Shown: one piece after another, positions 1 to 64,000 of the stretch
Layout of the letters: every line of letters starts with the position of its first letter
Position numbering within the stretch: position 1 is the first letter of the stretch
Source of the DNA: Bacteroidaceae bacterium
Lineage (GTDB): Bacteria > Bacteroidota > Bacteroidia > Bacteroidales > Bacteroidaceae
DNA: 64,000 bases
Direction of reading: 5' to 3'
Assembly: GCA_017444485.1 (NCBI GenBank)
Contig: JAFSWM010000103.1
Location: 4,845-68,844 of the forward strand
The notes under the pieces: model-generated
What the model saw: the letters and a program-made list of their open reading frames with translations, nothing else
What the model was told of the DNA's origin: nothing
The model's database searches: none
Position numbers and translations under genes: made by a program

Positions 1-2
1 GC

Positions 3-1592
3 TCACCCTTGGTCGAGGGCGTGGCGGGGATAGTCGAGGGTGTAGTGCAGTCCGCGGCTCTCGTGGCGTTCGAGGGCCTGGCGAGTGATGAGATAGCCCA
101 CGTTGATCATGTTGCGCAGTTCGCAGATGTCGCGTGTGGCCTTGACGCGCTTGAAAAGTTCCTCGGTCTCCTCGTAGAGGAGGTCCAAGCGCGTCCAAGC
201 ACGGTGCAGCCTCAGGTTGCTGCGCACGATGCCCACATAGGCCGACATGATTTGTCCCACCTCCTTGACATCCTGCGCCACCAGCACCTTCTCCTCGTTG
301 GTCATGGTGCCCTCGTCGTTCCACTCGGGCACCGCGTCGTTGAAGCCGTATTCGCCGATATGGGCCACGCTGTGCGCTGCGGCGCGGTCGGCATAGACCA
401 CGGCTTCAATCAGCGAGTTCGACGCCAGGCGGTTACCGCCGTGCAAGCCCGTGCAACTACATTCGCCGAGGGCGTAGAGACGACGTATGCTGCTCAAGCC
501 GTCGAGGTCCACCTTGATGCCGCCACAGAAATAGTGCTGACAAGGCACCACGGGGATGTAGTCGCGCGTGATGTCAATGCCTATGCTGAGACATTTCTTG
601 TAGATATTGGGGAAGTGGTGGCGTGTCTCTTCGGCATCCTTGTGCGTGACGTCGAGGCATACGTGATCCAATCCGTGTATCTTCATCTCGCGGTCGATGG
701 CACGCGCCACGATGTCGCGCGGGGCGAGCGAGAGGCGCTTGTCGTACTTGTGCATAAACTCCCCGCCGCTGGGCAGTCTGAGCACACCGCCGTAGCCACG
801 CATGGCCTCGGTGATGAGGTAGGCAGGGTGCTTCTCGGCGGGGTTGTAGAGCGCAGTGGGGTGGAACTGCACAAATTCCATATCCTGCACGGTGGCCTTG
901 GCACGATAGGCCATCGCTATGCCATCGCCAGTGGCAATCTCGGGATTCGTCGTGCTGCTATACACCGCTCCCACACCGCCCGTAGCCAGAACGGTGACGC
1001 GAGAGAGGATGGTGTCCACCTTGCCCGTGTCGGGGTCGAGGACGTACGCGCCGAAACACTCAATGTCGGGCGTGCGGCGAGTCACCTCCACTCCGAGATG
1101 GTGCTGTGTGATGATTTCCACGGCGAAGTGGCGTTCCAACACGGTGATTTTCGGCTCACGGCGCACGGCAGCCATCAGGCCGCGCTGTATCTCAAAACCC
1201 GTGTCGTCCGCATGGTGGAGGATACGAAACTCGCTGTGGCCGCCCTCGCGGTGGAGGTCGAACGAGCCATCCTCGCGTTTGTCGAAATTCACTCCCCAGG
1301 CCACCAACCTGCGGATGCCCTCAGGGGCCTGCTCCACCACCTGGCGCACGGCCTGCGGGTCGCTGATATAGTCGCCCGCCACGATCGTGTCGCGGATGTG
1401 TTTCTCAAAATCGTCCACCTCAAGGTTGGTGACGCTGGCAATGCCTCCCTGCGCCTTGGCGGTGTTAGCCTCGTCGAGAGAAGTCTTGCACACCAGGGCC
1501 ACACGCCCCTTGCCCGACGCGGCAGCCTGCAACGCGTAACTCATGCCGGCCACGCCGCCGCCGATGACGAGGAAATCAAATTTGCGTTTCAT
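3..1592 (-). CDS. nadB: L-aspartate oxidase
   Basis: 529-aa ORF. ATG at 1592 and TGA at 3-5. N-terminal FAD-binding motif DFLVIGGGVAGMSYAL. Fumarate reductase/succinate dehydrogenase flavoprotein-like core (QFHPTAL, GGNRLASNSL). Length typical of NadB. Confidence 0.9.
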   Translation of the reverse strand: MKRKFDFLVIGGGVAGMSYALQAAASGKGRVALVCKTSLDEANTAKAQGGIASVTNLEVDDFEKHIRDTIVAGDYISDPQAVRQVVEQAPEGIRRLVAWGVNFDKREDGSFDLHREGGHSEFRILHHADDTGFEIQRGLMAAVRREPKITVLERHFAVEIITQHHLGVEVTRRTPDIECFGAYVLDPDTGKVDTILSRVTVLATGGVGAVYSSTTNPEIATGDGIAMAYRAKATVQDMEFVQFHPTALYNPAEKHPAYLITEAMRGYGGVLRLPSGGEFMHKYDKRLSLAPRDIVARAIDREMKIHGLDHVCLDVTHKDAEETRHHFPNIYKKCLSIGIDITRDYIPVVPCQHYFCGGIKVDLDGLSSIRRLYALGECSCTGLHGGNRLASNSLIEAVVYADRAAAHSVAHIGEYGFNDAVPEWNDEGTMTNEEKVLVAQDVKEVGQIMSAYVGIVRSNLRLHRAWTRLDLLYEETEELFKRVKATRDICELRNMINVGYLITRQALERHESRGLHYTLDYPRHALDQG

Positions 1593-1641
1593 TGTTGATT
1601 ATAAGATTATGCCCAGCACAATACGGATGCCAGGAAGAAAT

Positions 1642-3039
1642 TTATTGTTTCTGCGCCGCCGCCCCACGGTCGGCCTCAATAAGGGCGAGCAGGCGGGGGA
1701 TGGCCTCATCGGTAGGGATGTTCATCTCCACGCACTCCTTGCCACGATAGAGGCTCACCTTGCCGCGCGCCGCGCCGACGTAGCCATAGTCGGCATCGGC
1801 CATCTCGCCCGGCCCGTTCACGATGCAGCCCATCACGGCAATCTTCAGTCCTACCAGGTGCTGGGTGGCGGCCTTCACGCGGGCGATGGTGGCGGGTAGG
1901 TCATAGAGCGTGCGCCCACACCCCGGGCAACTGATATACTCTGTGCGTGTGAACCGCACACGGGCAGCCTGCAAGATGCGATCCGCCAGGTCAGTCAGTC
2001 GGTCGGTTTCCCACCCCTCGGCCTCTATTTTGAGGTCGGTGGCACGCTTGTCGAGGAGTGCCGGAGCGGCGGCCATCGCTGCTTTGAGTTGCAGTGTTGC
2101 CCAGTCGGGGGCTACTAAGCGGAGCGTCAGCACACCGGCAGCAATCGTCGCCGCGGCGGCCAGGGCCGCGCACTCGTCGCTAAGGGCCACCAGACTCTCC
2201 GCCACAGGGATTTCCGCCTCGGGGGGCTCGCTGAGGCTGACGCGGATCGTGTCGCCGATGCCCTCCATAAGCAACGTGCCGATGCCCACAGCACTCTTGA
2301 TACGCCCGTCCTCACCCTCGCCGGCCTCTGTCACACCGAGGTGTAAGGGGAAGGTCATGCCCTCTGCCGCCATGGTCTGCACCAACAGGCGTACACTCTG
2401 CACCATCACCACGGTGTTGCTGGCTTTGATAGACACCACGATATCCGTGAACTTTTCGCGCACGGCCACGCGCAAGAACTCCATGCAACTCTCCACAATG
2501 CCGGCAGGCGTGTCGCCGTAGCGCGACATGATGCGGTCGGAAAGCGAGCCGTGGTTCACCCCGATGCGCAGGGCGGTGCCATGGCTGCGACAAATGGCGA
2601 GCAAGCGACAGAAACGCTCCTCAAGACGTTGGAGTTCTGCGGCATACTCCTCATCGGTATAGTCGATGTGCTTGAATTTGCGGGCAGGGTCCACATAGTT
2701 TCCAGGGTTGATACGCACCTTCTCGCAGACCTGTGCCGCGGCGTCGGCCACAGCAGCATTGAAATGCACGTCGGCCACAAGCGGCACGTCGCAACCCTTC
2801 TGCCGCAAGGCGGCATGAATGGCGGCAAGGCTCTCCACCTCGCGCGTGCCTTGCGTGGTGAGGCGTATGAGGTCTGCACCCGCAGCGGCACAGCGCAGAC
2901 ACTGCTCCACCGAACCCGCCACATCGTTGGTGTCGGTGGTGGTCATGGTCTGCACCCTTACAGGATTTTCGGCGCCGAGGCGAAGCGTACCGATGCGCAC
3001 CTCGTGCGAACGACGGCGAGTGACAATTCCGGCAGTCAT
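1642..3039 (-). CDS. ispG: 4-hydroxy-3-methylbut-2-enyl diphosphate synthase (GcpE)
   Basis: 465-aa ORF. N-terminal TIM-barrel region RSHEVRIGTLRLGAENPVRVQTMTTTDT. C-terminal 4Fe-4S cysteine motifs SCPGCGRT and GCIVNGPGE. Confidence 0.9.
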   Translation of the reverse strand: MTAGIVTRRRSHEVRIGTLRLGAENPVRVQTMTTTDTNDVAGSVEQCLRCAAAGADLIRLTTQGTREVESLAAIHAALRQKGCDVPLVADVHFNAAVADAAAQVCEKVRINPGNYVDPARKFKHIDYTDEEYAAELQRLEERFCRLLAICRSHGTALRIGVNHGSLSDRIMSRYGDTPAGIVESCMEFLRVAVREKFTDIVVSIKASNTVVMVQSVRLLVQTMAAEGMTFPLHLGVTEAGEGEDGRIKSAVGIGTLLMEGIGDTIRVSLSEPPEAEIPVAESLVALSDECAALAAAATIAAGVLTLRLVAPDWATLQLKAAMAAAPALLDKRATDLKIEAEGWETDRLTDLADRILQAARVRFTRTEYISCPGCGRTLYDLPATIARVKAATQHLVGLKIAVMGCIVNGPGEMADADYGYVGAARGKVSLYRGKECVEMNIPTDEAIPRLLALIEADRGAAAQKQ

Positions 3040-3042
3040 GGC

Positions 3043-3552
3043 TCAATTGGTTTTATAGGCATATTTCACGGCAGCGAGTTCGGCATTGGCCTTGACGATC
3101 TTGTCCTTCAGACTGAGTTTCTGCGTCTTCAACCTTGCGGCAACGTCGGTGTCGGCCAACGCGATGATTTGCGCAGCGAGCAACGCAGCATTTTGTGCAG
3201 CATTCACGCCCACCGTAGCCACGGGGATACCTGGCGGCATCGGCACGATAGAGAGGAGCGCGTCAAGGCCGTCGAGCATCCCTTTGATAGGCACGCCGAT
3301 GACGGGCAGGGTGGTCTGCGCGGCGATTACACCTGGCAAAGCCGCCGACATGCCCGCGGCGGCAATGATGACACGCAAGCCACGGCTGGCGGCATCGCGG
3401 GCGAAGGCCTCGACCTCGGCAGGCGTGCGGTGGGCGGACAAGGCATTCATTTCGAAGGGGATTTGCAACTCGTCGAGTTGGCGTGCCGCCTTCTCCATCA
3501 CGGGAAGGTCGGACGTGCTGCCCATAATGATACTGACAAGAGGGGGAGTCAT
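3043..3552 (-). CDS. purE: 5-(carboxyamino)imidazole ribonucleotide mutase
   Basis: Motifs SIIMGSTSDLPVM, SAHRTP and AAGMSAALPGV. Start moved to the ATG at 3552 (MTPPLVSIIMG); the 16 codons upstream in the track ORF look like read-through. Confidence 0.9.
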   Translation of the reverse strand: MTPPLVSIIMGSTSDLPVMEKAARQLDELQIPFEMNALSAHRTPAEVEAFARDAASRGLRVIIAAAGMSAALPGVIAAQTTLPVIGVPIKGMLDGLDALLSIVPMPPGIPVATVGVNAAQNAALLAAQIIALADTDVAARLKTQKLSLKDKIVKANAELAAVKYAYKTN

Positions 3553-3625
3553 AAGGATGAGATTTATGGTAGGTATTTGTAATTCATATAGGCCACACAC
3601 TGGCGGCGTCGTTCTGTCCGGCGGC

Positions 3626-4276
3626 TTAGCACCACAACGAGCAAAACAGCGCAGCAGTGAAACCGGTAGCGGCTCCGGCGGCAGTCTCGCCCAGCGTATG
3701 ACAGCGCAGTGCCACCCGAGCAGACGACACTAAGCCACAGAGCAACACGGCAAGGCATATCCAACCGGAAGCCTCAAAAGCATAGACGAGCGAAAGCCCC
3801 ATCAGTAGGCCCACAGCGCCGCCGGCACCGGCAGCATAAGCGCTGGCCTTGTAGAACACATTGACAATCCCGCACGACACAATCACGCCCCCCGCCACAT
3901 ACGGCAGGATACCAATAATATGGGGCGTTTGCAAATGTGCAAACAAATAGGCCATCGCTGCATAGGACATCAAAGTCGTGCCAAACGACAGGATGCGGCG
4001 TTGTTTGTCTGAGCGTGCGGTCGCTGCCAATCCACTGAAACGCAAACTGATGCGCGTCAGCGCCCGAGGCAACAGCACCGCAAAAAACCACACCACCCCC
4101 AACAGCATCAGCCTGAACCCGACGGGCAGATACGCCATGTGGCTCAGCGTCAGCACCAGGGCGGCGGCGTAAACCGTGAGATAGAGCGGGGAGAACAAAC
4201 CCGACACAAACCGTGCCGCCAGCAACAACAGGCGGGTGCGCGACAAGCGGCGGCGGAGGGATAGGGGGCTTGGCAT
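3626..4276 (-). CDS. Integral membrane protein, possibly a degenerate PAP2-like phosphatase fold
   Basis: 216 aa with about 6 hydrophobic segments. The C-terminal SARVALRCHTLGE resembles the PAP2 C3 motif SRx5Hx3D/E. The other PAP2 motifs are not clear. Confidence 0.35.
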   Translation of the reverse strand: MPSPLSLRRRLSRTRLLLLAARFVSGLFSPLYLTVYAAALVLTLSHMAYLPVGFRLMLLGVVWFFAVLLPRALTRISLRFSGLAATARSDKQRRILSFGTTLMSYAAMAYLFAHLQTPHIIGILPYVAGGVIVSCGIVNVFYKASAYAAGAGGAVGLLMGLSLVYAFEASGWICLAVLLCGLVSSARVALRCHTLGETAAGAATGFTAALFCSLWC

Positions 4277-4288
4277 ATCAGGATTTGA

Positions 4289-5776
4289 TCATTTTCTGAG
4301 CCTGCCAGTGGGAAGCCCCAACTGGCCGCGATACTTGGCCACGGTGCGGCGAGCAATGGCAAAGCCACGTTCGTTGAGTAACTGGGTGAGCATCTCGTCG
4401 CTATAAGGGTTGCGTTTGTCCTCGTGGTCGATGATGTCACGCAAGGCCAGTTTCACCGTGCGCGATGACACACTCTCGCCATCGCCCGTGGACATCTCGT
4501 TGGAAAAGAAGAACTTGAGGGGGTACGTCCCATAGTCTGTGCTCACGTACTTGCTGGCGGCGACCCTCGACACGGTGCTTATATCAACGCCGGCCTCCGC
4601 TGCCACGTCTTTGAGGGCCATAGGCCTAAGGAGCGTCTCATCGTCAGCACCGAGAAAGAACTCGCTCTGCCGGCGGGCAATGACTCTCATCACCGTGCGG
4701 AGCGTCTGGTTGCGGCGATTGAGGAGGTTGAGAAAACTCTGAGCAGCCTCCACCTTCTGGCGGGCATAAACGTAAGCGTCGTTCTGCTGGCGGTTTAACT
4801 GACGCGTGCGCCCGCTATAGTTTCGCACCGTTTCGCGAAAGGCAGGGCTGACACGCAACTCAGGCAGTCCGTCGTCGTTGAGCGCAATATGGATTTCGCC
4901 GTCGTCGTCCACGGAGAGATAAAAGTCGGGCGTCACAGTGGGAGCCGCTCCAGCCATGTCCTCACCGAAAGCACTGCCCGGAGCAGGGTTGAGACGGGTG
5001 AGCAGCCCTATCACCCCCTTGAAATCTTCGTCGCTGAGCCTCAGGCGGCGTTGTAGCACGTCCCAATGCTTCGACACAAAGTCCTTGAAATAGCGGCTAA
5101 TGGCGATCAGCGCTGCGGCCTTGTATGGGGACTTCAACTCGGGGGCTTCCAACTGCAACAGGAGACACTCCTGCAAAGAGCGCGCCCCGATGCCACGCGG
5201 CTCAAACGACTGAAGGATTTTCAAGAGTCGCTCCAATTCGGCCTCATCGGTGTCGGTGTCTTGATAAACAGCGAGTTCGTCGGCTATGCGCGCAAGAGAT
5301 TTGCGCAAGAGGCCATCGCTGTCGAGCGAGCCGATGAGATAGTCCATCACAGTTTGCTCGTGGGCAGAAAGAGCGTGTTCGCCCACCTGCTCCTTCAGTT
5401 CCTCATAAAAGGAGCGACCATAGGTGAGCGGTGTTTCGCGCTGCTGGAATTCAGCATCTTTGCGCTCACGAAGATAAGCGGGGACATCGTCCTCGGTGAG
5501 GTAGTCGCTCAATTCGTCGTCGTCAGCCATTCCATGATCAGAATCAGCGCCAAACATTTCATCGTCGGCATCGCCATCCCCTTCGTCGGAAATATCGTTG
5601 CTGTCAAAGTCATCATCGGCCTTCACCTCCAAGGCCGCATTGTCGAGCATCTCGTTCTCCACCCGCTCACGCAAATCCACAAGGGGCAGTTCTATCATCC
5701 GCGCCAACGCCACCTGAAGGGCCTGCGCCGTCTGCACCTGCCGCTCCTCCTGTGTCTGTGTCAGCACCTGTGGCAT
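4289..5776 (-). CDS. rpoN: RNA polymerase sigma-54 factor
   Basis: 495 aa. Gln-rich region I (QTQEERQVQTAQALQ), acidic region II (DDDFDSNDISDEGDGDADDE) and a C-terminal RpoN box ARRTVAKYRGQLGLP. Confidence 0.92.
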   Translation of the reverse strand: MPQVLTQTQEERQVQTAQALQVALARMIELPLVDLRERVENEMLDNAALEVKADDDFDSNDISDEGDGDADDEMFGADSDHGMADDDELSDYLTEDDVPAYLRERKDAEFQQRETPLTYGRSFYEELKEQVGEHALSAHEQTVMDYLIGSLDSDGLLRKSLARIADELAVYQDTDTDEAELERLLKILQSFEPRGIGARSLQECLLLQLEAPELKSPYKAAALIAISRYFKDFVSKHWDVLQRRLRLSDEDFKGVIGLLTRLNPAPGSAFGEDMAGAAPTVTPDFYLSVDDDGEIHIALNDDGLPELRVSPAFRETVRNYSGRTRQLNRQQNDAYVYARQKVEAAQSFLNLLNRRNQTLRTVMRVIARRQSEFFLGADDETLLRPMALKDVAAEAGVDISTVSRVAASKYVSTDYGTYPLKFFFSNEMSTGDGESVSSRTVKLALRDIIDHEDKRNPYSDEMLTQLLNERGFAIARRTVAKYRGQLGLPTGRLRK

Positions 5777-5892
5777 ACCTTAATAATATAATAGAAACTG
5801 CACTGCCTTTTTTGCGCAAGCAAAGGTAGTGAAAAGCAAAGGGTGCTTGTAAAAAAATGTCGCTTTTCTTTGTTTTTGTATATGCGCAACAT

Positions 5893-5900
5893 TATTTTTG
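5893..5900 (+). promoter_or_regulatory. Bacteroidota-type -7 promoter box (TATTTTTG) for the dsbD-family gene
   Basis: Matches the TAnnTTTG consensus, 28 nt upstream of the ATG at 5928. TTTG motifs lie about 15-24 nt upstream (5869-5878). Confidence 0.45.
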
Positions 5901-5927
5901 CATTTGATTTGCATACGCCGTTATCGT

Positions 5928-8045
5928 ATGAGCAGATTTTATAGAGTCTTATCATTATTTCTTTTGGCCTTCTTCACCACCGCCACCGCACAGGTGACGG
6001 GCAACGTGAAGTATAATCGGATTTCGCCAACCGAAATTGATATCGTATTCTCGCTTACACCTCAAGCGGGATGGCACATCTATTCCACCGGTTTTGCTGC
6101 CGGCGGTCCCACACGCGCCGAATTCGGCGTGGACGCCAAAAATGGCGTGGAACTGGCCGGTGGGCTGAAACCCGGACCAGGCGAGAAGACGGTGGAAGAT
6201 CCCATCTTTGAGATGCAGGTGCGCCTCTTTGAAGGCCCGTGTACGTTCACACAACGTGTACGGCTCACCGAAAAAGACTACAGCCTGCAAGGATACCTGC
6301 GCTATGGGGCTTGCAACGACATGAACTGTTTGCCGCCGCAATCGCTCTCCTGCAAAATTTCTGGATCAGACGGCCCCGCTGCGGCTGCGGCAAGCGGCAA
6401 TCAACCGCAGGCCAATCCTGCCGCGAATGAGGCCGCCGCGGCAGTGGCGAACGCGGCAACCACCCCCGATGCGGGCTTAGAGGCATTGGCCGCACTGTCA
6501 TCGCAAGCCTTGACAAGCGATGCAGATCTCACTGCAACTGATACCACCACTGCCCCTGGCGACACCATAACGGCAACTGCTGCTGCCCCCGTTTCTGCAG
6601 ACGACATAAAAGCCTGGTGGTCGCCGGTGACTGAGGAACTCAAGGCCTTCGGCGAACAGAGCGAATATGCCGATGCTTCGCTGTTTTACATCTTCCTGCT
6701 CGGTTTCCTCGGCGGTCTGCTTGCCTTGTTCACACCCTGCGTGTGGCCGATTATCCCGATGACGGTGAGTTTCTTCCTCAAACGCAGCGGCGACAGGAAA
6801 AAAGGCATACGCGATGCTATCACCTACGGGTTGGCCATCATTGTCATCTACGTGGCACTCGGCCTGCTCATCACCTTGCTCTTCGGAGCGAGCGCCTTGA
6901 ACGACTTGAGCACCAACGCTGTATTCAACATCATCTTTTTCCTGATGCTGGTGGTCTTCGCAGCCAGTTTCTTCGGTGGCTTCGAAATCACACTACCCTC
7001 TAAGTGGAGCAATGCCGTGGACAGCAAGTCGGAACAGACCACGGGATTGGTGAGCATCTTCTTGATGGCCTTCACGCTGGCGCTGGTTTCCTTCTCTTGC
7101 ACGGGCCCCATCATCGGCTTCCTCCTTGTGGAAGTGAGCACTGGCGGCGGCACAGTCCTCGCTCCAGCAATCGGTATGCTGGGCTTTGCTGTGGCTCTGG
7201 CCCTACCGTTCACCCTCTTCGCTCTCTTCCCCACCCTGCTGAAAAGTGCTCCAAAGAGCGGTGGATGGATGAACACGGTGAAGGTGACGCTGGGCTTCCT
7301 GGAACTGGCCTTCGCCCTGAAATTCCTCAGCGTAGCCGATTTGGCATATGGATGGCGCATCCTTGACCGCGAGACATTCCTCGCGCTGTGGGTTGTCATC
7401 TTCGCGCTGCTGGGCATTTACTTGCTGGGGTGGCTCAAATTCCCACACGATGACGACAACCGCCGAACCAGCGTGCCGCGCTTCTTCCTGGCTCTCTGCT
7501 CACTGGCCTTTGCCGTTTATATGATACCAGGGTTGTGGGGCGCACCCTGCAAGGCTGTGAGTGCCTTCGCACCACCCATATCCACACAGGACTTTGTGCT
7601 GGACAAAACCAATGTAGAACCCAAATTTAAGGACTACGAAGCCGGGATGCGCTATGCCAAGGAACACGGCAAGCCGGTGATGATTGACTTCACCGGTTTC
7701 GGCTGCGTGAATTGCCGAAAAATGGAAATGGCCGTTTGGCAGGACGCACAGGTGGGCCGCATGCTTACAGAAGACTACGTACTCATCTCGCTCTATGTAG
7801 ACGACAAGACTCCGCTGCCCGAGCGTGTGACCGTGAAAGAGACCGATGGCACAGAGACTACGCTCCGTACGGTGGGCGACAAGTGGAGTTACTTCCAGCG
7901 TACCAAGTTCGGAGCGAACGCCCAGCCTTTCTATGTGCTCCTCAACAACGAAGGCAAGCCGCTGAATCGTTCCTACTCCTACGACGAGGACATTGACAAA
8001 TACGTCGGCTTCCTCCGTACAGGCCTTGACAACTACAACCAATAA
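5928..8045 (+). CDS. dsbD: DsbD-family thiol:disulfide interchange protein (N-terminal domain, TM core, C-terminal thioredoxin)
   Basis: Signal peptide MSRFYRVLSLFLLAFFTTATAQ followed by an Ala/Thr-rich linker. Multi-TM core with the Cys motifs FTPCVWPIIP and SFSCTGPII. C-terminal thioredoxin fold with FTGFGCVNCRKME (CxxC). Confidence 0.85.
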   Translation: MSRFYRVLSLFLLAFFTTATAQVTGNVKYNRISPTEIDIVFSLTPQAGWHIYSTGFAAGGPTRAEFGVDAKNGVELAGGLKPGPGEKTVEDPIFEMQVRLFEGPCTFTQRVRLTEKDYSLQGYLRYGACNDMNCLPPQSLSCKISGSDGPAAAAASGNQPQANPAANEAAAAVANAATTPDAGLEALAALSSQALTSDADLTATDTTTAPGDTITATAAAPVSADDIKAWWSPVTEELKAFGEQSEYADASLFYIFLLGFLGGLLALFTPCVWPIIPMTVSFFLKRSGDRKKGIRDAITYGLAIIVIYVALGLLITLLFGASALNDLSTNAVFNIIFFLMLVVFAASFFGGFEITLPSKWSNAVDSKSEQTTGLVSIFLMAFTLALVSFSCTGPIIGFLLVEVSTGGGTVLAPAIGMLGFAVALALPFTLFALFPTLLKSAPKSGGWMNTVKVTLGFLELAFALKFLSVADLAYGWRILDRETFLALWVVIFALLGIYLLGWLKFPHDDDNRRTSVPRFFLALCSLAFAVYMIPGLWGAPCKAVSAFAPPISTQDFVLDKTNVEPKFKDYEAGMRYAKEHGKPVMIDFTGFGCVNCRKMEMAVWQDAQVGRMLTEDYVLISLYVDDKTPLPERVTVKETDGTETTLRTVGDKWSYFQRTKFGANAQPFYVLLNNEGKPLNRSYSYDEDIDKYVGFLRTGLDNYNQ

Positions 8046-8238
8046 GAAACACACATCATCGTTATTGCATAAACATCTCTATTTTATCCCCAAATGCATT
8101 CATGGTCGGCGATCGCTGTGAAGCCGCGCGCCAGCCACGTCCGTATATTTTTTAGCAGGGTCGATACACCCGAATGGCTCCGGCAAGACTGTGAAGTACC
8201 CGCCAAAAGTCAGCGATACGGATGACTATCTCACATTT

Positions 8239-8281
8239 CCGCCTGCGCAGTTCGTGAGAACATCCGCAGGCGGTGTTTTTT
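8239..8281 (+). terminator. Rho-independent terminator
   Basis: 9-bp GC-rich stem CCGCCTGCG (8239-8247) / CGCAGGCGG (8265-8273), followed by TGTTTTTTC. It lies 194 nt after the dsbD stop and just before the mnmA promoter box. Confidence 0.6.
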
Positions 8282-8306
8282 CTTTGCCACCCCACCCTTT
8301 TTTGAG

Positions 8307-8314
8307 TACCTTTG
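8307..8314 (+). promoter_or_regulatory. -7 promoter box (TACCTTTG) for mnmA; implies a near-leaderless mRNA
   Basis: TAnnTTTG match ending 8 nt before the ATG at 8323. Confidence 0.35.
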
Positions 8315-8322
8315 CCGCCGTT

Positions 8323-9444
8323 ATGACAGAAGACCTCACAGGAAAGCGCGTGTGTGTGCTGCTATCGGGCGGCGTGGACAGCGCCGTGGTGACACACCTG
8401 CTCTGCGAAGCGGGCTATCGTCCCGATCTATTCTACATACGCATCGGCATGGACGACGGACAGTTTGCCTGCACCGCCGAGGAAGATATTGAGATGTGCC
8501 AAGCCATTAGTAGGAAGTATGCTCTGCCGCTTGAGGTGGTGGACTTGCAGCAGGAATACTGGGATCGCGTGGTGGGATATACCATTGACCGCGTGAAGCG
8601 TGGCCTCACACCCAATCCCGACGTGATGTGCAACCGGCTGATCAAGTTCGGGGCCTTCGAGCAAAAGGCTGGCCATGCCTACGACCGCATCGCCACAGGA
8701 CACTATGCCACCATCATCGCTGACGGACAAGGGGCGCCATCAGAGGAGTTCGGCAAGGGGCGCTGGCTCGGCACGGCGGAAGATCCCGTGAAGGACCAGA
8801 CCGATTTCCTGGCGCAGATTGACACGCTGCAACTTGCAAAACTTGTGCTGCCACTCGGTCCTCTCCCCAAGGAAGTGGTGCGCCGCATTGCCGAAACGCA
8901 ACGGCTCGCTCCAGCCAAGCGCAAGGACAGCCAGGGCATCTGTTTTCTCGGAAAGATTGACTACAACGACTTTGTCAAGCGTTTCCTCGGCGAGCGCGAG
9001 GGTGATGTCATTGACATAGAAACTGGACGGAAAATAGGCACTCACCGAGGCTATTGGTTCCACACCATTGGGCAACGCAAGGGGCTCGGACTGGGCGGCG
9101 GCCCTTGGTTTGTGGTGAAAAAGGACATCGCCGAGAACACGCTCTATGTGTCGCACGGCTACGACACTCGCTTACAATACGGTCGCCATTTCTGTCTCAG
9201 CGATTTCCACTACATCTCTGCCGATCCCTGGAAGGGCAGGGAGCATGTGCCAGTTTGTTTCAAAATTCGCCACACCGACCATTTTGCTGCCGCCACGCTC
9301 ACCCGAATGGCCGATGGCATACTCAGCATCACCTCAGAGAGCAACATTCAGGGCATCGCCCCAGGTCAGTTCGGCGTTATCTACGACCGCACCTGCACTG
9401 TCTGTGTGGGAAGCGGCGAGATAGCCCCTGCTTCCCCCTGCTGA
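8323..9444 (+). CDS. mnmA: tRNA 2-thiouridine(34) synthase
   Basis: PP-loop motif [13 protein letters not shown], then [17 protein letters not shown] and a C-terminal barrel. Start set at the ATG at 8323 ([10 protein letters not shown]). The track ORF begins at an upstream GTG that would include the terminator hairpin. Confidence 0.9.
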
Positions 9445-9448
9445 GAAC

Positions 9449-10147
9449 CTATTCCCAGAATCCGCGCATCCATACTCTGACGTTTTGCATCTCGCGGATT
9501 ATTTTGCGCTGCCTTTGTTGCATATATCGCGACGGGTGGGCACTGTCAAACTTGCGCGGATTGGGCAAAGTGGCTGCTATCAGCGCGCTTTGGCTCTCGG
9601 TGAGCCGTGAGGCCGGCACTCCGAAATTCGCCTGCGCCACAGCCTCCGCACCATATATGCCGTCGCCCATCTCAATGGAGTTGAGATACACTTCAAGTAT
9701 TCGTTGTTTTGACCACAAAGCCTCTATGAGCACCGTGAAATAGGCTTCTAATCCTTTGCGAAGCCAAGTGCTGCTTGGCCAAAGGAACACGTTCTTCGCT
9801 GTTTGCTGAGAGATGGTGCTCCCTCCACGGCGGCGCCCGCCTGCTTCGGCTTCATGAGCCGCCTGTTCGATGGCTTTCATGTCGAAGCCATGGTGCTTGA
9901 GGAAGTTTTGGTCCTCGCTCGCCACAACAGCGATGGCCAACTGCGGGGATATCTTCTCCATTGGTTTCCATTCATGGTGGAAACGCGCCTGCTCCCCCGT
10001 GCGTACCTGCTCCACACAGCGTATCACCATCAATGGGGTCAGCCCCACAGGCAATATGCGGTAGGCCAGCACAGCCAGCACGCTGCTCCCGAAGAAGAAG
10101 ATCAGCAGCCAAAACAAAACCTTACGCAACAGGCGAAGAGCCTTCAT
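9449..10147 (-). CDS. mtgA: Monofunctional biosynthetic peptidoglycan transglycosylase
   Basis: N-terminal TM anchor. GT51 motifs VVASEDQNFLKHHGFD and GGSTISQQTAKN. 232 aa. Confidence 0.88.
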   Translation of the reverse strand: MKALRLLRKVLFWLLIFFFGSSVLAVLAYRILPVGLTPLMVIRCVEQVRTGEQARFHHEWKPMEKISPQLAIAVVASEDQNFLKHHGFDMKAIEQAAHEAEAGGRRRGGSTISQQTAKNVFLWPSSTWLRKGLEAYFTVLIEALWSKQRILEVYLNSIEMGDGIYGAEAVAQANFGVPASRLTESQSALIAATLPNPRKFDSAHPSRYMQQRQRKIIREMQNVRVWMRGFWE

Positions 10148-10244
10148 GATCGAGAAAGCAAGGGTAATAAAAGGCGCAAAGAAACAACGAAGCCTGTCTC
10201 CGAGTCACTTTGCGCCTAGATGGTTTGTTGTCACACCCGCCAGA

Positions 10245-10634
10245 TTAGAAGGGCAGGTCGTCTTCTTCGTTTGCCGCAGGAGCAGCAGGTGAAGGAATGG
10301 CGGAGGCATCCGGAGCGGGAGTCTGGGCAGCGGCTGCAGCGGGGGCAGGAGTTACACCGACCTGCACACGATCAACCTTCCAAGCGCTGATGTCGTTAAA
10401 CCAGCGGCCTTGCCACTCGCGAGCATCAATGTCGAAGGATACGGTGAGTTCCTCGCCCACTTGTATGTTCATGTTCTTGATTTTGTCTTCGCCAAACACA
10501 CGGAAGCAGCAACGACGGGGGTACTGCTCGTGGGTTTCAAGTACGTACTCCTGAGACATCCAGTCGTTACCGGTGCGTTGGGACTTGCCCTTTCTCGGCT
10601 CGAGAACGGCAATGATTTTTCCTGTGATTTCCAT
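10245..10634 (-). CDS. DUF3127-family small OB-like protein with an SSB-like C-terminal tail
   Basis: 129 aa. MEITGKIIAVLEPRKGKSQRTGNDWMSQEYVLET... matches my memory of the Bacteroidota DUF3127 family. A Pro/Ala-rich linker ends in EEDDLPF. Confidence 0.7.
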   Translation of the reverse strand: MEITGKIIAVLEPRKGKSQRTGNDWMSQEYVLETHEQYPRRCCFRVFGEDKIKNMNIQVGEELTVSFDIDAREWQGRWFNDISAWKVDRVQVGVTPAPAAAAAQTPAPDASAIPSPAAPAANEEDDLPF

Positions 10635-10721
10635 AGTTTGTGTTATTGATGTTATTGAATATACAAAAATTTTGCCTGCAAGCCGACCAAGCCTGCTCGG
10701 ACGACGGAAGGGCGAATGGGA

Positions 10722-10994
10722 TTATTCCTCGATGAGCCCCTCCTTGAGCAATTGCTCCAACAGGGCGGCAGCATCGCGCTCTGCCACATCGCGCTCCACT
10801 TCATATTCCTCCACCAATGCATCGGCGGCGTCGGAAGCGGTGAAAGGCGCGTCGGCTGGCATCCGCTCCCAAATGAAAGCGGCTGTCTCGTTGAGGTTAA
10901 TCATCTTGCTGAAATCCAAGTTCTGTATGCCCTGGGCGATGATGAGTTTCTCGCCGCATACGTCGCGTAGTTCAAAACCAGGTTTCTTTTTCAT
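10722..10994 (-). CDS. PqqD-family protein (RiPP recognition element-like)
   Basis: 90 aa from the ATG at 10994. Typical PqqD pattern LNETAAFIWERM...ALVEEYEVERDVAERDAAALLEQLLKEGLIEE. Its start overlaps the stop of the upstream peptidase gene by 4 nt. Confidence 0.8.
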   Translation of the reverse strand: MKKKPGFELRDVCGEKLIIAQGIQNLDFSKMINLNETAAFIWERMPADAPFTASDAADALVEEYEVERDVAERDAAALLEQLLKEGLIEE

Positions 10995-11500
10995 AATGTA
11001 GGAGGTATCTTGTCGGTTGAAATATCTCTTATCTTCACGGGAAACAGACGCAACCACACCCTGCGATGGAGGGCGAGCAGATAACGCCTGACGGGTGCGA
11101 GCCACATCCACAGTCTGGAATAGGTGCGCCATTTCAGCCCAGTGACGAGGTCGGCCTTACGGCGACCTTTTCGGTAGAACCCCACTGCTGTGGCCACCAC
11201 GTCGCTCACCCTGCACGTCTCAATGCCCTTGGAGTTGCCATCGCCTTTCAGTACCAAGTCGTCCTCGTGACGGATGATGACACGGTGCAAGACATAATGC
11301 TTGGGGCTGACCTCGGCAAGCACCACGTCGCCACGCTGTATCTCACCGGGTAGCACCAGAGCCACACAGTCGCGCTCGTGCTCCAGGAAGGGGCGCATAC
11401 TATTCCCACGCACTCGAAAGGTGACAAATGGCTGTCCCTCTTCAAGGAAGGCACGGACCTGAGGCACAAACTTGTCGTTGGGCAGACTGACTACTTTCAT
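10991..11500 (-). CDS. S24/S26-family Ser/Lys peptidase (LexA / signal-peptidase fold)
   Basis: 169 aa. VRGNSMRPFL (GxSM nucleophile motif) and VLKGDGN (candidate general-base Lys region). The basic amphipathic C-terminus is not found in LexA. There is a 4-nt overlap with the kinase gene stop. Confidence 0.7.
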   Translation of the reverse strand: MKVVSLPNDKFVPQVRAFLEEGQPFVTFRVRGNSMRPFLEHERDCVALVLPGEIQRGDVVLAEVSPKHYVLHRVIIRHEDDLVLKGDGNSKGIETCRVSDVVATAVGFYRKGRRKADLVTGLKWRTYSRLWMWLAPVRRYLLALHRRVWLRLFPVKIRDISTDKIPPTL

Positions 11501-12399
11501 ACCGGGCGGCTGATGGTGTCGTGGGAGAGACGAACGGCAGCCTCATTGGGCAGATTGCGCAAGTGATAGACTGGTACACTTCCCACCATAGCGGTGCAGG
11601 TGTCGCAAATGCGAGAATAAGTAGGCTTGTCCCACATCATGGAACTGCACGAAGAGAGCACACTGGCAAAGGCCGTAATCACCGGCTCGCGGGATATGAG
11701 GTTCTCCTTCCATTGCTCCAAGCGTACGAACGCACCGACCGGAGCGCTCTCGTTGTGGTAGCAAGGCGTTTTCCCGCTCCAGGGCGTGCCGTAAACGGTG
11801 ACGCTACCATCATCGGCCACACGCACAGCAGGGTTGTCATCGTTGAGCAAGCGACTGCCGCGCAGGTGGCGTATCCACAATTGTGTGTGGGTGCTCTTTC
11901 CCGTACCGCTCTTCCCAAGAAAGAGGTAGGCTTTCTCATCGCGCGTCACGACGCTGGCGTGCATCAGCACCACGCGGTGGTAGGCGGCGCAGTAGGCGTA
12001 GCATATCATCAGCACATTGTTGAGTCCGAAGGGGCGATTCTTCATGTTCTCGGTCAGCGTGGCCTCCACCGAAGAAAAATCGCTGTTGGCACGCACCGCC
12101 GCCGCTATCTCGCCATCCACGCTGCGCAGTTGGAACTTATAACCTCCATCTGCCAAGCGATACACACCATGCACCGTTCCGCCAGTATCGAACTGCCCCA
12201 TTTCTTCTCCCTCTGGGTTATCGTCAACAAGCCCTGGTGCCACGCGGACGCGCATATCCGAATGCCCAGCATAGTCGGGCAGGTAGAAATTCTTGTACGA
12301 GGGAATGAGGCGGCGCGGGTTGTCCGCATCGTTATAGTCAAGCGTGAAGACGACACCCGCCACGCGAAACGACATTACCTTTGAAGATTGCTGCTCCAT
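11497..12399 (-). CDS. HPr kinase/phosphorylase-like P-loop protein (HprK-related kinase)
   Basis: 300 aa. Walker A motif LGKSGTGKSTHT sits in a C-terminal domain laid out like the HprK catalytic domain (MHASVV...LFLGKSGTGKST...LLNDD). I could not place the N-terminal ~140 aa in any family. Confidence 0.6.
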   Translation of the reverse strand: MEQQSSKVMSFRVAGVVFTLDYNDADNPRRLIPSYKNFYLPDYAGHSDMRVRVAPGLVDDNPEGEEMGQFDTGGTVHGVYRLADGGYKFQLRSVDGEIAAAVRANSDFSSVEATLTENMKNRPFGLNNVLMICYAYCAAYHRVVLMHASVVTRDEKAYLFLGKSGTGKSTHTQLWIRHLRGSRLLNDDNPAVRVADDGSVTVYGTPWSGKTPCYHNESAPVGAFVRLEQWKENLISREPVITAFASVLSSCSSMMWDKPTYSRICDTCTAMVGSVPVYHLRNLPNEAAVRLSHDTISRPV

Positions 12400-12411
12400 C
12401 TGTTTGCGAAA

Positions 12412-12840
12412 TTATTGCTGTGAGACGGCCCGAGGCGTATAGGACACGGCCCTGAAACGGAACGCATCGCCAGGCACCTCCTCTATCCGCAGCCCCTTAT
12501 TTTTTTGGAAACGACGCCTAAGCCGCAGGTATTGCTTCTCTACTTTGGAGCGACTTGTGTCAAAAAAGACGGCACACGTTTCGTTGGTCTTACCAGCGTT
12601 CACAAATAGATAGCGGCCCAGTTGGTCGCTATAAGCGTAGCGATTGAGCAAAAAGCCCTGGGAGCGTTCAAGTGGCACGGAATCTACCCGCTGTACGGCA
12701 GTCAGATAGACCGTACTGTCGGCAAAGTTTATGCCCGCCCCGAACATATACACCTCAGACAATCTCACACGCTGGGCACACGCTACAAAGGGCAAGGCGA
12801 GAAAGAACAGGAAAAATACGGGTTTTAACAATCGTTTCAT
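12412..12840 (-). CDS. Secreted basic hypothetical protein (first gene of the kinase/peptidase/PqqD operon)
   Basis: 142 aa. Signal peptide MKRLLKPVFFLFFLALPFVACAQ. Arg/Lys-rich mature part. 12-bp gap to the next gene. Confidence 0.6.
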   Translation of the reverse strand: MKRLLKPVFFLFFLALPFVACAQRVRLSEVYMFGAGINFADSTVYLTAVQRVDSVPLERSQGFLLNRYAYSDQLGRYLFVNAGKTNETCAVFFDTSRSKVEKQYLRLRRRFQKNKGLRIEEVPGDAFRFRAVSYTPRAVSQQ

Positions 12841-12864
12841 CGGCGGATGCGTTTATATTCGGCG

Positions 12865-12872
12865 CAAAATTA
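12865..12872 (-). promoter_or_regulatory. -7 promoter box (TAATTTTG on the minus strand) for the 12840-10722 operon
   Basis: The reverse complement of CAAAATTA matches TAnnTTTG and ends about 25 nt upstream of the ATG at 12840. Confidence 0.45.
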
Positions 12873-12925
12873 GCGTTTTTTTTGATATATCGCCATGCGC
12901 CCCACTACGTTCCGGCGATAATTGT

Positions 12926-12933
12926 TACTTTTG
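12926..12933 (+). promoter_or_regulatory. -7 promoter box (TACTTTTG) for the GH2 gene
   Basis: TAnnTTTG match about 100 nt upstream of the ATG at 13033, divergent from the box at 12865-12872. Confidence 0.4.
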
Positions 12934-13002
12934 CCCATCTGCTTTTCTACACACGCTCAGCGGAAATAGATAGTCTTTAAGCGTTGAAAAGCCATCTCTT
13001 GA

Positions 13003-17109
<4,107 letters not shown>

Positions 17110-17133
17110 CACAGCGCACCACTACCCCACCAT

Positions 17134-17178
17134 ACACGTGAAGCGCACCCTCGGTTGTTGAGGGTGCGCTTCACGTGT
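17134..17178. terminator. Bidirectional stem-loop terminator between convergent genes
   Basis: Perfect 19-bp inverted repeat ACACGTGAAGCGCACCCTC (17134-17152) / GAGGGTGCGCTTCACGTGT (17160-17178) with a 7-nt loop. It sits between the GH2 stop (17109) and the hemD-like stop (17200). Confidence 0.7.
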
Positions 17179-17199
17179 GTGGGCGGTATGTGGGTTGCT

Positions 17200-18465
17200 T
17201 TACTTCTTACCTGAAGAGCGCTTCTTCACGGTGACAGCAGCAGTCTTAGGCTTAGCCTTGGCGGCGGACAAGGCCACCTTCTTCGTGACGGTCTGAGGCT
17301 TTGCCTTCGATCCGTTCCCCTGCTTGCTACGCACGGCAATCTGAGCCTCTAAGTCGTCGAGTTCTGCACGAGCCTTATCGGCCTTTGACTGTGCTTCACG
17401 CATTTCACGACGGGCGCGTTCGGCCTCGCGCTGTGCACGCTCGTATTGGTGGCGCAGTTCTTCATAGTTCTTCTGCAGCCCATCAATTTGTTTCTTCAGA
17501 CTATCGGACTCGCGCTTCAGACTCTCAGCGCGGGCACGCACCTCTTCAGCACGTGTGCGACTTTCCTGTGCTGCCTCGGTATAACGTTGGAGATTCTCGG
17601 TCAAGGTCTGTTTCTGGCGCTTGGTCTCTGCTCCTTTCTTGGCAGCCACAGAGCGACGAAGTTTCAGTTCCTGCTCTGCAGAGGCTTCATTCGTGACGGA
17701 TTGCGGAGCAGTGGAGCGGTCGCGTCCGGCCTCTTCCTCCAAATATCGGGCTATTGCTCCAGTGATACTGGGCTGCTGGGGCAGAGGGGCTACCACGTCA
17801 ACACGCAAGCCTTTCTCCTCGGCTGCTATACGGGCGGCATTGCCCAATGTAGCGATGCGGAGGGTGCCTTGCTCAAAGCCAGGGTAGGAATTAACCAACG
17901 TCTCCACACCAGCTGCGGTGAAAAGCACCACCATGCCGTGGGCGGAAATTTCCACCTTTGTCACAGGGACGCTCTCGGTGCGGTACATCACGCAGTCAGT
18001 GTGGCGAAGCTTCTGCTCATCGAGTTTGCGGAAGAAACTGCCCTCGCTACTGTCGTTCTGAGGCACGAGAAATTTCTCACTCTTGTGCTTGGCCATGACG
18101 GGGACAAGGTCCTCGGGTTTGCCTGTGGGACCAAAAAATACTTTGCGCTTGCGATACTGTACGAACTTCTGGATGTACAATGCCACAGACTCGCTGGTGG
18201 CGAAGTACTTCATGGTCTCGGGCATCTTGACGCGCAGTTCTTCACAGAGTTTGAAAAAGTGGGTGATGGCATGCCGAGACGTGAATACGATGGCGGTGTG
18301 GGCCAGGATGTCCACGCGCTGCTTGCGGAAATCGTTCACGCTGACGCCTACCACTTTGATAAAGGGACGGAACGTGAACTCAACGCCGTACTTCTCCGCA
18401 ATCTCTGCATAGGGGGATTTCGGAGTGGCGGGTGCGGGCTGGGATACAAGAATTTTCTTTATCAT
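17200..18465 (-). CDS. Uroporphyrinogen-III synthase (HemD)-like domain fused to a coiled-coil and Lys/Ala-rich tail
   Basis: 422 aa from the ATG at 18465 (MIKKILVSQPAPATPKSPYAEIAEKYGVEFTFRPFIKV...), the typical start of Bacteroidales HemD-like proteins. The last ~173 aa are charged heptad-like sequence plus a KAKPK-type tail. Confidence 0.75.
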   Translation of the reverse strand: MIKKILVSQPAPATPKSPYAEIAEKYGVEFTFRPFIKVVGVSVNDFRKQRVDILAHTAIVFTSRHAITHFFKLCEELRVKMPETMKYFATSESVALYIQKFVQYRKRKVFFGPTGKPEDLVPVMAKHKSEKFLVPQNDSSEGSFFRKLDEQKLRHTDCVMYRTESVPVTKVEISAHGMVVLFTAAGVETLVNSYPGFEQGTLRIATLGNAARIAAEEKGLRVDVVAPLPQQPSITGAIARYLEEEAGRDRSTAPQSVTNEASAEQELKLRRSVAAKKGAETKRQKQTLTENLQRYTEAAQESRTRAEEVRARAESLKRESDSLKKQIDGLQKNYEELRHQYERAQREAERARREMREAQSKADKARAELDDLEAQIAVRSKQGNGSKAKPQTVTKKVALSAAKAKPKTAAVTVKKRSSGKK

Positions 18466-18515
18466 ATATATGGTTCTGTGTTCCTGTTTGAGGAGCATTG
18501 CTGGGCGGAGTCCGC

Positions 18516-19328
18516 TCATCGTGCCACCATCAGCCTCCATAAAGCAACCATGGGCACTATTTCGAGCGTGCAAAAGTACAAAAGGAGATGTAAGAACCCG
18601 CCGCGATATGTAAAAAATGTGCTATAACATTTCATAAAAAGAGATAATCTGCTAACTGCAACGACTAAAATCAAGGCTATGATGTAGACTGTAGGAGGGA
18701 GGACAAAAAAGACTTCTATCAATAGTATTGGCAAGAGTATCAGCCCCATAAGGAAGGCGCAACGTGTGCGCGCCTGCACCCACTGAGCGTGCTGCCAGCG
18801 GGTAAAGAAGACACTGTTGATAAATCGATAAAGCACGACACGCAGGAGATACCAACCTGCCGTTAGCCCAGCCCCACGAAGTAGCATACCGTACGGAGAA
18901 AAGTCTGCCGAAATGGTTGAGTTAGTGGCGCAAAATAAGCAAACATTGGCAAGGCTTATCAAAAGGCACAGATGAATGTACAAAATTCGGTTGTCGCCTA
19001 CACCCTCAATGTCGGCGTCGTCGGTGGGTATGGCAGGACGCGGCCACATGTCGTAAAGGAACGCGGCCCATGCGCGTACGATAAAGCCCCAAGCACGCAC
19101 CGATATCCATACTGTGGCAAAGACGCTGACCATGAGCAGTATGGTGACGGCGTCGTCGGTGCGGGGCGTCCACGGAACTAATTCGCCCGTTGAGACGGGC
19201 AGAGTCGTATGAGTGTATAGACTGTCTGTATTTTGTCCATCCACCTTCGTCCGCGCTACCATCGCGGCAGTATCTGCCCTGGAAAGGCTGTCTGCGGCCT
19301 TAACGGATGGGGAAAGTGGCGCTGGCAT
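18516..19328 (-). CDS. DUF4271-like multi-pass membrane protein
   Basis: Multiple TM segments. It sits immediately upstream of the HemD-like gene, as in other Bacteroidales from memory. The track ORF starts at a GTG (19400) that overlaps the LOG gene, so I prefer the ATG at 19328. The start is uncertain. Confidence 0.55.
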   Translation of the reverse strand: MPAPLSPSVKAADSLSRADTAAMVARTKVDGQNTDSLYTHTTLPVSTGELVPWTPRTDDAVTILLMVSVFATVWISVRAWGFIVRAWAAFLYDMWPRPAIPTDDADIEGVGDNRILYIHLCLLISLANVCLFCATNSTISADFSPYGMLLRGAGLTAGWYLLRVVLYRFINSVFFTRWQHAQWVQARTRCAFLMGLILLPILLIEVFFVLPPTVYIIALILVVAVSRLSLFMKCYSTFFTYRGGFLHLLLYFCTLEIVPMVALWRLMVAR

Positions 19329-19363
19329 GTTGGGGAGAAGGCTAAAAAAATGGCCGGATGGAA

Positions 19364-19939
19364 TTACATTGCGGCGAATTTGGTCAGGGCGGGATTCCAC
19401 TGCGGTGTTTGCTCACAAAGGGTGACAGCAGCGGCAGGATCTGCGGCGACGCACCATAGATCCTTATGAAGCGGGCGCATCAGGTGCTCATCTACGGCGC
19501 GAGAGAGTTGTTGCAAAAGAGGCTCAAAATACCCGCCCACATTCAGCACCACAATGGGGTTGGGAAAAAGACCAAGTTGCTTCCAGGTGATGATCTCCAA
19601 CAATTCCTCAAGGGTACCCACACCGCCAGGCAAAGCGATGCAGGCGTCAGCGAGTTCGGCCATCTTCTCCTTGCGGCTATGCATATCGGGAGTGACAATG
19701 AGGCGCGTCATTCTGCTGTGCTGCCACCCGTGATCGATCATAAACTGCGGAATCACGCCTATAGCCTTTCCACCTGCCGCGAGTGCTCCATCAGTGGCAG
19801 CGGCCATCAACCCCGTGCGGCCCGCTCCGTTAATGAGCGTGTGGCCCCGCTGGGCGATAACTGCGCCGAGGGTACGCGCGGCGGTTGAAAAAGCATCAGA
19901 AACCAGGCCGCTTGAGGCAGCGTAAACGCAGATATTCAT
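19364..19939 (-). CDS. LOG-family (TIGR00730-type) nucleotide phosphoribohydrolase
   Basis: 191 aa. Motifs INGAGRTGLM and ALPGGVGTLEELLE (PGGxGTxxE). Confidence 0.8.
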   Translation of the reverse strand: MNICVYAASSGLVSDAFSTAARTLGAVIAQRGHTLINGAGRTGLMAAATDGALAAGGKAIGVIPQFMIDHGWQHSRMTRLIVTPDMHSRKEKMAELADACIALPGGVGTLEELLEIITWKQLGLFPNPIVVLNVGGYFEPLLQQLSRAVDEHLMRPLHKDLWCVAADPAAAVTLCEQTPQWNPALTKFAAM

Positions 19940-19942
19940 TGA

Positions 19943-21226
19943 TCAGAGATTAAATGCGGCCTTTATCTCTTCCACACGATCGAGTTTTTCCCACGTGAAG
20001 AGTTCCACGATCCTGGTAACGGCTTTGGCTCCCTCGCCAAAGGTTTTACTGACCTTCTGCGGCGTGCGCCCCATGTGGCCATAAGCAGCCGTCTCGGAAT
20101 AGATGGGCTGGCGCAAGCACAAGTCGCGCTCTATGGCATGCGGACGCAAATCAAAGTGCTTCTTCACCCAAGCGGCTATCTCCCCATCGGAAAGAGAGAC
20201 GTGACTGCGACCATAAGTGTTCACATAGACACTGATGGGTTCTGCCACACCGATAGCGTAGGACAATTGCACAAGCATCTCGTCGGCCACACCCGCAGCC
20301 ACCATGTTTTTGGCGATGTGACGGGCGGCATAGGCTGCGCTGCGGTCCACCTTACTGGGGTCTTTGCCACTGAAGGCACCGCCGCCATGAGCACCGCAAC
20401 CACCATAGGTGTCCACGATGATTTTGCGACCTGTAAGGCCTGTGTCGCCCGCCGGACCGCCGATGACAAACTTGCCCGTGGGATTAACATGGTAGTTGAT
20501 ATTACCACGCTCAAACAGTGCACGTACCTCAGGCGTGTGGACACGTTCGGCCATCACACGAGGGATGAGTACGTTTTTCACATCCTCGCGAATACGCTCC
20601 AGCATACGGCGGTCGGCCTCCTCTTGGCTGATGCCATCGGCGGGAATGAACTCGTCGTGCTGTGTGGAGATGACGATGGTGTCAATGCGCTGGGCATGGT
20701 GGTCATCATCGTATTCCACGGTGACTTGGCTCTTGCTGTCGGGGCGAAGATAGGTCATTTGCTTCCCCTCGCGCCGTATCTCAGCAAGGACCTCCATGAG
20801 GTCGTGAGCCAAGGCAAGGGGCAGGGGCATCAGTTGCTCAGTCTCGTTGTTGGCGTACCCGAACATCATGCCTTGGTCGCCCGCGCCCTGCTGCTCGGGG
20901 TCATTGCGCTCTACGCCTCGGTTGATATCGGGAGACTGTTCGTGGATGGCGGAAAGGACGCCGCAAGAGTCGGCACTGAAAAGGTAGTCGTCCTTGGTAT
21001 AACCGATGCGGCGGATTGTTTTGCGGGCCACAGCGGGAAGGTCCACATAGGCTTCGCTTTTCACTTCGCCAGCAATTATCACCTGCCCAGTGGTGACAAG
21101 CGTTTCGCACGCCACCTTGGACTGGGCGTCTTGGGCCAGGAATTCGTCTAATATGGCATCGCTAATTTGGTCGGCTACTTTGTCGGGGTGTCCTTCCGAC
21201 ACGGATTCTGAAGTAAAGAGATACAT
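19943..21226 (-). CDS. metK: S-adenosylmethionine synthetase
   Basis: Motifs [49 protein letters not shown]. Start set at the ATG at 21226 (MYLFTSESV); the track ORF extends 17 codons further into the leader terminator. Confidence 0.93.
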
Positions 21227-21245
21227 GACGCTTTTATATAATAAT

Positions 21246-21280
21246 GAAAAAGGAACGGCAGACGAAGAGTCGGCCATTCC
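21246..21280 (-). terminator. Intrinsic terminator/attenuator inside the metK leader
   Basis: The minus-strand RNA reads GGAAUGGCCG-ACUCUUCGUCU-GCCGUUCC followed by UUUUUC. The 8-bp stem includes one G-U pair. It lies only about 20 nt upstream of the metK ATG, so it cannot be a normal upstream-gene terminator that leaves room for a promoter. Confidence 0.6.
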
Positions 21281-21338
21281 TTTTGTACGGTGTGTCTAAA
21301 ACATTTGTGCAAGGCATGCGTACCTTCTTGTCAGCCAA

Positions 21339-21384
21339 GTTTTAGCATTTTTTACCGTGGTTGCAAGCAGCCAAATCTGTCCAC
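21339..21384 (-). promoter_or_regulatory. Candidate SAM-II/SAM-V-class riboswitch aptamer in the metK leader
   Basis: Minus-strand RNA: GUGGACAGAUUUGGCUGCUUGCAACCACGGUAAAAAAUGCUAAAAC. A GUGG/CCAC stem closes a loop containing AUUUGGC, and that loop can pair with the 3' GCUAAA tail to form an H-type pseudoknot. The UUGCA and A-rich/GCUAAA signatures resemble my memory of the SAM-II consensus. No covariance model was run. Confidence 0.4.
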
Positions 21385-21402
21385 TGTTGTATGTTTACGG
21401 TG

Positions 21403-21410
21403 CAAAGATA
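21403..21410 (-). promoter_or_regulatory. -7 promoter box (TATCTTTG on the minus strand) for metK
   Basis: The reverse complement of CAAAGATA matches TAnnTTTG. It predicts a leader of about 170 nt that contains the aptamer candidate and the terminator. Confidence 0.45.
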
Positions 21411-21509
21411 AGCCATTTCAAGCGCAGAAGAGGCGTACGCGCCTATTTTTATCTCCTTATTCACTCCGGCTGCAAGAGGATGACCACTTGGGTTGGCGAA
21501 ATGCTGGTT

Positions 21510-23066
21510 TCATTCTCCCCAAGAGGCGCGGTCCAAGTTGCGATATCCCACGGCCTCTCCGATGTGACGAGCAGTGATTTGCGGCGCGCCCTCAAGGTCA
21601 GCAATGGTGCGCGACACCTTGAGGATGCGTTCATAGGCTCGTGCGCTGAGATTGAGCACACGCATGGCCTGTGCGAGACGCTTGGAGCCTTCGTCGTCGG
21701 GACGGGCATATTTCTCTATGAGACGGGCGGGCATCTGGGCATTGCAGTGTATGCCTTTCTCTTCGCGGAAACGTTCGGTCTGAATGTCGCGTGCCCGCAC
21801 CACACGCTCCCTGATGCTGTCGCTACTCTCTCCGCGCGGGGCTTGTGAGAGGTCTTGAATGGGCACAGGGGTTACTTCTACCTGTATGTCTATGCGGTCG
21901 AGCAACGGACCGCTGATGCGTCCCATGTAGCGTTGTATCTGCCCTGGCGTACAGGTGCACTCCTTCACGGGATGATTGTAGTACCCGCAGGGGCAGGGAT
22001 TCATCGACGCCACGAGCATGAAGGAGCAAGGCAACGTGGCGGTGTATTTGGTGCGCGAAATGGTGATTTGGCGGTCTTCAAGGGGCTGACGCATCGTCTC
22101 GAGAGCGGTGCGACTGAATTCTGGCAGTTCGTCAAGAAAGAGTATGCCGTTGTGGGCCAGGCTGATTTCTCCGGGTTGGAGTGCTGCTCCGCCGCCAATG
22201 AGTGCTACATCGCTGATGGTGTGGTGGGGCGACCGGAAGGGACGCTGAGCGATGAGGCTGGTCGTGCTGTTGAGTTTGCCGGCAATGGAATGTATCTGCG
22301 TGGTCTCCAGGCTCTCGCTCAGGGTGAGTTGCGGCAGTATCCCTGGCAAGCGCTTGGCCATCATGCTCTTGCCGCAGCCTGGAGAACCGATGAGCAAGAG
22401 GTTGTGACCGCCTGCCGCTGCCACTTCGAGGGCACGCTTCACATTCTCCTGCCCTTTCACATCGCTCATGTCGAGGGGATAGTTGCTTTGCGCAGCATAG
22501 AACTCCTCGCGGGTGTTGATTTCGGTGGGTTGCAACACGGCATGACCGTTGAGATGGTCGACCACGTCCTTGAGATGGGCAGCCCCAATGACACGAAGGT
22601 TGTTCACCACGGCAGCCTCACGCACGTTGTCGGCGGGCACGATGAGCGTGTCATAGCCTTTTGCCCGAGCGAGGATGGAGATGGAGAGTGCACCTTTCAC
22701 GGGGCGAATGCTTCCGTCAAGGCCCAGTTCTCCGACGAGCATGGTGCGCTCCAAGGCGCGGACATCTACCAGTTTCTCCACTGCGAGCAAGCCGATAGCA
22801 AGGGGCAGGTCGTAGGCAGTGCCTTCCTTGCGCACATCGGCAGGAGCGAAGTTGGCTATGATTTGGTTCTGTGGCGGCTGAAAGCGTGAGTTGGAGAGGG
22901 CAGACATCACGCGGGTGCTACTCTCACGCACGGCGTTGTCGGGCAGGCCTACCATGAATACGGCAGGCTCGCGCTCACGACGTTGCTGCTTGGTCTTGTC
23001 GATTTCAAGCGTCACGTCCTGGGCGGTGAGGGCGTTGAGCGAGGCGGTGTGTACTTTAACGAGCAT
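21510..23066 (-). CDS. comM: YifB/ComM-family Mg-chelatase-like AAA+ ATPase
   Basis: 518 aa. Lon-protease-like N-terminal domain (DLPLAIGLL), Walker A motif LLIGSPGCGKSM, and a ChlI-type core (GILFLDELPEF). Confidence 0.88.
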   Translation of the reverse strand: MLVKVHTASLNALTAQDVTLEIDKTKQQRREREPAVFMVGLPDNAVRESSTRVMSALSNSRFQPPQNQIIANFAPADVRKEGTAYDLPLAIGLLAVEKLVDVRALERTMLVGELGLDGSIRPVKGALSISILARAKGYDTLIVPADNVREAAVVNNLRVIGAAHLKDVVDHLNGHAVLQPTEINTREEFYAAQSNYPLDMSDVKGQENVKRALEVAAAGGHNLLLIGSPGCGKSMMAKRLPGILPQLTLSESLETTQIHSIAGKLNSTTSLIAQRPFRSPHHTISDVALIGGGAALQPGEISLAHNGILFLDELPEFSRTALETMRQPLEDRQITISRTKYTATLPCSFMLVASMNPCPCGYYNHPVKECTCTPGQIQRYMGRISGPLLDRIDIQVEVTPVPIQDLSQAPRGESSDSIRERVVRARDIQTERFREEKGIHCNAQMPARLIEKYARPDDEGSKRLAQAMRVLNLSARAYERILKVSRTIADLEGAPQITARHIGEAVGYRNLDRASWGE

Positions 23067-23078
23067 CGGGCACTTGTA

Positions 23079-24086
23079 TCACTTGAGTTTCTTGACTTCT
23101 TCGGGCAATCGCTTCGGCTCTATGTCGCGGGCTTTTACACGTCCGTCGCTCCCCACAAGGATGCTGGTAGAGACATATTGTGCACCGATGGCTTGTGCTG
23201 TGGGGGAGGCGAAAGATTTGCCGTCGCACACCACCGGTGCTCGAAGGCTGTCGGTGGCCAGGCGTTGCCGCAGACGTATCGTGTCGGTATCAAGACTCAC
23301 GAGCATGATTTGCAACCCCTCTGGTCCATTGCGCCGCGCCTCGTGCAGTAGGCGCAATTGCTCGTTGAAGTTTTGTGCCCAGGTGGCTACGAGTGCGATG
23401 ACCAGGGGCTTGCCCACGAAGTCGGAGGTGCTGACAGTCCCTCCTGCGATGGTCGGTGCGCTGAAATCGGGCAGGGGTTTGCCAGGTGGGCAGACGAGTT
23501 TGGGACGCAGCGCTTGCTCCACATGGCGCAGGGCGCGGCTCTTGGGCTGCGCCTTCTTGAGCACGGACAGCAGGCTGCTCACCGTGGCGGGGTCGGGATA
23601 CTGTTGGCGGGCAAAGACATCGCGCAACACGGCTATTGCTGCGAGGCTCCCTGAGTGGCTGCGGATGAAATCGGCGGCGGCGCGGCGCACATCGGCCTCG
23701 CTCTTGCCAAGCGTCCTCATACGAAACTCTGTGAGCAGTTTGTTCTCTTCCGTACCTGCCACATCCATCCCTGCGAGGTTTTGTGCATCGCCGCTGATGC
23801 TCACGGTGGCTCCTGGTTCGAGGATGATGGAGTACTCGGTGAAGTTTTGCAGCAAGAGGGTGTATAGGCACGGCTCAATCACGCTGATATCGCCCTTGAA
23901 CTTGCCTTTCTCTACGCGCAGGGTGTCGATGCCTTCTGTGGTACCGTCGGCACAATAGAGGTAGAGTTCTGCATGCCGCACATGCCCTATCTCGCCCTCC
24001 ACGCGCACCTCATCCTTACCTGGGCCGCAGGCTGTGAGCAATGCGGCGAAGGCACTCCATAATATATATATGACAAGGCGGGGCAT
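23079..24086 (-). CDS. TlpA/AhpC-like thioredoxin-fold lipoprotein lacking the CxxC motif
   Basis: Lipoprotein signal ...AALLTAC. DUF4369-like N-terminal beta domain. The C-terminal thioredoxin-like fold has PLPDFSAP...GKPLVIALVATWAQNFNEQ where family members normally have WCxxC. Confidence 0.6.
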   Translation of the reverse strand: MPRLVIYILWSAFAALLTACGPGKDEVRVEGEIGHVRHAELYLYCADGTTEGIDTLRVEKGKFKGDISVIEPCLYTLLLQNFTEYSIILEPGATVSISGDAQNLAGMDVAGTEENKLLTEFRMRTLGKSEADVRRAAADFIRSHSGSLAAIAVLRDVFARQQYPDPATVSSLLSVLKKAQPKSRALRHVEQALRPKLVCPPGKPLPDFSAPTIAGGTVSTSDFVGKPLVIALVATWAQNFNEQLRLLHEARRNGPEGLQIMLVSLDTDTIRLRQRLATDSLRAPVVCDGKSFASPTAQAIGAQYVSTSILVGSDGRVKARDIEPKRLPEEVKKLK

Positions 24087-24113
24087 ATATGTGTGCGCTC
24101 TTTATTAGAGGAA

Positions 24114-25814
24114 TTACCTTACGAGGCTTTGGAACGTGGCGTCGTTGAAGAGTGTGACGAACTCCAGGTCGGTGGCTGCGCGCTGCTTGAGTGTGGGGTC
24201 GGCGGCAAGGGCTGTACGCAGGGCGCTGAGCGCGTCGTTGTGCTTACCGATGCGGGCGGCTACGATGGCTTTCAGATAGTCAGTGGTGGCATCGGGGGTG
24301 GTGATGGCGGCCAGTGTGCCAGCGGCATTGCTGTAGTCGCCGGCAAGTACCTGTGCCAGGGCGGTGCTGTTGGTGTTGGCACCGGTCAGGCTCTGTGCTG
24401 CCTGGCGGAACTTGCCCTGCGAGATTTGCAGGTTGCCGAGTGCCTGGGCATAGCCTTTGGCTGCGGTGGCTCGGGTGAGGAAGTCTTCGGCCTCGTCGCT
24501 ACGGCCTTGTGCCAGCGATACGAGTGCGCTGTTGAGGTTCACCTCGGCGGCGTCGGCTTTGAGGGCTCGGGCACGGGTGAGCAGATTGGAGGCCTGTGCA
24601 TAGTCTCCCTGCTGATAGGCGAGGGTGGCGAGGTTGTTGAGCGGGCGGTAGTCGCTGGGGTTCTGTGTGGCGGCGGCTTGGTAGATGCGGCGCTGCAGGG
24701 CTGCGTCGTTGGTCAGCGTGCCACCATAGATGAGTTCTTCTACGTTGAGTTTGGTGGGGTCGGTGTTGAACTGCGCCAGGATTTCATCGTCGCTGCGCCC
24801 GATGATGTTGTAGTTGATAATCATGCGTGCTCGGCGCAGTGCGGGCAGCACGGTGTCGGCCAGTTCGCCGTAGGCTGCGCTGATGTTGCGCACTTGGCGC
24901 TCGCGCTCTTCGGGGTCTTCGTACATGGAGAGTACGCGTAGGATGACGTCTTTGTCCTGTATGTCGGAGGCTGCCACGAGTTGCTGGAATCCTTCCCAGT
25001 CTTCGGCGGTGTAGTTGGTGGTGACACTGGTCTGCAGTCCGAGGCTGTCGAGTTGGCTGCGCAGGAACTGCTCTGAGGTGCCGCCACGTCGTTCGGCGAG
25101 TTGGCGGTTGAAGTCGAGTTTACCTTCGGGCGAGGCATAGGCGCTGATGGTGATGCCGTCGATGGCGTAGCCGGTGTCTTCGGCCTTGATTTGCCGCAGG
25201 GTTTGGAGGAAGTCTTGCACGCTGCGTCCTTGCACTTCGCTCTGCCTGACGTCGGCCTTGGCGAGGAGGTAGTGGATTTGTGCTTCTTGCTGCTGGGCTA
25301 TGGCGTACTGGTAGTTGTCGGTACTGAGGGTGGGGCGTATGGTGGCGGCGGCGCGTGTGGCGAGGGTGGAGGTGGCCAGCACGCCGGGGGCTACGTAGAT
25401 GTCGGGCAGGACGGTGGTCTTCTTGCCTTTTTGCTGCACCACGCGCATGTAAAGTCCGCTATGCATCATGGCGGGTTCGAAGTCAAAGACCTCGCGCTGT
25501 GTGTAACTGCCGCCGAGTCGGTAACTGATCTCGCGGGCGTTGCCGCGCACTTTCTCGCCCTGGAACGTCATGGTTTCGCCGCGTGCCTCGCCTCCTTCGT
25601 AGCGTAGCACGGGTGTGACGGCCACGGTGGACTTGCGGTTCATGAACTTCTCGGGGAAGCGTCCGCTGATCACCACGGGCACTTTGCCGCCGCCTTCTTC
25701 AAGCGTCTGCGGGGTGACGGTGAAGTGGTCCGACGTGAGTTGCGGCTGCTTGCTGCAGCCTGCTGCCAGCAGGGTGGCCAGGAGTGCGATGAGTGAGAGT
25801 CGTAGGGTTTTCAT
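24114..25814 (-). CDS. TPR-repeat lipoprotein with an OmpA-like segment
   Basis: 566 aa from the ATG at 25814 (MKTLRLSLIALLATLLAAGCSK lipobox). Central SAYASPEGKLDFNRQLAERR is OmpA-like. The C-terminal ~250 aa is TPR-like (YQQGDYAQASNLL..., LAQGRSDEAEDFL...). Confidence 0.55.
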   Translation of the reverse strand: MKTLRLSLIALLATLLAAGCSKQPQLTSDHFTVTPQTLEEGGGKVPVVISGRFPEKFMNRKSTVAVTPVLRYEGGEARGETMTFQGEKVRGNAREISYRLGGSYTQREVFDFEPAMMHSGLYMRVVQQKGKKTTVLPDIYVAPGVLATSTLATRAAATIRPTLSTDNYQYAIAQQQEAQIHYLLAKADVRQSEVQGRSVQDFLQTLRQIKAEDTGYAIDGITISAYASPEGKLDFNRQLAERRGGTSEQFLRSQLDSLGLQTSVTTNYTAEDWEGFQQLVAASDIQDKDVILRVLSMYEDPEERERQVRNISAAYGELADTVLPALRRARMIINYNIIGRSDDEILAQFNTDPTKLNVEELIYGGTLTNDAALQRRIYQAAATQNPSDYRPLNNLATLAYQQGDYAQASNLLTRARALKADAAEVNLNSALVSLAQGRSDEAEDFLTRATAAKGYAQALGNLQISQGKFRQAAQSLTGANTNSTALAQVLAGDYSNAAGTLAAITTPDATTDYLKAIVAARIGKHNDALSALRTALAADPTLKQRAATDLEFVTLFNDATFQSLVR

Positions 25815-26650
25815 TGCTGTGTAGGTTTTTTGATGGCTTTGTAGAGGAAGTAGCAGCCCACTGCCGCAAAGGGCAGGCTGAGCATCTGGCCTTGGTTCAG
25901 GCCTATGGCGGATACCATGTTGAGTTCCCACTGCTCTTGCACTTCCTTGAGGAACTCGATGAAGAAGCGGAAGGTGAAGATGCTGCCCACGCAGAGGCCG
26001 AAGTAGAAGCCTGTGCCGGGGCGGCGGAAGTCTTTGAGATAGAACGCGAGGGTGACGAAGAAGAGCGTCAGATAGGCCATTGCCTCGTAGAGTTGTGCAG
26101 GATGGCGTGCGAATTCCTCGCCGTTCTGCACGAAGACGAAGCCCAGTGCGCTCGTGGTGGCCTTGCCCACTATCTCGCTGTTCATCAGGTTGCCCAGGCG
26201 TATGGCGCAGGCGGTGATTGGGGTGGCGATGCCGATGATGTCCACCACGGTGAGCATCGGCACCTTATAGCGGCGCACGTAGAGCCACAGGGCCAGTATG
26301 ATACCTGCCGTGCCGCCGTGGCTGGCCAATCCGGCATAGCCCGTGAGTTTCCACGAGCCGTCGGCCATCTGACGGATGGGGAGGAACATCTCCAGCGGGT
26401 GGGCGAGGAAGTAGCCTGGTTCGTAGAACAGGCAGTGCCCCAGCCGCGCGCCGAGGATGATGCCCAGGAAGCAATAGATGAAGAGCGGGTCGAACTTCTC
26501 CTGCCCTATCTTCTCGCGCCGGTAGAGCCATTGCACGACGAAGTAGGCCACCGCCAGTCCGGCGCACCATAGCAAGCCGTACCAGCGCACCTCGTAGCCG
26601 CCGAGCGTGAAGAACACCTTGTCGGGGTCCCAGATGATGAAGTTAAGCAT
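25811..26650 (-). CDS. lgt: Prolipoprotein diacylglyceryl transferase
   Basis: 279 aa, multi-TM. Motifs VRWYGLLW, LGARLGHCLFYEP, SHGGTAG. 4-nt overlap with the downstream lipoprotein gene. Confidence 0.88.
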   Translation of the reverse strand: MLNFIIWDPDKVFFTLGGYEVRWYGLLWCAGLAVAYFVVQWLYRREKIGQEKFDPLFIYCFLGIILGARLGHCLFYEPGYFLAHPLEMFLPIRQMADGSWKLTGYAGLASHGGTAGIILALWLYVRRYKVPMLTVVDIIGIATPITACAIRLGNLMNSEIVGKATTSALGFVFVQNGEEFARHPAQLYEAMAYLTLFFVTLAFYLKDFRRPGTGFYFGLCVGSIFTFRFFIEFLKEVQEQWELNMVSAIGLNQGQMLSLPFAAVGCYFLYKAIKKPTQQ

Positions 26651-26696
26651 GGTGTGAGTCTCTTTGTCTTTTTCGGGTGTCTGTCAGCCTGAAGGG

Positions 26697-26755
26697 GGAA
26701 GTATAACTTCCGGGGCGAGGAAGTATAACTTCCTAAAAGAGGAAGTCCCACTTCC
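26697..26755. repeat. Three phased 15-bp palindromes (GGAAGT-N3-ACTTCC) with a 22-bp period
   Basis: GGAAGTATAACTTCC at 26697-26711 and at 26719-26733; GGAAGTCCCACTTCC at 26741-26755. They lie between the ychF stop (26769) and the lgt start (26650). Confidence 0.85.
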
Positions 26756-26768
26756 TATTTCTGGTACA

Positions 26769-27872
26769 TCAGACGTTGAAACGGAAGTGCATAATGTCGC
26801 CGTCTTGCACCTCATAGTCCTTGCCTTCCACATGCAGCAGTCCGGCCTCGCGCACCGCGGCCTCACTGCCCAGGCGCAGGTAGTCCTCGTACTTGATGAC
26901 CTCGGCACGTATGAAGCCGCGCTCGAAGTCGGTGTGGATCACGCCGGCACACTGTGGGGCTTTCCAACCCTTGCGATAGGTCCAGGCCTTGACCTCCATC
27001 TCGCCAGCGGTGATAAACGTCTGCAGGCCCAGCATGTGGTAGGCCGTCCGCACCAGGCGGTTGCAGCCGCTCTCGCTCAGGCCAGCGTCTTCGAGGAACA
27101 TCTGCCGCTCCTCGTAACTCTCCAACTCAGCGATGTCGGCCTCGGTGCGTGCCGCAATGACCAGCAGTTCAGCACCCTCGTCCTTAATCGCCTCGCGCAC
27201 AGCCTCCACATAAGCGTTGCCCGCAGCGGCCGAGGCCTCGTCCACGTTGCAAACATAGAGCACGGGTTTCGCCGTGAGCAAGAACAAGTCGCGCGCCGCC
27301 TGCTGCTCCTCCTTGGAGTCAAACTGCACGGTGCGCGCCGAGCGCCCGCCCTCGAGCGCCGCTTTATAGGCCTGCAACACCCCGAGTTCCACCTTGGCCT
27401 CCTTGTTGTTGCCAATCGTGGCCAGTTTCTCCGTCTTGGCCAGGCGAGCCTCCACGGTCTCCAGGTCCTTGAGTTGCAATTCAGTGTCGATGATCTCCTT
27501 GTCGCGCACAGGGTTGACACTGCCGTCCACATGCACCACATTGCCGTCGTCAAAGCAGCGCAACACATGGATGATGGCGTCCGTCTGGCGGATGTTGCCA
27601 AGGAACTGATTGCCCAGCCCCTCGCCCTTCGACGCACCCTTCACCAGCCCCGCGATATCCACAATCTCCACCGTGGCCGGAACGATGCGGCCCGGATGAA
27701 CGATTTCCGCCAGCCGCGTCAGCCGCTCATCGGGCACAGTGATGACACCCACGTTGGGCTCAATGGTGCAAAAAGGGAAATTGGCCGCCTGCGCCTTAGC
27801 GCTCGACAGGCTGTTGAACAAGGTGGACTTCCCCACATTGGGCAGTCCCACGATGCCGCATTGTAATGCCAT
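26769..27872 (-). CDS. ychF: Redox-regulated ATPase YchF
   Basis: Motifs [15 protein letters not shown] and [11 protein letters not shown]-terminal YchF/TGS-like end [29 protein letters not shown]. Confidence 0.93.
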
Positions 27873-27927
27873 TCTTTCTTTAGTTTTCGTCCGTTAAAAA
27901 CACGCCCTCCCTCTCCGAAAGGCGGTG

Positions 27928-27935
27928 CAAAGATA
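27928..27935 (-). promoter_or_regulatory. -7 promoter box (TATCTTTG on the minus strand) for ychF
   Basis: The reverse complement of CAAAGATA lies about 55 nt upstream of the ATG at 27872. Confidence 0.45.
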
Positions 27936-27950
27936 CAGCAAGGCGAGCGC

Positions 27951-27976
27951 AAAGAAAAGCAAAAAGACCTTTTTGC
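27951..27976 (-). terminator. Weak AT-rich stem-loop terminator after the transporter gene
   Basis: Minus strand: GCAAAAAG-GU-CUUUUUGC followed by UUUUCUUUG. It lies about 40 nt after the stop at 28013. Confidence 0.4.
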
Positions 27977-28012
27977 TTGGCTTTGCCGAGCCGCAACGTA
28001 TCCTCGCGACGA

Positions 28013-28978
28013 TTACAGACGGGAAGCCCGCGCCTTGCGATGTATCTGCCAACTGTTCACCAAGTTCTGCCACAGCACGTAGCAGCCCGGCGCCAGCGCA
28101 GTGACCGGATTGAGAAAAGCCGTAGCCGCCCAAATGATAAGCGCCGTGTTCTTCTGCCCAAGAGCCTGTCCGCCCTCCACACGGCAGCCATAGCGCGTCC
28201 CAATCCGCCGGCCAGCAGCAAACTGCACCAGGCACACCGCCAGCGCCACAGCAGCCAGCGCCACAAGCATCAGCGCAGGGAGGCCAGCATGGTCGATGGC
28301 ACGCACCGTGATACCGCTCGTAGTGGCCAAAGCCACACACCATAAATAGAAAGGCAAGTCGCTATGACGCGCCACCCAGCGGTAAACCAGCCCCACATAC
28401 CTCCTCACCGCCCAGCCCAACAAAAGCGGCAGCGTCAGCACAGACCCCACACGCAGCAACACGTCCCACCCCACACGCACCATTGCCGCAGCCCCGCCGC
28501 CCCCATCTCCAGCAAGCAACGTAGCACAAACGGGGATAAGCAGCGTGGACAGCAGGCTGGAGACCAGCACATAAGCCGTCATACTGCTCACATCGCCACC
28601 CAGTTTCCCCGTCACCACTGGCGAAGCAGTGGCACACGGAGCAATGAAGCAAGCCATACCGCCCGCAGCCACCATCTGCCAACCACCCGTAGCACACAGC
28701 GCCGCCACAAGGCACACGCCGCCACCCATCAGTTGCACCAAAGTGACCGGCAGCGCCCAACGCGCAGGGCGCAAGCGGCGGAAATCCACCTTGCAGAACG
28801 TGGCCCACAGAATAAGGAACACATTGAACGGGAACAGACGCTCCACCCACGGCGTAAGCACCTCGGCTGCCGGATGGAGCACAGACACCCGCGTGAAACA
28901 AAGATAGGCCGCCACCCCCACAGCAATCGCCACAGGCAGCGTCCACTCCTTCAAGAAACGTACAAGCCTACCCCACAT
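28013..28978 (-). CDS. Bile acid:sodium symporter (BASS/SBF)-like membrane transporter
   Basis: About 10 TM segments. The two half-site motifs ASPVVTGKLGGDVSSMT and LGQKNTALIIW resemble the BASS signature regions. The track start is a GTG at 28990, and I prefer the ATG at 28978. Confidence 0.5.
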   Translation of the reverse strand: MWGRLVRFLKEWTLPVAIAVGVAAYLCFTRVSVLHPAAEVLTPWVERLFPFNVFLILWATFCKVDFRRLRPARWALPVTLVQLMGGGVCLVAALCATGGWQMVAAGGMACFIAPCATASPVVTGKLGGDVSSMTAYVLVSSLLSTLLIPVCATLLAGDGGGGAAAMVRVGWDVLLRVGSVLTLPLLLGWAVRRYVGLVYRWVARHSDLPFYLWCVALATTSGITVRAIDHAGLPALMLVALAAVALAVCLVQFAAGRRIGTRYGCRVEGGQALGQKNTALIIWAATAFLNPVTALAPGCYVLWQNLVNSWQIHRKARASRL

Positions 28979-28982
28979 CGCC

Positions 28983-30575
28983 TCATACACCCTTTATGGC
29001 CATGATCCCGTCGTTGAAATGCTCACGGTCGATAGCCCCAGCCCGCAGTTTGTTGCGATAGAAGTATATGGTATTCACAGAGAGGTTCAGAATCGTAGCC
29101 ACACGCCCAGCGTCCGTGATACCAAGACGCCACAGCGCCAGCAACCGCAGTTCAGTAGAGAGCAGTTCGTTCTCCGGCTTACTGACCTGATTCTCCGGCG
29201 TCATCAGCGCATTCACCTGAGCAATAAAATTGGGATACAAGCGTATGAAAGCGATGTCGAACTTGCGGAGCAGTTCCCGCTGCGCCTTGGCCGTGCCGTT
29301 CTGCGACGACAATTGTTTAAGCAGGCTGGCCGCGTCATTGTTTTTCAACCTGCGCACCACCAGGTTGCGCAGATGCACAAACTCAAACGTGGCATCGGTG
29401 GCAATACCCATGAAATGCGTCAGCGCATCAGCCTGCGCCTCTGCCTGCACACGGTCGGCAGCAACCTGCACACCAGCCTCTGTTCGGCCTTTCTCCAAAA
29501 CGAAGATCTCTTGTCTGAACTTGCGCAAACGCCGCTTGGTAAGCCACCATTGCAACGACGCTAAGAGCACAATCAGCACCAGCACAATCACCACTACAAT
29601 GGTCACCGTACGCCAGAAGCCCACTTTTAGGGATATATGATCCTGCACCTGCTTGAGCAAAGGCGATAGTTGCACCTCCCGCGAACGCGAGCCATAAAAT
29701 AAGGCCTGGTCGTGCGCCAACGTGATGTAGGCCTCCGCTCGGTCCCAGTCCTTCTCGTCAATCATCTCCTTGCCCACCTTGATCAGCGCTTCATTGTCCA
29801 GACGCGCAGCACGAATGTGGTAGATGGCCGAAAGGATCAGATAGATCTCGCGCTCATCGGGCATGGCCTCCGACTGGTATCGGTTGGAAATAATGATGGA
29901 CAGCGTGGCACGCTCCATGTCGGTGGTCGCATGCTCAAAACGCTTCAGCAACTGCTCGATGATCTCCTTCGAACTGGTGACGGCGGCGTTCGTGTGCAAG
30001 GCTTGCTCAGTGTTGTCAGGGCAATAGTGGTAGAAAGAATCGCGTATGGCAGCAATGGCTATTCCACTCTGCGTCTGGAGCACATCTGGCAAGTTCAGAT
30101 GATAGATGTAGTCGTTTACATCAAAATAGGACTCATAGATCACTTTGCGCAAAGACGGATTTCTGGCAGCAGGATTATGCAACAGGCTGTCCAGCACACC
30201 GAACCCATAGGTGGCCAATCCTCCCATCCCGTACAATATAGCACGCTCGCACATCAGATTAACATAGAGTGCATCATCGGCCTGCTCCTTGGCTATACGC
30301 ACAGAAATATCATTGTAGTAGAGTGCGCTGTCGTTCTGATAGACAAAGAACAAGATAGAAAGGTTCCTCGCACAACGCAATCGCTCCTCATAGCCCGAAG
30401 CAGCATGAATCTCACGCCGGGCCTGGGCTATCCTTCCCTCATGGCGGGCTCTGAAATGCGACGCGTGCTGAACAGCGTAATCCAACTCAAGCAAGAGCGA
30501 ATCACGATCGTACTTTGCGGCATTGCTCTGCAAAACAAGCGCAAGAGCAAAGAAAAAGAAAACTCCTATCCTCAT
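28983..30575 (-). CDS. DUF6377-like regulator (helical N-terminal repeat domain, one TM, C-terminal HTH)
   Basis: 530 aa. Signal/anchor, then a TPR-like helical region, a TM segment (WRTVTIVVVIVLVLIVLLASLQWW), and a C-terminal HTH (LSTELRLLALWRLGITDAGRVATILNLSVNTIYFYRNKLR). Confidence 0.6.
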   Translation of the reverse strand: MRIGVFFFFALALVLQSNAAKYDRDSLLLELDYAVQHASHFRARHEGRIAQARREIHAASGYEERLRCARNLSILFFVYQNDSALYYNDISVRIAKEQADDALYVNLMCERAILYGMGGLATYGFGVLDSLLHNPAARNPSLRKVIYESYFDVNDYIYHLNLPDVLQTQSGIAIAAIRDSFYHYCPDNTEQALHTNAAVTSSKEIIEQLLKRFEHATTDMERATLSIIISNRYQSEAMPDEREIYLILSAIYHIRAARLDNEALIKVGKEMIDEKDWDRAEAYITLAHDQALFYGSRSREVQLSPLLKQVQDHISLKVGFWRTVTIVVVIVLVLIVLLASLQWWLTKRRLRKFRQEIFVLEKGRTEAGVQVAADRVQAEAQADALTHFMGIATDATFEFVHLRNLVVRRLKNNDAASLLKQLSSQNGTAKAQRELLRKFDIAFIRLYPNFIAQVNALMTPENQVSKPENELLSTELRLLALWRLGITDAGRVATILNLSVNTIYFYRNKLRAGAIDREHFNDGIMAIKGV

Positions 30576-31137
30576 CTCAATAATGTTTTTCTCCGCAAAA
30601 GTAAAAAAATCATTGCAAACAAGTTTTCTTTCTCCAATTTTATTATTACCTTTTACCCATCCATGTTATTCATTTTTCATACAACATAATCTAAAATCTA
30701 TTATTACCTCTATGACTACCGTACTTAATCTTTTGATTTTCATTATATGACATCTTTATACGTCTTTAGGCCAAATTATTGTGCTCTTGTAAGCATGCAA
30801 GAACCTATTGTATTTTTGCACTGTCTTTTCGAACAGGCGTAAATGTCTGTTTCGTGACACGCCAACCCTTTGTGGTGCCTCACAGAACCCATAAAAGAGA
30901 TCTTTAAACTGATTTGGCATCTCCTGTAACAGGCTATGACGACACCTTTTGGGACTTGACAAAAAAGCCAAGAGTTGCCCGCTTTTGCAACTGGGGTGAA
31001 AAATTGCAGAAAACGACAATTGATCTTTTATTCGAAGCTGAAAGCAATCCTGGTCGCACTACCGTTTCCTAAATTACTGTTATTTGTTATTCTCTTCATT
31101 GAACAGGAACGGCTTTCTACATGCTTCATTTTCTTGC

Positions 31138-31175
31138 GTCCGCCTTTTCTCATCATTATTCTGAGAAAGGCGGAC
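31138..31175 (-). terminator. Stem-loop downstream of polA (possible terminator; no clear U-tract)
   Basis: 13-bp stem with one bulge, GTCCGCCTTTTCTC / GAGAAAGGCGGAC, about 63 nt after the polA stop. Confidence 0.35.
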
Positions 31176-31237
31176 ACTGCTTTATATAAAGAGGCCTACA
31201 TGACACAAAGGCCTGCCGTTGATGCGTCTGGAAAAGG

Positions 31238-34156
31238 TCAGTGAGCCTCCAACCAGTTCTCCCCTACCCCACACTCCGCAACGAGCGGTACAGACATCGT
31301 AAAGGCACGCTCCATTTCCTCAACGACAAGGCGGCGGGTCTGTTCTATCTCGGAAGACGGGACGCTGAAATTGAGTTCGTCGTGCACCTGGAGGATCATT
31401 TTCGCCTGCAAATGCTCCTCTTCAAGGCGACGGGCTATGTTGATCATAGCCACCTTAATGATGTCGGCTGCCGTACCCTGAATGGGAGCGTTCACTGCGT
31501 TTCGCTCGGCATATCCTCGGACTGTGGCGTTGCGAGAATTGATATCGGGCAGGTAGCGGCGGCGATGGAACGCTGTTTCTATGTACCCCTGCTCCTGGGC
31601 ACGCAGGATGCTCCTATCAATGAAGCCGCGCACGCCTGGGAAAGTGCGGAAGTAGTTGTCGATGAGTTCCTTGGCTTCGCCACGGCTCACCTCCATTCGC
31701 TCAGCAAGGCCGAAGGCACTGATGCCATAGATAATGCCGAAATTGGCGGTCTTTGCCTTGCGCCGTTCGTCGCGTGTGATTTCTGCAACAGGTTTCTTGA
31801 AGATTTTGGCTGCGGTGGCGGCATGCACATCTGCCCCCTGGCGAAACGCCTCAACCATATTCGCGTCACCGCTGAGGTGGGCCATCAGTCGTAGTTCAAT
31901 CTGAGAATAGTCCGCACTGAGGAACACGCAACCAGGCTCGGCGGTAAATGCCTTTCTAATCTCTCTGCCGTCCTCACCGCGCACCGGGATGTTCTGCAAG
32001 TTGGGGTTTGAAGACGAGAGCCTGCCCGTGGCGGTGACGGACTGGTTGAAAGAGGTGTGGATACGCCCTGTGGCGGGATTTACAAGTTTCGGTAAAGCAT
32101 CAATATAGGTGCCGATCAGTTTCTTGAGTGCTCTGTGGCCAAGAATCTTGGCCACAATGGGATTCTGTGACTTCAAGGCTTCAAGGGTGCCTTCTGAGGT
32201 TTGGTATTGTCCTGTTTTGGTCCTCCGCACCTTGGTGGTGATCTTCAGTTTGTCAAAGAGAATTTCCCCCACTTGCTTTGGCGAAGCCAGGTTGAACGTC
32301 TGCCCTGCAAGGGAATAGACCTCGCTCTCGAGCATCTCCATCCTTTGCCTGAACAAACGCCCTGTCTCCTCAAGGGCAGCGGTATCGAGCGTCACGCCGT
32401 GGCGTTCCATTTTCGCCAGCACGGGCATCAGCGGCATCTCTATCTGATAGAACACCTCCGACACTCCCGTCCGTTCCATCTCCTCGCGCAGCGGATACAT
32501 CAGTTGGAGCGTGATGTCGGCATCTTCACAAGCATAGTCACATATCTGTGCGGGCGAAAGATCGGCCATGGACTTTTGTCCTTTACCTTTCGGGCCGATG
32601 AGTTGGTCTATGTGGATGGTGCGGTATCCAAGATAAGCCTCAGCGAGGCTATCCATGCCATGGTGCAACTCAGGCTGGATGACATAGTGAGCGAGCATGG
32701 TGTCAAACATGGGTCCGGCGAGCCGGATGCCATAGGATGCCAACACCGTGAGGTCGTACTTGAGGTTCTGCCCTACTTTGAGTATCGTGGGGCTCTCATA
32801 GAACGGTCGGAAAATTTCCACCATCGACAATGCCCTTTCGCGGTCGGTTGGTGACACAGCAACATACCAGGCTCTTCCTTTCTCCACCGAGAAACTTAAA
32901 CCTACAAGATTCGCGCGCAATGCATCCGTGGAAGTCGTTTCGGTGTCTAAAGCCACGGTTTCGAATGTCAAAAGTTTTGCACACAACAACCTTGCTTGTT
33001 CTTCGTTCTCAATCAGTTGATAATCGTGCGGTGTGGCATTTAAGTCTGTGAGAATTCGATTTTCGGAGCCTCCTGTACCTACGGCGGTAAATTTTGAAGC
33101 CTCGGGCGGCTTCATATAGGGATTATCCTCCATCCCGTCAAACAGGCCGGGCATCGCCGACGAGGTTTTTGAAGGAATGGATTGGGTTGGCTTTGCGGTA
33201 TCCGCTTTGGGCTCGGTAGCAGGTTGAGCAAAAAGGTCACCCATGCCGCTGATGGGAGCGCGGGCTGGAGTGTTTTCGTTTCCCGAACCACCTTGTTGTA
33301 ATTTGGAAAGCAGAGAACGAAATTCAAGGCGCTCGTAGATGAGTGTAAGTCTGTCAATCGATTTACTCCTCAGTCGTATATCCTCCCATGAAAGGTCGAG
33401 GGGCACATCTGTGCGAATGGTGACAAGCGTCTGTGCCTGCTTGACGCTCTCGCGTGCGCTATCCACCTTTTTCTGCAGCGCACCTTTTATCTCACTGGTG
33501 CGGCTCAGCATTTCATCCACACTCCCAAACTGTGCCAAGAGTTTGACTGCCGTTTTTGGACCCACTCCTGGACAGCCCGGGATGTTGTCGGCCTTGTCGC
33601 CCACCAAGGCGAGAAAATCAATCATTTGTTCGGTGGAAGCCAATTCGTACTTGGCGCAAACCGCCTCGGTATCCAAACGCTCCCATGGTGCATTTCCCTT
33701 TCCTGGACGCACCATAGTGACACCAGGACCAACGAGTTGTGCGTAATCCTTATCGGGCGTAATCATCGCCACTTCAAAGCCCTCCTTGGCAGCACGGCGT
33801 GCCACCGTGCCGATCACATCGTCGGCCTCAAAACCAGGGACTTCGAGGATACGAATGTTGTAGGCGTTAATAATGTCTTTGATAAAAGGCACGGCCCAGC
33901 GGATATCCTCTGGTGTGGCCTCGCGTTGTGCCTTATACTCGGGATACATCTCGTGACGAAACGTGCCACCAGGCGGGTCGAAGGCCGCAGCGATATAGTC
34001 TGGGGCTTCGCGCTTCAGCACGTCTTCTAGGGTGTATACAAAACCATAGACGGCAGACGTGTTCTCTCCGTAAGAATTTATTCGTGGGGCGTTGATAAGG
34101 CCATAATAAGCACGATAGATGAGCGCGTATGCGTCAAGCAGACAAATCTTTGCCAT
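31238..34156 (-). CDS. polA: DNA polymerase I
   Basis: 972 aa. 5'-3' exonuclease N-terminus (LLDAYALIYRAYY). 3'-5' exonuclease domain (ALDTETTS). Polymerase motifs A (LSADYSQIELR), B (RRKAKTANFGIIYG) and C (QVHDEL). Confidence 0.95.
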   Translation of the reverse strand: MAKICLLDAYALIYRAYYGLINAPRINSYGENTSAVYGFVYTLEDVLKREAPDYIAAAFDPPGGTFRHEMYPEYKAQREATPEDIRWAVPFIKDIINAYNIRILEVPGFEADDVIGTVARRAAKEGFEVAMITPDKDYAQLVGPGVTMVRPGKGNAPWERLDTEAVCAKYELASTEQMIDFLALVGDKADNIPGCPGVGPKTAVKLLAQFGSVDEMLSRTSEIKGALQKKVDSARESVKQAQTLVTIRTDVPLDLSWEDIRLRSKSIDRLTLIYERLEFRSLLSKLQQGGSGNENTPARAPISGMGDLFAQPATEPKADTAKPTQSIPSKTSSAMPGLFDGMEDNPYMKPPEASKFTAVGTGGSENRILTDLNATPHDYQLIENEEQARLLCAKLLTFETVALDTETTSTDALRANLVGLSFSVEKGRAWYVAVSPTDRERALSMVEIFRPFYESPTILKVGQNLKYDLTVLASYGIRLAGPMFDTMLAHYVIQPELHHGMDSLAEAYLGYRTIHIDQLIGPKGKGQKSMADLSPAQICDYACEDADITLQLMYPLREEMERTGVSEVFYQIEMPLMPVLAKMERHGVTLDTAALEETGRLFRQRMEMLESEVYSLAGQTFNLASPKQVGEILFDKLKITTKVRRTKTGQYQTSEGTLEALKSQNPIVAKILGHRALKKLIGTYIDALPKLVNPATGRIHTSFNQSVTATGRLSSSNPNLQNIPVRGEDGREIRKAFTAEPGCVFLSADYSQIELRLMAHLSGDANMVEAFRQGADVHAATAAKIFKKPVAEITRDERRKAKTANFGIIYGISAFGLAERMEVSRGEAKELIDNYFRTFPGVRGFIDRSILRAQEQGYIETAFHRRRYLPDINSRNATVRGYAERNAVNAPIQGTAADIIKVAMINIARRLEEEHLQAKMILQVHDELNFSVPSSEIEQTRRLVVEEMERAFTMSVPLVAECGVGENWLEAH

Positions 34157-34262
34157 AACGAAAGGAAAAGAGGCCGGTCACCAAAATGAATGTAGCGACC
34201 TGATGTGACTGATTTTGGGCGTAAAGTTAGATAAAAAGTTTCAGTGTCTGTCGGAATAGTCG

Positions 34263-34270
34263 TAATTTTG
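34263..34270 (+). promoter_or_regulatory. -7 promoter box (TAATTTTG) for ispB; near-leaderless
   Basis: TAnnTTTG match ending 7 nt before the ATG at 34278. Confidence 0.35.
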
Positions 34271-34277
34271 CACGCCA

Positions 34278-35267
34278 ATGAAGCACATCCCCCCTACCCC
34301 ACTGACAGTCTTTTCGGCTCCTGTAGCCGCCGAACTGACGGCCTATCGCAAATTGTTCGAGTCTGTCCTACACCACGACGAGCACATTCTCGGCGAGGCG
34401 CTTGCCCATATCCGGCAGCGACAGGGTAAGATGATGCGCCCCATATTGGTGCTGCTCATGGCGCGTGAGGCTGGCGGTGTCACAGACAAGGCGCTAACGG
34501 CTGCCGTTGCCCTTGAACTGCTGCACACGGCAAGCCTGGTGCACGACGACGTAGTGGATGAGAGTGCCCTACGACGTGGTCTGCCATCCGTCAATCAGAA
34601 ATACGGCAACAAAGTGGCCGTGCTGTTAGGCGATTATCTGCTCTCGCTACTGCTCGGAATGGCTGCAGAAACGCAGGACAGCCGCATCGTGGAACGCATT
34701 GCGAAACTGGGTGGCACACTGAGCGAAGGGGAGATCATACAATTGGGTTCTTCACGCAAGGATGTGCCCGATGAGGCAGCCTATCTGCGTATCATCTCCC
34801 ACAAGACGGCAGCCTTATTTTCCACCTGTGCAGAACTTGGCGCATTGGCCGCAGGCGCAGACGACCAGTTTACAGCACGAGCGCGACAGTATGGGGAACT
34901 TATCGGTATGTGCTTTCAGATACGGGATGACATCTTTGATTTCTACGATGATAAGGCCATCGGCAAACCCACGGGCAACGACCTACGCGAAGGGAAATTC
35001 ACCCTGCCCGTAATCCGTGCCCTTCGCACAACCCCCTCCCCCACCCTGCAACCTGCAATAGCGCGTGTGCAAACGGGTTCGGCCACTGCCGAGGATATTG
35101 ACTCGCTGGTGCGCCACACTAAGGAACACGGCGGCATAGACTATGCCCGCAGCCAGATGGAAAAATACCGCGACGAAGCCATTAGCATCGCCCGTAGTTT
35201 CCACAACGATGAAGTGCGCCAGGCCCTTATCGCCTATGCCGAATATGTGGCCGCCCGCGAGGTCTGA
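34278..35267 (+). CDS. ispB: Polyprenyl diphosphate synthase (octaprenyl/all-trans type)
   Basis: 329 aa. First and second Asp-rich motifs LVHDDVVDES and FQIRDDIFD. Confidence 0.85.
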   Translation: MKHIPPTPLTVFSAPVAAELTAYRKLFESVLHHDEHILGEALAHIRQRQGKMMRPILVLLMAREAGGVTDKALTAAVALELLHTASLVHDDVVDESALRRGLPSVNQKYGNKVAVLLGDYLLSLLLGMAAETQDSRIVERIAKLGGTLSEGEIIQLGSSRKDVPDEAAYLRIISHKTAALFSTCAELGALAAGADDQFTARARQYGELIGMCFQIRDDIFDFYDDKAIGKPTGNDLREGKFTLPVIRALRTTPSPTLQPAIARVQTGSATAEDIDSLVRHTKEHGGIDYARSQMEKYRDEAISIARSFHNDEVRQALIAYAEYVAAREV

Positions 35268-35346
35268 ACGTTCCCCTACCCTCCTGACAGAGCGCCCCTT
35301 AACCAATCCCTTTTCCCTTTGTAAATTCCGGCCAAAGCATGGCCAC

Positions 35347-35411
35347 AAAACTATGTCCGTATGACTTTAAAGTCACACGGAGTTACTTTAAAGTCACACG
35401 GACATAGTTTT
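35347..35411. terminator. Composite bidirectional terminator hairpin containing two 21-bp-phased direct repeats
   Basis: 14-bp outer arms AAAACTATGTCCGT (35347-35360) / ACGGACATAGTTTT (35398-35411). They enclose two copies of ACTTTAAAGTCACACGGA (35364-35381 and 35385-35402). T-runs follow on both strands. The site lies between convergent genes. Confidence 0.65.
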
Positions 35412-35484
35412 TCTTAGAACCCACCTTGTACGATAGAGAACGCAGAAGCCTCTGCAGGAAGGGTTTACTAAAACGTGCGAAACG

Positions 35485-35979
35485 TCAGTCGTTCCAGTCA
35501 AAAACGCGCCTACCGAGTTCCTCGGCGTAGTTCTGCGCGTCATAGACCACAAGGGTGCTGTCGGTGAGGCGGTAGCCGCCACCATTCTGCAAGTCCTGGA
35601 ACTCAACCTTGTTTACGGCCTTCAACTGCACGGACTGCTTTTCGTCATCCAAGCGATAGAGTTTGCCGTCCACGCGCACATTACGCAGCCAATACATACC
35701 TCCGTCACGATAGATCAGGAAATAGGTTTTCACCTCTCCGCCCACTTCATGGCTCCAAACGCCGTACACATCGCGCTCATCGGCAATAGAAGCGATGGCC
35801 TCGGACAGTGACTTGAACGTAAGGGTGTCGCTGGCGGCATGATCCGCCTCGGTTTCCCCGATAAAGTGGTCGTTGGCTACCACGGAGTCGGCGGAAGGCT
35901 TGGTATCCTCAGTTTTACCCCCGCAGGCAGCAAAGGTCAGCGTGAGAACGACAACAACAAATAAAGTTATGCGTTTCAT
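35485..35979 (-). CDS. Hypothetical lipoprotein
   Basis: 164 aa from the ATG at 35979. Lipobox MKRITLFVVVVLTLTFAACGG. No family recognised. Confidence 0.6.
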   Translation of the reverse strand: MKRITLFVVVVLTLTFAACGGKTEDTKPSADSVVANDHFIGETEADHAASDTLTFKSLSEAIASIADERDVYGVWSHEVGGEVKTYFLIYRDGGMYWLRNVRVDGKLYRLDDEKQSVQLKAVNKVEFQDLQNGGGYRLTDSTLVVYDAQNYAEELGRRVFDWND

Positions 35980-35996
35980 GTGGAACAAATGGTGGG

Positions 35997-36926
35997 TTAA
36001 AAGGGTTTGATGTCCTCGCCAGTGACGCGCTGCACGAGCAGGTTGGCCAAACGACTGGTGCCGAGTCTGAAAAGTCCGCTGTCTATCCATTCCTTACCGA
36101 GTATTTCGCGCACAATGGTATAGTAGGCCAGCGCATCGTCCACCGTCTGAAGCCCGCCAGCGGCCTTAAACCCTATGCGTGTACCCGTTTGATCGTAGTA
36201 TTCGCGGATGGCCTGGCACATCACCAAGGCCGCTTCGGGTGTGGCAGCAGGAGTGATTTTTCCGGTGCTGGTCTTGATGAAATCAGCGCCAGAATACATG
36301 GCCAACACCGAAGCTTTCTTGATGTTGTGTGCCGTCTGTAGCGCGCCGGTCTCTAAGATAACCTTCAATGGCCTGCCATCGCTTGCCGCCTTCAGTTCTG
36401 AAATCTCGTCGGAACAAGTTTCGTAATCGCCACTCAGGAACGCTCCGACGCTGAGCACGCAGTCCACCTCTTCCGCTCCGTCGTGGACGGCCAGCGCGGT
36501 CTCAACGGTCTTCACCTCAGCAAAGGTCTGAGAACTGGGAAAGGCGCCGCTCACCACACAGGTGGCGGTCTGCTCTACTTCAAGGCTTTGACTAACGATC
36601 TTCGCAAAGCGTGGGTAGACGCAAATGGTGGCCACGGGCGGCACATCGGGGCGCGAAGCATAGAACTTGTTGACGCGCTCTACAAGTGCAAGGACGCTCT
36701 CATCGCTGTCGGTCACCTTGAGCGTGGTGAGTTCAACGGCGGCAAGCAAACTGCGCATCACCTCGGGGGTGTCGTACTGCGGTGAGCACTCGGCCACCAG
36801 GCGACGCACCTGCTCTGTTACTATCTCGTCGTGAACGTGAAGGTCGTGCTTTGCGAAAGCCTGACGGAACTTGTCTTGCAATGCCTCTTCGTGGCAGTGG
36901 CAGTGCTCGTGATTGTGATCGTGCAT
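35997..36926 (-). CDS. deoC: Deoxyribose-phosphate aldolase (long form)
   Basis: 309 aa. Schiff-base lysine motif ADFIKTSTGK. Class I aldolase barrel pattern. The N-terminus is unusually His/Cys-rich (MHDHNHEHCHCHEE). Confidence 0.85.
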   Translation of the reverse strand: MHDHNHEHCHCHEEALQDKFRQAFAKHDLHVHDEIVTEQVRRLVAECSPQYDTPEVMRSLLAAVELTTLKVTDSDESVLALVERVNKFYASRPDVPPVATICVYPRFAKIVSQSLEVEQTATCVVSGAFPSSQTFAEVKTVETALAVHDGAEEVDCVLSVGAFLSGDYETCSDEISELKAASDGRPLKVILETGALQTAHNIKKASVLAMYSGADFIKTSTGKITPAATPEAALVMCQAIREYYDQTGTRIGFKAAGGLQTVDDALAYYTIVREILGKEWIDSGLFRLGTSRLANLLVQRVTGEDIKPF

Positions 36927-36993
36927 GGTTTATTCTATTAATTGTTGGGCGACACAAAGGTGCCATTCAGGAAATCAGGGGTGGGGTAGGGGA

Positions 36994-37317
36994 TTAGCGG
37001 AGTTTAGGATTGCTCTTGTGTCGCGCAGAGTCGCGATTTGTCTTCTTGGTAAAGGACTCCTCAAGGGCGGCTGTGAGATCCGTTCCGGTCTGATTGGCCA
37101 GACAGAGAAGCACCCACAACACATCGGCCATCTCTTCGGAAAGACTGAGTTGCTCTCCTGGTTTCGCGCTCTGCTCTCCGTAGCGGCGGGCTATCACTCG
37201 GGCCAGTTCGCCAACCTCTTCGGTGAGGCACGCCATGTTGGTGAGTTCGCTGAAATAACGCACGCCGTATTCCTTGATCCACGCGTCCACGCGCTGCTGC
37301 GCCTCTCTGATTGTCAT
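36994..37317 (-). CDS. MazG-like nucleotide pyrophosphohydrolase
   Basis: 107 aa. The EExGE-type motif LTEEVGELARV and the second helix EEMADVLWVLLCLA are typical of the MazG/NTP-PPase superfamily. Confidence 0.8.
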   Translation of the reverse strand: MTIREAQQRVDAWIKEYGVRYFSELTNMACLTEEVGELARVIARRYGEQSAKPGEQLSLSEEMADVLWVLLCLANQTGTDLTAALEESFTKKTNRDSARHKSNPKLR

Positions 37318-37328
37318 CGCTGGTCTTG

Positions 37329-37781
37329 TTATTCTCTATTCTTGGTATCAATACAAATGGTAACAGGGCCATCGTTCACCAACTCCACCTGCATATCAGC
37401 CCCAAAGCGTCCGGTGCGTACGGACCGGCCCGTCGCCTGCTCCAACAACGACGCGAAGCGCTCGTAGAGTGGTATTGCTGTTTCGTGGCGTGCTGCCTTG
37501 ACATACGAGGGACGGTGGCCTTTCTTGGTGGAAGCCATCAGCGTGAACTGACTAACCACAAGCAATTCGCCGCCTGCCTCAATCACACTGCGATTCATCA
37601 CTCCGCCTTCGTCATCAAACACACGAAGATGGGCCGTTTTGCCTGCGAGCCATTCGGCATCGGCTGCTGTGTCGTCGTGACCAACACCGAGCAAGACAAG
37701 CAGGCCAGGCCCTATGGCAGACACGGTTTCGCCGTCGATAGATACGGCAGCACGGCTTACTCTTTGGATTACGGCACGCAT
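37329..37781 (-). CDS. dtd: D-aminoacyl-tRNA deacylase
   Basis: 150 aa. Motifs MRAVIQRVSRAAV, GLLVLLGV, VSQFTL and a GPVT-type C-terminal end. Confidence 0.92.
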   Translation of the reverse strand: MRAVIQRVSRAAVSIDGETVSAIGPGLLVLLGVGHDDTAADAEWLAGKTAHLRVFDDEGGVMNRSVIEAGGELLVVSQFTLMASTKKGHRPSYVKAARHETAIPLYERFASLLEQATGRSVRTGRFGADMQVELVNDGPVTICIDTKNRE

Positions 37782-37817
37782 AATGACAATTGGCGAAGCA
37801 AAAGTAAGGAAAAGGTT

Positions 37818-39641
37818 TTATTCCTGCTCTGCCCTGTGGAGGTTTTCATACAAAACCGTGCCGCGCTTCATGCCGAGTTCTGCCTGCAACTGCGCTTCGG
37901 TGGCTTCCAGTATGCGTTTCATACTGCCGAAACTGCGCAGCAGGCGTTCCTTCGTCTTTTCTCCCACACCCGGCACTGCATCGAGGGCACTGGCACGTTG
38001 GCGGCGGCTGCGACGGTCGCGGTGGAAGGCGATGGCAAAGCGGTGCACCTCGTCTTGCATCGCGGTGAGCGTGCGAAAAAGTTGGCTGTCGGCCCTCATC
38101 CCGACACTCAAAGGGGGATTGCCATAGAGCAGAGCCCGCGTGCGGTGGCGATCGTCCTTAGCCAACCCCGCCACAGGAATCTGCAGCCCCAACTCATCCT
38201 CCACAACGCCGCGGATCGCTTCCATCTGGCCGCGTCCGCCATCGGCGATGATCAGATCTGGCAAACGCTCACCCTCGTCACGGAGGCGGGAATAACGCCG
38301 CCGGACTACCTCGCGCATGGAGGCGTAGTCGTCAGGTCCGACAACGGTTTTAATCGTATACTTGCGGTAGAGTTTCTTTGCAGGCTTCAGTTTCTCAAAC
38401 ACCACACATGCCGCCACCGCGTCCTCACCACTTATATTGGAGTTGTCGAAGAGTTCAATGCGATAGGGTAGGGCAGGCAGGGCAAGGTCGCGCTGTATCT
38501 CCTTCATCAGTCGCACGGCTTTCTGCTCGGGATTCAGTTTCTCCGCCTGCTTCAAGCGATCAAACCTATATTGCTTGACATTCAACCTCGAAAGGTCAAG
38601 GAGTTTACGCTTATCGCCTTTCTGCGGAATGGTCTGCAATGCGATGTCTTCTGGAAGGTCAGTAGGGAACGGCACCACTACTTCCCTCGCCTCGCTGCCG
38701 TACCGCTGTCGCATTTCTACAACTGCCAATGCGAGGATCTCGGCGTCGGACTCATCAAGCCGCTTCTTGTATTCGAAAGTAAAGGCCTGGGTGACGGCAC
38801 CGGCTGTGACGTGCAGAAAATTGACGAAGGCGGTACGCTCGTCGCTCTCAATATAAAACACGTCAAGGTTATGCAGCGTAGCAGAAACCACTTCACTCTT
38901 CTCTCGATAGCGTGTGATGGCTTCCAACTGACGTTTCACCTCACCAGCCTCCTCAAAGCGCATTTCCTCTGCCAACGTCTCCATGCGCTCACGCAATGTT
39001 CGTGCAACGCCAGCCACGTTACCTTTAAGTATTTCGCGACACTGCTCGATGGCTTGCAGATACTCGTCGTGCGACTGGCGCCCTACACAAGGCGCAAGAC
39101 ACCGGTGCAAGTGGTATTCCAAACATACGTCGTACTTACCACCTTCCACACCTTCACGCGTCAGAGGTTTGTGGCACGGGCGTGGCTTATAGAGTTCGCG
39201 ACACAGGTCGAGAAGTGCATAAAGCGTAGGCACGTGGCTGTAAGGCCCGAAATACTGCGCCCCACGACGACTGCGGTCGCGCGTCTTGAACACACGCGGC
39301 AGATACTCTTGGCTGATGGCGATACTGGGATAGGTCTTGTCGTCCTTAAGCAAGACGTTGTACTTCGGGCGGTACTGTTTGATTAGATTGTTTTCAAGCA
39401 ACAAAGCATCAGCTTCGGTCTTCACCACGACATAACGAATGTCGCGAATTTTGGAGACCAACAAGCGCGTCTTCGCCGACACCTGCTCCTTCACAAAATA
39501 CGACGCGACACGGCGGCGCAAGTTCTTGGCCTTGCCCACATAGATGATAACTCCAGCCTCGTCCACATACTGATAACTTCCGGGGCTTTCCGGCAAGTTG
39601 TGAACGATGCTCATCAAATGCTCCTTCGTCTTCGCGTCCAT
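37818..39641 (-). CDS. uvrC: Excinuclease ABC subunit C
   Basis: 607 aa. GIY-YIG domain (GSYQYVDEAGVIIYVGKAKNLRRRV), UVR domain, Endo V-like domain and a C-terminal (HhH)2 (VPGVGEKTKERLLRSFGS). Confidence 0.93.
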   Translation of the reverse strand: MDAKTKEHLMSIVHNLPESPGSYQYVDEAGVIIYVGKAKNLRRRVASYFVKEQVSAKTRLLVSKIRDIRYVVVKTEADALLLENNLIKQYRPKYNVLLKDDKTYPSIAISQEYLPRVFKTRDRSRRGAQYFGPYSHVPTLYALLDLCRELYKPRPCHKPLTREGVEGGKYDVCLEYHLHRCLAPCVGRQSHDEYLQAIEQCREILKGNVAGVARTLRERMETLAEEMRFEEAGEVKRQLEAITRYREKSEVVSATLHNLDVFYIESDERTAFVNFLHVTAGAVTQAFTFEYKKRLDESDAEILALAVVEMRQRYGSEAREVVVPFPTDLPEDIALQTIPQKGDKRKLLDLSRLNVKQYRFDRLKQAEKLNPEQKAVRLMKEIQRDLALPALPYRIELFDNSNISGEDAVAACVVFEKLKPAKKLYRKYTIKTVVGPDDYASMREVVRRRYSRLRDEGERLPDLIIADGGRGQMEAIRGVVEDELGLQIPVAGLAKDDRHRTRALLYGNPPLSVGMRADSQLFRTLTAMQDEVHRFAIAFHRDRRSRRQRASALDAVPGVGEKTKERLLRSFGSMKRILEATEAQLQAELGMKRGTVLYENLHRAEQE

Positions 39642-39663
39642 GATACAGCAGCGTGGAGATCTC

Positions 39664-40197
39664 TTACCTGTTCACCTCTATCAAGGCTGTGATTTCTTCG
39701 CCCTGCAAAGCCTCACGTCCGTTCAAGCCTTCCATTCGAAGTTCCAGGAGGAAGTTCACAAAAACACCTTGAGGTTTGAAAGAGCGCACCAATTGGCAAG
39801 CGGCGAGCATAGAACCGCCAGTGGCCAGCAGATCATCATGAATAAGCACCACATCATCGGCAGAAATGGCGTCGTCGTGGATTTCGATGCAGTCGTATCC
39901 GTACTCCTTCTGATAGGACGCCTTGCGGGTCATCCCAGGCAACTTGCCTGGTTTGCGGCACATCACAAAACCCGCCCCAAGGCGCGCTGCCAAAATAGCC
40001 CCCAGCACAAATCCGCGCGACTCAATGCCTACCACTTTTGTAATACCTTTGTCCTTGTAGAGCGAATATAGTTCATCGGACAACATGCGCAGGCAGTCGG
40101 CATCCTTAAATAGGGTGCTGACATCCTGAAACTGAATGCCAGGTTTCGGATAATCGGGAATGTTGCGAAGATTGTCTAACAAGAATTGAACGTCCAT
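39664..40197 (-). CDS. apt: Adenine phosphoribosyltransferase
   Basis: 177 aa from the ATG at 40197 (MDVQFLLDNLRNIPDYPKPGIQFQDVSTLF). PRPP-binding motif VVLIHDDLLATGGS. Confidence 0.92.
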   Translation of the reverse strand: MDVQFLLDNLRNIPDYPKPGIQFQDVSTLFKDADCLRMLSDELYSLYKDKGITKVVGIESRGFVLGAILAARLGAGFVMCRKPGKLPGMTRKASYQKEYGYDCIEIHDDAISADDVVLIHDDLLATGGSMLAACQLVRSFKPQGVFVNFLLELRMEGLNGREALQGEEITALIEVNR

Positions 40198-40339
40198 GGA
40201 TATCTGTTTTAATTGGTTTGTTGTTGTATATTTGACGTCAGAAGAGCAACAATGAGCGACAAAGAAATAGCAACGAAAAAGCGATATTGTAATTTTGCAG
40301 GAGGATAAAGGAAAACTCAGATTTGTTTCACGTGAAACA

Positions 40340-42307
40340 CTAACGCCCACTCAACACGAGCAATGCGCTGATGTCGCTTGGCGATACGCCTGGAATACGA
40401 CTGGCCTGGGCGAGCGTACGCGGATTGATGGCCTCCAGTTTCTGACGTCCCTCGGTAGAAATGCCGTTGAGCGTAGCATAATCGAACCGGTCCTGAATGA
40501 TAATGCCTTCAAGCCTCGCCATCTTTTCGGCTTCGGCTCGCTCACGGGCGATATAGCCCTCGTATTTAAGAAAGACCTCGGCAGATTCAATTACCTCCGA
40601 TTTTATATCTTGCTGTTTGTCAGCAAATTGCAGTACGCCTGGCACAATCTGAGACAATCCCATTAGCGTCACACCAGGACGGCGCAGCAATTCTACGGCC
40701 TTGCTGCTACCCACCACGGGCGAGGATCCAAGCGCTTGGAGGTAGGCGTTCACATCGTCGCCACGCACAGAGGCTTTCCTTATATAAGATATGGTGTCGG
40801 CCACCGCCGCCAGTTTTCTCTCAAAACGCGAACGGCGTTCCTCCGTAGCCAGTCCGAACTTGACGGCATAGGGGGTGAGGCGCGCGTCGGCGTTGTCTTG
40901 GCGAAGCAATATGCGAAACTCCGCACGGCTGGTAAACATGCGATAAGGCTCGTCCACGCCCTTTGTTACCAAATCGTCTATCAGCACGCCCAGATAGGCC
41001 TCATCGCGCCGTAGCACGAAAGGCGATTCGCCACGTAGGGAGAGGGCAGCATTTATCCCTGCCACAAGCCCTTGGCCAGCGGCTTCCTCATAACCTGTGG
41101 TACCGTTCACCTGACCAGCAAGGTACAGACCGCCCAAGCACTTGCTCTCCAACGTATGGTGTAGGCATGTGGGGTCGAAAAAATCGTACTCAATGGCGTA
41201 GCCCGGGCGATAGATCTCCACGTCGCGGAACGCTGGAATCTTGCGCAAGGCCTCTAACTGCGTCTGTACGGGTAAGCTGGAAGAAAAACCATTGAGATAC
41301 ATCTCGCGAGTGTCGGTACCCTCTGGTTCTAAAAACAACGGATGGCGGTCGCGATCGGGGAAGGTCACGATTTTTGTCTCCACGCTCGGGCAATAGCGCG
41401 GCCCTATGCTCTGTATCTGCCCATTATAGAGCGGGGAATCGGGCAAGCCTTGACGCAACACGGCGTGGGCCTCTTCATTGGTATAGCACGTCCAGCACGG
41501 CAACTGGGGCAATCTTCGAGCGGGGGAAAGGAAAGAGAAGCGGGCGGGCGAGGCATCGCCTTCCTCCACCTCCATCTCCTCGAAATGCACACTTCGGCGA
41601 TCGATGCGTACAGGCGTGCCGGTCTTCATTCGCCCAGCCTTCAGCCCCAAAGCCGTCAGGCTGGCGGTGAGGAACATTGCGGCAGGCTCCGCGCTCCGTC
41701 CACCAGACAACGTGCGACGCCCGATGTGCATCAGCCCACGTAGGAACGTGCCAGCAGTGATGATGACCGCGCGACAGCGCAAGGTCATTCCCCATACAGT
41801 GCGCACGCCACAGACACGTCCGTCCTCGTGCAGCACCTCAACCACTTCGTCTTGCAAAAAATGTAGGTGGGGCAGGCTTTCAAGCCTCTCGCGCCATTCG
41901 CGTATAAACTTGGCGCGGTCGCACTGCGCTCGCGGGCTCCACATGGCGGGGCCCTTTGAGCGGTTTAGCATACGGAACTGAATAGTGGCAGCATCGGCCA
42001 CCTCGCCGCTCATCCCGCCCAGAGCATCCACCTCTCTCACTATCTGTCCTTTGGCAATGCCTCCCATCGCGGGGTTGCACGACATCTGCGCAAGTTTATC
42101 CAAGTCAAACGTCACCAAACACGTTTCCTGACCCATGCGTGCGGCTGCGGCTGCGGCCTCACAGCCTGCATGACCGCCGCCCACGACGATGACATCGTAG
42201 GTCGCCAATTCGTAAAATGGCAGGGTGGGGGAGAGGGGATTCGCAGCGGTTGGTGTCTGGGTGCTACGGGGAGAAAGATCCTCCTTGATGGGCTGGCAAA
42301 AACTCAT
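40340..42307 (-). CDS. mnmG: tRNA uridine 5-carboxymethylaminomethyl modification enzyme
   Basis: 655 aa. FAD motif [16 protein letters not shown] and the conserved GidA core ([20 protein letters not shown]-like). The N-terminus is about 30 aa longer than usual, so the true start may be an internal non-ATG codon. Confidence 0.9.
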
Positions 42308-42396
42308 AAATGATAGTCGGATAAGGCGGCTAAGACAACGCGCCTCAAAATCAGGGCAAAATTACGCCATTCCCGCCGATAATAGCGGCTTTGTGC

Positions 42397-42404
42397 CAAA
42401 GATA
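42397..42404 (-). promoter_or_regulatory. -7 promoter box (TATCTTTG on the minus strand) for mnmG
   Basis: The reverse complement of CAAAGATA lies about 90 nt upstream of the ATG at 42307. Confidence 0.4.
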
Positions 42405-42595
42405 ACAACGCGGCGACGGGTGGCGAGGCCCACAATCTGGCTGTGGAAGGCCATTAGTAGGCGTGCACGACGCACTGCCATGGTCGGCACAACCCATACA
42501 GACCTTATTCTGTTGAAGAATGTACTACAAACGAATGCCGCCTTGAAACCAGTGTGGGCTTCAAGGCAGCATACGGCAGAGTTGGGGTTATTGTT

Positions 42596-45350
<2,755 letters not shown>

Positions 45351-45357
45351 GGCTTTC

Positions 45358-45789
45358 TCAGTCACGCGCGCTCTCTGTCAGCGCTTGCACAGCAAGTTTG
45401 TAGCCACCCATCCCAAAACCAGCGATGAGGCCTTCGCACGCGGGAGAGATGATGCTGTGGCTGCGGAAGTCCTCACGAGCAAAGACGTTACTGATGTGCA
45501 CCTCCACCACGGGGAAGTCCACACTACGAATGGCGTCCAAGAGGGCCACAGAGGTGTGTGTGTACGCTCCGGCATTGAGCACCACACCCGCCAAGCCGTC
45601 ATCGGCAGCCTGCTGCAAGCGGTCGATGAGCGCACCTTCGTGGTTGCTCTGAAAATAGTCAATTTCCACCTCGGGGAAGGCTTTGCGAAGCCCCGCGAGA
45701 CAATCTTCCATTGTCGTGCTTCCGTAGATGCCGGGCTCTCTGCGGCCCAGGCGGTTCAGGTTGGGGCCATTCATTATCAGGATTTTCAT
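45358..45789 (-). CDS. aroQ: Type II 3-dehydroquinate dehydratase
   Basis: 143 aa. Motifs MNGPNLNRLGRREPGIYG, QSNHEG, NAGAYTHTS and VEVHISN. Confidence 0.93.
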   Translation of the reverse strand: MKILIMNGPNLNRLGRREPGIYGSTTMEDCLAGLRKAFPEVEIDYFQSNHEGALIDRLQQAADDGLAGVVLNAGAYTHTSVALLDAIRSVDFPVVEVHISNVFAREDFRSHSIISPACEGLIAGFGMGGYKLAVQALTESARD

Positions 45790-45934
45790 TGCCGTAAAGA
45801 TGTTGTTGCTTGTTGCAAAATTAGACTAAAAGATTGTGGACGTCTATATGGAATCGTCTCGTCTGAATAGAGCCGTATGCCTCAGTGTTACATGGTTTTT
45901 TCTGGCGCTTATTGCCGCCGAACGTACCATTGTA

Positions 45935-47158
45935 TCATTCCCAGACGATCCAAGCGCTGACCAACCAATGGTTGAGGCGATCGCCATCGGCGGGTTGGGC
46001 TGTGGGCACTGCGATGCGCAGGGTGTGCTCGCCAGCAGAGAGTTCGCCCAGCGGGATACGCAGAGGCGGAACATCGCTGCCAGGACACCAGCCCGACCGA
46101 GAGAGGTCGGACGAAGCAATGGTCTCCTTGATGCGTCCCACCCCGCGTGTGCCTTGCTCGGTGATATAAGCGGCCTCGCGTTCACGAAGCCACACGCCGG
46201 TTGAGGGGTTGAAGCGCCGAAACGTGTAGCAGTCGGTACGCCAAGGGGTGTATCGGCTCACCTCCTTGCCATCAACACTGATGACATGTTCGCAAGGGGT
46301 GAATTCGTCTCCGCCGCTGTGCCCGCCATGGCCAGAAGCGACATAATAAATCATGGCCCGCCGCGCCGCATCGGGTAGCCTGAACGTCACATCAAGCGGT
46401 TGGTGGGCAAAGAGGTCGCAATACTCCTGTCCGTAGTAGGCTAGGGTATTCACCAGCGGCAGCACATGGCTTTTTGTGGCCTTGTCGCCCTTTACTCGAC
46501 TCTCTTCCAGAGTGAGCATCACGGAGGTTTCATAGCCCTCGCTCGTCCAAGTATCAATGGCAAGCCCCAGCCAGCAACTGTCTTGCAGCATGGGCAGGCG
46601 GTCGGTCACGTCCTGTCGCCACTCCACAAAATCCTCGTACCCGTCAAGCCATACAGGTTGCACCCTCTCTCTTGAAACGCTGTCGCGAGGCGTATAGAAG
46701 CCCACGCCAAAGGGAGTCATGAAGCGGAGCAGTTCTATCGCTGGGGCATAATCCCCAGCGGAGTCTATCCCTCTGAACTTGCTTCGCACTGATGGCGGGG
46801 TGGGGTAGGGGACTGTGCCTCGCGCCACGCTAATCATGCTCACCGCCTGTTTGCACGGGATGATAAAGACGCTTCCCGCCTTGTCCCACCGGTCGCCATT
46901 CGACCGCAGGCGGACGCTGACCGTGGCGCATGCGGCGCGGCGCGTCTTGGGCAGACACACCTTGCGCAGCACGATGCGCCCGTTCCCTATGACCAGTGTG
47001 CCATCGGCTTCCTGGGCGATACTGCCAGGATGGGCACTTTCGTCAAAGTTCACCACACGGTCGCTGAACACCCTATAATTATATATGGTGTCAAACGTTG
47101 CAGCCTGCGCGCTGATTGCGCAGGCTGCAACAATGACGAGAAGTGTGACGTGCTTCAT
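45935..47158 (-). CDS. Secreted peptide-N-glycosidase F (PNGase F)-like protein
   Basis: 407 aa from the ATG at 47158 (signal MKHVTLLVIVAACAISAQA). The C-terminal region SGHGGHSGGDEFTPCEHV...SRSGWCPGSDVPPLRIPL parallels PNGase F SGWGH...GCAEWC...RAGWCPGMAVPTRIDV, as I recall that sequence. Confidence 0.55.
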   Translation of the reverse strand: MKHVTLLVIVAACAISAQAATFDTIYNYRVFSDRVVNFDESAHPGSIAQEADGTLVIGNGRIVLRKVCLPKTRRAACATVSVRLRSNGDRWDKAGSVFIIPCKQAVSMISVARGTVPYPTPPSVRSKFRGIDSAGDYAPAIELLRFMTPFGVGFYTPRDSVSRERVQPVWLDGYEDFVEWRQDVTDRLPMLQDSCWLGLAIDTWTSEGYETSVMLTLEESRVKGDKATKSHVLPLVNTLAYYGQEYCDLFAHQPLDVTFRLPDAARRAMIYYVASGHGGHSGGDEFTPCEHVISVDGKEVSRYTPWRTDCYTFRRFNPSTGVWLREREAAYITEQGTRGVGRIKETIASSDLSRSGWCPGSDVPPLRIPLGELSAGEHTLRIAVPTAQPADGDRLNHWLVSAWIVWE

Positions 47159-47195
47159 TGTTCGACAGAGTATTGAGAGCGCTCTCAGGGCGTCC

Positions 47196-48716
47196 TTACG
47201 CCACTTTTTCAAGCCGCTTCATCACGGCGAACATAAAGGCTGCGCTGAGCAGGCAAAGCACGATGAATACCGTCCATACGATCCACAGCGGCAGTCCGCC
47301 CCACAGGAAACCACCCACGCTGACGAGGAAGTTACCCAGCGCAGTGGCCACAAACCAGCCGCCCATCATGGTGCCTTTGAGTTTGGCCGGAGCCACTTTC
47401 GAAACGAATGAGATGCCCATCGGGCTGAGCAACAGTTCGCCGAAAGTCAGCACGAGATAAGTACCAATGAGGTAGTTGGGGCTGGCAAAGGTCTTGTCGG
47501 CGTCGGCGGCTGCGCCCTGTGCGTCGGGTGTGATCAGCCCTATGGAGCCTGCCACCATGATGAGGTAGGCAGCCCCAGCCACCAGCATTCCATAGGCAAT
47601 CTTGCGCGGTGCGCTGGGCTCCTTGCCACGGGCGGCCAGCCATCCGAAGATAGCAAGGCTCACAGGCGTGAGGGCCACTACAAAAGCGGGGTTGAACTGC
47701 TGGAAAATGGGAGCGGCGAGAGCCACCTCGTTACCTTGTGAGGCAGTGTACTGGTAGTAGAGGGCGCCCAGGCAGGCCAGGATGACCACTGCGGCGATAC
47801 CCTTGGTGCGTGCCGTCTTTCCTTGGAAGAGGGAGAACAGACCGTACACGATGATGATGCACAGCACAAGGTTGATGACGTCAAAAGGCATGGCGCCCAC
47901 GCCAGTGGCTGTGGGTGTGACAAACTCGTTGGCAAAGTAGGTCAGCGTCAGTCCGTTCTGGTGGAAAGCCATCCAGAAGAAGATAACCACGGCAAACACC
48001 AGGCAGAGTGCCACCACGCGGTCCTTCGTGTCCTTGGGGTCCTCGGCCTCTTCTGCCACGGCAGCGGCAGAGTCCTTCTTCTTGTCGTTCTCCACATGCT
48101 TGAAGGTGGAGCGGAAGCCGTAGTATATGGCGATGGAGAGCACCAGCGACACACAAGCCACGGCGAATGCGAAGTGGTAGGCATCGGCGTGGGAGTATCC
48201 GAGGGCTGTCTCGGCCCACTCCATGATTTTCACTGCGGCTGTCGGAGCGAAGAGCGCACCGATGTTGATGGCCATGTAGAAAATGGAGAAGCCACTGTCG
48301 CGTGACGTGCTGAAGCGCGCCTCGTCGTAGAGGTTTCCAACCATCACCTGCAAGTTTCCCTTGAAGAGCCCCGTGCCGAAACTGATGAGCAGCAGGGCAG
48401 CGATCATGCCGATCATGGCAATAGCATCGCCGCCGAGGGGTACAGAGAGCACCAGGTAGCCTGCAAACATGATGAGGATGCCGATGGTCACCATCTTCCC
48501 GTATCCGAACTTGTCGGCCATCATGCCGCCAAAGAGCGGAAGGAAGTAAACGAGTGCGAGGAACGTGCTGTAGATGGCACCTGCTGTGCCAGGAGCCAGT
48601 CCGAAGTTCTCGCGTAGGAACAACGCAAAGACGGCTAGCATGGTGTAGTAGCCGAAGCGCTCGCCGGTGTTGGCCAGCGCAAGGGCATAGAGCCCTTTAG
48701 GTTGGTTTTCAAACAT
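47196..48716 (-). CDS. POT/PTR2-family proton-dependent oligopeptide transporter
   Basis: 506 aa, about 14 TM segments. PTR2 signature NTGERFGYYTMLAVFALFL. Confidence 0.88.
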   Translation of the reverse strand: MFENQPKGLYALALANTGERFGYYTMLAVFALFLRENFGLAPGTAGAIYSTFLALVYFLPLFGGMMADKFGYGKMVTIGILIMFAGYLVLSVPLGGDAIAMIGMIAALLLISFGTGLFKGNLQVMVGNLYDEARFSTSRDSGFSIFYMAINIGALFAPTAAVKIMEWAETALGYSHADAYHFAFAVACVSLVLSIAIYYGFRSTFKHVENDKKKDSAAAVAEEAEDPKDTKDRVVALCLVFAVVIFFWMAFHQNGLTLTYFANEFVTPTATGVGAMPFDVINLVLCIIIVYGLFSLFQGKTARTKGIAAVVILACLGALYYQYTASQGNEVALAAPIFQQFNPAFVVALTPVSLAIFGWLAARGKEPSAPRKIAYGMLVAGAAYLIMVAGSIGLITPDAQGAAADADKTFASPNYLIGTYLVLTFGELLLSPMGISFVSKVAPAKLKGTMMGGWFVATALGNFLVSVGGFLWGGLPLWIVWTVFIVLCLLSAAFMFAVMKRLEKVA

Positions 48717-48754
48717 AACTTTGATTATTTAGATTTTGTTCGTATCGGAACGTG

Positions 48755-51610
48755 TCATGCCCCAGCGGACTGCGGTTTTTCGGCGTTCTGCGGCCATAAC
48801 TCGTCTTTCAGGAACTGGGCCGTGTAGCCTTTTCCTGCCTTGCAGACCTCCTCGGGCGTGCCTTGGGCCACTATGGTGCCACCGCCACGACCACCTTCTG
48901 GCCCCATGTCAATGATATAGTCGGCACACTTGATGACGTCAAGGTTGTGCTCTATCACGATGACGGTGTTGCCCTTGTCCACAAGGCGTTGCAGCACGCC
49001 GAGTAGCACGCGGATATCCTCGAAGTGGAGGCCCGTGGTGGGCTCGTCAAGTATATATATGGTGCGGCCAGTATCGCGCTTCGACAGTTCGGTGGCGAGT
49101 TTCACGCGCTGGCTCTCCCCGCCGCTGAGTGTGGTGCTGCTCTGTCCGAGTTTGATGTAGCCCAAACCAACGTCTTGCAGCACCTTTATCTTATGGAGAA
49201 TGTTTGGTACAAACTCGAAGAACTCCACGGCCTGATTGATGGTCATGTCCAGCACATCGGCAATGCTCTTTCCGCGATAGCGCACCTCGAGCGTTTCGTG
49301 GTTGTAGCGTTTGCCATGGCACGTCTCGCAGGGCACGAGTACGTCGGGCAGGAAGTTCATCTCGATGGTCTTATATCCGCTACCCTTACACGTCTCGCAG
49401 CGTCCGCCCTTGACGTTAAAGGAAAAACGTCCTGGCTTGTAGGCTCGGATTTTCGACTCGGGAAGTTCCACAAAGAGGGTACGAATGTCGTTGAACACGC
49501 CGGTATAGGTGGCGGGGTTCGAACGCGGTGTGCGTCCTATCGGGCTTTGGTCCACACAGACCACTTTGTCCACATGCTCCAGCCCCTCCACTGCGTCATA
49601 GGGCAGGGGCTCTTGGAGCGAGCGGTAAATCTTCTTGAAAAGGATGGGGCGTAGTGTGTCGCCCACGAGCGTGCTCTTGCCCGAGCCGCTCACACCGGTG
49701 ACGCAGATGAGTGTGCCGAGGGGGAACTCCGCCGTCACTCCCTTGAGGTTGTTGCCGCGTGCGCCGACGATGCGCAGCGTCTTGCCCGAGCCTTTGCGCC
49801 GAGCGGCAGGGACGTCAATGGCACGTGCTCCGCAAAGGTAATCGGCGGTGAGCGTATGGCCGGCAAGCAGTTCGGTGGGCGTACCTTGGAAGACTATTTC
49901 TCCGCCCTTGCGACCAGCCAGCGGCCCGACGTCAACCACATAGTCAGCGTTGAGCATCATATCTTTGTCGTGTTCCACCACCACCACGGTGTTGCCCGTG
50001 TCGCGCAGTTGTTTGAGCGAGCGGATGAGGCGCACGTTGTCGCGTTGGTGCAGTCCGATGCTGGGCTCATCGAGTATGTAGAGCACGTTCACCAGTTGGG
50101 AGCCGATCTGCGTGGCGAGGCGTATGCGCTGGCTTTCACCGCCGCTAAGGGTGGCAGTGGCGCGTGCCAGCGAAAGGTAGTTGAGCCCCACGTCCACAAG
50201 GAAACGCAGGCGCGACCGAAGTTCCTTGAGTATCTCATGGGCTATGGCAGCGCGGTGCCCTTCCAGCCCGGCCTCCACTGTGTCGGCCCATTCGGAAAGT
50301 TCAGCGATGTCCATCGAAGCCAGTTCGTGGATGTTCTTTCCTGCAAAGCGGTAGGCGAGGGCCTCTTCATTGAGTCGCGCTCCGTGGCAGTGGGGGCAGG
50401 TCTGGGTTCGGGCGAAACTGTCGGCCCATTTGCGCGCCGCCGCCGTCATCTCGTTGTCGGCCATTTGGGCGATGTACTTCACCAGCCCGCCAAACTCCAC
50501 ATAGTAATCGTTCGTGGTGCCAGCGATGCGTGCCGGTATGCGCAGGCGGTCGGGTGTGCCGCCCATAATTTCGTCGAGGGCCTCTTCGGGGAGTTCGGAG
50601 ATGGGTGTCTTGAGGTCGGCCTCGTACTTCAGTAGCACGGCCTCCACTTCTTGAAAGATAAACACCCTTCGGTATTTTCCCAGCGGCGCAAGTCCGCCCT
50701 CGTAGATGCTCAGGCGGGCGTCGGGGATGACTTTTTCGCGGTCGATGACGCTGACATAGCCCAGTCCCTTGCACTTTTGGCATGCCCCTTGTACGGAATT
50801 GAAGGAGAAGTTGTGCGGCGCGGGCTCTCGGTAGGCCAAGCCTGTTTTGGGGTCCATCAGCCGGCGGCTGTAGAACCTGGTGTCGCCGGTCTCGCTGTCA
50901 AGCAAGAGCAGCAACCCGTCGCCCTGTGCCATGGTCTGCGCCACGGAATGCGCCAGGCGGTCGCGGTCCTTGGCCTGCACACGCAGGCGGTCCACCACAA
51001 CCTCTATGTCGTGGTTCTTGTAGCGGTCCACCTTCATGCCCCGTTCCACCTCGCGCATCTCGCCATCTACACGAACATGCAGGAAGCCTTTCTTGCGCAC
51101 GCTCTCAAAGAGTTCACGGTAGTGGCCCTTGCGCCCCCTGATCAACGGGGCGAGTAGGCAGATTTTGCGCCCCTCGTAGTCGTGGAGAATGAGGTCGAGG
51201 ATTTGCTCCTCGGTGTAGCGCACCATTTTTTCGCCGCTCTTATAGGAATACGCCTCTCCCGCCCTGGCGAATAGCAGGCGCAGGAAGTCGTAAATCTCTG
51301 TGACGGTGCCCACGGTGGAACGCGGATTCTTGTTCGTCGACTTCTGTTCGATGCTGATGACGGGGCTCAGGCCACTTATCTTGTCCACATCGGGACGCTC
51401 CAGGTTGTCGAGGAAGTTGCGCGCATAGGCCGAGAACGTCTCGATATAGCGGCGCTGCCCCTCGGCATAGAGCGTGTCGAAGGCCAGCGAACTCTTGCCG
51501 CTGCCGCTCAAGCCAGTGATGACGCTCAGGCGGTGGCGCGGCAAAGTCACGTCCACGTTCTTCAGGTTATGGACGCGCGCTCCGTATATGTCAATGGAGT
51601 CGTGGGGCAT
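48755..51610 (-). CDS. uvrA: Excinuclease ABC subunit A
   Basis: 951 aa from the ATG at 51610 ([21 protein letters not shown]). Two ABC modules (GLSGSGKSS and GVSGSGKST; two LSGGE signatures). Zinc-finger Cys pairs (CPHCHG, CETCKG...CETCHG). Confidence 0.95.
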
Positions 51611-51614
51611 TCTC

Positions 51615-52298
51615 TCACTGGCTCTCTTCCCTATATCCCGAGAGCACGCTAATGGTCTTGCGTATCTCGTATTTCCTGCCGTCAGCGCCCATCGCATCTA
51701 CGCGCAGGTAATAGGCCCCATCGGGCACCACGCGCCCGCCCGAGCGTCCGTCCCATTTGCCGGCGGGGTCGGTCCATTCGTAGATGAGCCTACCCGAGCG
51801 CGAGAACACCCTGGCATGGAACGACACGATGCTCTGCCAGCCCTGTTTCGGTTTCAGTTCGTCGTTGCGCCCGTCGTTGTTGGGCGTGATGACGTTGGGG
51901 AACTCCAGGCGCGATTCGCGGATGTTCACAGAGAAGGGCGTCTCCTGCACATACTCTATCGTATCGCCGCCTTGCACAAACGACACGATGAGTTGGATGA
52001 GGTGCGTGCCGCTTTGGGTAAATGTGAGTTCGGTATCGGCATCGTATCGCACCAGATACGGCGCGCTCTCGCCCAGGCGGGTGAAGCGCCATTCGTAGAG
52101 CACGATATAATCCTCCGCATCCGTCACGTTCGAGGTGAATCTTGCCGCAAACGGGGCCGAGCCGTCATATTCCGTGGCTTCGACCGACATGCCGAGCGTG
52201 TCGGTGTAGGTCATCACGGGGTTGGCCTCTTGAGCCGACGCCATGACAGAAAAAAGCGCGACAAGGGCTATGAAGAAATAGCGCATATCACTATTCAT
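51615..52298 (-). CDS. Small secreted protein with a T9SS type-B (gliding-motility-associated) C-terminal sorting domain
   Basis: 227 aa. Signal peptide present. The C-terminal domain motif FPNVITPNNDGRNDEL...DGAYYL is typical of the CHU_C / type-B CTD. Confidence 0.7.
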   Translation of the reverse strand: MNSDMRYFFIALVALFSVMASAQEANPVMTYTDTLGMSVEATEYDGSAPFAARFTSNVTDAEDYIVLYEWRFTRLGESAPYLVRYDADTELTFTQSGTHLIQLIVSFVQGGDTIEYVQETPFSVNIRESRLEFPNVITPNNDGRNDELKPKQGWQSIVSFHARVFSRSGRLIYEWTDPAGKWDGRSGGRVVPDGAYYLRVDAMGADGRKYEIRKTISVLSGYREESQ

Positions 52299-52489
52299 TT
52301 TATTTGACGGGGCAAAAATAATAAATCCCCTCGTACCCGACGCCGGCGGTAAGGCTTATTTTTTCGGACAAGACGCTTAGAAAGGGCGTTGTGACGAAGA
52401 CGTTTTGTCACGCCTACGAGAGAAAAGACGCGGCGGTGCTTCCCCTGGGGCGCCACAGCCCCACGGACTGGCAAAAGTCGGATTTAGAA

Positions 52490-52554
52490 AAAACTACCTC
52501 GGACCTTGAAAAAACTATTGGCTTTGCAGTTTTTTCAAGGTCCAAGGTAGTTTT
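52490..52554. repeat. Long near-perfect inverted repeat (27-bp arms, 11-nt loop)
   Basis: AAAACTACCTCGGACCTTGAAAAAACT (52490-52516) pairs with AGTTTTTTCAAGGTCCAAGGTAGTTTT (52528-52554) with one C/T difference. A third, direct copy of the core (TCGGATTTAGAAAAAACTA) sits at 52478-52496. Confidence 0.85.
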
Positions 52555-52802
52555 GCTATTCCCCACCGCGCTGCGGTAGGCCTGCTTTCTGCCCTTCTCT
52601 GCCCCTTTTACGGGGCAAAGGTAATCCCCCACGGCTCGGGCGGGCAAGGACAAAATGCAGCAGGGCACCTCTTAAAATATACGCACACCGCCTTTTTTTG
52701 TGAAAAATGGGGCTGCGAACAGCAAGAAATGGCTAATTTTGCGCGGCAAGACGACGGGGCATTTCCCGCCCGCCAAGGAAAAAGGAAAAAGGACATACCA
52801 CC

Positions 52803-53921
52803 ATGAACAATACACCGCGAGTGATTGTCAGCGGAGGCGGCACAGGAGGACACATCTTCCCTGCCATCTCCATAGCCAACGCCATACGTGCCAAGCGTCC
52901 CGAGGCAGAGATACTCTTTGTGGGCGCGCTAGGGCGCATGGAGATGCAGCGCGTGCCGCAGGCTGGATACGAAATCAAAGGGTTGCCCGTGGAGGGCTTC
53001 GACCGCAAACGCATGTGGCGCAACGCCGCCGTGCTCTGGAAACTCTGGAAGAGCCGCCGCATGGCACGCGCCATCATCCGCGACTTCAAGCCCGACGTGG
53101 CCATCGGCGTGGGAGGCTATGCCAGTGGTCCCACGCTCGACGAGGCGACGCGCATGGGCGTCCGCACGCTCATACAAGAGCAAAACTCCTATGCCGGAGT
53201 GACCAACAAAATCCTCGCCAAGCGCGCGGACAAGATCTGCGTAGCCTACGACGGCATGGAACGTTTCTTCCCGCAGGAGCGCATCATCTTCACCGGCAAC
53301 CCTGTGCGCCAAAACCTGCTCGAAGCCGCCCCAGAGAAAGCCGACGCCGTGCGTGCCTTCGGCCTCATCCCCGGCAAGCGCACCGTACTGATCGTCGGCG
53401 GGTCGCTCGGAGCGAGGACCGTGAACGAGAGCGTGCTGGGGAACCTCCCCCTCGTCAGGCAGCAGACAAAAGTACAATTCATCTGGCAGACCGGCAAGTA
53501 CTACAGCGAGGAAATCCGTGCCGAATTAGACCGCCGTGGCAAGCCCGACAACCTCTTCACCGCCGACTTCATCAGCGACATGGCTGCCGCCTATGCCGCC
53601 GCCGACCTCGTCATCTCACGTGCTGGCGCGGGGAGCATCAGCGAGTTCTGCTTGCTCGGCAAGCCCACCATACTCATCCCCTCGCCGAATGTGGCCGAGG
53701 ACCATCAGACCAAGAATGCCCTCGCACTGGTGCAGAAAGACGCTGCCCTCTACGTTCGCGACGACGAGGCGCGCGAACTACTCCTACCCCTGGCCATCAA
53801 CACCGTGCAGGACGTGGAGCGACTGGCCATTCTGAGCGAGAACATCCTCCTGCTGGCCAAGCCCGACGCTGCCTCAGACATTGCCGACGAAGCCCTGAAA
53901 CTCGCAGACCTAAACGACTAA
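52803..53921 (+). CDS. murG: UDP-N-acetylglucosamine--N-acetylmuramyl-(pentapeptide) pyrophosphoryl-undecaprenol GlcNAc transferase
   Basis: 372 aa. GGGTGGHIFPAISIA motif and a GT28 C-terminal domain (GGSLGARTVN, ISRAGAGSISE). Confidence 0.93.
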   Translation: MNNTPRVIVSGGGTGGHIFPAISIANAIRAKRPEAEILFVGALGRMEMQRVPQAGYEIKGLPVEGFDRKRMWRNAAVLWKLWKSRRMARAIIRDFKPDVAIGVGGYASGPTLDEATRMGVRTLIQEQNSYAGVTNKILAKRADKICVAYDGMERFFPQERIIFTGNPVRQNLLEAAPEKADAVRAFGLIPGKRTVLIVGGSLGARTVNESVLGNLPLVRQQTKVQFIWQTGKYYSEEIRAELDRRGKPDNLFTADFISDMAAAYAAADLVISRAGAGSISEFCLLGKPTILIPSPNVAEDHQTKNALALVQKDAALYVRDDEARELLLPLAINTVQDVERLAILSENILLLAKPDAASDIADEALKLADLND

Positions 53922-53928
53922 GACAACC

Positions 53929-55302
53929 ATGCAGATACAATCCGTTTATTTCATAGGAGCCGGAGGCATCGGCATGAGCGCGCTGGTGCGTTACTACCTC
54001 TCTCGAGGCATCTCCGTGGCCGGATACGACCGCACCGAGACGCCCCTCACTGCCGCGCTCAATGCTGAAGGGGCTTCCATACACTACGAGGACAACCCCG
54101 CGCTCATCCCCGCTACCTGCCTCGAGAAGGCACACACGCTGGTGGTCTATACCCCTGCCATCCCCGCCGACCATCAAGAGATGGCCTGGTTTCGCACACA
54201 AGGCTTCACCATGCAGAAGCGTGCCGAAGTACTGGGAACGCTGACGCGACAGATGCGCGGCCTCTGCGTGGCTGGCACGCACGGCAAGACCACCACCAGC
54301 GCCATGACCGCCCATCTGCTCCACGAGAGCGCAGTGGGGTGCAACGCTTTCCTCGGTGGTATCACCAAAAACTACGGTACGAACTACCTGCTCTCCAAAG
54401 ACTCGCCCTATGTGGTCATCGAGGCCGATGAGTTCGACCGCTCCTTCCACCACCTGCGACCTTATGCCTCCGTCATCACCAGTACCGACGCCGACCACCT
54501 CGACATCTACGGCACGGAGGAAGCCTATCTTGACAGTTTCCGCCACTACACCACGTTGGTGCAACCCGGAGGCGCACTCATCCTCCACACCGGACTGAAA
54601 ATGCACCCCGCACCCCAAGAGGGCATACGCACCTACACCTACGGGCGCACCGAAGGGGACTTCCACGCCGAGAACGTACGCATCGGTGGCGGACGCATCG
54701 TCTTTGACTACATCTCGCCGTTGGGCAACATCAGCGACGTAGAACTCGGCGTACCTGTGAGCATCAACATCGACAACGGCATCGCCGCCATGGCTCTGGC
54801 ACAAATTGCTGGGGCTGACGCCGCTGAGATACGCAAAGCTATGGCCACCTTCGGCGGCGTGGACCGACGCTTTGACTTCAAGATAAGAGACAACCGCCAC
54901 GTGCTGCTTTCCGACTACGCGCACCACCCGCAAGAGATTGCCGCCAGCATACGCTCTCTGCGTGAGGTGTTCGACGGTAGACGCATCACGGGCATCTTCC
55001 AGCCCCACCTCTACACCCGCACCCGCGACTTCTACCCGCAGTTTGCCGAAGCCCTGTCGCTGCTCGACGAGGTGATACTCACCGAGATTTATCCGGCTCG
55101 CGAGAAGCCCATCGAGGGCGTCACATCGCGCCTCATCTACGACCGTCTGGCCGATAGGGTAGAGAAACGGCTCGTCAGCAAGACCGACCTGCCCGAAATC
55201 GTAGAGCAGAACGACTATGACGTGCTCGTGGTGCTCGGCGCTGGCGACGTAGAAGACTATATGGGGCGCTTCACCGAAATCATCAACGCCAAGAAAGCCT
55301 AA
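53929..55302 (+). CDS. murC: UDP-N-acetylmuramate--L-alanine ligase
   Basis: 457 aa. Motifs FIGAGGIGMSALV, GTHGKTTTSAM, and DYAHHP. Confidence 0.93.
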   Translation: MQIQSVYFIGAGGIGMSALVRYYLSRGISVAGYDRTETPLTAALNAEGASIHYEDNPALIPATCLEKAHTLVVYTPAIPADHQEMAWFRTQGFTMQKRAEVLGTLTRQMRGLCVAGTHGKTTTSAMTAHLLHESAVGCNAFLGGITKNYGTNYLLSKDSPYVVIEADEFDRSFHHLRPYASVITSTDADHLDIYGTEEAYLDSFRHYTTLVQPGGALILHTGLKMHPAPQEGIRTYTYGRTEGDFHAENVRIGGGRIVFDYISPLGNISDVELGVPVSINIDNGIAAMALAQIAGADAAEIRKAMATFGGVDRRFDFKIRDNRHVLLSDYAHHPQEIAASIRSLREVFDGRRITGIFQPHLYTRTRDFYPQFAEALSLLDEVILTEIYPAREKPIEGVTSRLIYDRLADRVEKRLVSKTDLPEIVEQNDYDVLVVLGAGDVEDYMGRFTEIINAKKA

Positions 55303-55308
55303 TCCCGT

Positions 55309-56076
55309 ATGGACGAGACCAAACCCAGCAGGAACTACCTGCTCATAGGCCTGCAAGTAGCACTGGCGCTGGCAGCGTGTGGCTACCTGGCCTTTGCACT
55401 GTTTGACCTGGCGCGCCGCCCGACGGGTGACGTGTGCGAGAGTGTGGAGGTGAGAATTATGGATAGCGCCCGTGCCGGATTCATCACCCGCGAAGAAGTG
55501 GAAAACATTTTGGCCAAAAAGAGCATCAACCTGGTAGGCGCGCCAATGGCGAACATCAACAGCGAGGCCGTGCGAAACACGCTGCTCAAAAACCCTTTCA
55601 TCAGCGAAGCCACCTGCTACAAGACTCCCGACCGGCGTTTCAACATCCTCGTATCGCAACGGCTGCCCGTGATGCGCGTGATGGCTGCCGACGGCGACGA
55701 CTACTATCTTGACGCCAAAGGGAAAGCCATGGAACCTACGGGCTACAGTGCAGACCTCATCGTCGCTACAGGACACATCACTCGCCCCTTCGCCAAAGAC
55801 ACCTTGTTGCGGCTCGGCTTGTTCCTGCGTGACAACAACTTCTGGAACGACCAGGTGGTGCAAGCCGACGTCAGAGCCGACGGCTCTGTGGATCTCGTGA
55901 CACGCGTGGGGAACGCCATCGTGCATCTCGGCACACTCACCGAACTCGACACGAAGTTCCGCAATCTGCGTGCGCTCTACGACAAAGTGCTGCCCACCGT
56001 GGGGTGGAACAAATACGCCGTCATCAACGTGGAGCACACCAGTCAAATCATTTGCAAACGTAACAAAAAATCATAA
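55309..56076 (+). CDS. ftsQ: Cell division protein FtsQ
   Basis: 255 aa. Single N-terminal TM segment and a POTRA-like region. Its position between murC and ftsA is conserved. Confidence 0.75.
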   Translation: MDETKPSRNYLLIGLQVALALAACGYLAFALFDLARRPTGDVCESVEVRIMDSARAGFITREEVENILAKKSINLVGAPMANINSEAVRNTLLKNPFISEATCYKTPDRRFNILVSQRLPVMRVMAADGDDYYLDAKGKAMEPTGYSADLIVATGHITRPFAKDTLLRLGLFLRDNNFWNDQVVQADVRADGSVDLVTRVGNAIVHLGTLTELDTKFRNLRALYDKVLPTVGWNKYAVINVEHTSQIICKRNKKS

Positions 56077-56188
56077 AACAAACACGAGGCTCGGGACGTC
56101 CGCTCACACAACGCCAACCTCTCCGCCTATCCGAAACGGCTCGCAAAGCCGCAGGCTCCCAGCCCCGTCCTTTTCCAACAACGAAACA

Positions 56189-57625
56189 ATGGCAACACAC
56201 GAAAACTTCATCGTAGCGGTGGAACTCGGCTCGTCGAAAGTCAGCGCCGTAGCCGGTGAGAAACAGCCCGACGGCGCGGTGCGCATTCTCGCCTTCGCCC
56301 AAGAGCCGAGCGAAACGTTTATCCGCAAAGGGCGCATCTATAACATCGACAAGTTCGGGCAATGCCTCTCACGCCTCAAAGAAAAACTCGAAAGGGGCGT
56401 CGGCATGAGCGTGGCAAAAGCCTATGTGGGCATCGGCGGCATGGGGATGCACACCATCCTTAACAGCATCACCAAACAATACCCCGACCGCGTGAAGGTG
56501 ACCGAACAGATGATCGATGTGCTTCAAGATGAGAACAACGGCTCACAGCCCATCGACCGCGACATTATCGGCGTGGTGCCGCAGGAATATAAACTCGACG
56601 CACACCGCACCGATGACCCCGTCGGCATACTCACCCAGAGCCTCACAGGCAATTTCCTCAACATCGTGGCTGCGGCACAAACCAAGCAACAAATCATTGA
56701 CAACTTCGCGCAATGCCGCATAGAAGTGGTGGACCTGCCGGTCACCTTCCTCTCCCTGGCCGACAACATGGTGTCTGCTCGGCAGCGGCAGAGTGGCTGC
56801 GTCTTCGTGGACATGGGGGCACAAACCACCAGCGTGGCCATCTTCAAGGGCGGCCTGCTGAGGCACCTCGCCGTCATACCCCTCGGAGGAGGCAACATCA
56901 CCACCGACATTGCCACGGCATACCAAATTGACGAAGCAGAAGCCGAAGAAATCAAACTGAAGTACAACTTCGGCATGGAATACATCGACGAAGAGGACAA
57001 AGAAATCTTCACTACCAGCGACGGACGCGAATACCCGCTCAACGACCTCAAGAAACTGGTCAGCGCGCGCCTTGAAGAAATCATCCTCAACGTGAAGTAC
57101 CAGATTGATCTCTCTCAATATAAACTCTCACAACTCATGAGTGGCATCGTGCTCACCGGCGGCGTGGCCAAGACCGGCGGCATTGACAGCGCATTCAAAC
57201 TCGTCACCGACATCCAAAGTCCCGTGCTGGTGTCGCGCGGGCTGAAACTCACCTATCGCACCGGCAAGCAGGACTTCAACAAGGATGGTTCCTACGATTG
57301 CGCCATCTCGCTTATCGACAAAGGAAACGAAAACTGCTGCGGCGGCCCCGTGGTGCGTCCCACCGACATCTTTAGTCCCCAAATTAAGCCAGAGAAACCC
57401 GCCGAACAGCCAGTGACACCCGCTGACCCACAGAAGCCCGCCACAAGTACCGTATCAGAAGACGGACGGATCAGAGGCGGCGACATCGCAACGGGAATGG
57501 CGCAAGAAAAAGAAACCACGGCAGAAGAACAGCCCAAGAAGACTTCCAAACTGAAGGCCGGGCTCGGACGCTTAGCCAACTGGGCCAAAGGAGGGCTCAC
57601 AAAGCTCGTCTCAGAAGACGACTAA
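56189..57625 (+). CDS. ftsA: Cell division protein FtsA
   Basis: 478 aa from the ATG at 56189 (MATHENFIVAVELGSSKVSAV). Actin-like ATPase motifs (VDMGAQTTSVAIF, LTGGVAKTGG). Long low-complexity C-terminus ending in an amphipathic helix (LGRLANWAKGGLTKLV). Confidence 0.9.
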   Translation: MATHENFIVAVELGSSKVSAVAGEKQPDGAVRILAFAQEPSETFIRKGRIYNIDKFGQCLSRLKEKLERGVGMSVAKAYVGIGGMGMHTILNSITKQYPDRVKVTEQMIDVLQDENNGSQPIDRDIIGVVPQEYKLDAHRTDDPVGILTQSLTGNFLNIVAAAQTKQQIIDNFAQCRIEVVDLPVTFLSLADNMVSARQRQSGCVFVDMGAQTTSVAIFKGGLLRHLAVIPLGGGNITTDIATAYQIDEAEAEEIKLKYNFGMEYIDEEDKEIFTTSDGREYPLNDLKKLVSARLEEIILNVKYQIDLSQYKLSQLMSGIVLTGGVAKTGGIDSAFKLVTDIQSPVLVSRGLKLTYRTGKQDFNKDGSYDCAISLIDKGNENCCGGPVVRPTDIFSPQIKPEKPAEQPVTPADPQKPATSTVSEDGRIRGGDIATGMAQEKETTAEEQPKKTSKLKAGLGRLANWAKGGLTKLVSEDD

Positions 57626-57649
57626 ATTTTCATTGAACACTTTTTTCTT

Positions 57650-57724
57650 TGAACATTGACCGTTGAACATTGAACATTAAACATACACTTGTGGCGAATG
57701 GTCAATGGTCAATCCTCAATGGTC
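57650..57724. repeat. Heptamer-microsatellite hairpin A in the ftsA-ftsZ spacer
   Basis: Left arm: five tandem 7-mers TGAACAT/TGACCGT/TAAACAT (57650-57684). Right arm: four 7-mers AATGGTC/AATCCTC (57697-57724), which are the reverse complement of the GACCATT variant. Confidence 0.85.
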
Positions 57725-57757
57725 AATAAAGCAAAACCTCAAAACAGATATATCAAT

Positions 57758-59074
57758 ATGAAAACCGATAACGACCTGCTTCCCTTGACCGAAGAAGCAT
57801 CCTCTCCCAGCATCATCAAGGTGATTGGCGTGGGTGGTGGCGGCGGCAACGCCGTAAACCACATGTATCGTGAAGGCATCCACGACGTAAACTTCGCCGT
57901 GTGCAACACCGACAGCAAAGCGCTGGCCGACAGCCCCGTCCCCTTCCGCCTGCAACTCGGTAAGGCCGGCCTTGGCGCAGGCAACCGCCCCGAGCGTGCC
58001 GCCGAAGCCGCCGAAGAAAGCATCGAAGACATCCGAAAAATGCTTTCGGACGGCACACGTATGGTGTTCATCACCGCCGGAATGGGTGGCGGCACAGGCA
58101 CCGGTGCTGCCCCCGTCATCGCACGCGAGGCAAAGGCTCTCGACATCCTCACCGTAGGCATCGTCACCATACCCTTCATCTGGGAAGGCAACAAAAAGAT
58201 AGACCAGGCCCTCGATGGCGTGGAGGAAATCGCAAAATATGTGGACGCCCTGCTGGTTATCAACAACGAGCGACTTCGCGATGTGTATTCCGACGTGTCG
58301 GTGCAAACCGCCTTCAAACGTGCTGACGACACCCTGTGCAACGCTGCACGCAGCATCGCGGAAATCATCACCATGCACGGCATCATCAACCTGGACTTCC
58401 AAGACGTTTGCACCGTACTCAAAGACGGCGGCGTGGCCATCATGTCGTTCGGCTACGGAGAGGGCACGAACAGGGTGAGCAACGCCATCGACAAAGCGCT
58501 GCACAGCCCCTTGCTCAACCATAACGACGTGTTCAAGTCGAAGAAGATACTCCTCTCCATCTCTTTCTGCGGGGATAAAGACACGGACACGCTGATGATG
58601 GAAGAGATGAACGAGGTGAACGACTTTATGAGCCGTTTCCAGGACGAAGACGTGGAGACCAAGTGGGGTCTGGCCACCGACCCTTCGCTCGGCAAGCAAG
58701 TGAAGGTGACTATCCTTGCCACGGGCTTCGACACGGGCATCGTGCCGGGCATCGCCGAAAAACAAGCACGGCGGAATGCCGAGCGCAAACAGGTGTCTGA
58801 GCAGAAGAAAGAAGAAAACAACATCCGCCGCGGTGAATTCTACACCAATGCTAACCAAGGGCCCGCCCCAGTGCGTTCTCGCTTGATTTTCAAATTCGAC
58901 CCCGCCGACCTGAGCAACGAAGAAGTCATCAGCCTGGTGGAAAGCACCCCCACCTACAAACGCACCAAGGAGCAACTCGCCGAAATCAACGAAAAAGCCG
59001 CCGAAGGTCGCGAAGCACCGTTTGAATTAGACACCACGCCCAAGACAGATCCGACAGAGGCCAGACTCTTTTGA
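57758..59074 (+). CDS. ftsZ: Cell division protein FtsZ
   Basis: 438 aa from the ATG at 57758. Motif GVGGGGGNAVNHM and tubulin signature GMGGGTGTGAAPV. Confidence 0.95.
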   Translation: MKTDNDLLPLTEEASSPSIIKVIGVGGGGGNAVNHMYREGIHDVNFAVCNTDSKALADSPVPFRLQLGKAGLGAGNRPERAAEAAEESIEDIRKMLSDGTRMVFITAGMGGGTGTGAAPVIAREAKALDILTVGIVTIPFIWEGNKKIDQALDGVEEIAKYVDALLVINNERLRDVYSDVSVQTAFKRADDTLCNAARSIAEIITMHGIINLDFQDVCTVLKDGGVAIMSFGYGEGTNRVSNAIDKALHSPLLNHNDVFKSKKILLSISFCGDKDTDTLMMEEMNEVNDFMSRFQDEDVETKWGLATDPSLGKQVKVTILATGFDTGIVPGIAEKQARRNAERKQVSEQKKEENNIRRGEFYTNANQGPAPVRSRLIFKFDPADLSNEEVISLVESTPTYKRTKEQLAEINEKAAEGREAPFELDTTPKTDPTEARLF

Positions 59075-59116
59075 GTGCAAATGAAACGCTAATGGGCGAG
59101 TGAGCCTTCCAGAGGG

Positions 59117-60283
59117 ATGAAAAGAAAGATGAAGTTCCCCTTGCTGGCAAGGATAGTGGTGGCCATTATCCTCGGTGTGGCCTTGGCTGGTTTCATGCCC
59201 TTAGAGGGTGTGAGGCTGTTTGTTACTTTCAACGGCGTGTTCGGCCAGTTCCTGCAATTCCTCATTCCGCTCATCATCGTGGGGCTGATCACACCGGCCA
59301 TCGCAGACATCGGGCAGGGCGTAGGGAAATTGTTGCTGCTCACCACGCTCATCGCCTATGTGGACACGGTCTGCGCGGGGATGTTATCGTATGGCGTCGG
59401 CACGCTGCTTTTTCCGAAATTCATCTCGCCTGCTTCGGGAATGACTACCCTCCCACAAGGGATTTCCTTAGAGCCTTTCTTCAAGATCAACATACCGCCT
59501 ATCATGGACGTGATGAGTGCTCTGGTGCTGGCATTTATCATGGGAATGGGGATAGCATACCTTCAAAAGCACACGCTCAAGAATGTGGCCGAGGAGTTCA
59601 AGGATGTGGTGGTGGCAACCATTAAGAAAGTCATGATTCCCCTGCTGCCCCTCTATATCTTCGGTCTCTTCCTCTCAATGGCTTATACGGGGCAGGCGTG
59701 GCACCTGATTAGCGTTTTTATTGCCATCATCGGCATTATTTTCGTGCTGCATATCCTGCTGTTGGTGGCGCAATACTCAGTGGCGGGGCTTATCGTGCGC
59801 CGCAACCCGTTTAGATTGCTTTGGAACATGATGCCTGCATACTTTACCGCCCTGGGCACTTCATCTTCCGCCGCCACCATACCAGTAACCTTGCAACAGA
59901 CGGAAAAGAACAGCGTGGACCCGGCCATTGCAGGTTTTACCATACCGCTCTGTGCCACCATTCACATGAGCGGTAGCGCCATGAAAATCACCGCCTGTGC
60001 GCTTGCCTTGATGATTATGCAAGGCTACGCATTCAGCGGGGGATTGTTCCTGGGGTTTGTCATGATGCTCGGCGTCATAATGATTGCCGCACCAGGCGTT
60101 CCTGGCGGGTCCATCATGGCAACGTTAGGCATATTGGCGAGCATGCTTGGGTTCAATGAAAACGACTGCGCACTGATGATAGCCCTCTATATCGCCATGG
60201 ACAGTTTCGGCACTGCCTGCAACGTGACCGGCGATGGTGCTATCGCGCTCGTCATTGATACCATTTCCAAGCGCAAGAGGTAG
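59117..60283 (+). CDS. Dicarboxylate/amino acid:cation symporter family transporter (SstT-like)
   Basis: 388 aa, multi-TM. The motifs TSSSAATIPV and the GDGAIALVID end are typical of DAACS carriers. Confidence 0.75.
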   Translation: MKRKMKFPLLARIVVAIILGVALAGFMPLEGVRLFVTFNGVFGQFLQFLIPLIIVGLITPAIADIGQGVGKLLLLTTLIAYVDTVCAGMLSYGVGTLLFPKFISPASGMTTLPQGISLEPFFKINIPPIMDVMSALVLAFIMGMGIAYLQKHTLKNVAEEFKDVVVATIKKVMIPLLPLYIFGLFLSMAYTGQAWHLISVFIAIIGIIFVLHILLLVAQYSVAGLIVRRNPFRLLWNMMPAYFTALGTSSSAATIPVTLQQTEKNSVDPAIAGFTIPLCATIHMSGSAMKITACALALMIMQGYAFSGGLFLGFVMMLGVIMIAAPGVPGGSIMATLGILASMLGFNENDCALMIALYIAMDSFGTACNVTGDGAIALVIDTISKRKR

Positions 60284-60309
60284 AGAAAGAAGCGACCTAT
60301 ATTAGAACC

Positions 60310-61587
60310 TTATCCTTCGTTTAACTCTTTTCTGACCACCACCTTGTCAATGCGGGCTCCGTCCATCTGAGCCACTTGGAGCGTAAATCCGTTCCATGCG
60401 ATGTGCTCGCCGCTCTGAGGGATGTGTTCCAACAAGGTGAGGAACAGGCCTCCCACTGTGGTGTAGTCGTTCTTGTAAAGGTCCTCCTTGTCAAAATAGG
60501 CCAGGAAGTCGTACACAGCGCATTGCCCGCTCACCACCCAACTTTCGCCATCGGCCCTAACGATGATGTCGGGCACGCCGCCATCGTCATCGATACTGCC
60601 CACAAGTCCTTCAAGAATATCTTTCAGCGCGAGCAGGCCGCACACTTCGCCAAACTCGTCAATGACGAGTCCGCAGTTGGTGCGGTCCTTTTTGAGTTCG
60701 GAAAGGGCTTTATAGACCGACATACTCTCTGTGAGGTAGGTGGGTTCACGGGCTATGGTCCGGAGGTCGAAACTTTCCTTGCCGACAATCAGCACCAATT
60801 CTTTAAGAGAGGCCACTCCCACTGTATTGCCCAACGAACCGTCCACCACGGGGTAGTTGGCGAAAGCATTTTCCGACAACACGGCCTCCACTTCCTTGCT
60901 GCTCATGGCTACATCGAGCGTGACAAGGTCGCCTCGGTGGGTCATCAATCCTGCCACGTTTTGGTCGCCGAGATAGAGCACTCGCTCCATGATGTCTTGC
61001 TCCATCTCCCCCAGTTCTCCAGCACGTGTGCCCTCTTCAATGACGGATTTCACCTCGGCTTCGGTGACATGAGTGTCTTCGGCTTTCAAGCGAAACAGGT
61101 GGATAAGCAGTTCTGTGTTTTTGGAAAGTAGCCACACGGCGGGCTTTGCCAGCGTGGCGAGGAAAAGCATGAAGGGGGCAATGGCACGGGCCAGTGTGTC
61201 GGCCAGGTCGAGCCCGATGCGCTTTGGAAAAAGTTCGCCCAACTCCACCTGTACATAGGTGGCCACAATCACAATGATGGTCTTAGAGAGTAGCGGGGCC
61301 AACGATGCTGCCACGCCGAGCCGCTGCAACCAAGCGGCGAAATCGCCTGCCAATGCCTCGCCGGTGTAAATACCTGTGAGGATGGTCACTACCGTGATGC
61401 CTATTTGGCAGGTGGAGAGGTACTTGTCGGGGTCGGCCTGTAAATCAAGCGCGGCTTTAGCGGCACGGCTCCCAGCGCGGGCTTCGCTCTGCAACTTGGT
61501 GCGGCGGGCACTGATAAGTGCTACCTCGGCCAGGCAGAAGAAGCCGTTGATGAACACCAATACAAAGATTATCAGAAAGTCTATCAT
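60310..61587 (-). CDS. CNNM/DUF21-CBS-CorC_HlyC family (hemolysin-like) membrane protein
   Basis: 425 aa. N-terminal DUF21 TM domain (FINGFFCLAEVALISAR), a tandem CBS region, and a C-terminal CorC/HlyC transporter-associated domain. Confidence 0.8.
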   Translation of the reverse strand: MIDFLIIFVLVFINGFFCLAEVALISARRTKLQSEARAGSRAAKAALDLQADPDKYLSTCQIGITVVTILTGIYTGEALAGDFAAWLQRLGVAASLAPLLSKTIIVIVATYVQVELGELFPKRIGLDLADTLARAIAPFMLFLATLAKPAVWLLSKNTELLIHLFRLKAEDTHVTEAEVKSVIEEGTRAGELGEMEQDIMERVLYLGDQNVAGLMTHRGDLVTLDVAMSSKEVEAVLSENAFANYPVVDGSLGNTVGVASLKELVLIVGKESFDLRTIAREPTYLTESMSVYKALSELKKDRTNCGLVIDEFGEVCGLLALKDILEGLVGSIDDDGGVPDIIVRADGESWVVSGQCAVYDFLAYFDKEDLYKNDYTTVGGLFLTLLEHIPQSGEHIAWNGFTLQVAQMDGARIDKVVVRKELNEG

Positions 61588-61600
61588 AGCATTACTTGGG

Positions 61601-61608
61601 CAAAAGTA
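61601..61608 (-). promoter_or_regulatory. -7 promoter box (TACTTTTG on the minus strand) for the CNNM-family gene
   Basis: The reverse complement of CAAAAGTA lies about 14 nt upstream of the ATG at 61587. Confidence 0.4.
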
Positions 61609-61631
61609 GCATTTAATCGGAAAACAAGCCT

Positions 61632-61639
61632 TACTTTTG
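61632..61639 (+). promoter_or_regulatory. -7 promoter box (TACTTTTG) for the DUF4254-GT9 operon
   Basis: Plus-strand TAnnTTTG, back-to-back with the box at 61601-61608. It predicts a 5' UTR of about 230 nt containing repeat hairpin B. Confidence 0.4.
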
Positions 61640-61663
61640 CGCTGATATACCTAATTAGGTTGT

Positions 61664-61838
61664 TTATCATTGACCATTGATGATTGATGATTGATGATTG
61701 ACCATTGAACATTGACCATTGAACATTGACCATTGAACATTAGCAAAAACCATTGCAGCCGGTAATGGCGGGTGGTCAATGGTCAACGGTCAATGGTCAA
61801 TGAAAAAAATGGTCAATGTTCAACGGTCAATGAATAAC
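61664..61838. repeat. Heptamer-microsatellite hairpin B (largest copy)
   Basis: Left arm: ten in-phase 7-mers TGACCAT/TGATGAT/TGAACAT (61671-61740). Spacer of 33 nt with a small CCATT/AATGG stem. Right arm: GGTCAAT/GGTCAAC x4 (61774-61801), GAAAAAAAT, then GGTCAAT/GTTCAAC/GGTCAAT (61811-61831). Confidence 0.9.
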
Positions 61839-61873
61839 AGCCTCATAACCTCAATTAACTCCTTTTTCTCACA

Positions 61874-62476
61874 ATGTCTTTCACAGAAAAAGCATGGCCC
61901 GTGTTTGAGCGGGTTATTGCCGACTATCACGTTACGGACAACGTGGATGCTCCCATGCCTGCTCCATATCCTGCTTCATCGCTTGAGGCTCTGCTATATC
62001 GTAAATGCTGGATTGACACGGTGCAATGGCACCTCGAAGACTTGATTCGCGACCCGCTCATTGACCCTGCCGAAGCGCTGGCGCTGAAACGCCGCATTGA
62101 TAAGAGCAACCAGGACCGTACCGACTTGGTGGAGCAAATCGACGAATACTTCCTCAGTGGGGTTCAGGCTGAACCTGCTCCCGATGCTCCCATCAACACC
62201 GAGACCCCTGCCTGGGCTGTTGACCGCCTGAGCATTCTCGCACTGAAAATATACCACATGCGTGAACAGACTGAACGCGAAGATGCCGACGAGGCGCACA
62301 AAGCACGTTGCAAGGCGAAACTGGGCGTATTGCTCATCCAGCACGAAGACCTCAGCCAAGCGCTCGACACCCTGCTCGACGACATTGCAGCAGGTCGGAA
62401 GCGTATGCGCCTCTACAAACAAATGAAGATGTACAACGACCCCAGCACCAACCCCGTGCTGTACGGCAACAAATAA
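61874..62476 (+). CDS. DUF4254-like protein
   Basis: 200 aa. It is soluble and helical (WIDTVQWHLEDLIR..., VDRLSILALKIYHM). It sits directly upstream of a GT9 gene, the pairing I recall for DUF4254 in Bacteroidota. Confidence 0.6.
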   Translation: MSFTEKAWPVFERVIADYHVTDNVDAPMPAPYPASSLEALLYRKCWIDTVQWHLEDLIRDPLIDPAEALALKRRIDKSNQDRTDLVEQIDEYFLSGVQAEPAPDAPINTETPAWAVDRLSILALKIYHMREQTEREDADEAHKARCKAKLGVLLIQHEDLSQALDTLLDDIAAGRKRMRLYKQMKMYNDPSTNPVLYGNK

Positions 62477-62482
62477 GTATTA

Positions 62483-62571
62483 GGTTATAAGGTTTTGAGG
62501 TTATAAGGTTATAAGGGACTGCGCGATGCCCTCATAACCTAATAACCTCAAAACCTCAAAACCTCAAAACC
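62483..62571. repeat. Octamer-microsatellite hairpin C in the DUF4254-GT9 spacer
   Basis: Left arm: GGTTATAA GGTTTTGA GGTTATAA GGTTATAA (62483-62514). Loop: GGG-ACTGCGCGATG-CCC. Right arm: TCATAACC TAATAACC TCAAAACC x3 (62532-62571), running straight into the ATG at 62574. Confidence 0.9.
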
Positions 62572-62573
62572 TC

Positions 62574-63581
62574 ATGAAAGTCGCTGTTCTGCGTTTTTCG
62601 GCCCTTGGCGATGTGGCGATGACCGTGCCGGTGCTTTGGAGTGCGGCGCAGCAAAACGCTGGAGCGGAGTTTGTTGTCGTGACGCGGCGGCCTTTCTGTG
62701 CACTCTATGAGGACGTGGCGGCAAACGTCAGCACCTATGGCTGCGACCTCCACGGCTCACACCGGGGGATTTTCGGCATGTGGCGGCTTGCGAGGGAACT
62801 GGGGGAACTGGGTGTGGATACCGTGGCTGACTTGCACGACGTGTTGCGCACCAAGATGCTCCGATTCTTTATGCGCTTGCACGGATGCAAGGTGAGCCGT
62901 ATCAACAAGGGACGGGGCGAGAAGCGCTTGCTGGTGAAGAATGGCTGGAAACGTTCTGAACCGCTGCGGCCACAAACAGAACGCTATGCGGACGTGTTTC
63001 GACACTTGGGGCTGCGCTGCGAACCAGTGTTTGACAAACTGCCACTCCCCAGGGCCGATGGCTTGCCTCAGAAGCCCGAAGGTGCACGTTGGATAGGTGT
63101 GGCTCCTGCTGCTGCGCATACTGCCAAAGCGTACCCTGCTGAGCGTCTGCATACTGCCCTTGTTTCGCTGCTTGAAGAACCTGGCGTGAGCCTCTTCTTC
63201 TTCGGTGTTGAGCAAAGTGTGAAGGCTGAAGCCGAAAGCCTTGCGAAGCAGTATTCGGGGCGTGTATTCCACGCCTCGCAATTTGCCCATGGACTGCGTG
63301 CCGAACTTGCGCTGATGGGGCGGCTTGACGTGATGCTCACTATGGACAGTGCCAACATGCACCTTGCTGCGCTGGTAGGGTTGAAGACGGTCAGCATATG
63401 GGGTGCCACCCATCCCTGGGCCGGCTTCCTGGGGTATGGACAGAGCGAGACCGACTGCATACAGTCGCCCAGAGACTGCCGCCCTTGCACCATCTATGGC
63501 GCACACCCGCGCTGCAAAGCCCCGTATCCGTGCTTGCAAGACGTCACGCCCGAAGCCGTTAAAAGGTCCGTTGAACATTGA
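62574..63581 (+). CDS. Glycosyltransferase family 9 (LPS heptosyltransferase-like)
   Basis: 335 aa. MKVAVLRFSALGDVAMTVPVL is a typical GT9 N-terminus. The C-terminal Rossmann half contains MDSANMHLAALVG. Confidence 0.85.
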   Translation: MKVAVLRFSALGDVAMTVPVLWSAAQQNAGAEFVVVTRRPFCALYEDVAANVSTYGCDLHGSHRGIFGMWRLARELGELGVDTVADLHDVLRTKMLRFFMRLHGCKVSRINKGRGEKRLLVKNGWKRSEPLRPQTERYADVFRHLGLRCEPVFDKLPLPRADGLPQKPEGARWIGVAPAAAHTAKAYPAERLHTALVSLLEEPGVSLFFFGVEQSVKAEAESLAKQYSGRVFHASQFAHGLRAELALMGRLDVMLTMDSANMHLAALVGLKTVSIWGATHPWAGFLGYGQSETDCIQSPRDCRPCTIYGAHPRCKAPYPCLQDVTPEAVKRSVEH

Positions 63582-63669
63582 ACGTTGAACATTGAACATT
63601 ACCAATACCGGCAGCAATGGGTTTTGCCAATGGTCAATCATCAATGGTCAATGAAAAAAGTGGTCAATG
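63572..63669. repeat. Heptamer-microsatellite hairpin D, overlapping the GT9 stop and the next gene's start
   Basis: Left arm: TGAACAT TGAACGT TGAACAT TGAACAT (63572-63599), which contains the GT9 stop TGA at 63579-63581. Right arm: AATGGTC AATCATC AATGGTC (63629-63649), followed by GGTCAATGAAAAA, whose ATG (63667) starts the next ORF. Confidence 0.9.
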
Positions 63670-64000
63670 AAAAAGAAACTGCCCATACTGCTGTCTGTCA
63701 TCGCACTGCTGTGCGGCACGCTGCCGCTACGCAGCCAGACCGACACGGTGCGGGTGGTGGACTACACCCATCTTTTTGGCATCGGCGGGGTGAACATTCT
63801 GGATACTTACCTCTCGCCGTTGGAGTACACCGGTTGGCAAGTGTCCACGCTTCATCTGACGGAGCGCACCCTGCGCCCAGGCAGCCGTTGGACGCTCTCG
63901 GCACGCTATGGCGGCGACCTGGGGCGTGCCATGTCGCCCACCGAGGACGGCAAATACTGGGACGCCAATCTCTATGCCGCAGCCAAGGTGCGCCGTGTGT
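63667..64000 (+). CDS. Secreted/outer-membrane hypothetical protein (5' partial; runs off the window)
   Basis: Absent from the ORF track because no stop is reached. I translated it by hand: ATG at 63667, MKKKLPILLSVIALLCGTLPLRSQTDTVRVVDYTHLFGIGGVNILDTYLSPLEYTGWQ... It has a signal peptide and stays open through position 64000. Confidence 0.6.
   Translation, partial: MKKKLPILLSVIALLCGTLPLRSQTDTVRVVDYTHLFGIGGVNILDTYLSPLEYTGWQVSTLHLTERTLRPGSRWTLSARYGGDLGRAMSPTEDGKYWDANLYAAAKVRRV

Follow-up and report, generated by a model that had tools for sequence, protein, structure and literature searches.

The window analyzed here, a 64,000-nucleotide stretch of a Bacteroidaceae genome, carries four minus-strand genes that we read directly from its sequence and call A, B, C, and D (Table 1). 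Genes A and B are 12 nt apart, and the B/C and C/D junctions are ATGA overlaps (11497-11500 and 10991-10994). The mechanical list of open reading frames gives D as 136 aa, from an ATG further upstream; we fixed its start at the 90-aa form because the consensus of its family begins MKxKxGF. We counted 42 copies of the promoter pattern TAnnTTTG in the window, where 18.7 are expected; none of 100 shuffles reaches 42, and the minus strand has no copy within 10722-12840. An earlier note, made from the letters of the window, had described four tightly coupled genes with a 12-nt gap, two overlaps, and a promoter box; all are present, as are the motifs that it picked out in the proteins, namely GKSGTGKST (B residues 162-170), GNSM (C 32-35), and KGDG (C 85-88).

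Table 1. Genes and sequence features of the operon, in window coordinates
Feature	Position	Strand	Description
Gene A	12412-12840	-	142 aa, exported
Gene B	11497-12399	-	300 aa, P-loop enzyme
Gene C	10991-11500	-	169 aa, clan-SF (S24/S26-like) peptidase
Gene D	10722-10994	-	90 aa, stand-alone PqqD-family RiPP recognition element (RRE)
Promoter box TAATTTTG	12865-12872	-	Bacteroidetes-type -7 box, 25 nt 5' of the gene A ATG; read from the sequence
Walker A/P-loop GKSGTGKST	11890-11916	-	B residues 162-170; S164, G165, G167, K168, S169, and T170 invariant (82/82)
H147-A148-S149	11953-11961	-	B; H147 in 82/82; corresponds to the essential His of HprK-type kinases
N186-D187-D188-N189 (Asp-Asp pair)	11833-11844	-	B; all four in 82/82
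G32-N33-S34-M35 nucleophile motif	11396-11407	-	C; G32, S34, and M35 invariant (77/77)
H72-R73	11282-11287	-	C; 77/77; His at the position of the LexA general-base Lys
G86-D87-G88-N89 box	11234-11245	-	C; invariant (77/77); resembles the GDNN box of ER/archaeal-type signal peptidases

Protein families and conserved residues

The sequence of D places it solidly in the PqqD family, as an RRE. It scores 66.3 bits against PF05402 (cut-off 23.4) over residues 29-88, which bears out its earlier description as a textbook PqqD, and its nearest relatives among solved proteins are the RREs of lasso B1 proteins: TfuB1 (6jx3_B, E 2.8e-6), 9x90_B, and TbiB1. D stays below the cut-offs of the lasso B1 chaperone models NF033536 (39 bits vs. 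80) and NF033530 (32.8 vs. 70), and the genes beside the module include neither a B2 protease nor an Asn-synthase-like protein. Cys13 is nearly invariant, a Ser or Thr is conserved at position 37, and D has neither a signal peptide nor a transmembrane segment.

The AF2 model of B (pLDDT 92, pTM 0.90) has 132 matches in the PDB at E<=0.001, of which the top 50 are all PEPCKs; the best are ATP-dependent PEPCKs (E 5.8e-9, TM 0.50), and B can be superimposed on PEPCK over its entire length, and not on HprK alone. H147, K168, D187, and D188 occur in 82 of 82 sequences, and mutagenesis has shown this His-Lys-Asp-Asp set to be essential in lasso-tailoring kinases (PMC9266682). The modeled fold, taken together with the His, the P-loop Lys, and the Asp-Asp pair, makes B a member of the PEPCK/HprK-like P-loop kinase superfamily. 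Against curated families, B scores 12.9 bits for Hpr_kinase_C (PF07475; gathering score 33.3), 30.3 for HprK_rel_A (TIGR04352; cut-off 200), and 19.4 for ScmC (TIGR04249; cut-off 125), with the two TIGRFAM alignments spanning only ~60-85 residues around the P-loop. The PEPCK model also matches weakly, below its cut-off, and precomputed Pfam matches, which label B as PF27840 ("ScmC"), are faint to unmarked. Because B fails these cut-offs, whereas a genuine lasso-cluster kinase from Butyrivibrio passes Hpr_kinase_C in the same test (41.4 bits), its sequence marks it as a family separate from curated HprK, HprK-rel-A, and ScmC. The term "HprK-like kinase" used in the earlier note thus holds for the superfamily fold and the His-Lys-Asp-Asp set, not for any of these three families, and, since all curated kinase-family thresholds are missed, it is the fold and the motif that argue for kinase activity. 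B has no signal peptide or transmembrane segment, which points to a cytoplasmic location.

Gene C of the window scores 20.2 bits against Peptidase_S24 (cut-off 23.3), and orthologs exceed that cut-off with 27.3 and 37.4 bits; at E<=0.01, 21 of 24 orthologs match Peptidase_S24 and three match Peptidase_S26. The best NCBIfam match is sigpep_I_arch (TIGR02228; 27.3 bits, cut-off 51.85), and we rejected an ER/archaeal-type signal peptidase I (S26B) on account of this failed cut-off and the missing N-terminal membrane anchor. Given that its longest charge-free stretch is 9 aa, C is predicted to have no transmembrane helix. It ends in a conserved basic/aromatic helix (KWRxYSxxWxxLxPxRRYLL), searches of Pfam and NCBIfam revealed no DNA-binding or other effector domain, and one ortholog weakly matches the SodX model.

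The catalytic residues of C call for a revision. Its place in the S24/S26 clan and the GNSM Ser were correctly recognized at the outset, but the Lys of KGDG, which had been named alongside it as the Lys region of the clan, is a Lys in only 5 of 77 orthologs (Arg in 35, Met in 18, Gln in 13). The alignment to LexA stops seven residues before H72-R73, and its ungapped extension sets LexA K156-R157 opposite this pair. Because H72 is invariant at the LexA Lys position and K85 is not conserved, the alignments identify the dyad as Ser/His; a Ser/Lys dyad was rejected, since the Ser is invariant but the Lys position is held by His72. Sec11 enzymes, for their part, carry the motifs SGSMEP, VHRV, and KGDNN.

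Gene A begins with a cleavable signal peptide (approximately residues 1-22, cut between VACA and Q), followed by a conserved alpha/beta domain of ~115 aa. It has no match in Pfam, NCBIfam, or PADLOC. Its AF2 model (pLDDT 85) has no fold match in the PDB at E<=0.001, no PDB sequence matches it, and the fold, as modeled, is one without a solved relative.

Distribution and genomic setting

The operon occurs in hundreds of species of gut, rumen, and oral Bacteroidales, and B is encoded in at least 595 species-level genomes and has more than 7,900 homologous clusters. By HMM search, all four genes are found together in 80 of 98 sources and B, C, and D in 92 of 98, the latter three mostly with overlapping stop and start codons; by tblastn, the order A-B-C-D on one strand is kept in 71 of 87 loci, and a D ortholog is detectable in 82 of them. 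Among the 150 best family representatives, 14 have B and C fused into a single chain. Flanking genes vary between lineages, and this variation, together with the co-occurrence in 80 sources and the 71 ordered loci, puts the arrangement far beyond chance. The synteny of the quartet, which the earlier note had proposed to check, holds over hundreds of species.

The neighbors of the module are housekeeping and envelope genes: 44 loci have rpoD and 35 have htrA directly upstream, others include murF, mreCD-PBP2-rodA, pyrG-yidC, PBP1A, and lpxB, and mtgA adjoins the module in the window and in one further locus (L096). An in-frame LpxB::B fusion occurs in two sequences. With such neighbors, the module looks like part of the core genome more than like a biosynthetic island. 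The PADLOC anti-phage defense models gave zero matches for A, B, C, and D, and 2.9 million viral contigs held only two weak relatives of B. The B orthologs that we looked up in public databases are named "hypothetical protein," and our literature search found no paper characterizing the four-gene module, in keeping with its initial description as uncharacterized. The label "orphan" given to it at the same time is misleading: the module is among the most widespread conserved modules in Bacteroidales and stands beside housekeeping genes, and it seems to figure in antiSMASH-based surveys as an unnamed "RRE-containing" family (Prevotella, Segatella, Hoylesella). One survey, of the oral microbiome, describes an RRE-containing family shared by these three genera (bioRxiv 10.1101/2025.09.04.674288). 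The genera match loci L071 and L075 of our set, and the family may be the same locus; its name is a detection label that gives no product, substrate, or mechanism.

Precursor search and sister modules

Near the module of the window we found no cyclase, B2 protease, radical SAM enzyme, exporter, or precursor, so that the absence of the usual partners noted earlier is confirmed there, and no exporter of the sister-module family described below lies within the 64-kb window. A lasso-type leader ORF was found in none of the 98 sources, matches in a relaxed Y-x-x-P-x-L scan were no commoner than in shuffled sequence, and a comparative search for small intergenic ORFs, which had also been suggested, found none conserved in more than three of ~80 loci. 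The precursor gene that a RiPP cluster should have in it or beside it is missing from the Bacteroidales modules.

Sister modules, however, do have such partners. An ABC exporter adjoins the module, before or after it, in L085, L089-L092, Phocaeicola (L107), and Butyrivibrio (L101); these exporters are of the peptide/lipid half-transporter type, and the three compared (L085, L089, and L091) are 40-54% identical to one another. A gene of the NTP_transf_5 family accompanies the module in L086, L094, and L107, the first of which has D-NTP_transf_5-B in a polysaccharide locus without C, and a low-GC contig (L098) has a B'-C' pair without PqqD. The pseudomycoidin lasso cluster, which has been characterized, likewise combines its kinase with a nucleotidyltransferase (PMC9266682). 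Further, on Butyrivibrio fibrisolvens pNP243, homologs of B (32% identity, E 5e-13), C (31% over 143 aa, E 1e-12), and D (28% across the full protein, E 2e-11) lie around a 57-aa annotated ORF, which sits between B and D and has a leader-like N-terminus and a Cys/Pro-rich C-terminus, a single case. The Butyrivibrio C keeps the C-terminal basic/aromatic helix, and the module lies 12 kb from a lasso cluster. This ORF is the one candidate precursor, with an ORF in L094 as a possible second; the resemblance between the two is not significant (E 0.097).

Interpretation and alternatives

The reading that we favor, tentatively and at slightly under an even chance, is that B, C, and D form a cytoplasmic RRE-guided kinase/leader-peptidase complex that acts on a peptide encoded elsewhere. 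D would bind a leader-like segment of a ribosomal peptide whose gene, in Bacteroidales, does not lie beside the module. B, a mini-PEPCK/HprK-type enzyme often fused to C, would use ATP and, by analogy to lasso-tailoring kinases, most likely phosphorylate a hydroxyl of the D-bound peptide, and C would remove the leader, in the place held by the B2 cysteine protease in lasso systems. The product would be exported, in sister modules by the dedicated ABC exporter; the window type has a co-translated A and no exporter, and this A probably plays an accessory part on the periplasmic side, for example in self-protection or as a receptor or carrier. We infer peptide maturation because D is a true RRE near lasso B1, B has the fold and the His-Lys-Asp-Asp set, and C has Ser/His and the GDGN box, and because of the B-C fusions, the co-occurrence of B, C, and D, the linked exporters, NTP_transf_5, and the Butyrivibrio ORF. 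Counting against it are the lack of a precursor near the window operon or ~80 related Bacteroidales modules, the housekeeping setting, the scores of B below kinase thresholds, the lack of an exporter in the window type, and the fact that the Butyrivibrio ORF is a single case. A broader version, which we consider somewhat unlikely, is that B-C-D is an order-wide core RRE machine of Bacteroidales outside classical secondary metabolism, which would make one conserved phosphorylated or processed peptide (signal or cofactor-like, encoded elsewhere) or process a housekeeping or envelope protein terminus, with A as periplasmic partner.

The housekeeping setting could also mean that the module is a housekeeping envelope system whose target is a protein terminus or a glycan/lipid intermediate, not a dedicated peptide, with B as a small-molecule or protein kinase and D as a mere adaptor. 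We think this unlikely. To our knowledge, all characterized PqqD-family proteins bind peptides; C is a peptidase with intact catalytic residues, the dedicated exporter is of the peptide/lipid half-transporter type, and the Butyrivibrio homolog has a precursor-like ORF and a lasso cluster nearby. The superposition of the whole of B on PEPCK, a small-molecule kinase, agrees with such a role, as do the absence of a precursor in cis to Bacteroidales modules, the LpxB::B fusion, the polysaccharide locus without C, and the repeated flanks (rpoD, htrA, mtgA, murF, mreCD-PBP2-rodA, pyrG-yidC, PBP1A). However, those flanks could largely be synteny inherited within the family, since Bacteroides and the lineage to which the window belongs have other flanks.

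It is likewise improbable, in our judgment, that B and C make up an ATP-dependent leader peptidase, the functional counterpart of lasso B/B2, in which B is the ATPase subunit and D a B1-like adaptor, and whose product is cleaved and unphosphorylated. Such a pairing would suit the frequent B-C fusions (14/150), the B'-C' pair without PqqD, and the failure of B at HprK-family cut-offs that a true lasso kinase passes, and a passage of PMC9266682 describes lasso leader removal as ATP-dependent. But the invariance of the full His-Lys-Asp-Asp set and of N-D-D-N fits a phosphotransferase site, not a mere nucleotide switch, and in L086 B and D stand with NTP_transf_5 and without C.

The earlier note had considered A itself as the substrate. 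On this account, D would hold pre-A before export, B would phosphorylate it (e.g., at the invariant Ser42 of the D-S-x loop), and C would trim it. A and B are translationally coupled, by the short gap in the window and by an ATGA overlap in many loci, and A accompanies B-C-D in 80 of 98 sources. In its family alignments the N-terminal signal is variable and the core conserved, and D41 and S42, in a predicted loop, are the only invariant residues. A and the linked ABC exporter are mutually exclusive between lineages, those with one being without the other, and in L094 a 444-aa RicinB-lectin protein fills the upstream slot of A. However, A is a poor substrate candidate because its N-terminus is an unconserved, generic Sec signal with an A-x-A site before Q, not a conserved leader that an RRE could recognize, and because at least six lineages (L030/L048/L062, L084, L085, L089-L092, L094, and L100) have B-C-D and, within 15 kb of it, no gene resembling A. 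Further, A is exported, whereas neither a signal nor a transmembrane segment occurs in B, C, or D, and the family of A lacks a conserved C-terminal Ser, the target of known related kinases. The D-[ST]-[AILVMT] triplet of A, present in 67 of 70 sequences, could equally be what we take to be a Bacteroidetes O-glycosylation sequon. We regard this account as quite improbable. Least plausible by far is that D is the phospho-acceptor and forms with B a regulatory pair of the HprK/HPr kind, in bacteria regarded as having no classical PTS, with C as a regulated self- or target-cleaving protease: D resembles HPr in size and has the nearly invariant Cys13 and the conserved Ser/Thr 37, and S24 peptidases are classically regulatory and self-cleaving, but the fold signature of D is that of PqqD, not HPr, C has no DNA-binding or other effector domain, and the linked exporters and NTP_transf_5 suggest a product, not a switch.

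The module is present in at least 595 species-level genomes of Bacteroidales, an order that dominates the human gut and rumen and is also prominent in the mouth. Should its product be a conserved modified peptide, Bacteroidales would have a near-universal metabolite or signal not seen before; should it instead process a cellular protein, RRE-guided chemistry would extend beyond natural products. Were the order-wide RRE reading true, the module would represent a new class of RRE-dependent pathway, in which a mini-PEPCK kinase is coupled or fused to a Ser/His clan-SF leader peptidase. The pairing of a PEPCK-fold P-loop enzyme with a Ser/His LexA/signal-peptidase-like protease, which often form a single chain, is itself new, and lends itself well to biochemical study in Bacteroides, which is genetically tractable.

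Comparison with known systems

Lasso peptide maturation with a tailoring kinase (paeninodin PadeB1/B2/C/K; ThcoK and SyanK; pseudomycoidin PsmK/PsmN) shares with the module a stand-alone PqqD-type RRE, a ~300-aa HprK/PEPCK-superfamily P-loop enzyme with His-Lys-Asp-Asp, and a leader-type protease. An ABC exporter and an optional nucleotidyltransferase, of the NTP_transf_5 family in sister modules and possibly also in lasso clusters, are further points in common. In contrast to lasso systems, the module is without an Asn-synthetase-like cyclase, a transglutaminase-like B2 protease, and a Y-x-x-P-x-L...T precursor, its protease is a Ser/His clan-SF enzyme, and its distribution is that of a core-genome element; B reaches 12.9 bits on Hpr_kinase_C where the Butyrivibrio lasso kinase reaches 41.4, and D is below the lasso_PqqD cut-offs.

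The HPr-rel-A system (TIGR04352 with PqqD_rel_X, TIGR04353) and SynChlorMet (ScmC, TIGR04249, with ScmD) provide the best curated matches of B (E 2e-7 and 5e-4) and weak matches of D. Both likewise combine a PqqD protein with a kinase-like protein, without a known substrate. The scores are far below cut-offs (30 vs. 200, 19 vs. 125, and 17 vs. 35), with the P-loop stretch alone aligning, and the module differs from both in having an S24-like peptidase and no radical SAM/SPASM partners.

Within clan SF (LexA/UmuD S24, type I signal peptidases, Sec11/SipW S26B, and SodX), C shares the G-x-S-M nucleophile motif and the beta-barrel core, and with S26B, going by the Sec11 motifs given above, also the His general base and the GDGN box. 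It differs from these relatives in lacking the catalytic Lys, the N-terminal membrane anchor, the LexA-type DNA-binding domain, and the Ala-Gly self-cleavage region, and in adding the conserved basic/aromatic C-terminal helix, and in the window it is below every curated cut-off. SodX, the maturation protease of Ni-SOD, is soluble and cytoplasmic like C, which would likewise remove an N-terminal leader; it is a precedent for a cytoplasmic S26-type leader peptidase and thus supports the assignment of such a role to C.

Operon layout and chromosomal context

The four minus-strand genes that the earlier note described as an orphan RiPP-like operon lie in the window as reported there (see table). 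They encode an exported protein (A), a P-loop enzyme (B), an S24/S26-like peptidase (C), and a PqqD-type RRE protein (D), with a 12-nt gap between A and B and ATGA overlaps at the B/C and C/D junctions. D appears in a 136-aa version in a mechanical ORF list; the orthologue consensus, which begins MKxKxGF, fixes the 90-aa start. A TAATTTTG box stands 25 nt upstream of A, and the window holds more copies of the Bacteroidetes -7 motif TAnnTTTG than expected (42 vs. 18.7), none of them on the minus strand within the operon itself. Sigma-70 and terminator scans gave no signal above chance.

The window is ordinary chromosomal core, with rpoN, dsbD, mnmA, mtgA, a GH2 beta-galactosidase gene, hemD, polA, uvrC, mnmG, and metK, the last directly preceded by a long-loop SAM-II riboswitch (59.9 bits; gathering score 44). 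Directly downstream of D lies the gene of a DUF3127 protein (118 bits) with an Ala/Pro-rich linker and an acidic tail (...EEDDLPF) like the C-terminal tip of SSB proteins. Since the TAnnTTTG box is absent between them, this gene may be co-transcribed with D, and the DUF3127-mtgA pair also follows the module in a 75%-identical relative (L096). An ORF antisense to nearly the whole of gene B was rejected as a gene; it is a shadow ORF of the kind common in GC-rich coding sequence.

Coordinates of features in the window and in related loci
Feature	Locus	Position	Strand	Length	Remark
Gene A	Window	12412-12840	-	142 aa	
Gene B	Window	11497-12399	-	300 aa	
Gene C	Window	10991-11500	-	169 aa	
Gene D	Window	10722-10994	-	90 aa	
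DUF3127 gene	Window	10245-10634	-		
Antisense ORF	Window	11521-12384	+	287 aa	Rejected as gene
metK	Window	19943-21277	-		S-adenosylmethionine synthetase; behind SAM-II riboswitch
SAM-II riboswitch	Window	21332-21390	-		
Clostripain-family lipoprotein	e.g., L019; group L017-L020	6647-7963 (L019)			Between A and B
GTG-start ORF	L094/L095	4985-5101		38 aa	MNEIYDKPAIEIIEMEMEGILCNSGTGGGYNPDGGWGN; behind TATATTTG box
Small ORF	L094/L095	5525-5623		32 aa	Ends in Ser
pNP243 ORF (WP_167562696.1)	L101	7639-7812		57 aa	Cys/Pro-rich; annotated hypothetical; between B-like and PqqD genes
LpxB::B fusion	L100	1382-3532			In-frame
Small ORF	L029	9603-9770	-	55 aa	MEKKYVKPEMMTVVLNSMQMLAES...
tRNA-Leu(GAG)	L089	10509-10592			After ABC exporter
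tRNA-Leu(GAG)	L091	10608-10691			After ABC exporter

Distribution and linkage

Searches of both large protein libraries turned up over 7,900 clusters homologous to B (625 at E<=1e-30), and a one-genome-per-species scan yielded at least 600 stretches, with at least 595 confirmed. Of the 80 loci retained, almost all carry the label Prevotella, Alloprevotella, Paraprevotella, Hoylesella, Hallella, Palleniella, Bacteroidaceae, or Bacteroidales. The earlier note had suggested comparing the neighborhood across genomes, and with family HMMs synteny proved widespread: the quartet was found in 80 of 98 sources and the B-C-D trio in 92. Modules are mostly packed, with overlapping stop and start codons, and their flanks differ between lineages: Bacteroides acidifaciens has PNP_UDP_1 and PHO4, Alloprevotella has rpoD and rlmH, and the closest relatives of the window have aromatic amino-acid genes or mreCD-PBP2-rodA. 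In 44 loci (including L005, L019, L082, and L093), A directly follows a 287-aa primary-type sigma-70 gene (rpoD) of the same orientation, and in 35 an HtrA/DegQ-like protease gene precedes rpoD; this htrA-rpoD-A neighborhood may reflect either inherited synteny or a functional link. Fusions of B to a complete C domain occur in 14 of the best 150 50%-identity representatives of B, which argues strongly for B and C functioning as a single unit.

A hypothetical protein with 100% identity to the window's B is recorded in a Bacteroidaceae MAG, and the public names of the B orthologues that we looked up are almost all "hypothetical protein." Typical Bacteroidales modules also occur in MAG records labelled Flexilinea, Paratractidigestivibacter, Lachnospiraceae, or Desulfovibrionaceae (L028, L077, L082, and the B-family protein P0515), probably through binning contamination rather than horizontal transfer. 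A defence-system or phage origin was rejected: A, B, C, and D had no PADLOC matches and almost no relatives in viral contigs.

The four proteins

D is an unambiguous PqqD-family RRE (66 bits vs. a cut-off of 23.4), as had been read from the sequence. Its nearest solved relatives, TfuB1 (E 2.8e-6), two newer "lasso PqqD chaperone" entries, and TbiB1, are all lasso leader-binding; D falls below the lasso-specific and HPr-rel-A-specific NCBIfam cut-offs.

The proposal that B is HprK-like held for fold and active site, but not for family membership. Profile matches are weak and centered on the P-loop (HprK_rel_A, 30 bits vs. 200; ScmC, 19 vs. 125; Hpr_kinase_C, 12.9 vs. 33.3; and a weak PEPCK match), precomputed annotation assigns the family to the new Pfam PF27840 "ScmC" with matches from faint to unmarked, and a search of the B profile against PDB sequences gave P-loop noise only. 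The AlphaFold model of B (18 orthologues; pLDDT 92, pTM 0.90) has whole ATP-dependent PEPCKs as its best PDB matches (E 5.8e-9, TM 0.50), and we therefore regard B as a "mini-PEPCK" of the PEPCK/HprK superfamily. All 82 sequences compared have H147, K168, D187, and D188, the same His-Lys-Asp-Asp set that is essential in lasso-tailoring kinases (PMC9266682). The genuine kinase of a Butyrivibrio lasso cluster passes Hpr_kinase_C (41.4 bits) and aligns with B over 72 residues only, which sets B apart as a family of its own.

C belongs to the clan-SF peptidases. The protein encoded in the window scores just under the S24 cut-off (20.2 vs. 23.3), orthologues pass it, and 21 of 24 match at E<=0.01, in keeping with the S24/S26 placement made earlier; the "KGDG" lysine cited for it, however, is retained as Lys in just 5 of 77 sequences. 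Invariant residues are G32, S34, M35, H72, R73, G86-D87-G88-N89, E94, W131, R138, and R139, and H72 falls at the position of the LexA catalytic Lys when the LexA alignment is extended without gaps. We take the Ser/His/GDGN pattern to resemble that of ER/archaeal-type signal peptidases (Sec11 motifs). No membrane anchor was found in the C sequence, and the C profile matched PDB sequences only through LexA at E 0.7. An Arg/Trp/Tyr-rich C-terminal helix is conserved, even in the Butyrivibrio homologue.

A combines a variable Sec-type signal peptide (A-x-A↓Q) with a conserved domain of ~115 aa that has no family match in Pfam, NCBIfam, or PADLOC searches; its structure model is confident (pLDDT 85), with no PDB relative by fold or by sequence. 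The only invariant residues of the family, D41-S42, lie in a predicted loop. The D-[ST]-[AILVMT] triplet they begin (residues 41-43), present in 67 of 70 A sequences, matches the general O-glycosylation sequon of Bacteroidetes; a functional site or a phosphorylation site is just as plausible. Five loci encode a clostripain-family lipoprotein (Peptidase_C11, 150 bits, ~430 aa) between A and B.

Variant modules

In the exporter-type loci (L085, L089-L092), B-C-D or BC-D is followed by an ABC half-transporter and A is absent; these exporters are 40-54% identical to one another and thus form a dedicated family. A tRNA-Leu(GAG) follows the exporter in both fusion-type lineages and explains the sole conserved non-module sequence between L089 and L091. 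Phocaeicola massiliensis has a contiguous D-NTP_transf_5-ABC exporter-B-C arrangement, and L086, within a polysaccharide locus, has D-NTP_transf_5-B without C. Adjoining a conjugative element, L094/L095 has the order AraC, 38-aa ORF, 32-aa ORF, 444-aa RicinB-lectin protein, B, C, D, and truncated NTP_transf_5. At L100, C, D, and an MFS transporter come after the in-frame LpxB::B fusion; such proteins (P0207 and P0389; 716 and 736 aa) come from two contigs and could be genuine fusions with LpxB, the lipid-A disaccharide synthase, or products of a stop codon lost between neighboring genes. A low-GC contig carries a B'-C' pair without PqqD.

The most telling variant for function is on pNP243 of Butyrivibrio fibrisolvens (L101), where a split ABC exporter, a B-like protein, a 57-aa ORF (MKKAYVKPELKASMNGTLEGVYA-CPDYNTGSNKEQYCYDPCWNPCYNPCQPSYGRIW), a PqqD protein, and an "S24/S26 family peptidase" occur together. 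The B-like, PqqD, and peptidase proteins are all homologous to those of the window over their length or catalytic core. A full canonical lasso set lies 12 kb away and has its own 49-aa ORF; the 57-aa ORF is likely the precursor peptide of an undescribed RiPP. A metagenome scan with the Butyrivibrio B-like protein as query returned three contigs only, 99% identical.

Search for a substrate

As the earlier note had remarked, the module flanks contain no lasso cyclase or transglutaminase-like (B2) protease, and a six-frame search of 98 sources found no lasso leader motif (Y..P.L...G....T); on these grounds a lasso remnant was rejected. When 684 intergenic ORFs of 15-90 aa, located within 2.5 kb of ~80 modules, were clustered, no family occurred in more than three loci, so a hidden conserved microORF, one of two substrates suggested earlier, was also rejected. 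Several loci leave no room for a precursor, as rpoD-A, A-B, B-C, C-D, and D-rlmH abut or overlap, and tblastx between masked exporter-type loci found only a tRNA-Leu in common.

The strict motif Y-x-[KR]-P-x-[LIVM]...[ED]G was found in L094/L095 and L101 only. The 38-aa ORF of L094 and the Butyrivibrio 57-aa ORF have a Y-x-K-P-x-[LI]...EG..C pattern in common; their BLAST similarity is not significant (E 0.097), and we treat this motif-level resemblance as a possible lead only. A relaxed Butyrivibrio-derived motif was not enriched (29 matches vs. 28-42 in shuffles) and had no match in the window. The start of a 55-aa ORF at L029, which lies downstream of an OmpA-like gene and 2.3 kb from a canonical Prevotellaceae module, closely resembles that of the Butyrivibrio leader, perhaps by chance.

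Proposed mechanism and alternatives

The best-supported reading is that the module encodes an RRE-guided processing complex; domain identity, conservation, fusion, and linkage are observed, and from these we infer the following steps. D would present a leader-bearing peptide, on which B would spend ATP, most likely by phosphorylating it, by analogy with PadeK, ThcoK, and PsmK. C would then cut off the leader, its Ser/His substituting for the cysteine protease B2 of lasso systems; SodX, a cytoplasmic S26-type protease, is a precedent for such a role. Where a module has a dedicated ABC transporter, the product would leave through it.

A non-RiPP housekeeping role is kept alive by the core-genome, envelope-rich neighborhood and by the PEPCK-like whole fold of B. 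Given how often B and C are fused, B could also serve as the ATPase of a peptidase that depends on ATP, and not as a kinase. Modules of the window type have A and no exporter, and exporter-type loci the reverse, which would fit A as a periplasmic accessory of the processing complex; the same anticorrelation feeds the reading, already proposed in the earlier note, that A is itself the substrate, but the signal peptide of A is generic and unconserved, A does not share a compartment with B, C, and D, and several lineages do without it.

Comparison with known systems

Literature searches found no publication characterizing the module. It goes unmentioned in a paper devoted to RiPP mining in Bacteroidales, and an oral-microbiome survey includes, without function, a Prevotella/Segatella/Hoylesella "RRE-containing" cluster family (bioRxiv 10.1101/2025.09.04.674288), which is probably the same locus. 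By membership tests, the module falls outside lasso clusters, HprK, HprK-rel-A, ScmC, canonical (Ser/Lys) S24 peptidases, and S26B signal peptidases. We give a minor, though appreciable, probability to something more unusual than RRE-dependent peptide maturation, and by analogy rate the module as a variant form of such maturation; closest to it in working is the lasso B1/B2/kinase set, from which it differs in being without a cyclase.

Follow-up and report, generated by a model that had tools for sequence, protein, structure and literature searches.

What is the long, repeat-armed hairpin that stands ahead of the DUF4254-GT9 operon, and does it regulate that operon? The hairpin was found in a 64,000-nt stretch of DNA (the window) from an uncultured, Prevotella-like Bacteroidales gut bacterium with 56% G+C. 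Designated here as element B, it is a 187-nt imperfect hairpin (window positions 61657-61843) whose arms are made of tandem TTGAMCA and TGKTCAA heptamers (Table 1). An initial annotation had described ten phased heptamers at 61671-61740, mirrored by GGTCAAT/GGTCAAC heptamers at 61774-61831, with a long stem formed between the two sets. The ten units are exact, and TRF concurs, reporting a period of 7, 10.6 copies and a score of 85 for the 5' arm. The mirrored units (8.3 copies by TRF) are equally real, with the addition that they are grouped 4 + 3 around a 9-nt A-run (GAAAAAAAT, 61802-61810) that had been left out. The 3' arm also contains an old 30-nt duplication (TRF period 30, 1.9 copies, 88% matches). 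Head-to-tail seven-nucleotide units are thus present far beyond chance, as in heptanucleotide repeats of the LSSR/STRR type; four consecutive TTGAMCA units would be expected about 3e-11 times in 64 kb. Its recovery from three independent assemblies means that element B is no assembly artefact.

Table 1. Positions of element B, its neighbouring features and its sibling elements in the window.
Feature	Position	Strand	Composition or context	Basis
Sibling heptamer element A	57630..57727		ftsA-ftsZ spacer; A-run on minus strand, inverted relative to B and C	
TAnnTTTG box of divergent CNNM/CorC gene (60310-61587, minus strand)	61601..61608	-	TACTTTTG	motif and conservation
TAnnTTTG box, Bacteroidetes-type -7 promoter box of DUF4254-GT9 operon	61632..61639	+	TACTTTTG	motif and conservation in L205
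Element B outer 5' flank	61654..61669		octamer-type unit ATTAGGTT and degenerate heptamer TTTATCA	pairs with 61831-61843 (fold); identical in L200
Element B 5' arm	61670..61739		10 tandem heptamers: TTGACCA, TTGATGA x3, then alternating TTGACCA/TTGAACA	
Element B loop/core, 33 nt	61740..61772		holds mini-palindrome CCATTGCAGCCGGTAATGG (61750-61768)	
Element B 3' arm	61773..61837		TGGTCAA, TGGTCAA, CGGTCAA, TGGTCAA, 9-nt A-run TGAAAAAAA, TGGTCAA, TGTTCAA, CGGTCAA, TGAATAA	
Element B outer 3' flank	61838..61855		CAGCCTCATAACCTCAAT with octamer-type unit AACCTCAA	61838-61843 (first 6 nt) close outer stem
DUF4254 gene, first downstream of element B	61874..62476	+		Pfam PF14063, E = 2.3e-63
Octamer-family hairpin	62479..62575		(ATAAGGTT)n - core ATAAGGGACTGCGCGATGCCCTCAT - (AACCTCAA)n; spans whole DUF4254-GT9 spacer	
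Sibling heptamer element C	63571..63669		GT9-DUF3316 spacer	

The predicted stem was recovered as a single stem-loop spanning 61657-61843. Folding of the plus strand gave -84.5 kcal/mol, compared with -50.4 +/- 4.5 kcal/mol for shuffled sequences (z = -7.6; 0 of 200 shuffles equal), and the minus strand gave -83.9 kcal/mol (z = -7.2). Searches of Rfam 15 with element B, at both gathering and permissive thresholds, returned no family, only sub-threshold look-alikes of plant and animal microRNA hairpins. The 5' arm contains TGA stops in all three frames. The 3' arm has no stops in any frame and contains ATGs. Since the 3' arms of these elements are open in this way, ORFs predicted by gene-calling software run on into them (for ftsZ of the relative L200, for example, 456 aa are called rather than 438 aa), and annotations of such loci should be read with this warning in mind. 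A small ORF running from the 3' arm of element B (61779-62045) was dropped, being out of frame with DUF4254 and not conserved. Also dropped were a CRISPR-like array, since there are no spacers, and, given the many sites and their setting among housekeeping operons, iterons or a replication origin.

The two back-to-back TAnnTTTG boxes reported beside element B are present at the coordinates originally given. With 42 occurrences in the window against an expected 18.7, the motif is enriched, and both boxes are kept in L205, a relative with 79% protein identity. Element B begins 18 nt downstream of the plus-strand -7 box and ends 30 nt ahead of the DUF4254 ATG. Judging from this conserved box, the element probably lies in the 5' leader of the DUF4254-GT9 transcript, as the initial annotation had proposed.

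Three more elements of the same design had been noted in nearby spacers, with none elsewhere in the 64 kb. All three exist and the 64 kb holds no others, but the design is not uniform. The element at 62479-62575 is built from an 8-nt unit (TWAGGTTA / AACCTMAW) and represents a family distinct from the heptamer elements, folding at -44.1 kcal/mol (z = -7.2). Elements A and C are built from heptamers but fold weakly (z = -2.4 at 57.6k and -1.0 at 63.6k) because their TTGAACA arms are opposed by TGGTCAA arms, so that every unit carries one mismatch. With 2 mismatches, the loop core of element B matches that of element C in reverse complement and, since B and C have this core in common, the copies derive from one another. 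Elements B, C and inverted A also have in common the motif TCAA[TA]GAAAAAA[AG]TG[GT]TCAATGAA. This A-run motif was found only in this genome among all loci compared, and so marks a local family rather than a general feature. Scanning metagenomes with CCATTGCWGCCGGTAWTGG, the loop core of B and C, yielded 120 matches, none near heptamers, which were set aside as chance matches.

The 8-nt family, with its conserved core, fills a further four spacers over the following 15 kb. This core, ATAAGGGGCTGCGC[AG]ACGACCT, occurs six times, three of them as tandem 66-nt modules. A GTDB scan with the core identified one further genome (L211), and the octamer family is therefore narrow. Spacers carrying elements adjoin genes unrelated to LPS, namely those for S41 peptidase, GH92, MerR and RadA as well as ftsA-ftsZ. 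The elements are also clustered. Between 57.6 and 78 kb, about 9 spacers reach 50 nt or more and 7 of them contain elements, whereas none does among the roughly 18 that reach 60 nt or more within the first 57 kb (Fisher p about 4e-5, calculated from these approximate spacer counts). Base composition provided no explanation for the clustering beyond 57 kb.

Comparison of the same locus in relatives was used to assess how the elements change. In L200 and L201 (94.5% DNA identity), A, B and the octamer element are all present. Element B of L200 occupies the same site, with identical flanks and a loop identical save for one A, while its arms are shorter by 50 nt (5' arm) and 30 nt (3' arm). Unit number therefore differs between the window and L200/L201 at a conserved position, as is characteristic of LSSRs. 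Both arms have changed in the same direction between the lineages, which is compatible with selection for pairing. Element A of L200 has an equal number of units and carries 4 substitutions in the 5' arm, none of them compensated in the opposite arm. Between the window and L199, a 99.94%-identical contig, 5 SNPs and 0 indels were counted in 8127 nt across the four elements, both sequences being consensus assemblies. The copy-number differences that had been anticipated between strains are thus seen between lineages (L200 versus the window) but not against the nearly identical L199.

Conservation of position holds for the 94.5%-identical relative and fails at 77-83% DUF4254 protein identity, where none of these elements is present (L205-207, L202-204, L208, L209 and L210). 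Spacers in these element-free relatives are 9-131 nt long, except for the 275-nt CNNM-DUF4254 spacer of L205-207, the only ones among them to keep the full gene order. This spacer carries a hairpin that is unrelated in sequence to element B; in L205 it takes the same 5'-UTR position and folds at -76 kcal/mol. This unrelated hairpin was counted against a selfish or neutral reading of element B.

The initial annotation had drawn attention to phase variation, in which 7-nt slippage would reversibly alter expression of an LPS-core glycosyltransferase operon. The operon does encode an LPS-core enzyme, unit number differs between two lineages, and heptamer tracts are considered slippage-prone (Mrazek 2007, as cited in PMC4679880). 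However, the repeats of element B lie outside ORFs and not between promoter elements, the positions typical of SSR contingency loci, so that a change in unit number alters neither frame nor promoter spacing. No unit change accompanied the 5 SNPs that separate the consensus assemblies of the window and L199, as it should in a hypermutable tract. The same elements occur at non-LPS spacers and genes, and relatives without the element keep the operon with short spacers. In-gene arrays of other genomes change only by frame-preserving 3-unit steps, which is the opposite of a frameshift switch. A phase-variation switch is thus largely refuted and we consider it extremely improbable, and for the DUF4254-GT9 locus the appealing but unsupported idea of a phase-variable LPS core falls away.

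A second type of function would be exerted in cis by RNA stem-loops. Element B might act as a 5'-terminal stabiliser; other possible roles are those of a barrier between cistrons, of a site for RNase processing, or of a device that brings the stop of one gene and the start of the next to the base of the stem and so maintains translational coupling. All copies in the window reside in probably transcribed co-directional spacers or in the 5' leader. Some 14 nt separate the start of element B from the 5' end predicted for the transcript; L205 has its unrelated hairpin at the same place. Both arms of element B expanded together. The octamer hairpin fits exactly from the DUF4254 stop to the GT9 ATG (62574), which its last unit provides. 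Element C has the GT9 stop TGA (63579-81) in the second unit of its 5' arm and the DUF3316 ATG (63667-69; gene call at L199 7794) in its last unit; the corresponding stop and ATG are 9 nt apart in L205. Nevertheless, A and C barely exceed shuffled stability, with a mismatch in every unit, and the changes in element A are uncompensated. Close relatives run the same operons hairpin-free, and a scan of the four elements found no terminator-like site or tail (a G+C-rich stem followed by a U-run) at any of them. Comparison of the two strands as a test of an RNA-level role revealed no consistent preference, and therefore no advantage for the sense strand. The similar folding energy of both strands, with octamer elements folding better in antisense, points to DNA-level symmetry rather than to a sense-tuned RNA. 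On balance, we regard function as an RNA stem-loop as unlikely.

The reading that we prefer, with moderate confidence, is that element B is a copy of a fast-changing, lineage-specific palindromic SSR family that is selfish or near-neutral. Copies are interrelated through common cores, and the spacers they occupy are short and free of elements in relatives slightly further removed. Between lineages that differ by about 5%, arm units are gained or lost in blocks. In related genomes, TTGAMCA arrays of this kind can be accommodated in frame by conserved housekeeping genes, in one case as a complete paired hairpin. Each copy consists of a short unique core between two inverted arrays of a 7-nt (TTGAMCA) or 8-nt (TWAGGTTA) unit. 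Such elements may arise or land at tolerated sites, and their arms would then lengthen or shorten by replication slippage and probably also by copying from arm to arm. Element B itself may form a large stem-loop near the 5' end of the DUF4254-GT9 transcript, as a passive passenger. Effects on the operon, such as some 5'-end protection and some drag on translation initiation, would be side effects, with no LPS-specific switch involved.

Outside this genome, paired TTGAMCA-first hairpins were identified at 10 other rumen Bacteroidales loci. Prevotella sp. P6B1 (L151) and Prevotellaceae HUN156 (L160) are cultured carriers. The opposite polarity was never observed, and all 13 of 13 Bacteroidales copies are TTGAMCA-first. 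Many arrays in other genomes are unpaired, and arrays are often located at contig ends; heptamer elements break short-read assemblies. In-frame copies of the kind known from RPEs, in conserved protein genes, are present in related MAGs (PurM, LysRS, CarA, GH94, A2M and ResB) and absent from the window. These include a full paired hairpin in frame inside purM (L102, a rumen Prevotella MAG) and unpaired arrays in lysS for LysRS (L124), carA for CarA (L133) and GH94 (L108). PurM length changes in steps of 7 aa, equal to 3 units, and the elements create length-variable protein loops. Exact (TTGAMCA)4 arrays are also present in Calothrix, Fischerella and Xenococcus, the heptamer recurring in several phyla. 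Viral contigs contain 28 matches to (TTGAMCA)4, compared with 0, 9 and 6 for three permuted heptamers, making it at least 3-fold commoner.

These distributions bear on whether the elements are classical MITEs, which would be non-autonomous and mobilised in trans by a transposase encoded elsewhere, with the heptamer arrays serving as terminal inverted repeats that offer multiple transposase-binding sites. As in MITEs, the elements are small and multicopy, carry inverted terminal arrays around a variable internal core, and exhibit presence/absence polymorphism among relatives. Their cores are homologous among copies, their polarity is uniform, and their in-frame insertion into genes resembles that of Rickettsia palindromic elements (PMC10969869); the excess of (TTGAMCA)4 over permuted heptamers in viral contigs is also consistent with mobility. 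Against this, a target-site duplication could be seen neither at the heptamer elements A, B and C nor at the octamer element, the relatives' empty sites having diverged too far for comparison base by base. No clean empty site was found, and the ~78 kb of genome read revealed no transposase or related IS. Arm length varies in slippage-like steps, and many arrays lack a partner. Moreover, because hairpins with different units (AGAATGA, AAAATTC) or without repeats occur at the same purM site, a single transposon family explains the observations poorly. We consider mobilisation as a classical MITE to be quite improbable.

Arrays of heptads can also act as binding sites on DNA, an example being the operators of plasmid pSM19035, whose heptads are recognised by the omega repressor. 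Converging 7-bp heptads might similarly be cooperative sites, or the elements might form cruciforms that affect topology or replication. Strict 7-bp phasing, converging orientation, symmetry of both strands, the position of element B beside two divergent promoters and the recurrence of the TTGAMCA heptamer in several phyla all agree with such a role. Yet promoters themselves are not covered by the elements, which are found downstream of the promoter box, within genes or in the gaps separating cistrons, and are absent from relatives. Units vary considerably in sequence within an array (TTGATGA, TTAAACA, TCCTCAA), the arms of A and C are too mismatched for easy cruciform extrusion, and we know of no candidate protein that would bind these heptads. 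A binding or cruciform role is accordingly very unlikely.

The design of element B is not unprecedented, the closest precedent being the paired heptamer arrays of Xanthomonas. In X. campestris and X. axonopodis, convergent GGGAATC arrays form 70-75 potential stem-loop pairs, most arrays are transcribed, and between related species position is 83% conserved and the pair or single type is preserved while repeat length differs (Rehm et al. 2015, PMC4692102). Element B likewise consists of two close intergenic arrays of one heptamer unit on opposite strands. The Xanthomonas unit differs in being G-rich and G-quadruplex-forming, whereas TTGAMCA / TGKTCAA contains no G-tract. The phylum is also different and, unlike in Xanthomonas, there are common loop cores, a coexisting 8-nt family and in-frame genic arrays in related genomes. 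We did not find a report of the inverted pair of heptamer arrays in Bacteroidota, the architecture having been described earlier for Xanthomonas. Literature searches with doubled heptamer strings returned no paper printing them (matches were primers), and a search for Prevotella MITEs returned nothing relevant. The present analysis documents common cores, block-wise arm change at about 5% divergence, and in-frame arrays or hairpins in housekeeping enzymes of rumen Prevotella.

Element B resembles the STRRs of cyanobacteria and other long SSRs in having seven-nucleotide units in many, mostly intergenic copies. The cyanobacterial STRR heptanucleotide repeats, reportedly described by Mazel in 1990, are one-way arrays and not hairpin arms around a core. 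The STRR2 unit, which we take to be TTGGTCA, is one base off a TTGAMCA-type unit after rotation. For long SSRs with units of 5-11 nt, length polymorphism is attributed to polymerase slippage (Mrazek 2007, as cited in PMC4679880 and PMC4692102). The heptamer elements make it practicable to ask what causes 7-nt units to predominate among long SSRs of bacteria. In TAACTGA heptamers of Beggiatoaceae, Cyanobacteria and Bacteroidetes, which are patchily distributed and have a proposed single-stranded RNA-binding role, repeats are direct, with one inverted among 170 (MacGregor 2015, PMC4679880). Those intergenic arrays often end at or beside a start codon, as do element C and the octamer element; their unit is different and here the arms are inverted.

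Like the REP/BIME elements (REPINs) of enterobacteria and pseudomonads, the elements are extragenic palindromes in transcribed operon spacers that are able to act as mRNA stem-loops, and are clustered, modular (as in the three tandem 66-nt octamer modules), species-specific and strain-variable. REP arms form a unique palindrome of about 35 nt, and REPs are tied to a RAYT (IS200/IS605-like) transposase. Here the arms are microsatellites of variable length and only the cores are unique, rather than a palindrome of ~20-40 nt, and no sequence similarity to REPs was seen. Pneumococcal BOX is a dispersed intergenic element with variable tandem modules and a stable predicted structure. A Bacteroidales counterpart that contains a minisatellite is the BrickBuilt MITE of P. 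gingivalis (PMC10969869). The present elements share with both the dispersed intergenic location, variable number of tandem modules and stable predicted structure; in BOX and BrickBuilt, however, unique ends enclose the modules (45 bp, or about 23-41 bp), whereas here the ends are 7-8-nt arrays and the core between them is unique. Rickettsia palindromic elements occur in spacers and in frame in housekeeping genes, where they form a tolerated peptide loop (review PMC10969869). The TTGAMCA elements of related MAGs share this distribution, but an RPE is made up of unique sequence (100-150 bp) and has a conserved peptide, as opposed to SSR arms and 3-unit insert steps.

One fixed purM site holds differing hairpins, with TTGACCA, AGAATGA or AAAATTC units or with a non-repetitive GC-rich stem. 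Because these hairpins are unrelated, the hairpin itself could be selected there, which would argue for function. More tentatively, a process in rumen Prevotellaceae that has not been described to date might make and maintain heptamer-armed palindromes at fixed sites, even in essential genes, with arms co-evolving fast enough for close relatives to have hairpins of wholly unlike units at one position. We consider this possible rather than probable; if true, it would represent either a new, site-preferring mobile palindromic element or arm-copying homogenisation coupled to 7-nt slippage. Note that the occurrence of differing hairpins at one position is seen at this purM codon position and likewise at the DUF4254 5'-UTR position.

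The element upstream of the DUF4254-GT9 (LPS-core) operon (element B) is real, and its initial annotation is accurate. In the sequence read, 61400-62000, ten heptamers occupy 61671-61740 (TGACCAT, three TGATGAT, TGACCAT, then TGAACAT and TGACCAT alternating), and GGTCAAT/GGTCAAC units follow at 61774-61831 after a 33-nt spacer. A feature absent from the initial annotation is a 9-nt A-run (61802-61810) that interrupts the 3' array, four units plus three. Tandem Repeats Finder returned 10.6 copies in one arm and 8.3 in the other, as well as a 30-nt duplication within the 3' arm. The long stem predicted earlier was recovered by folding-energy calculation as a single stem-loop spanning 61657-61843 (−84.5 kcal/mol, z = −7.6 for the plus strand; −83.9 kcal/mol, z = −7.2 for the minus strand), and its outer stem consists of one octamer-type unit per side (ATTAGGTT ... 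AACCTCAA). The element B region matched no Rfam family. The CNNM/CorC, DUF4254 and GT9 genes lie as described, and both TAnnTTTG boxes (Bacteroidetes-type −7 promoter boxes) are present; this motif occurs 42 times in the window versus 18.7 expected.

Three further elements had been assigned the same design. All three exist, but 62479-62575, in the DUF4254-GT9 spacer, is built of 8-nt units and represents a separate family, with (ATAAGGTT)n and (AACCTCAA)n arrays around the core ATAAGGGACTGCGCGATGCCCTCAT. A metagenome contig 99.94% identical to the window (L199/L212) reaches about 15 kb past the window end, and the octamer core ATAAGGGGCTGCGC[AG]ACGACCT was found five more times there. In GTDB, an octamer hairpin with this type of core was found in only one other genome (L211). 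As for the heptamer elements, B and C (the latter in the GT9-DUF3316 spacer) have loop cores (CCATTGCAGCCGGTAATGG and CCAATACCGGCAGCAATGG, respectively) that are reverse complements of each other save for two mismatches, and the asymmetric motif TCAA[TA]GAAAAAA[AG]TG[GT]TCAATGAA is common to B, C and the reverse strand of element A in the ftsA-ftsZ spacer. These common loop cores and the asymmetric motif show that the copies derive from one another and are not separate slippage accidents. Clustering is strong: of about 9 spacers that are 50 nt or longer between 57.6 and about 78 kb, 7 hold an element, versus 0 of about 18 spacers that are 60 nt or longer in the 57 kb before (Fisher p about 4e-5, our own arithmetic on spacer counts). 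The first 57 kb indeed contain no further heptamer or octamer array, as initially noted. Base composition does not account for the clustering.

Relatives were found by searching with the DUF4254 protein. Two contigs (L200 and L201) have 94.5% DNA identity to the window across 7.7 kb and carry element B at the same place; the 80 nt in which both promoter boxes lie are identical, as are the outer stem and the loop. Unit number, which the initial annotation had proposed to compare between strains, differs: compared with the window, the 5' arm has 3 units versus 10 and is shorter by 50 nt, and the 3' arm is shorter by 30 nt. Element A matches the window in unit number, and its 5' arm has four substitutions, none with a compensating change in the 3' arm. 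Against the window, the 99.94%-identical contig has 5 SNPs and no indels in 8127 nt. The elements are thus stable at very short divergence, with blocks of units changing at about 5% divergence. Both L200 and L201 stop within the octamer element's 5' arm, which is what a multi-copy repeat that breaks assembly would give. Contigs often end within heptamer or octamer arrays (also L086, L109, L117, L132, L140, L157, L190 and L198), which indicates that these repeats break short-read assemblies. Note also that gene callers stretch ORFs into 3' arms that are open; in L200, for example, ftsZ was called at 456 aa versus 438 aa.

The next relatives have 77-83% DUF4254 identity, and three of them (L205-207) retain the gene order of the window. 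Neither heptamer nor octamer elements were found in this group, in which the ftsA-ftsZ spacer is 72 nt, the GT9-DUF3316 spacer 9 nt, the DUF4254-GT9 junction overlapping to 109 nt and, L205-207 excepted, the CNNM-DUF4254 spacer 78-131 nt. The elements are thus recent additions to otherwise compact operons. In L205-207 the conserved TAnnTTTG box is followed directly by a hairpin of about 190 nt (−76 kcal/mol, z = −7.9) that is non-repetitive and unrelated in sequence. The element-free sites of L205 that correspond to arrays in the window hold a single TTGACAA (ftsA-ftsZ, 2820-2840) and TTGAGATG (GT9-DUF3316, 8670-8692), possible TTGA-containing seeds or targets.

GTDB contigs, one genome per species, were scanned for exact (TTGAMCA)4, which was found in more than 118 places. 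Among the matches listed, about half are rumen or gut Prevotella/Bacteroidales MAGs, and the other carriers are Chitinophagaceae, cyanobacteria (Calothrix, Fischerella, Xenococcus), Chloroflexota, Planctomycetota and Acidobacteriota. Some arrays are one-way and others paired. Clear pairs occur at ten Bacteroidales loci among the matches listed, all TTGAMCA-first like the three in the window; one Anaerolinea and one Acidobacteria locus have the reverse order. Their loops are not conserved between genomes. In viral contigs (TTGAMCA)4 gave 28 matches, and three permuted heptamers of equal composition gave 0, 9 and 6, a modest preference for the TTGAMCA unit.

The elements belong to a known kind, paired heptamer-SSR palindromes, in a phylum new for it; a limited literature search found no description of paired heptamer-array architecture in Bacteroidota. 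The general class is that of heptanucleotide long SSRs and cyanobacterial STRRs. The nearest precedent is the Xanthomonas GGGAATC set, with about 185 heptamer arrays, 70-75 of them as convergent inverted pairs, conserved in position between species, differing in length and mostly transcribed (PMC4692102). In behaviour the elements resemble REP/BIME within operon spacers and Rickettsia palindromic elements inside genes (PMC10969869).

Among the matches listed, 20 of 58 Bacteroidales arrays (about one third) lie within long ORFs, read in the TGKTCAA sense, which is free of stop codons and encodes WSMVNGQ-like peptides. The same sense was always found for the in-frame arrays in the Table and in L125 and L145, two MAGs that each have one array, in both cases at one and the same position of an orthologous outer-membrane protein. 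Pfam domains flank the array on both sides in CarA/CarB, GH94, LysRS, alpha-2-macroglobulin, ResB/CcsA and PurM. The LysRS insert corresponds to a 17-residue gap against solved structures. In PurM the insert amounts to a full paired hairpin, placing 28 residues where 3mdo has 6, with flanks about 90% identical to 3mdo. Homologues 86-100% identical to this PurM are 396, 403, 410 or 417 aa long, a step of 7 aa equalling three heptamers, and their alignment is nearly invariant apart from one hypervariable site. This site holds, always in frame, a TTGACCA/TGGTCAA, AGAATGA/TCATTCT or AAAATTC/GAATTTT hairpin or a non-repetitive GC-rich hairpin (−108 kcal/mol for the surrounding 174-nt stretch). The DUF4254 leader is a parallel case, one site with different hairpins in the window and in L205. 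We regard this single purM site of rumen Prevotella, with its hypervariable hairpins in frame, as the most intriguing lead.

The initial proposal, phase variation of the LPS-core operon through slippage of 7-nt units, is unsupported and very improbable. The repeats lie in no ORF and come after the −7 box, so that a change of units alters neither frame nor promoter spacing; near-identical assemblies show no unit variation; the same elements are also present beside cell-division genes and in further spacers unrelated to LPS; and arrays within genes show only frame-preserving steps of three units. Most likely, the elements are selfish or near-neutral DNA and not a regulator of this operon, given the related copies, lineage-specific presence in otherwise minimal spacers, block-by-block arm changes, uncompensated substitutions, tolerance within housekeeping genes and the lack of any sense-strand advantage in folding energy when both strands of the elements were compared. 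Arms would change through slippage during replication, as is usually proposed for heptamer SSRs (Mrazek 2007, as summarised in PMC4679880), and copies would spread through some copying or insertion process. Transcripts would carry element B as a 5'-proximal stem-loop. A cis-RNA role (stabilisation, processing, or juxtaposition of stop and start codons at the stem base) is unlikely: the octamer hairpin does span exactly the DUF4254 stop to the GT9 ATG, and element C encloses the stop codon of GT9 as well as the start codon of DUF3316, but A (z = −2.4) and C (z = −1.0) are hardly more stable than shuffled sequence.

Table. Features in the window and in contigs or loci from other genomes or metagenomes (L-numbers).
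Feature	Position	Strand	Remarks
CNNM/CorC	60310-61587	minus	
DUF4254	61874-62476	plus	
GT9	62574-63581	plus	
Octamer core copy	L199/L212, beyond window		end of S41 peptidase gene
Octamer core copy	L199/L212, beyond window		after conserved 42-aa ORF
Octamer core copies, three	L199/L212, beyond window		tandem 66-nt modules, MerR gene-radA spacer, then the SSR of the next row
14/27-nt SSR (TAACTCCCAAATAT, 5.5 copies)	L212, MerR-radA spacer		after the three 66-nt octamer modules
Octamer-family copies, the three 66-nt modules among them	L212:12956-13242, 19349-19612		about 9-16 kb past window end
Octamer hairpin	L211:5450-5545		same core type; uncultured Bacteroidales MAG, 56.7% G+C
Contig ends in octamer array	L200:7603-7636, L201:4699-4732		
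Unrelated hairpin	L205:6790-6990 (also L206, L207)		5'-UTR position of window's heptamer hairpin
In-frame (TTGAMCA)n arrays in LysRS, CarA/CarB, GH94, alpha-2-macroglobulin and ResB/CcsA	L124:3783-5609, L133:62-2938, L108:3892-6387, L147:3-3998, L196:3225-5513		
purM with in-frame hairpin	L102:4280-5518	minus	rumen Prevotella-like MAGs; also L376, L377, L378
Hairpin	17119-17193		34-nt arms, between convergent genes
SAM-II riboswitch, long-loop type	21332-21390	minus	59.9 bits versus gathering score 44; upstream of minus-strand ORF 19943-21277
Tandem 22-nt unit GGAAGTATAACTTCCTAAAAGA	26697-26757		2.8 copies; unit holds 15-nt palindrome (Tandem Repeats Finder)
Two hairpins	35347-35411, 52490-52554		27-30-nt arms; common termini AAAACTA...TAGTTTT; ends coincide with TAnnTTTG boxes
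Small hairpin TCGTCTCAGAAGACGA	57606-57621		then T-rich run; overlaps ftsA stop, just before element A

Terminator-like matches in the scanned region were in total no higher than chance. The two hairpins with common termini may constitute a third small palindromic family.
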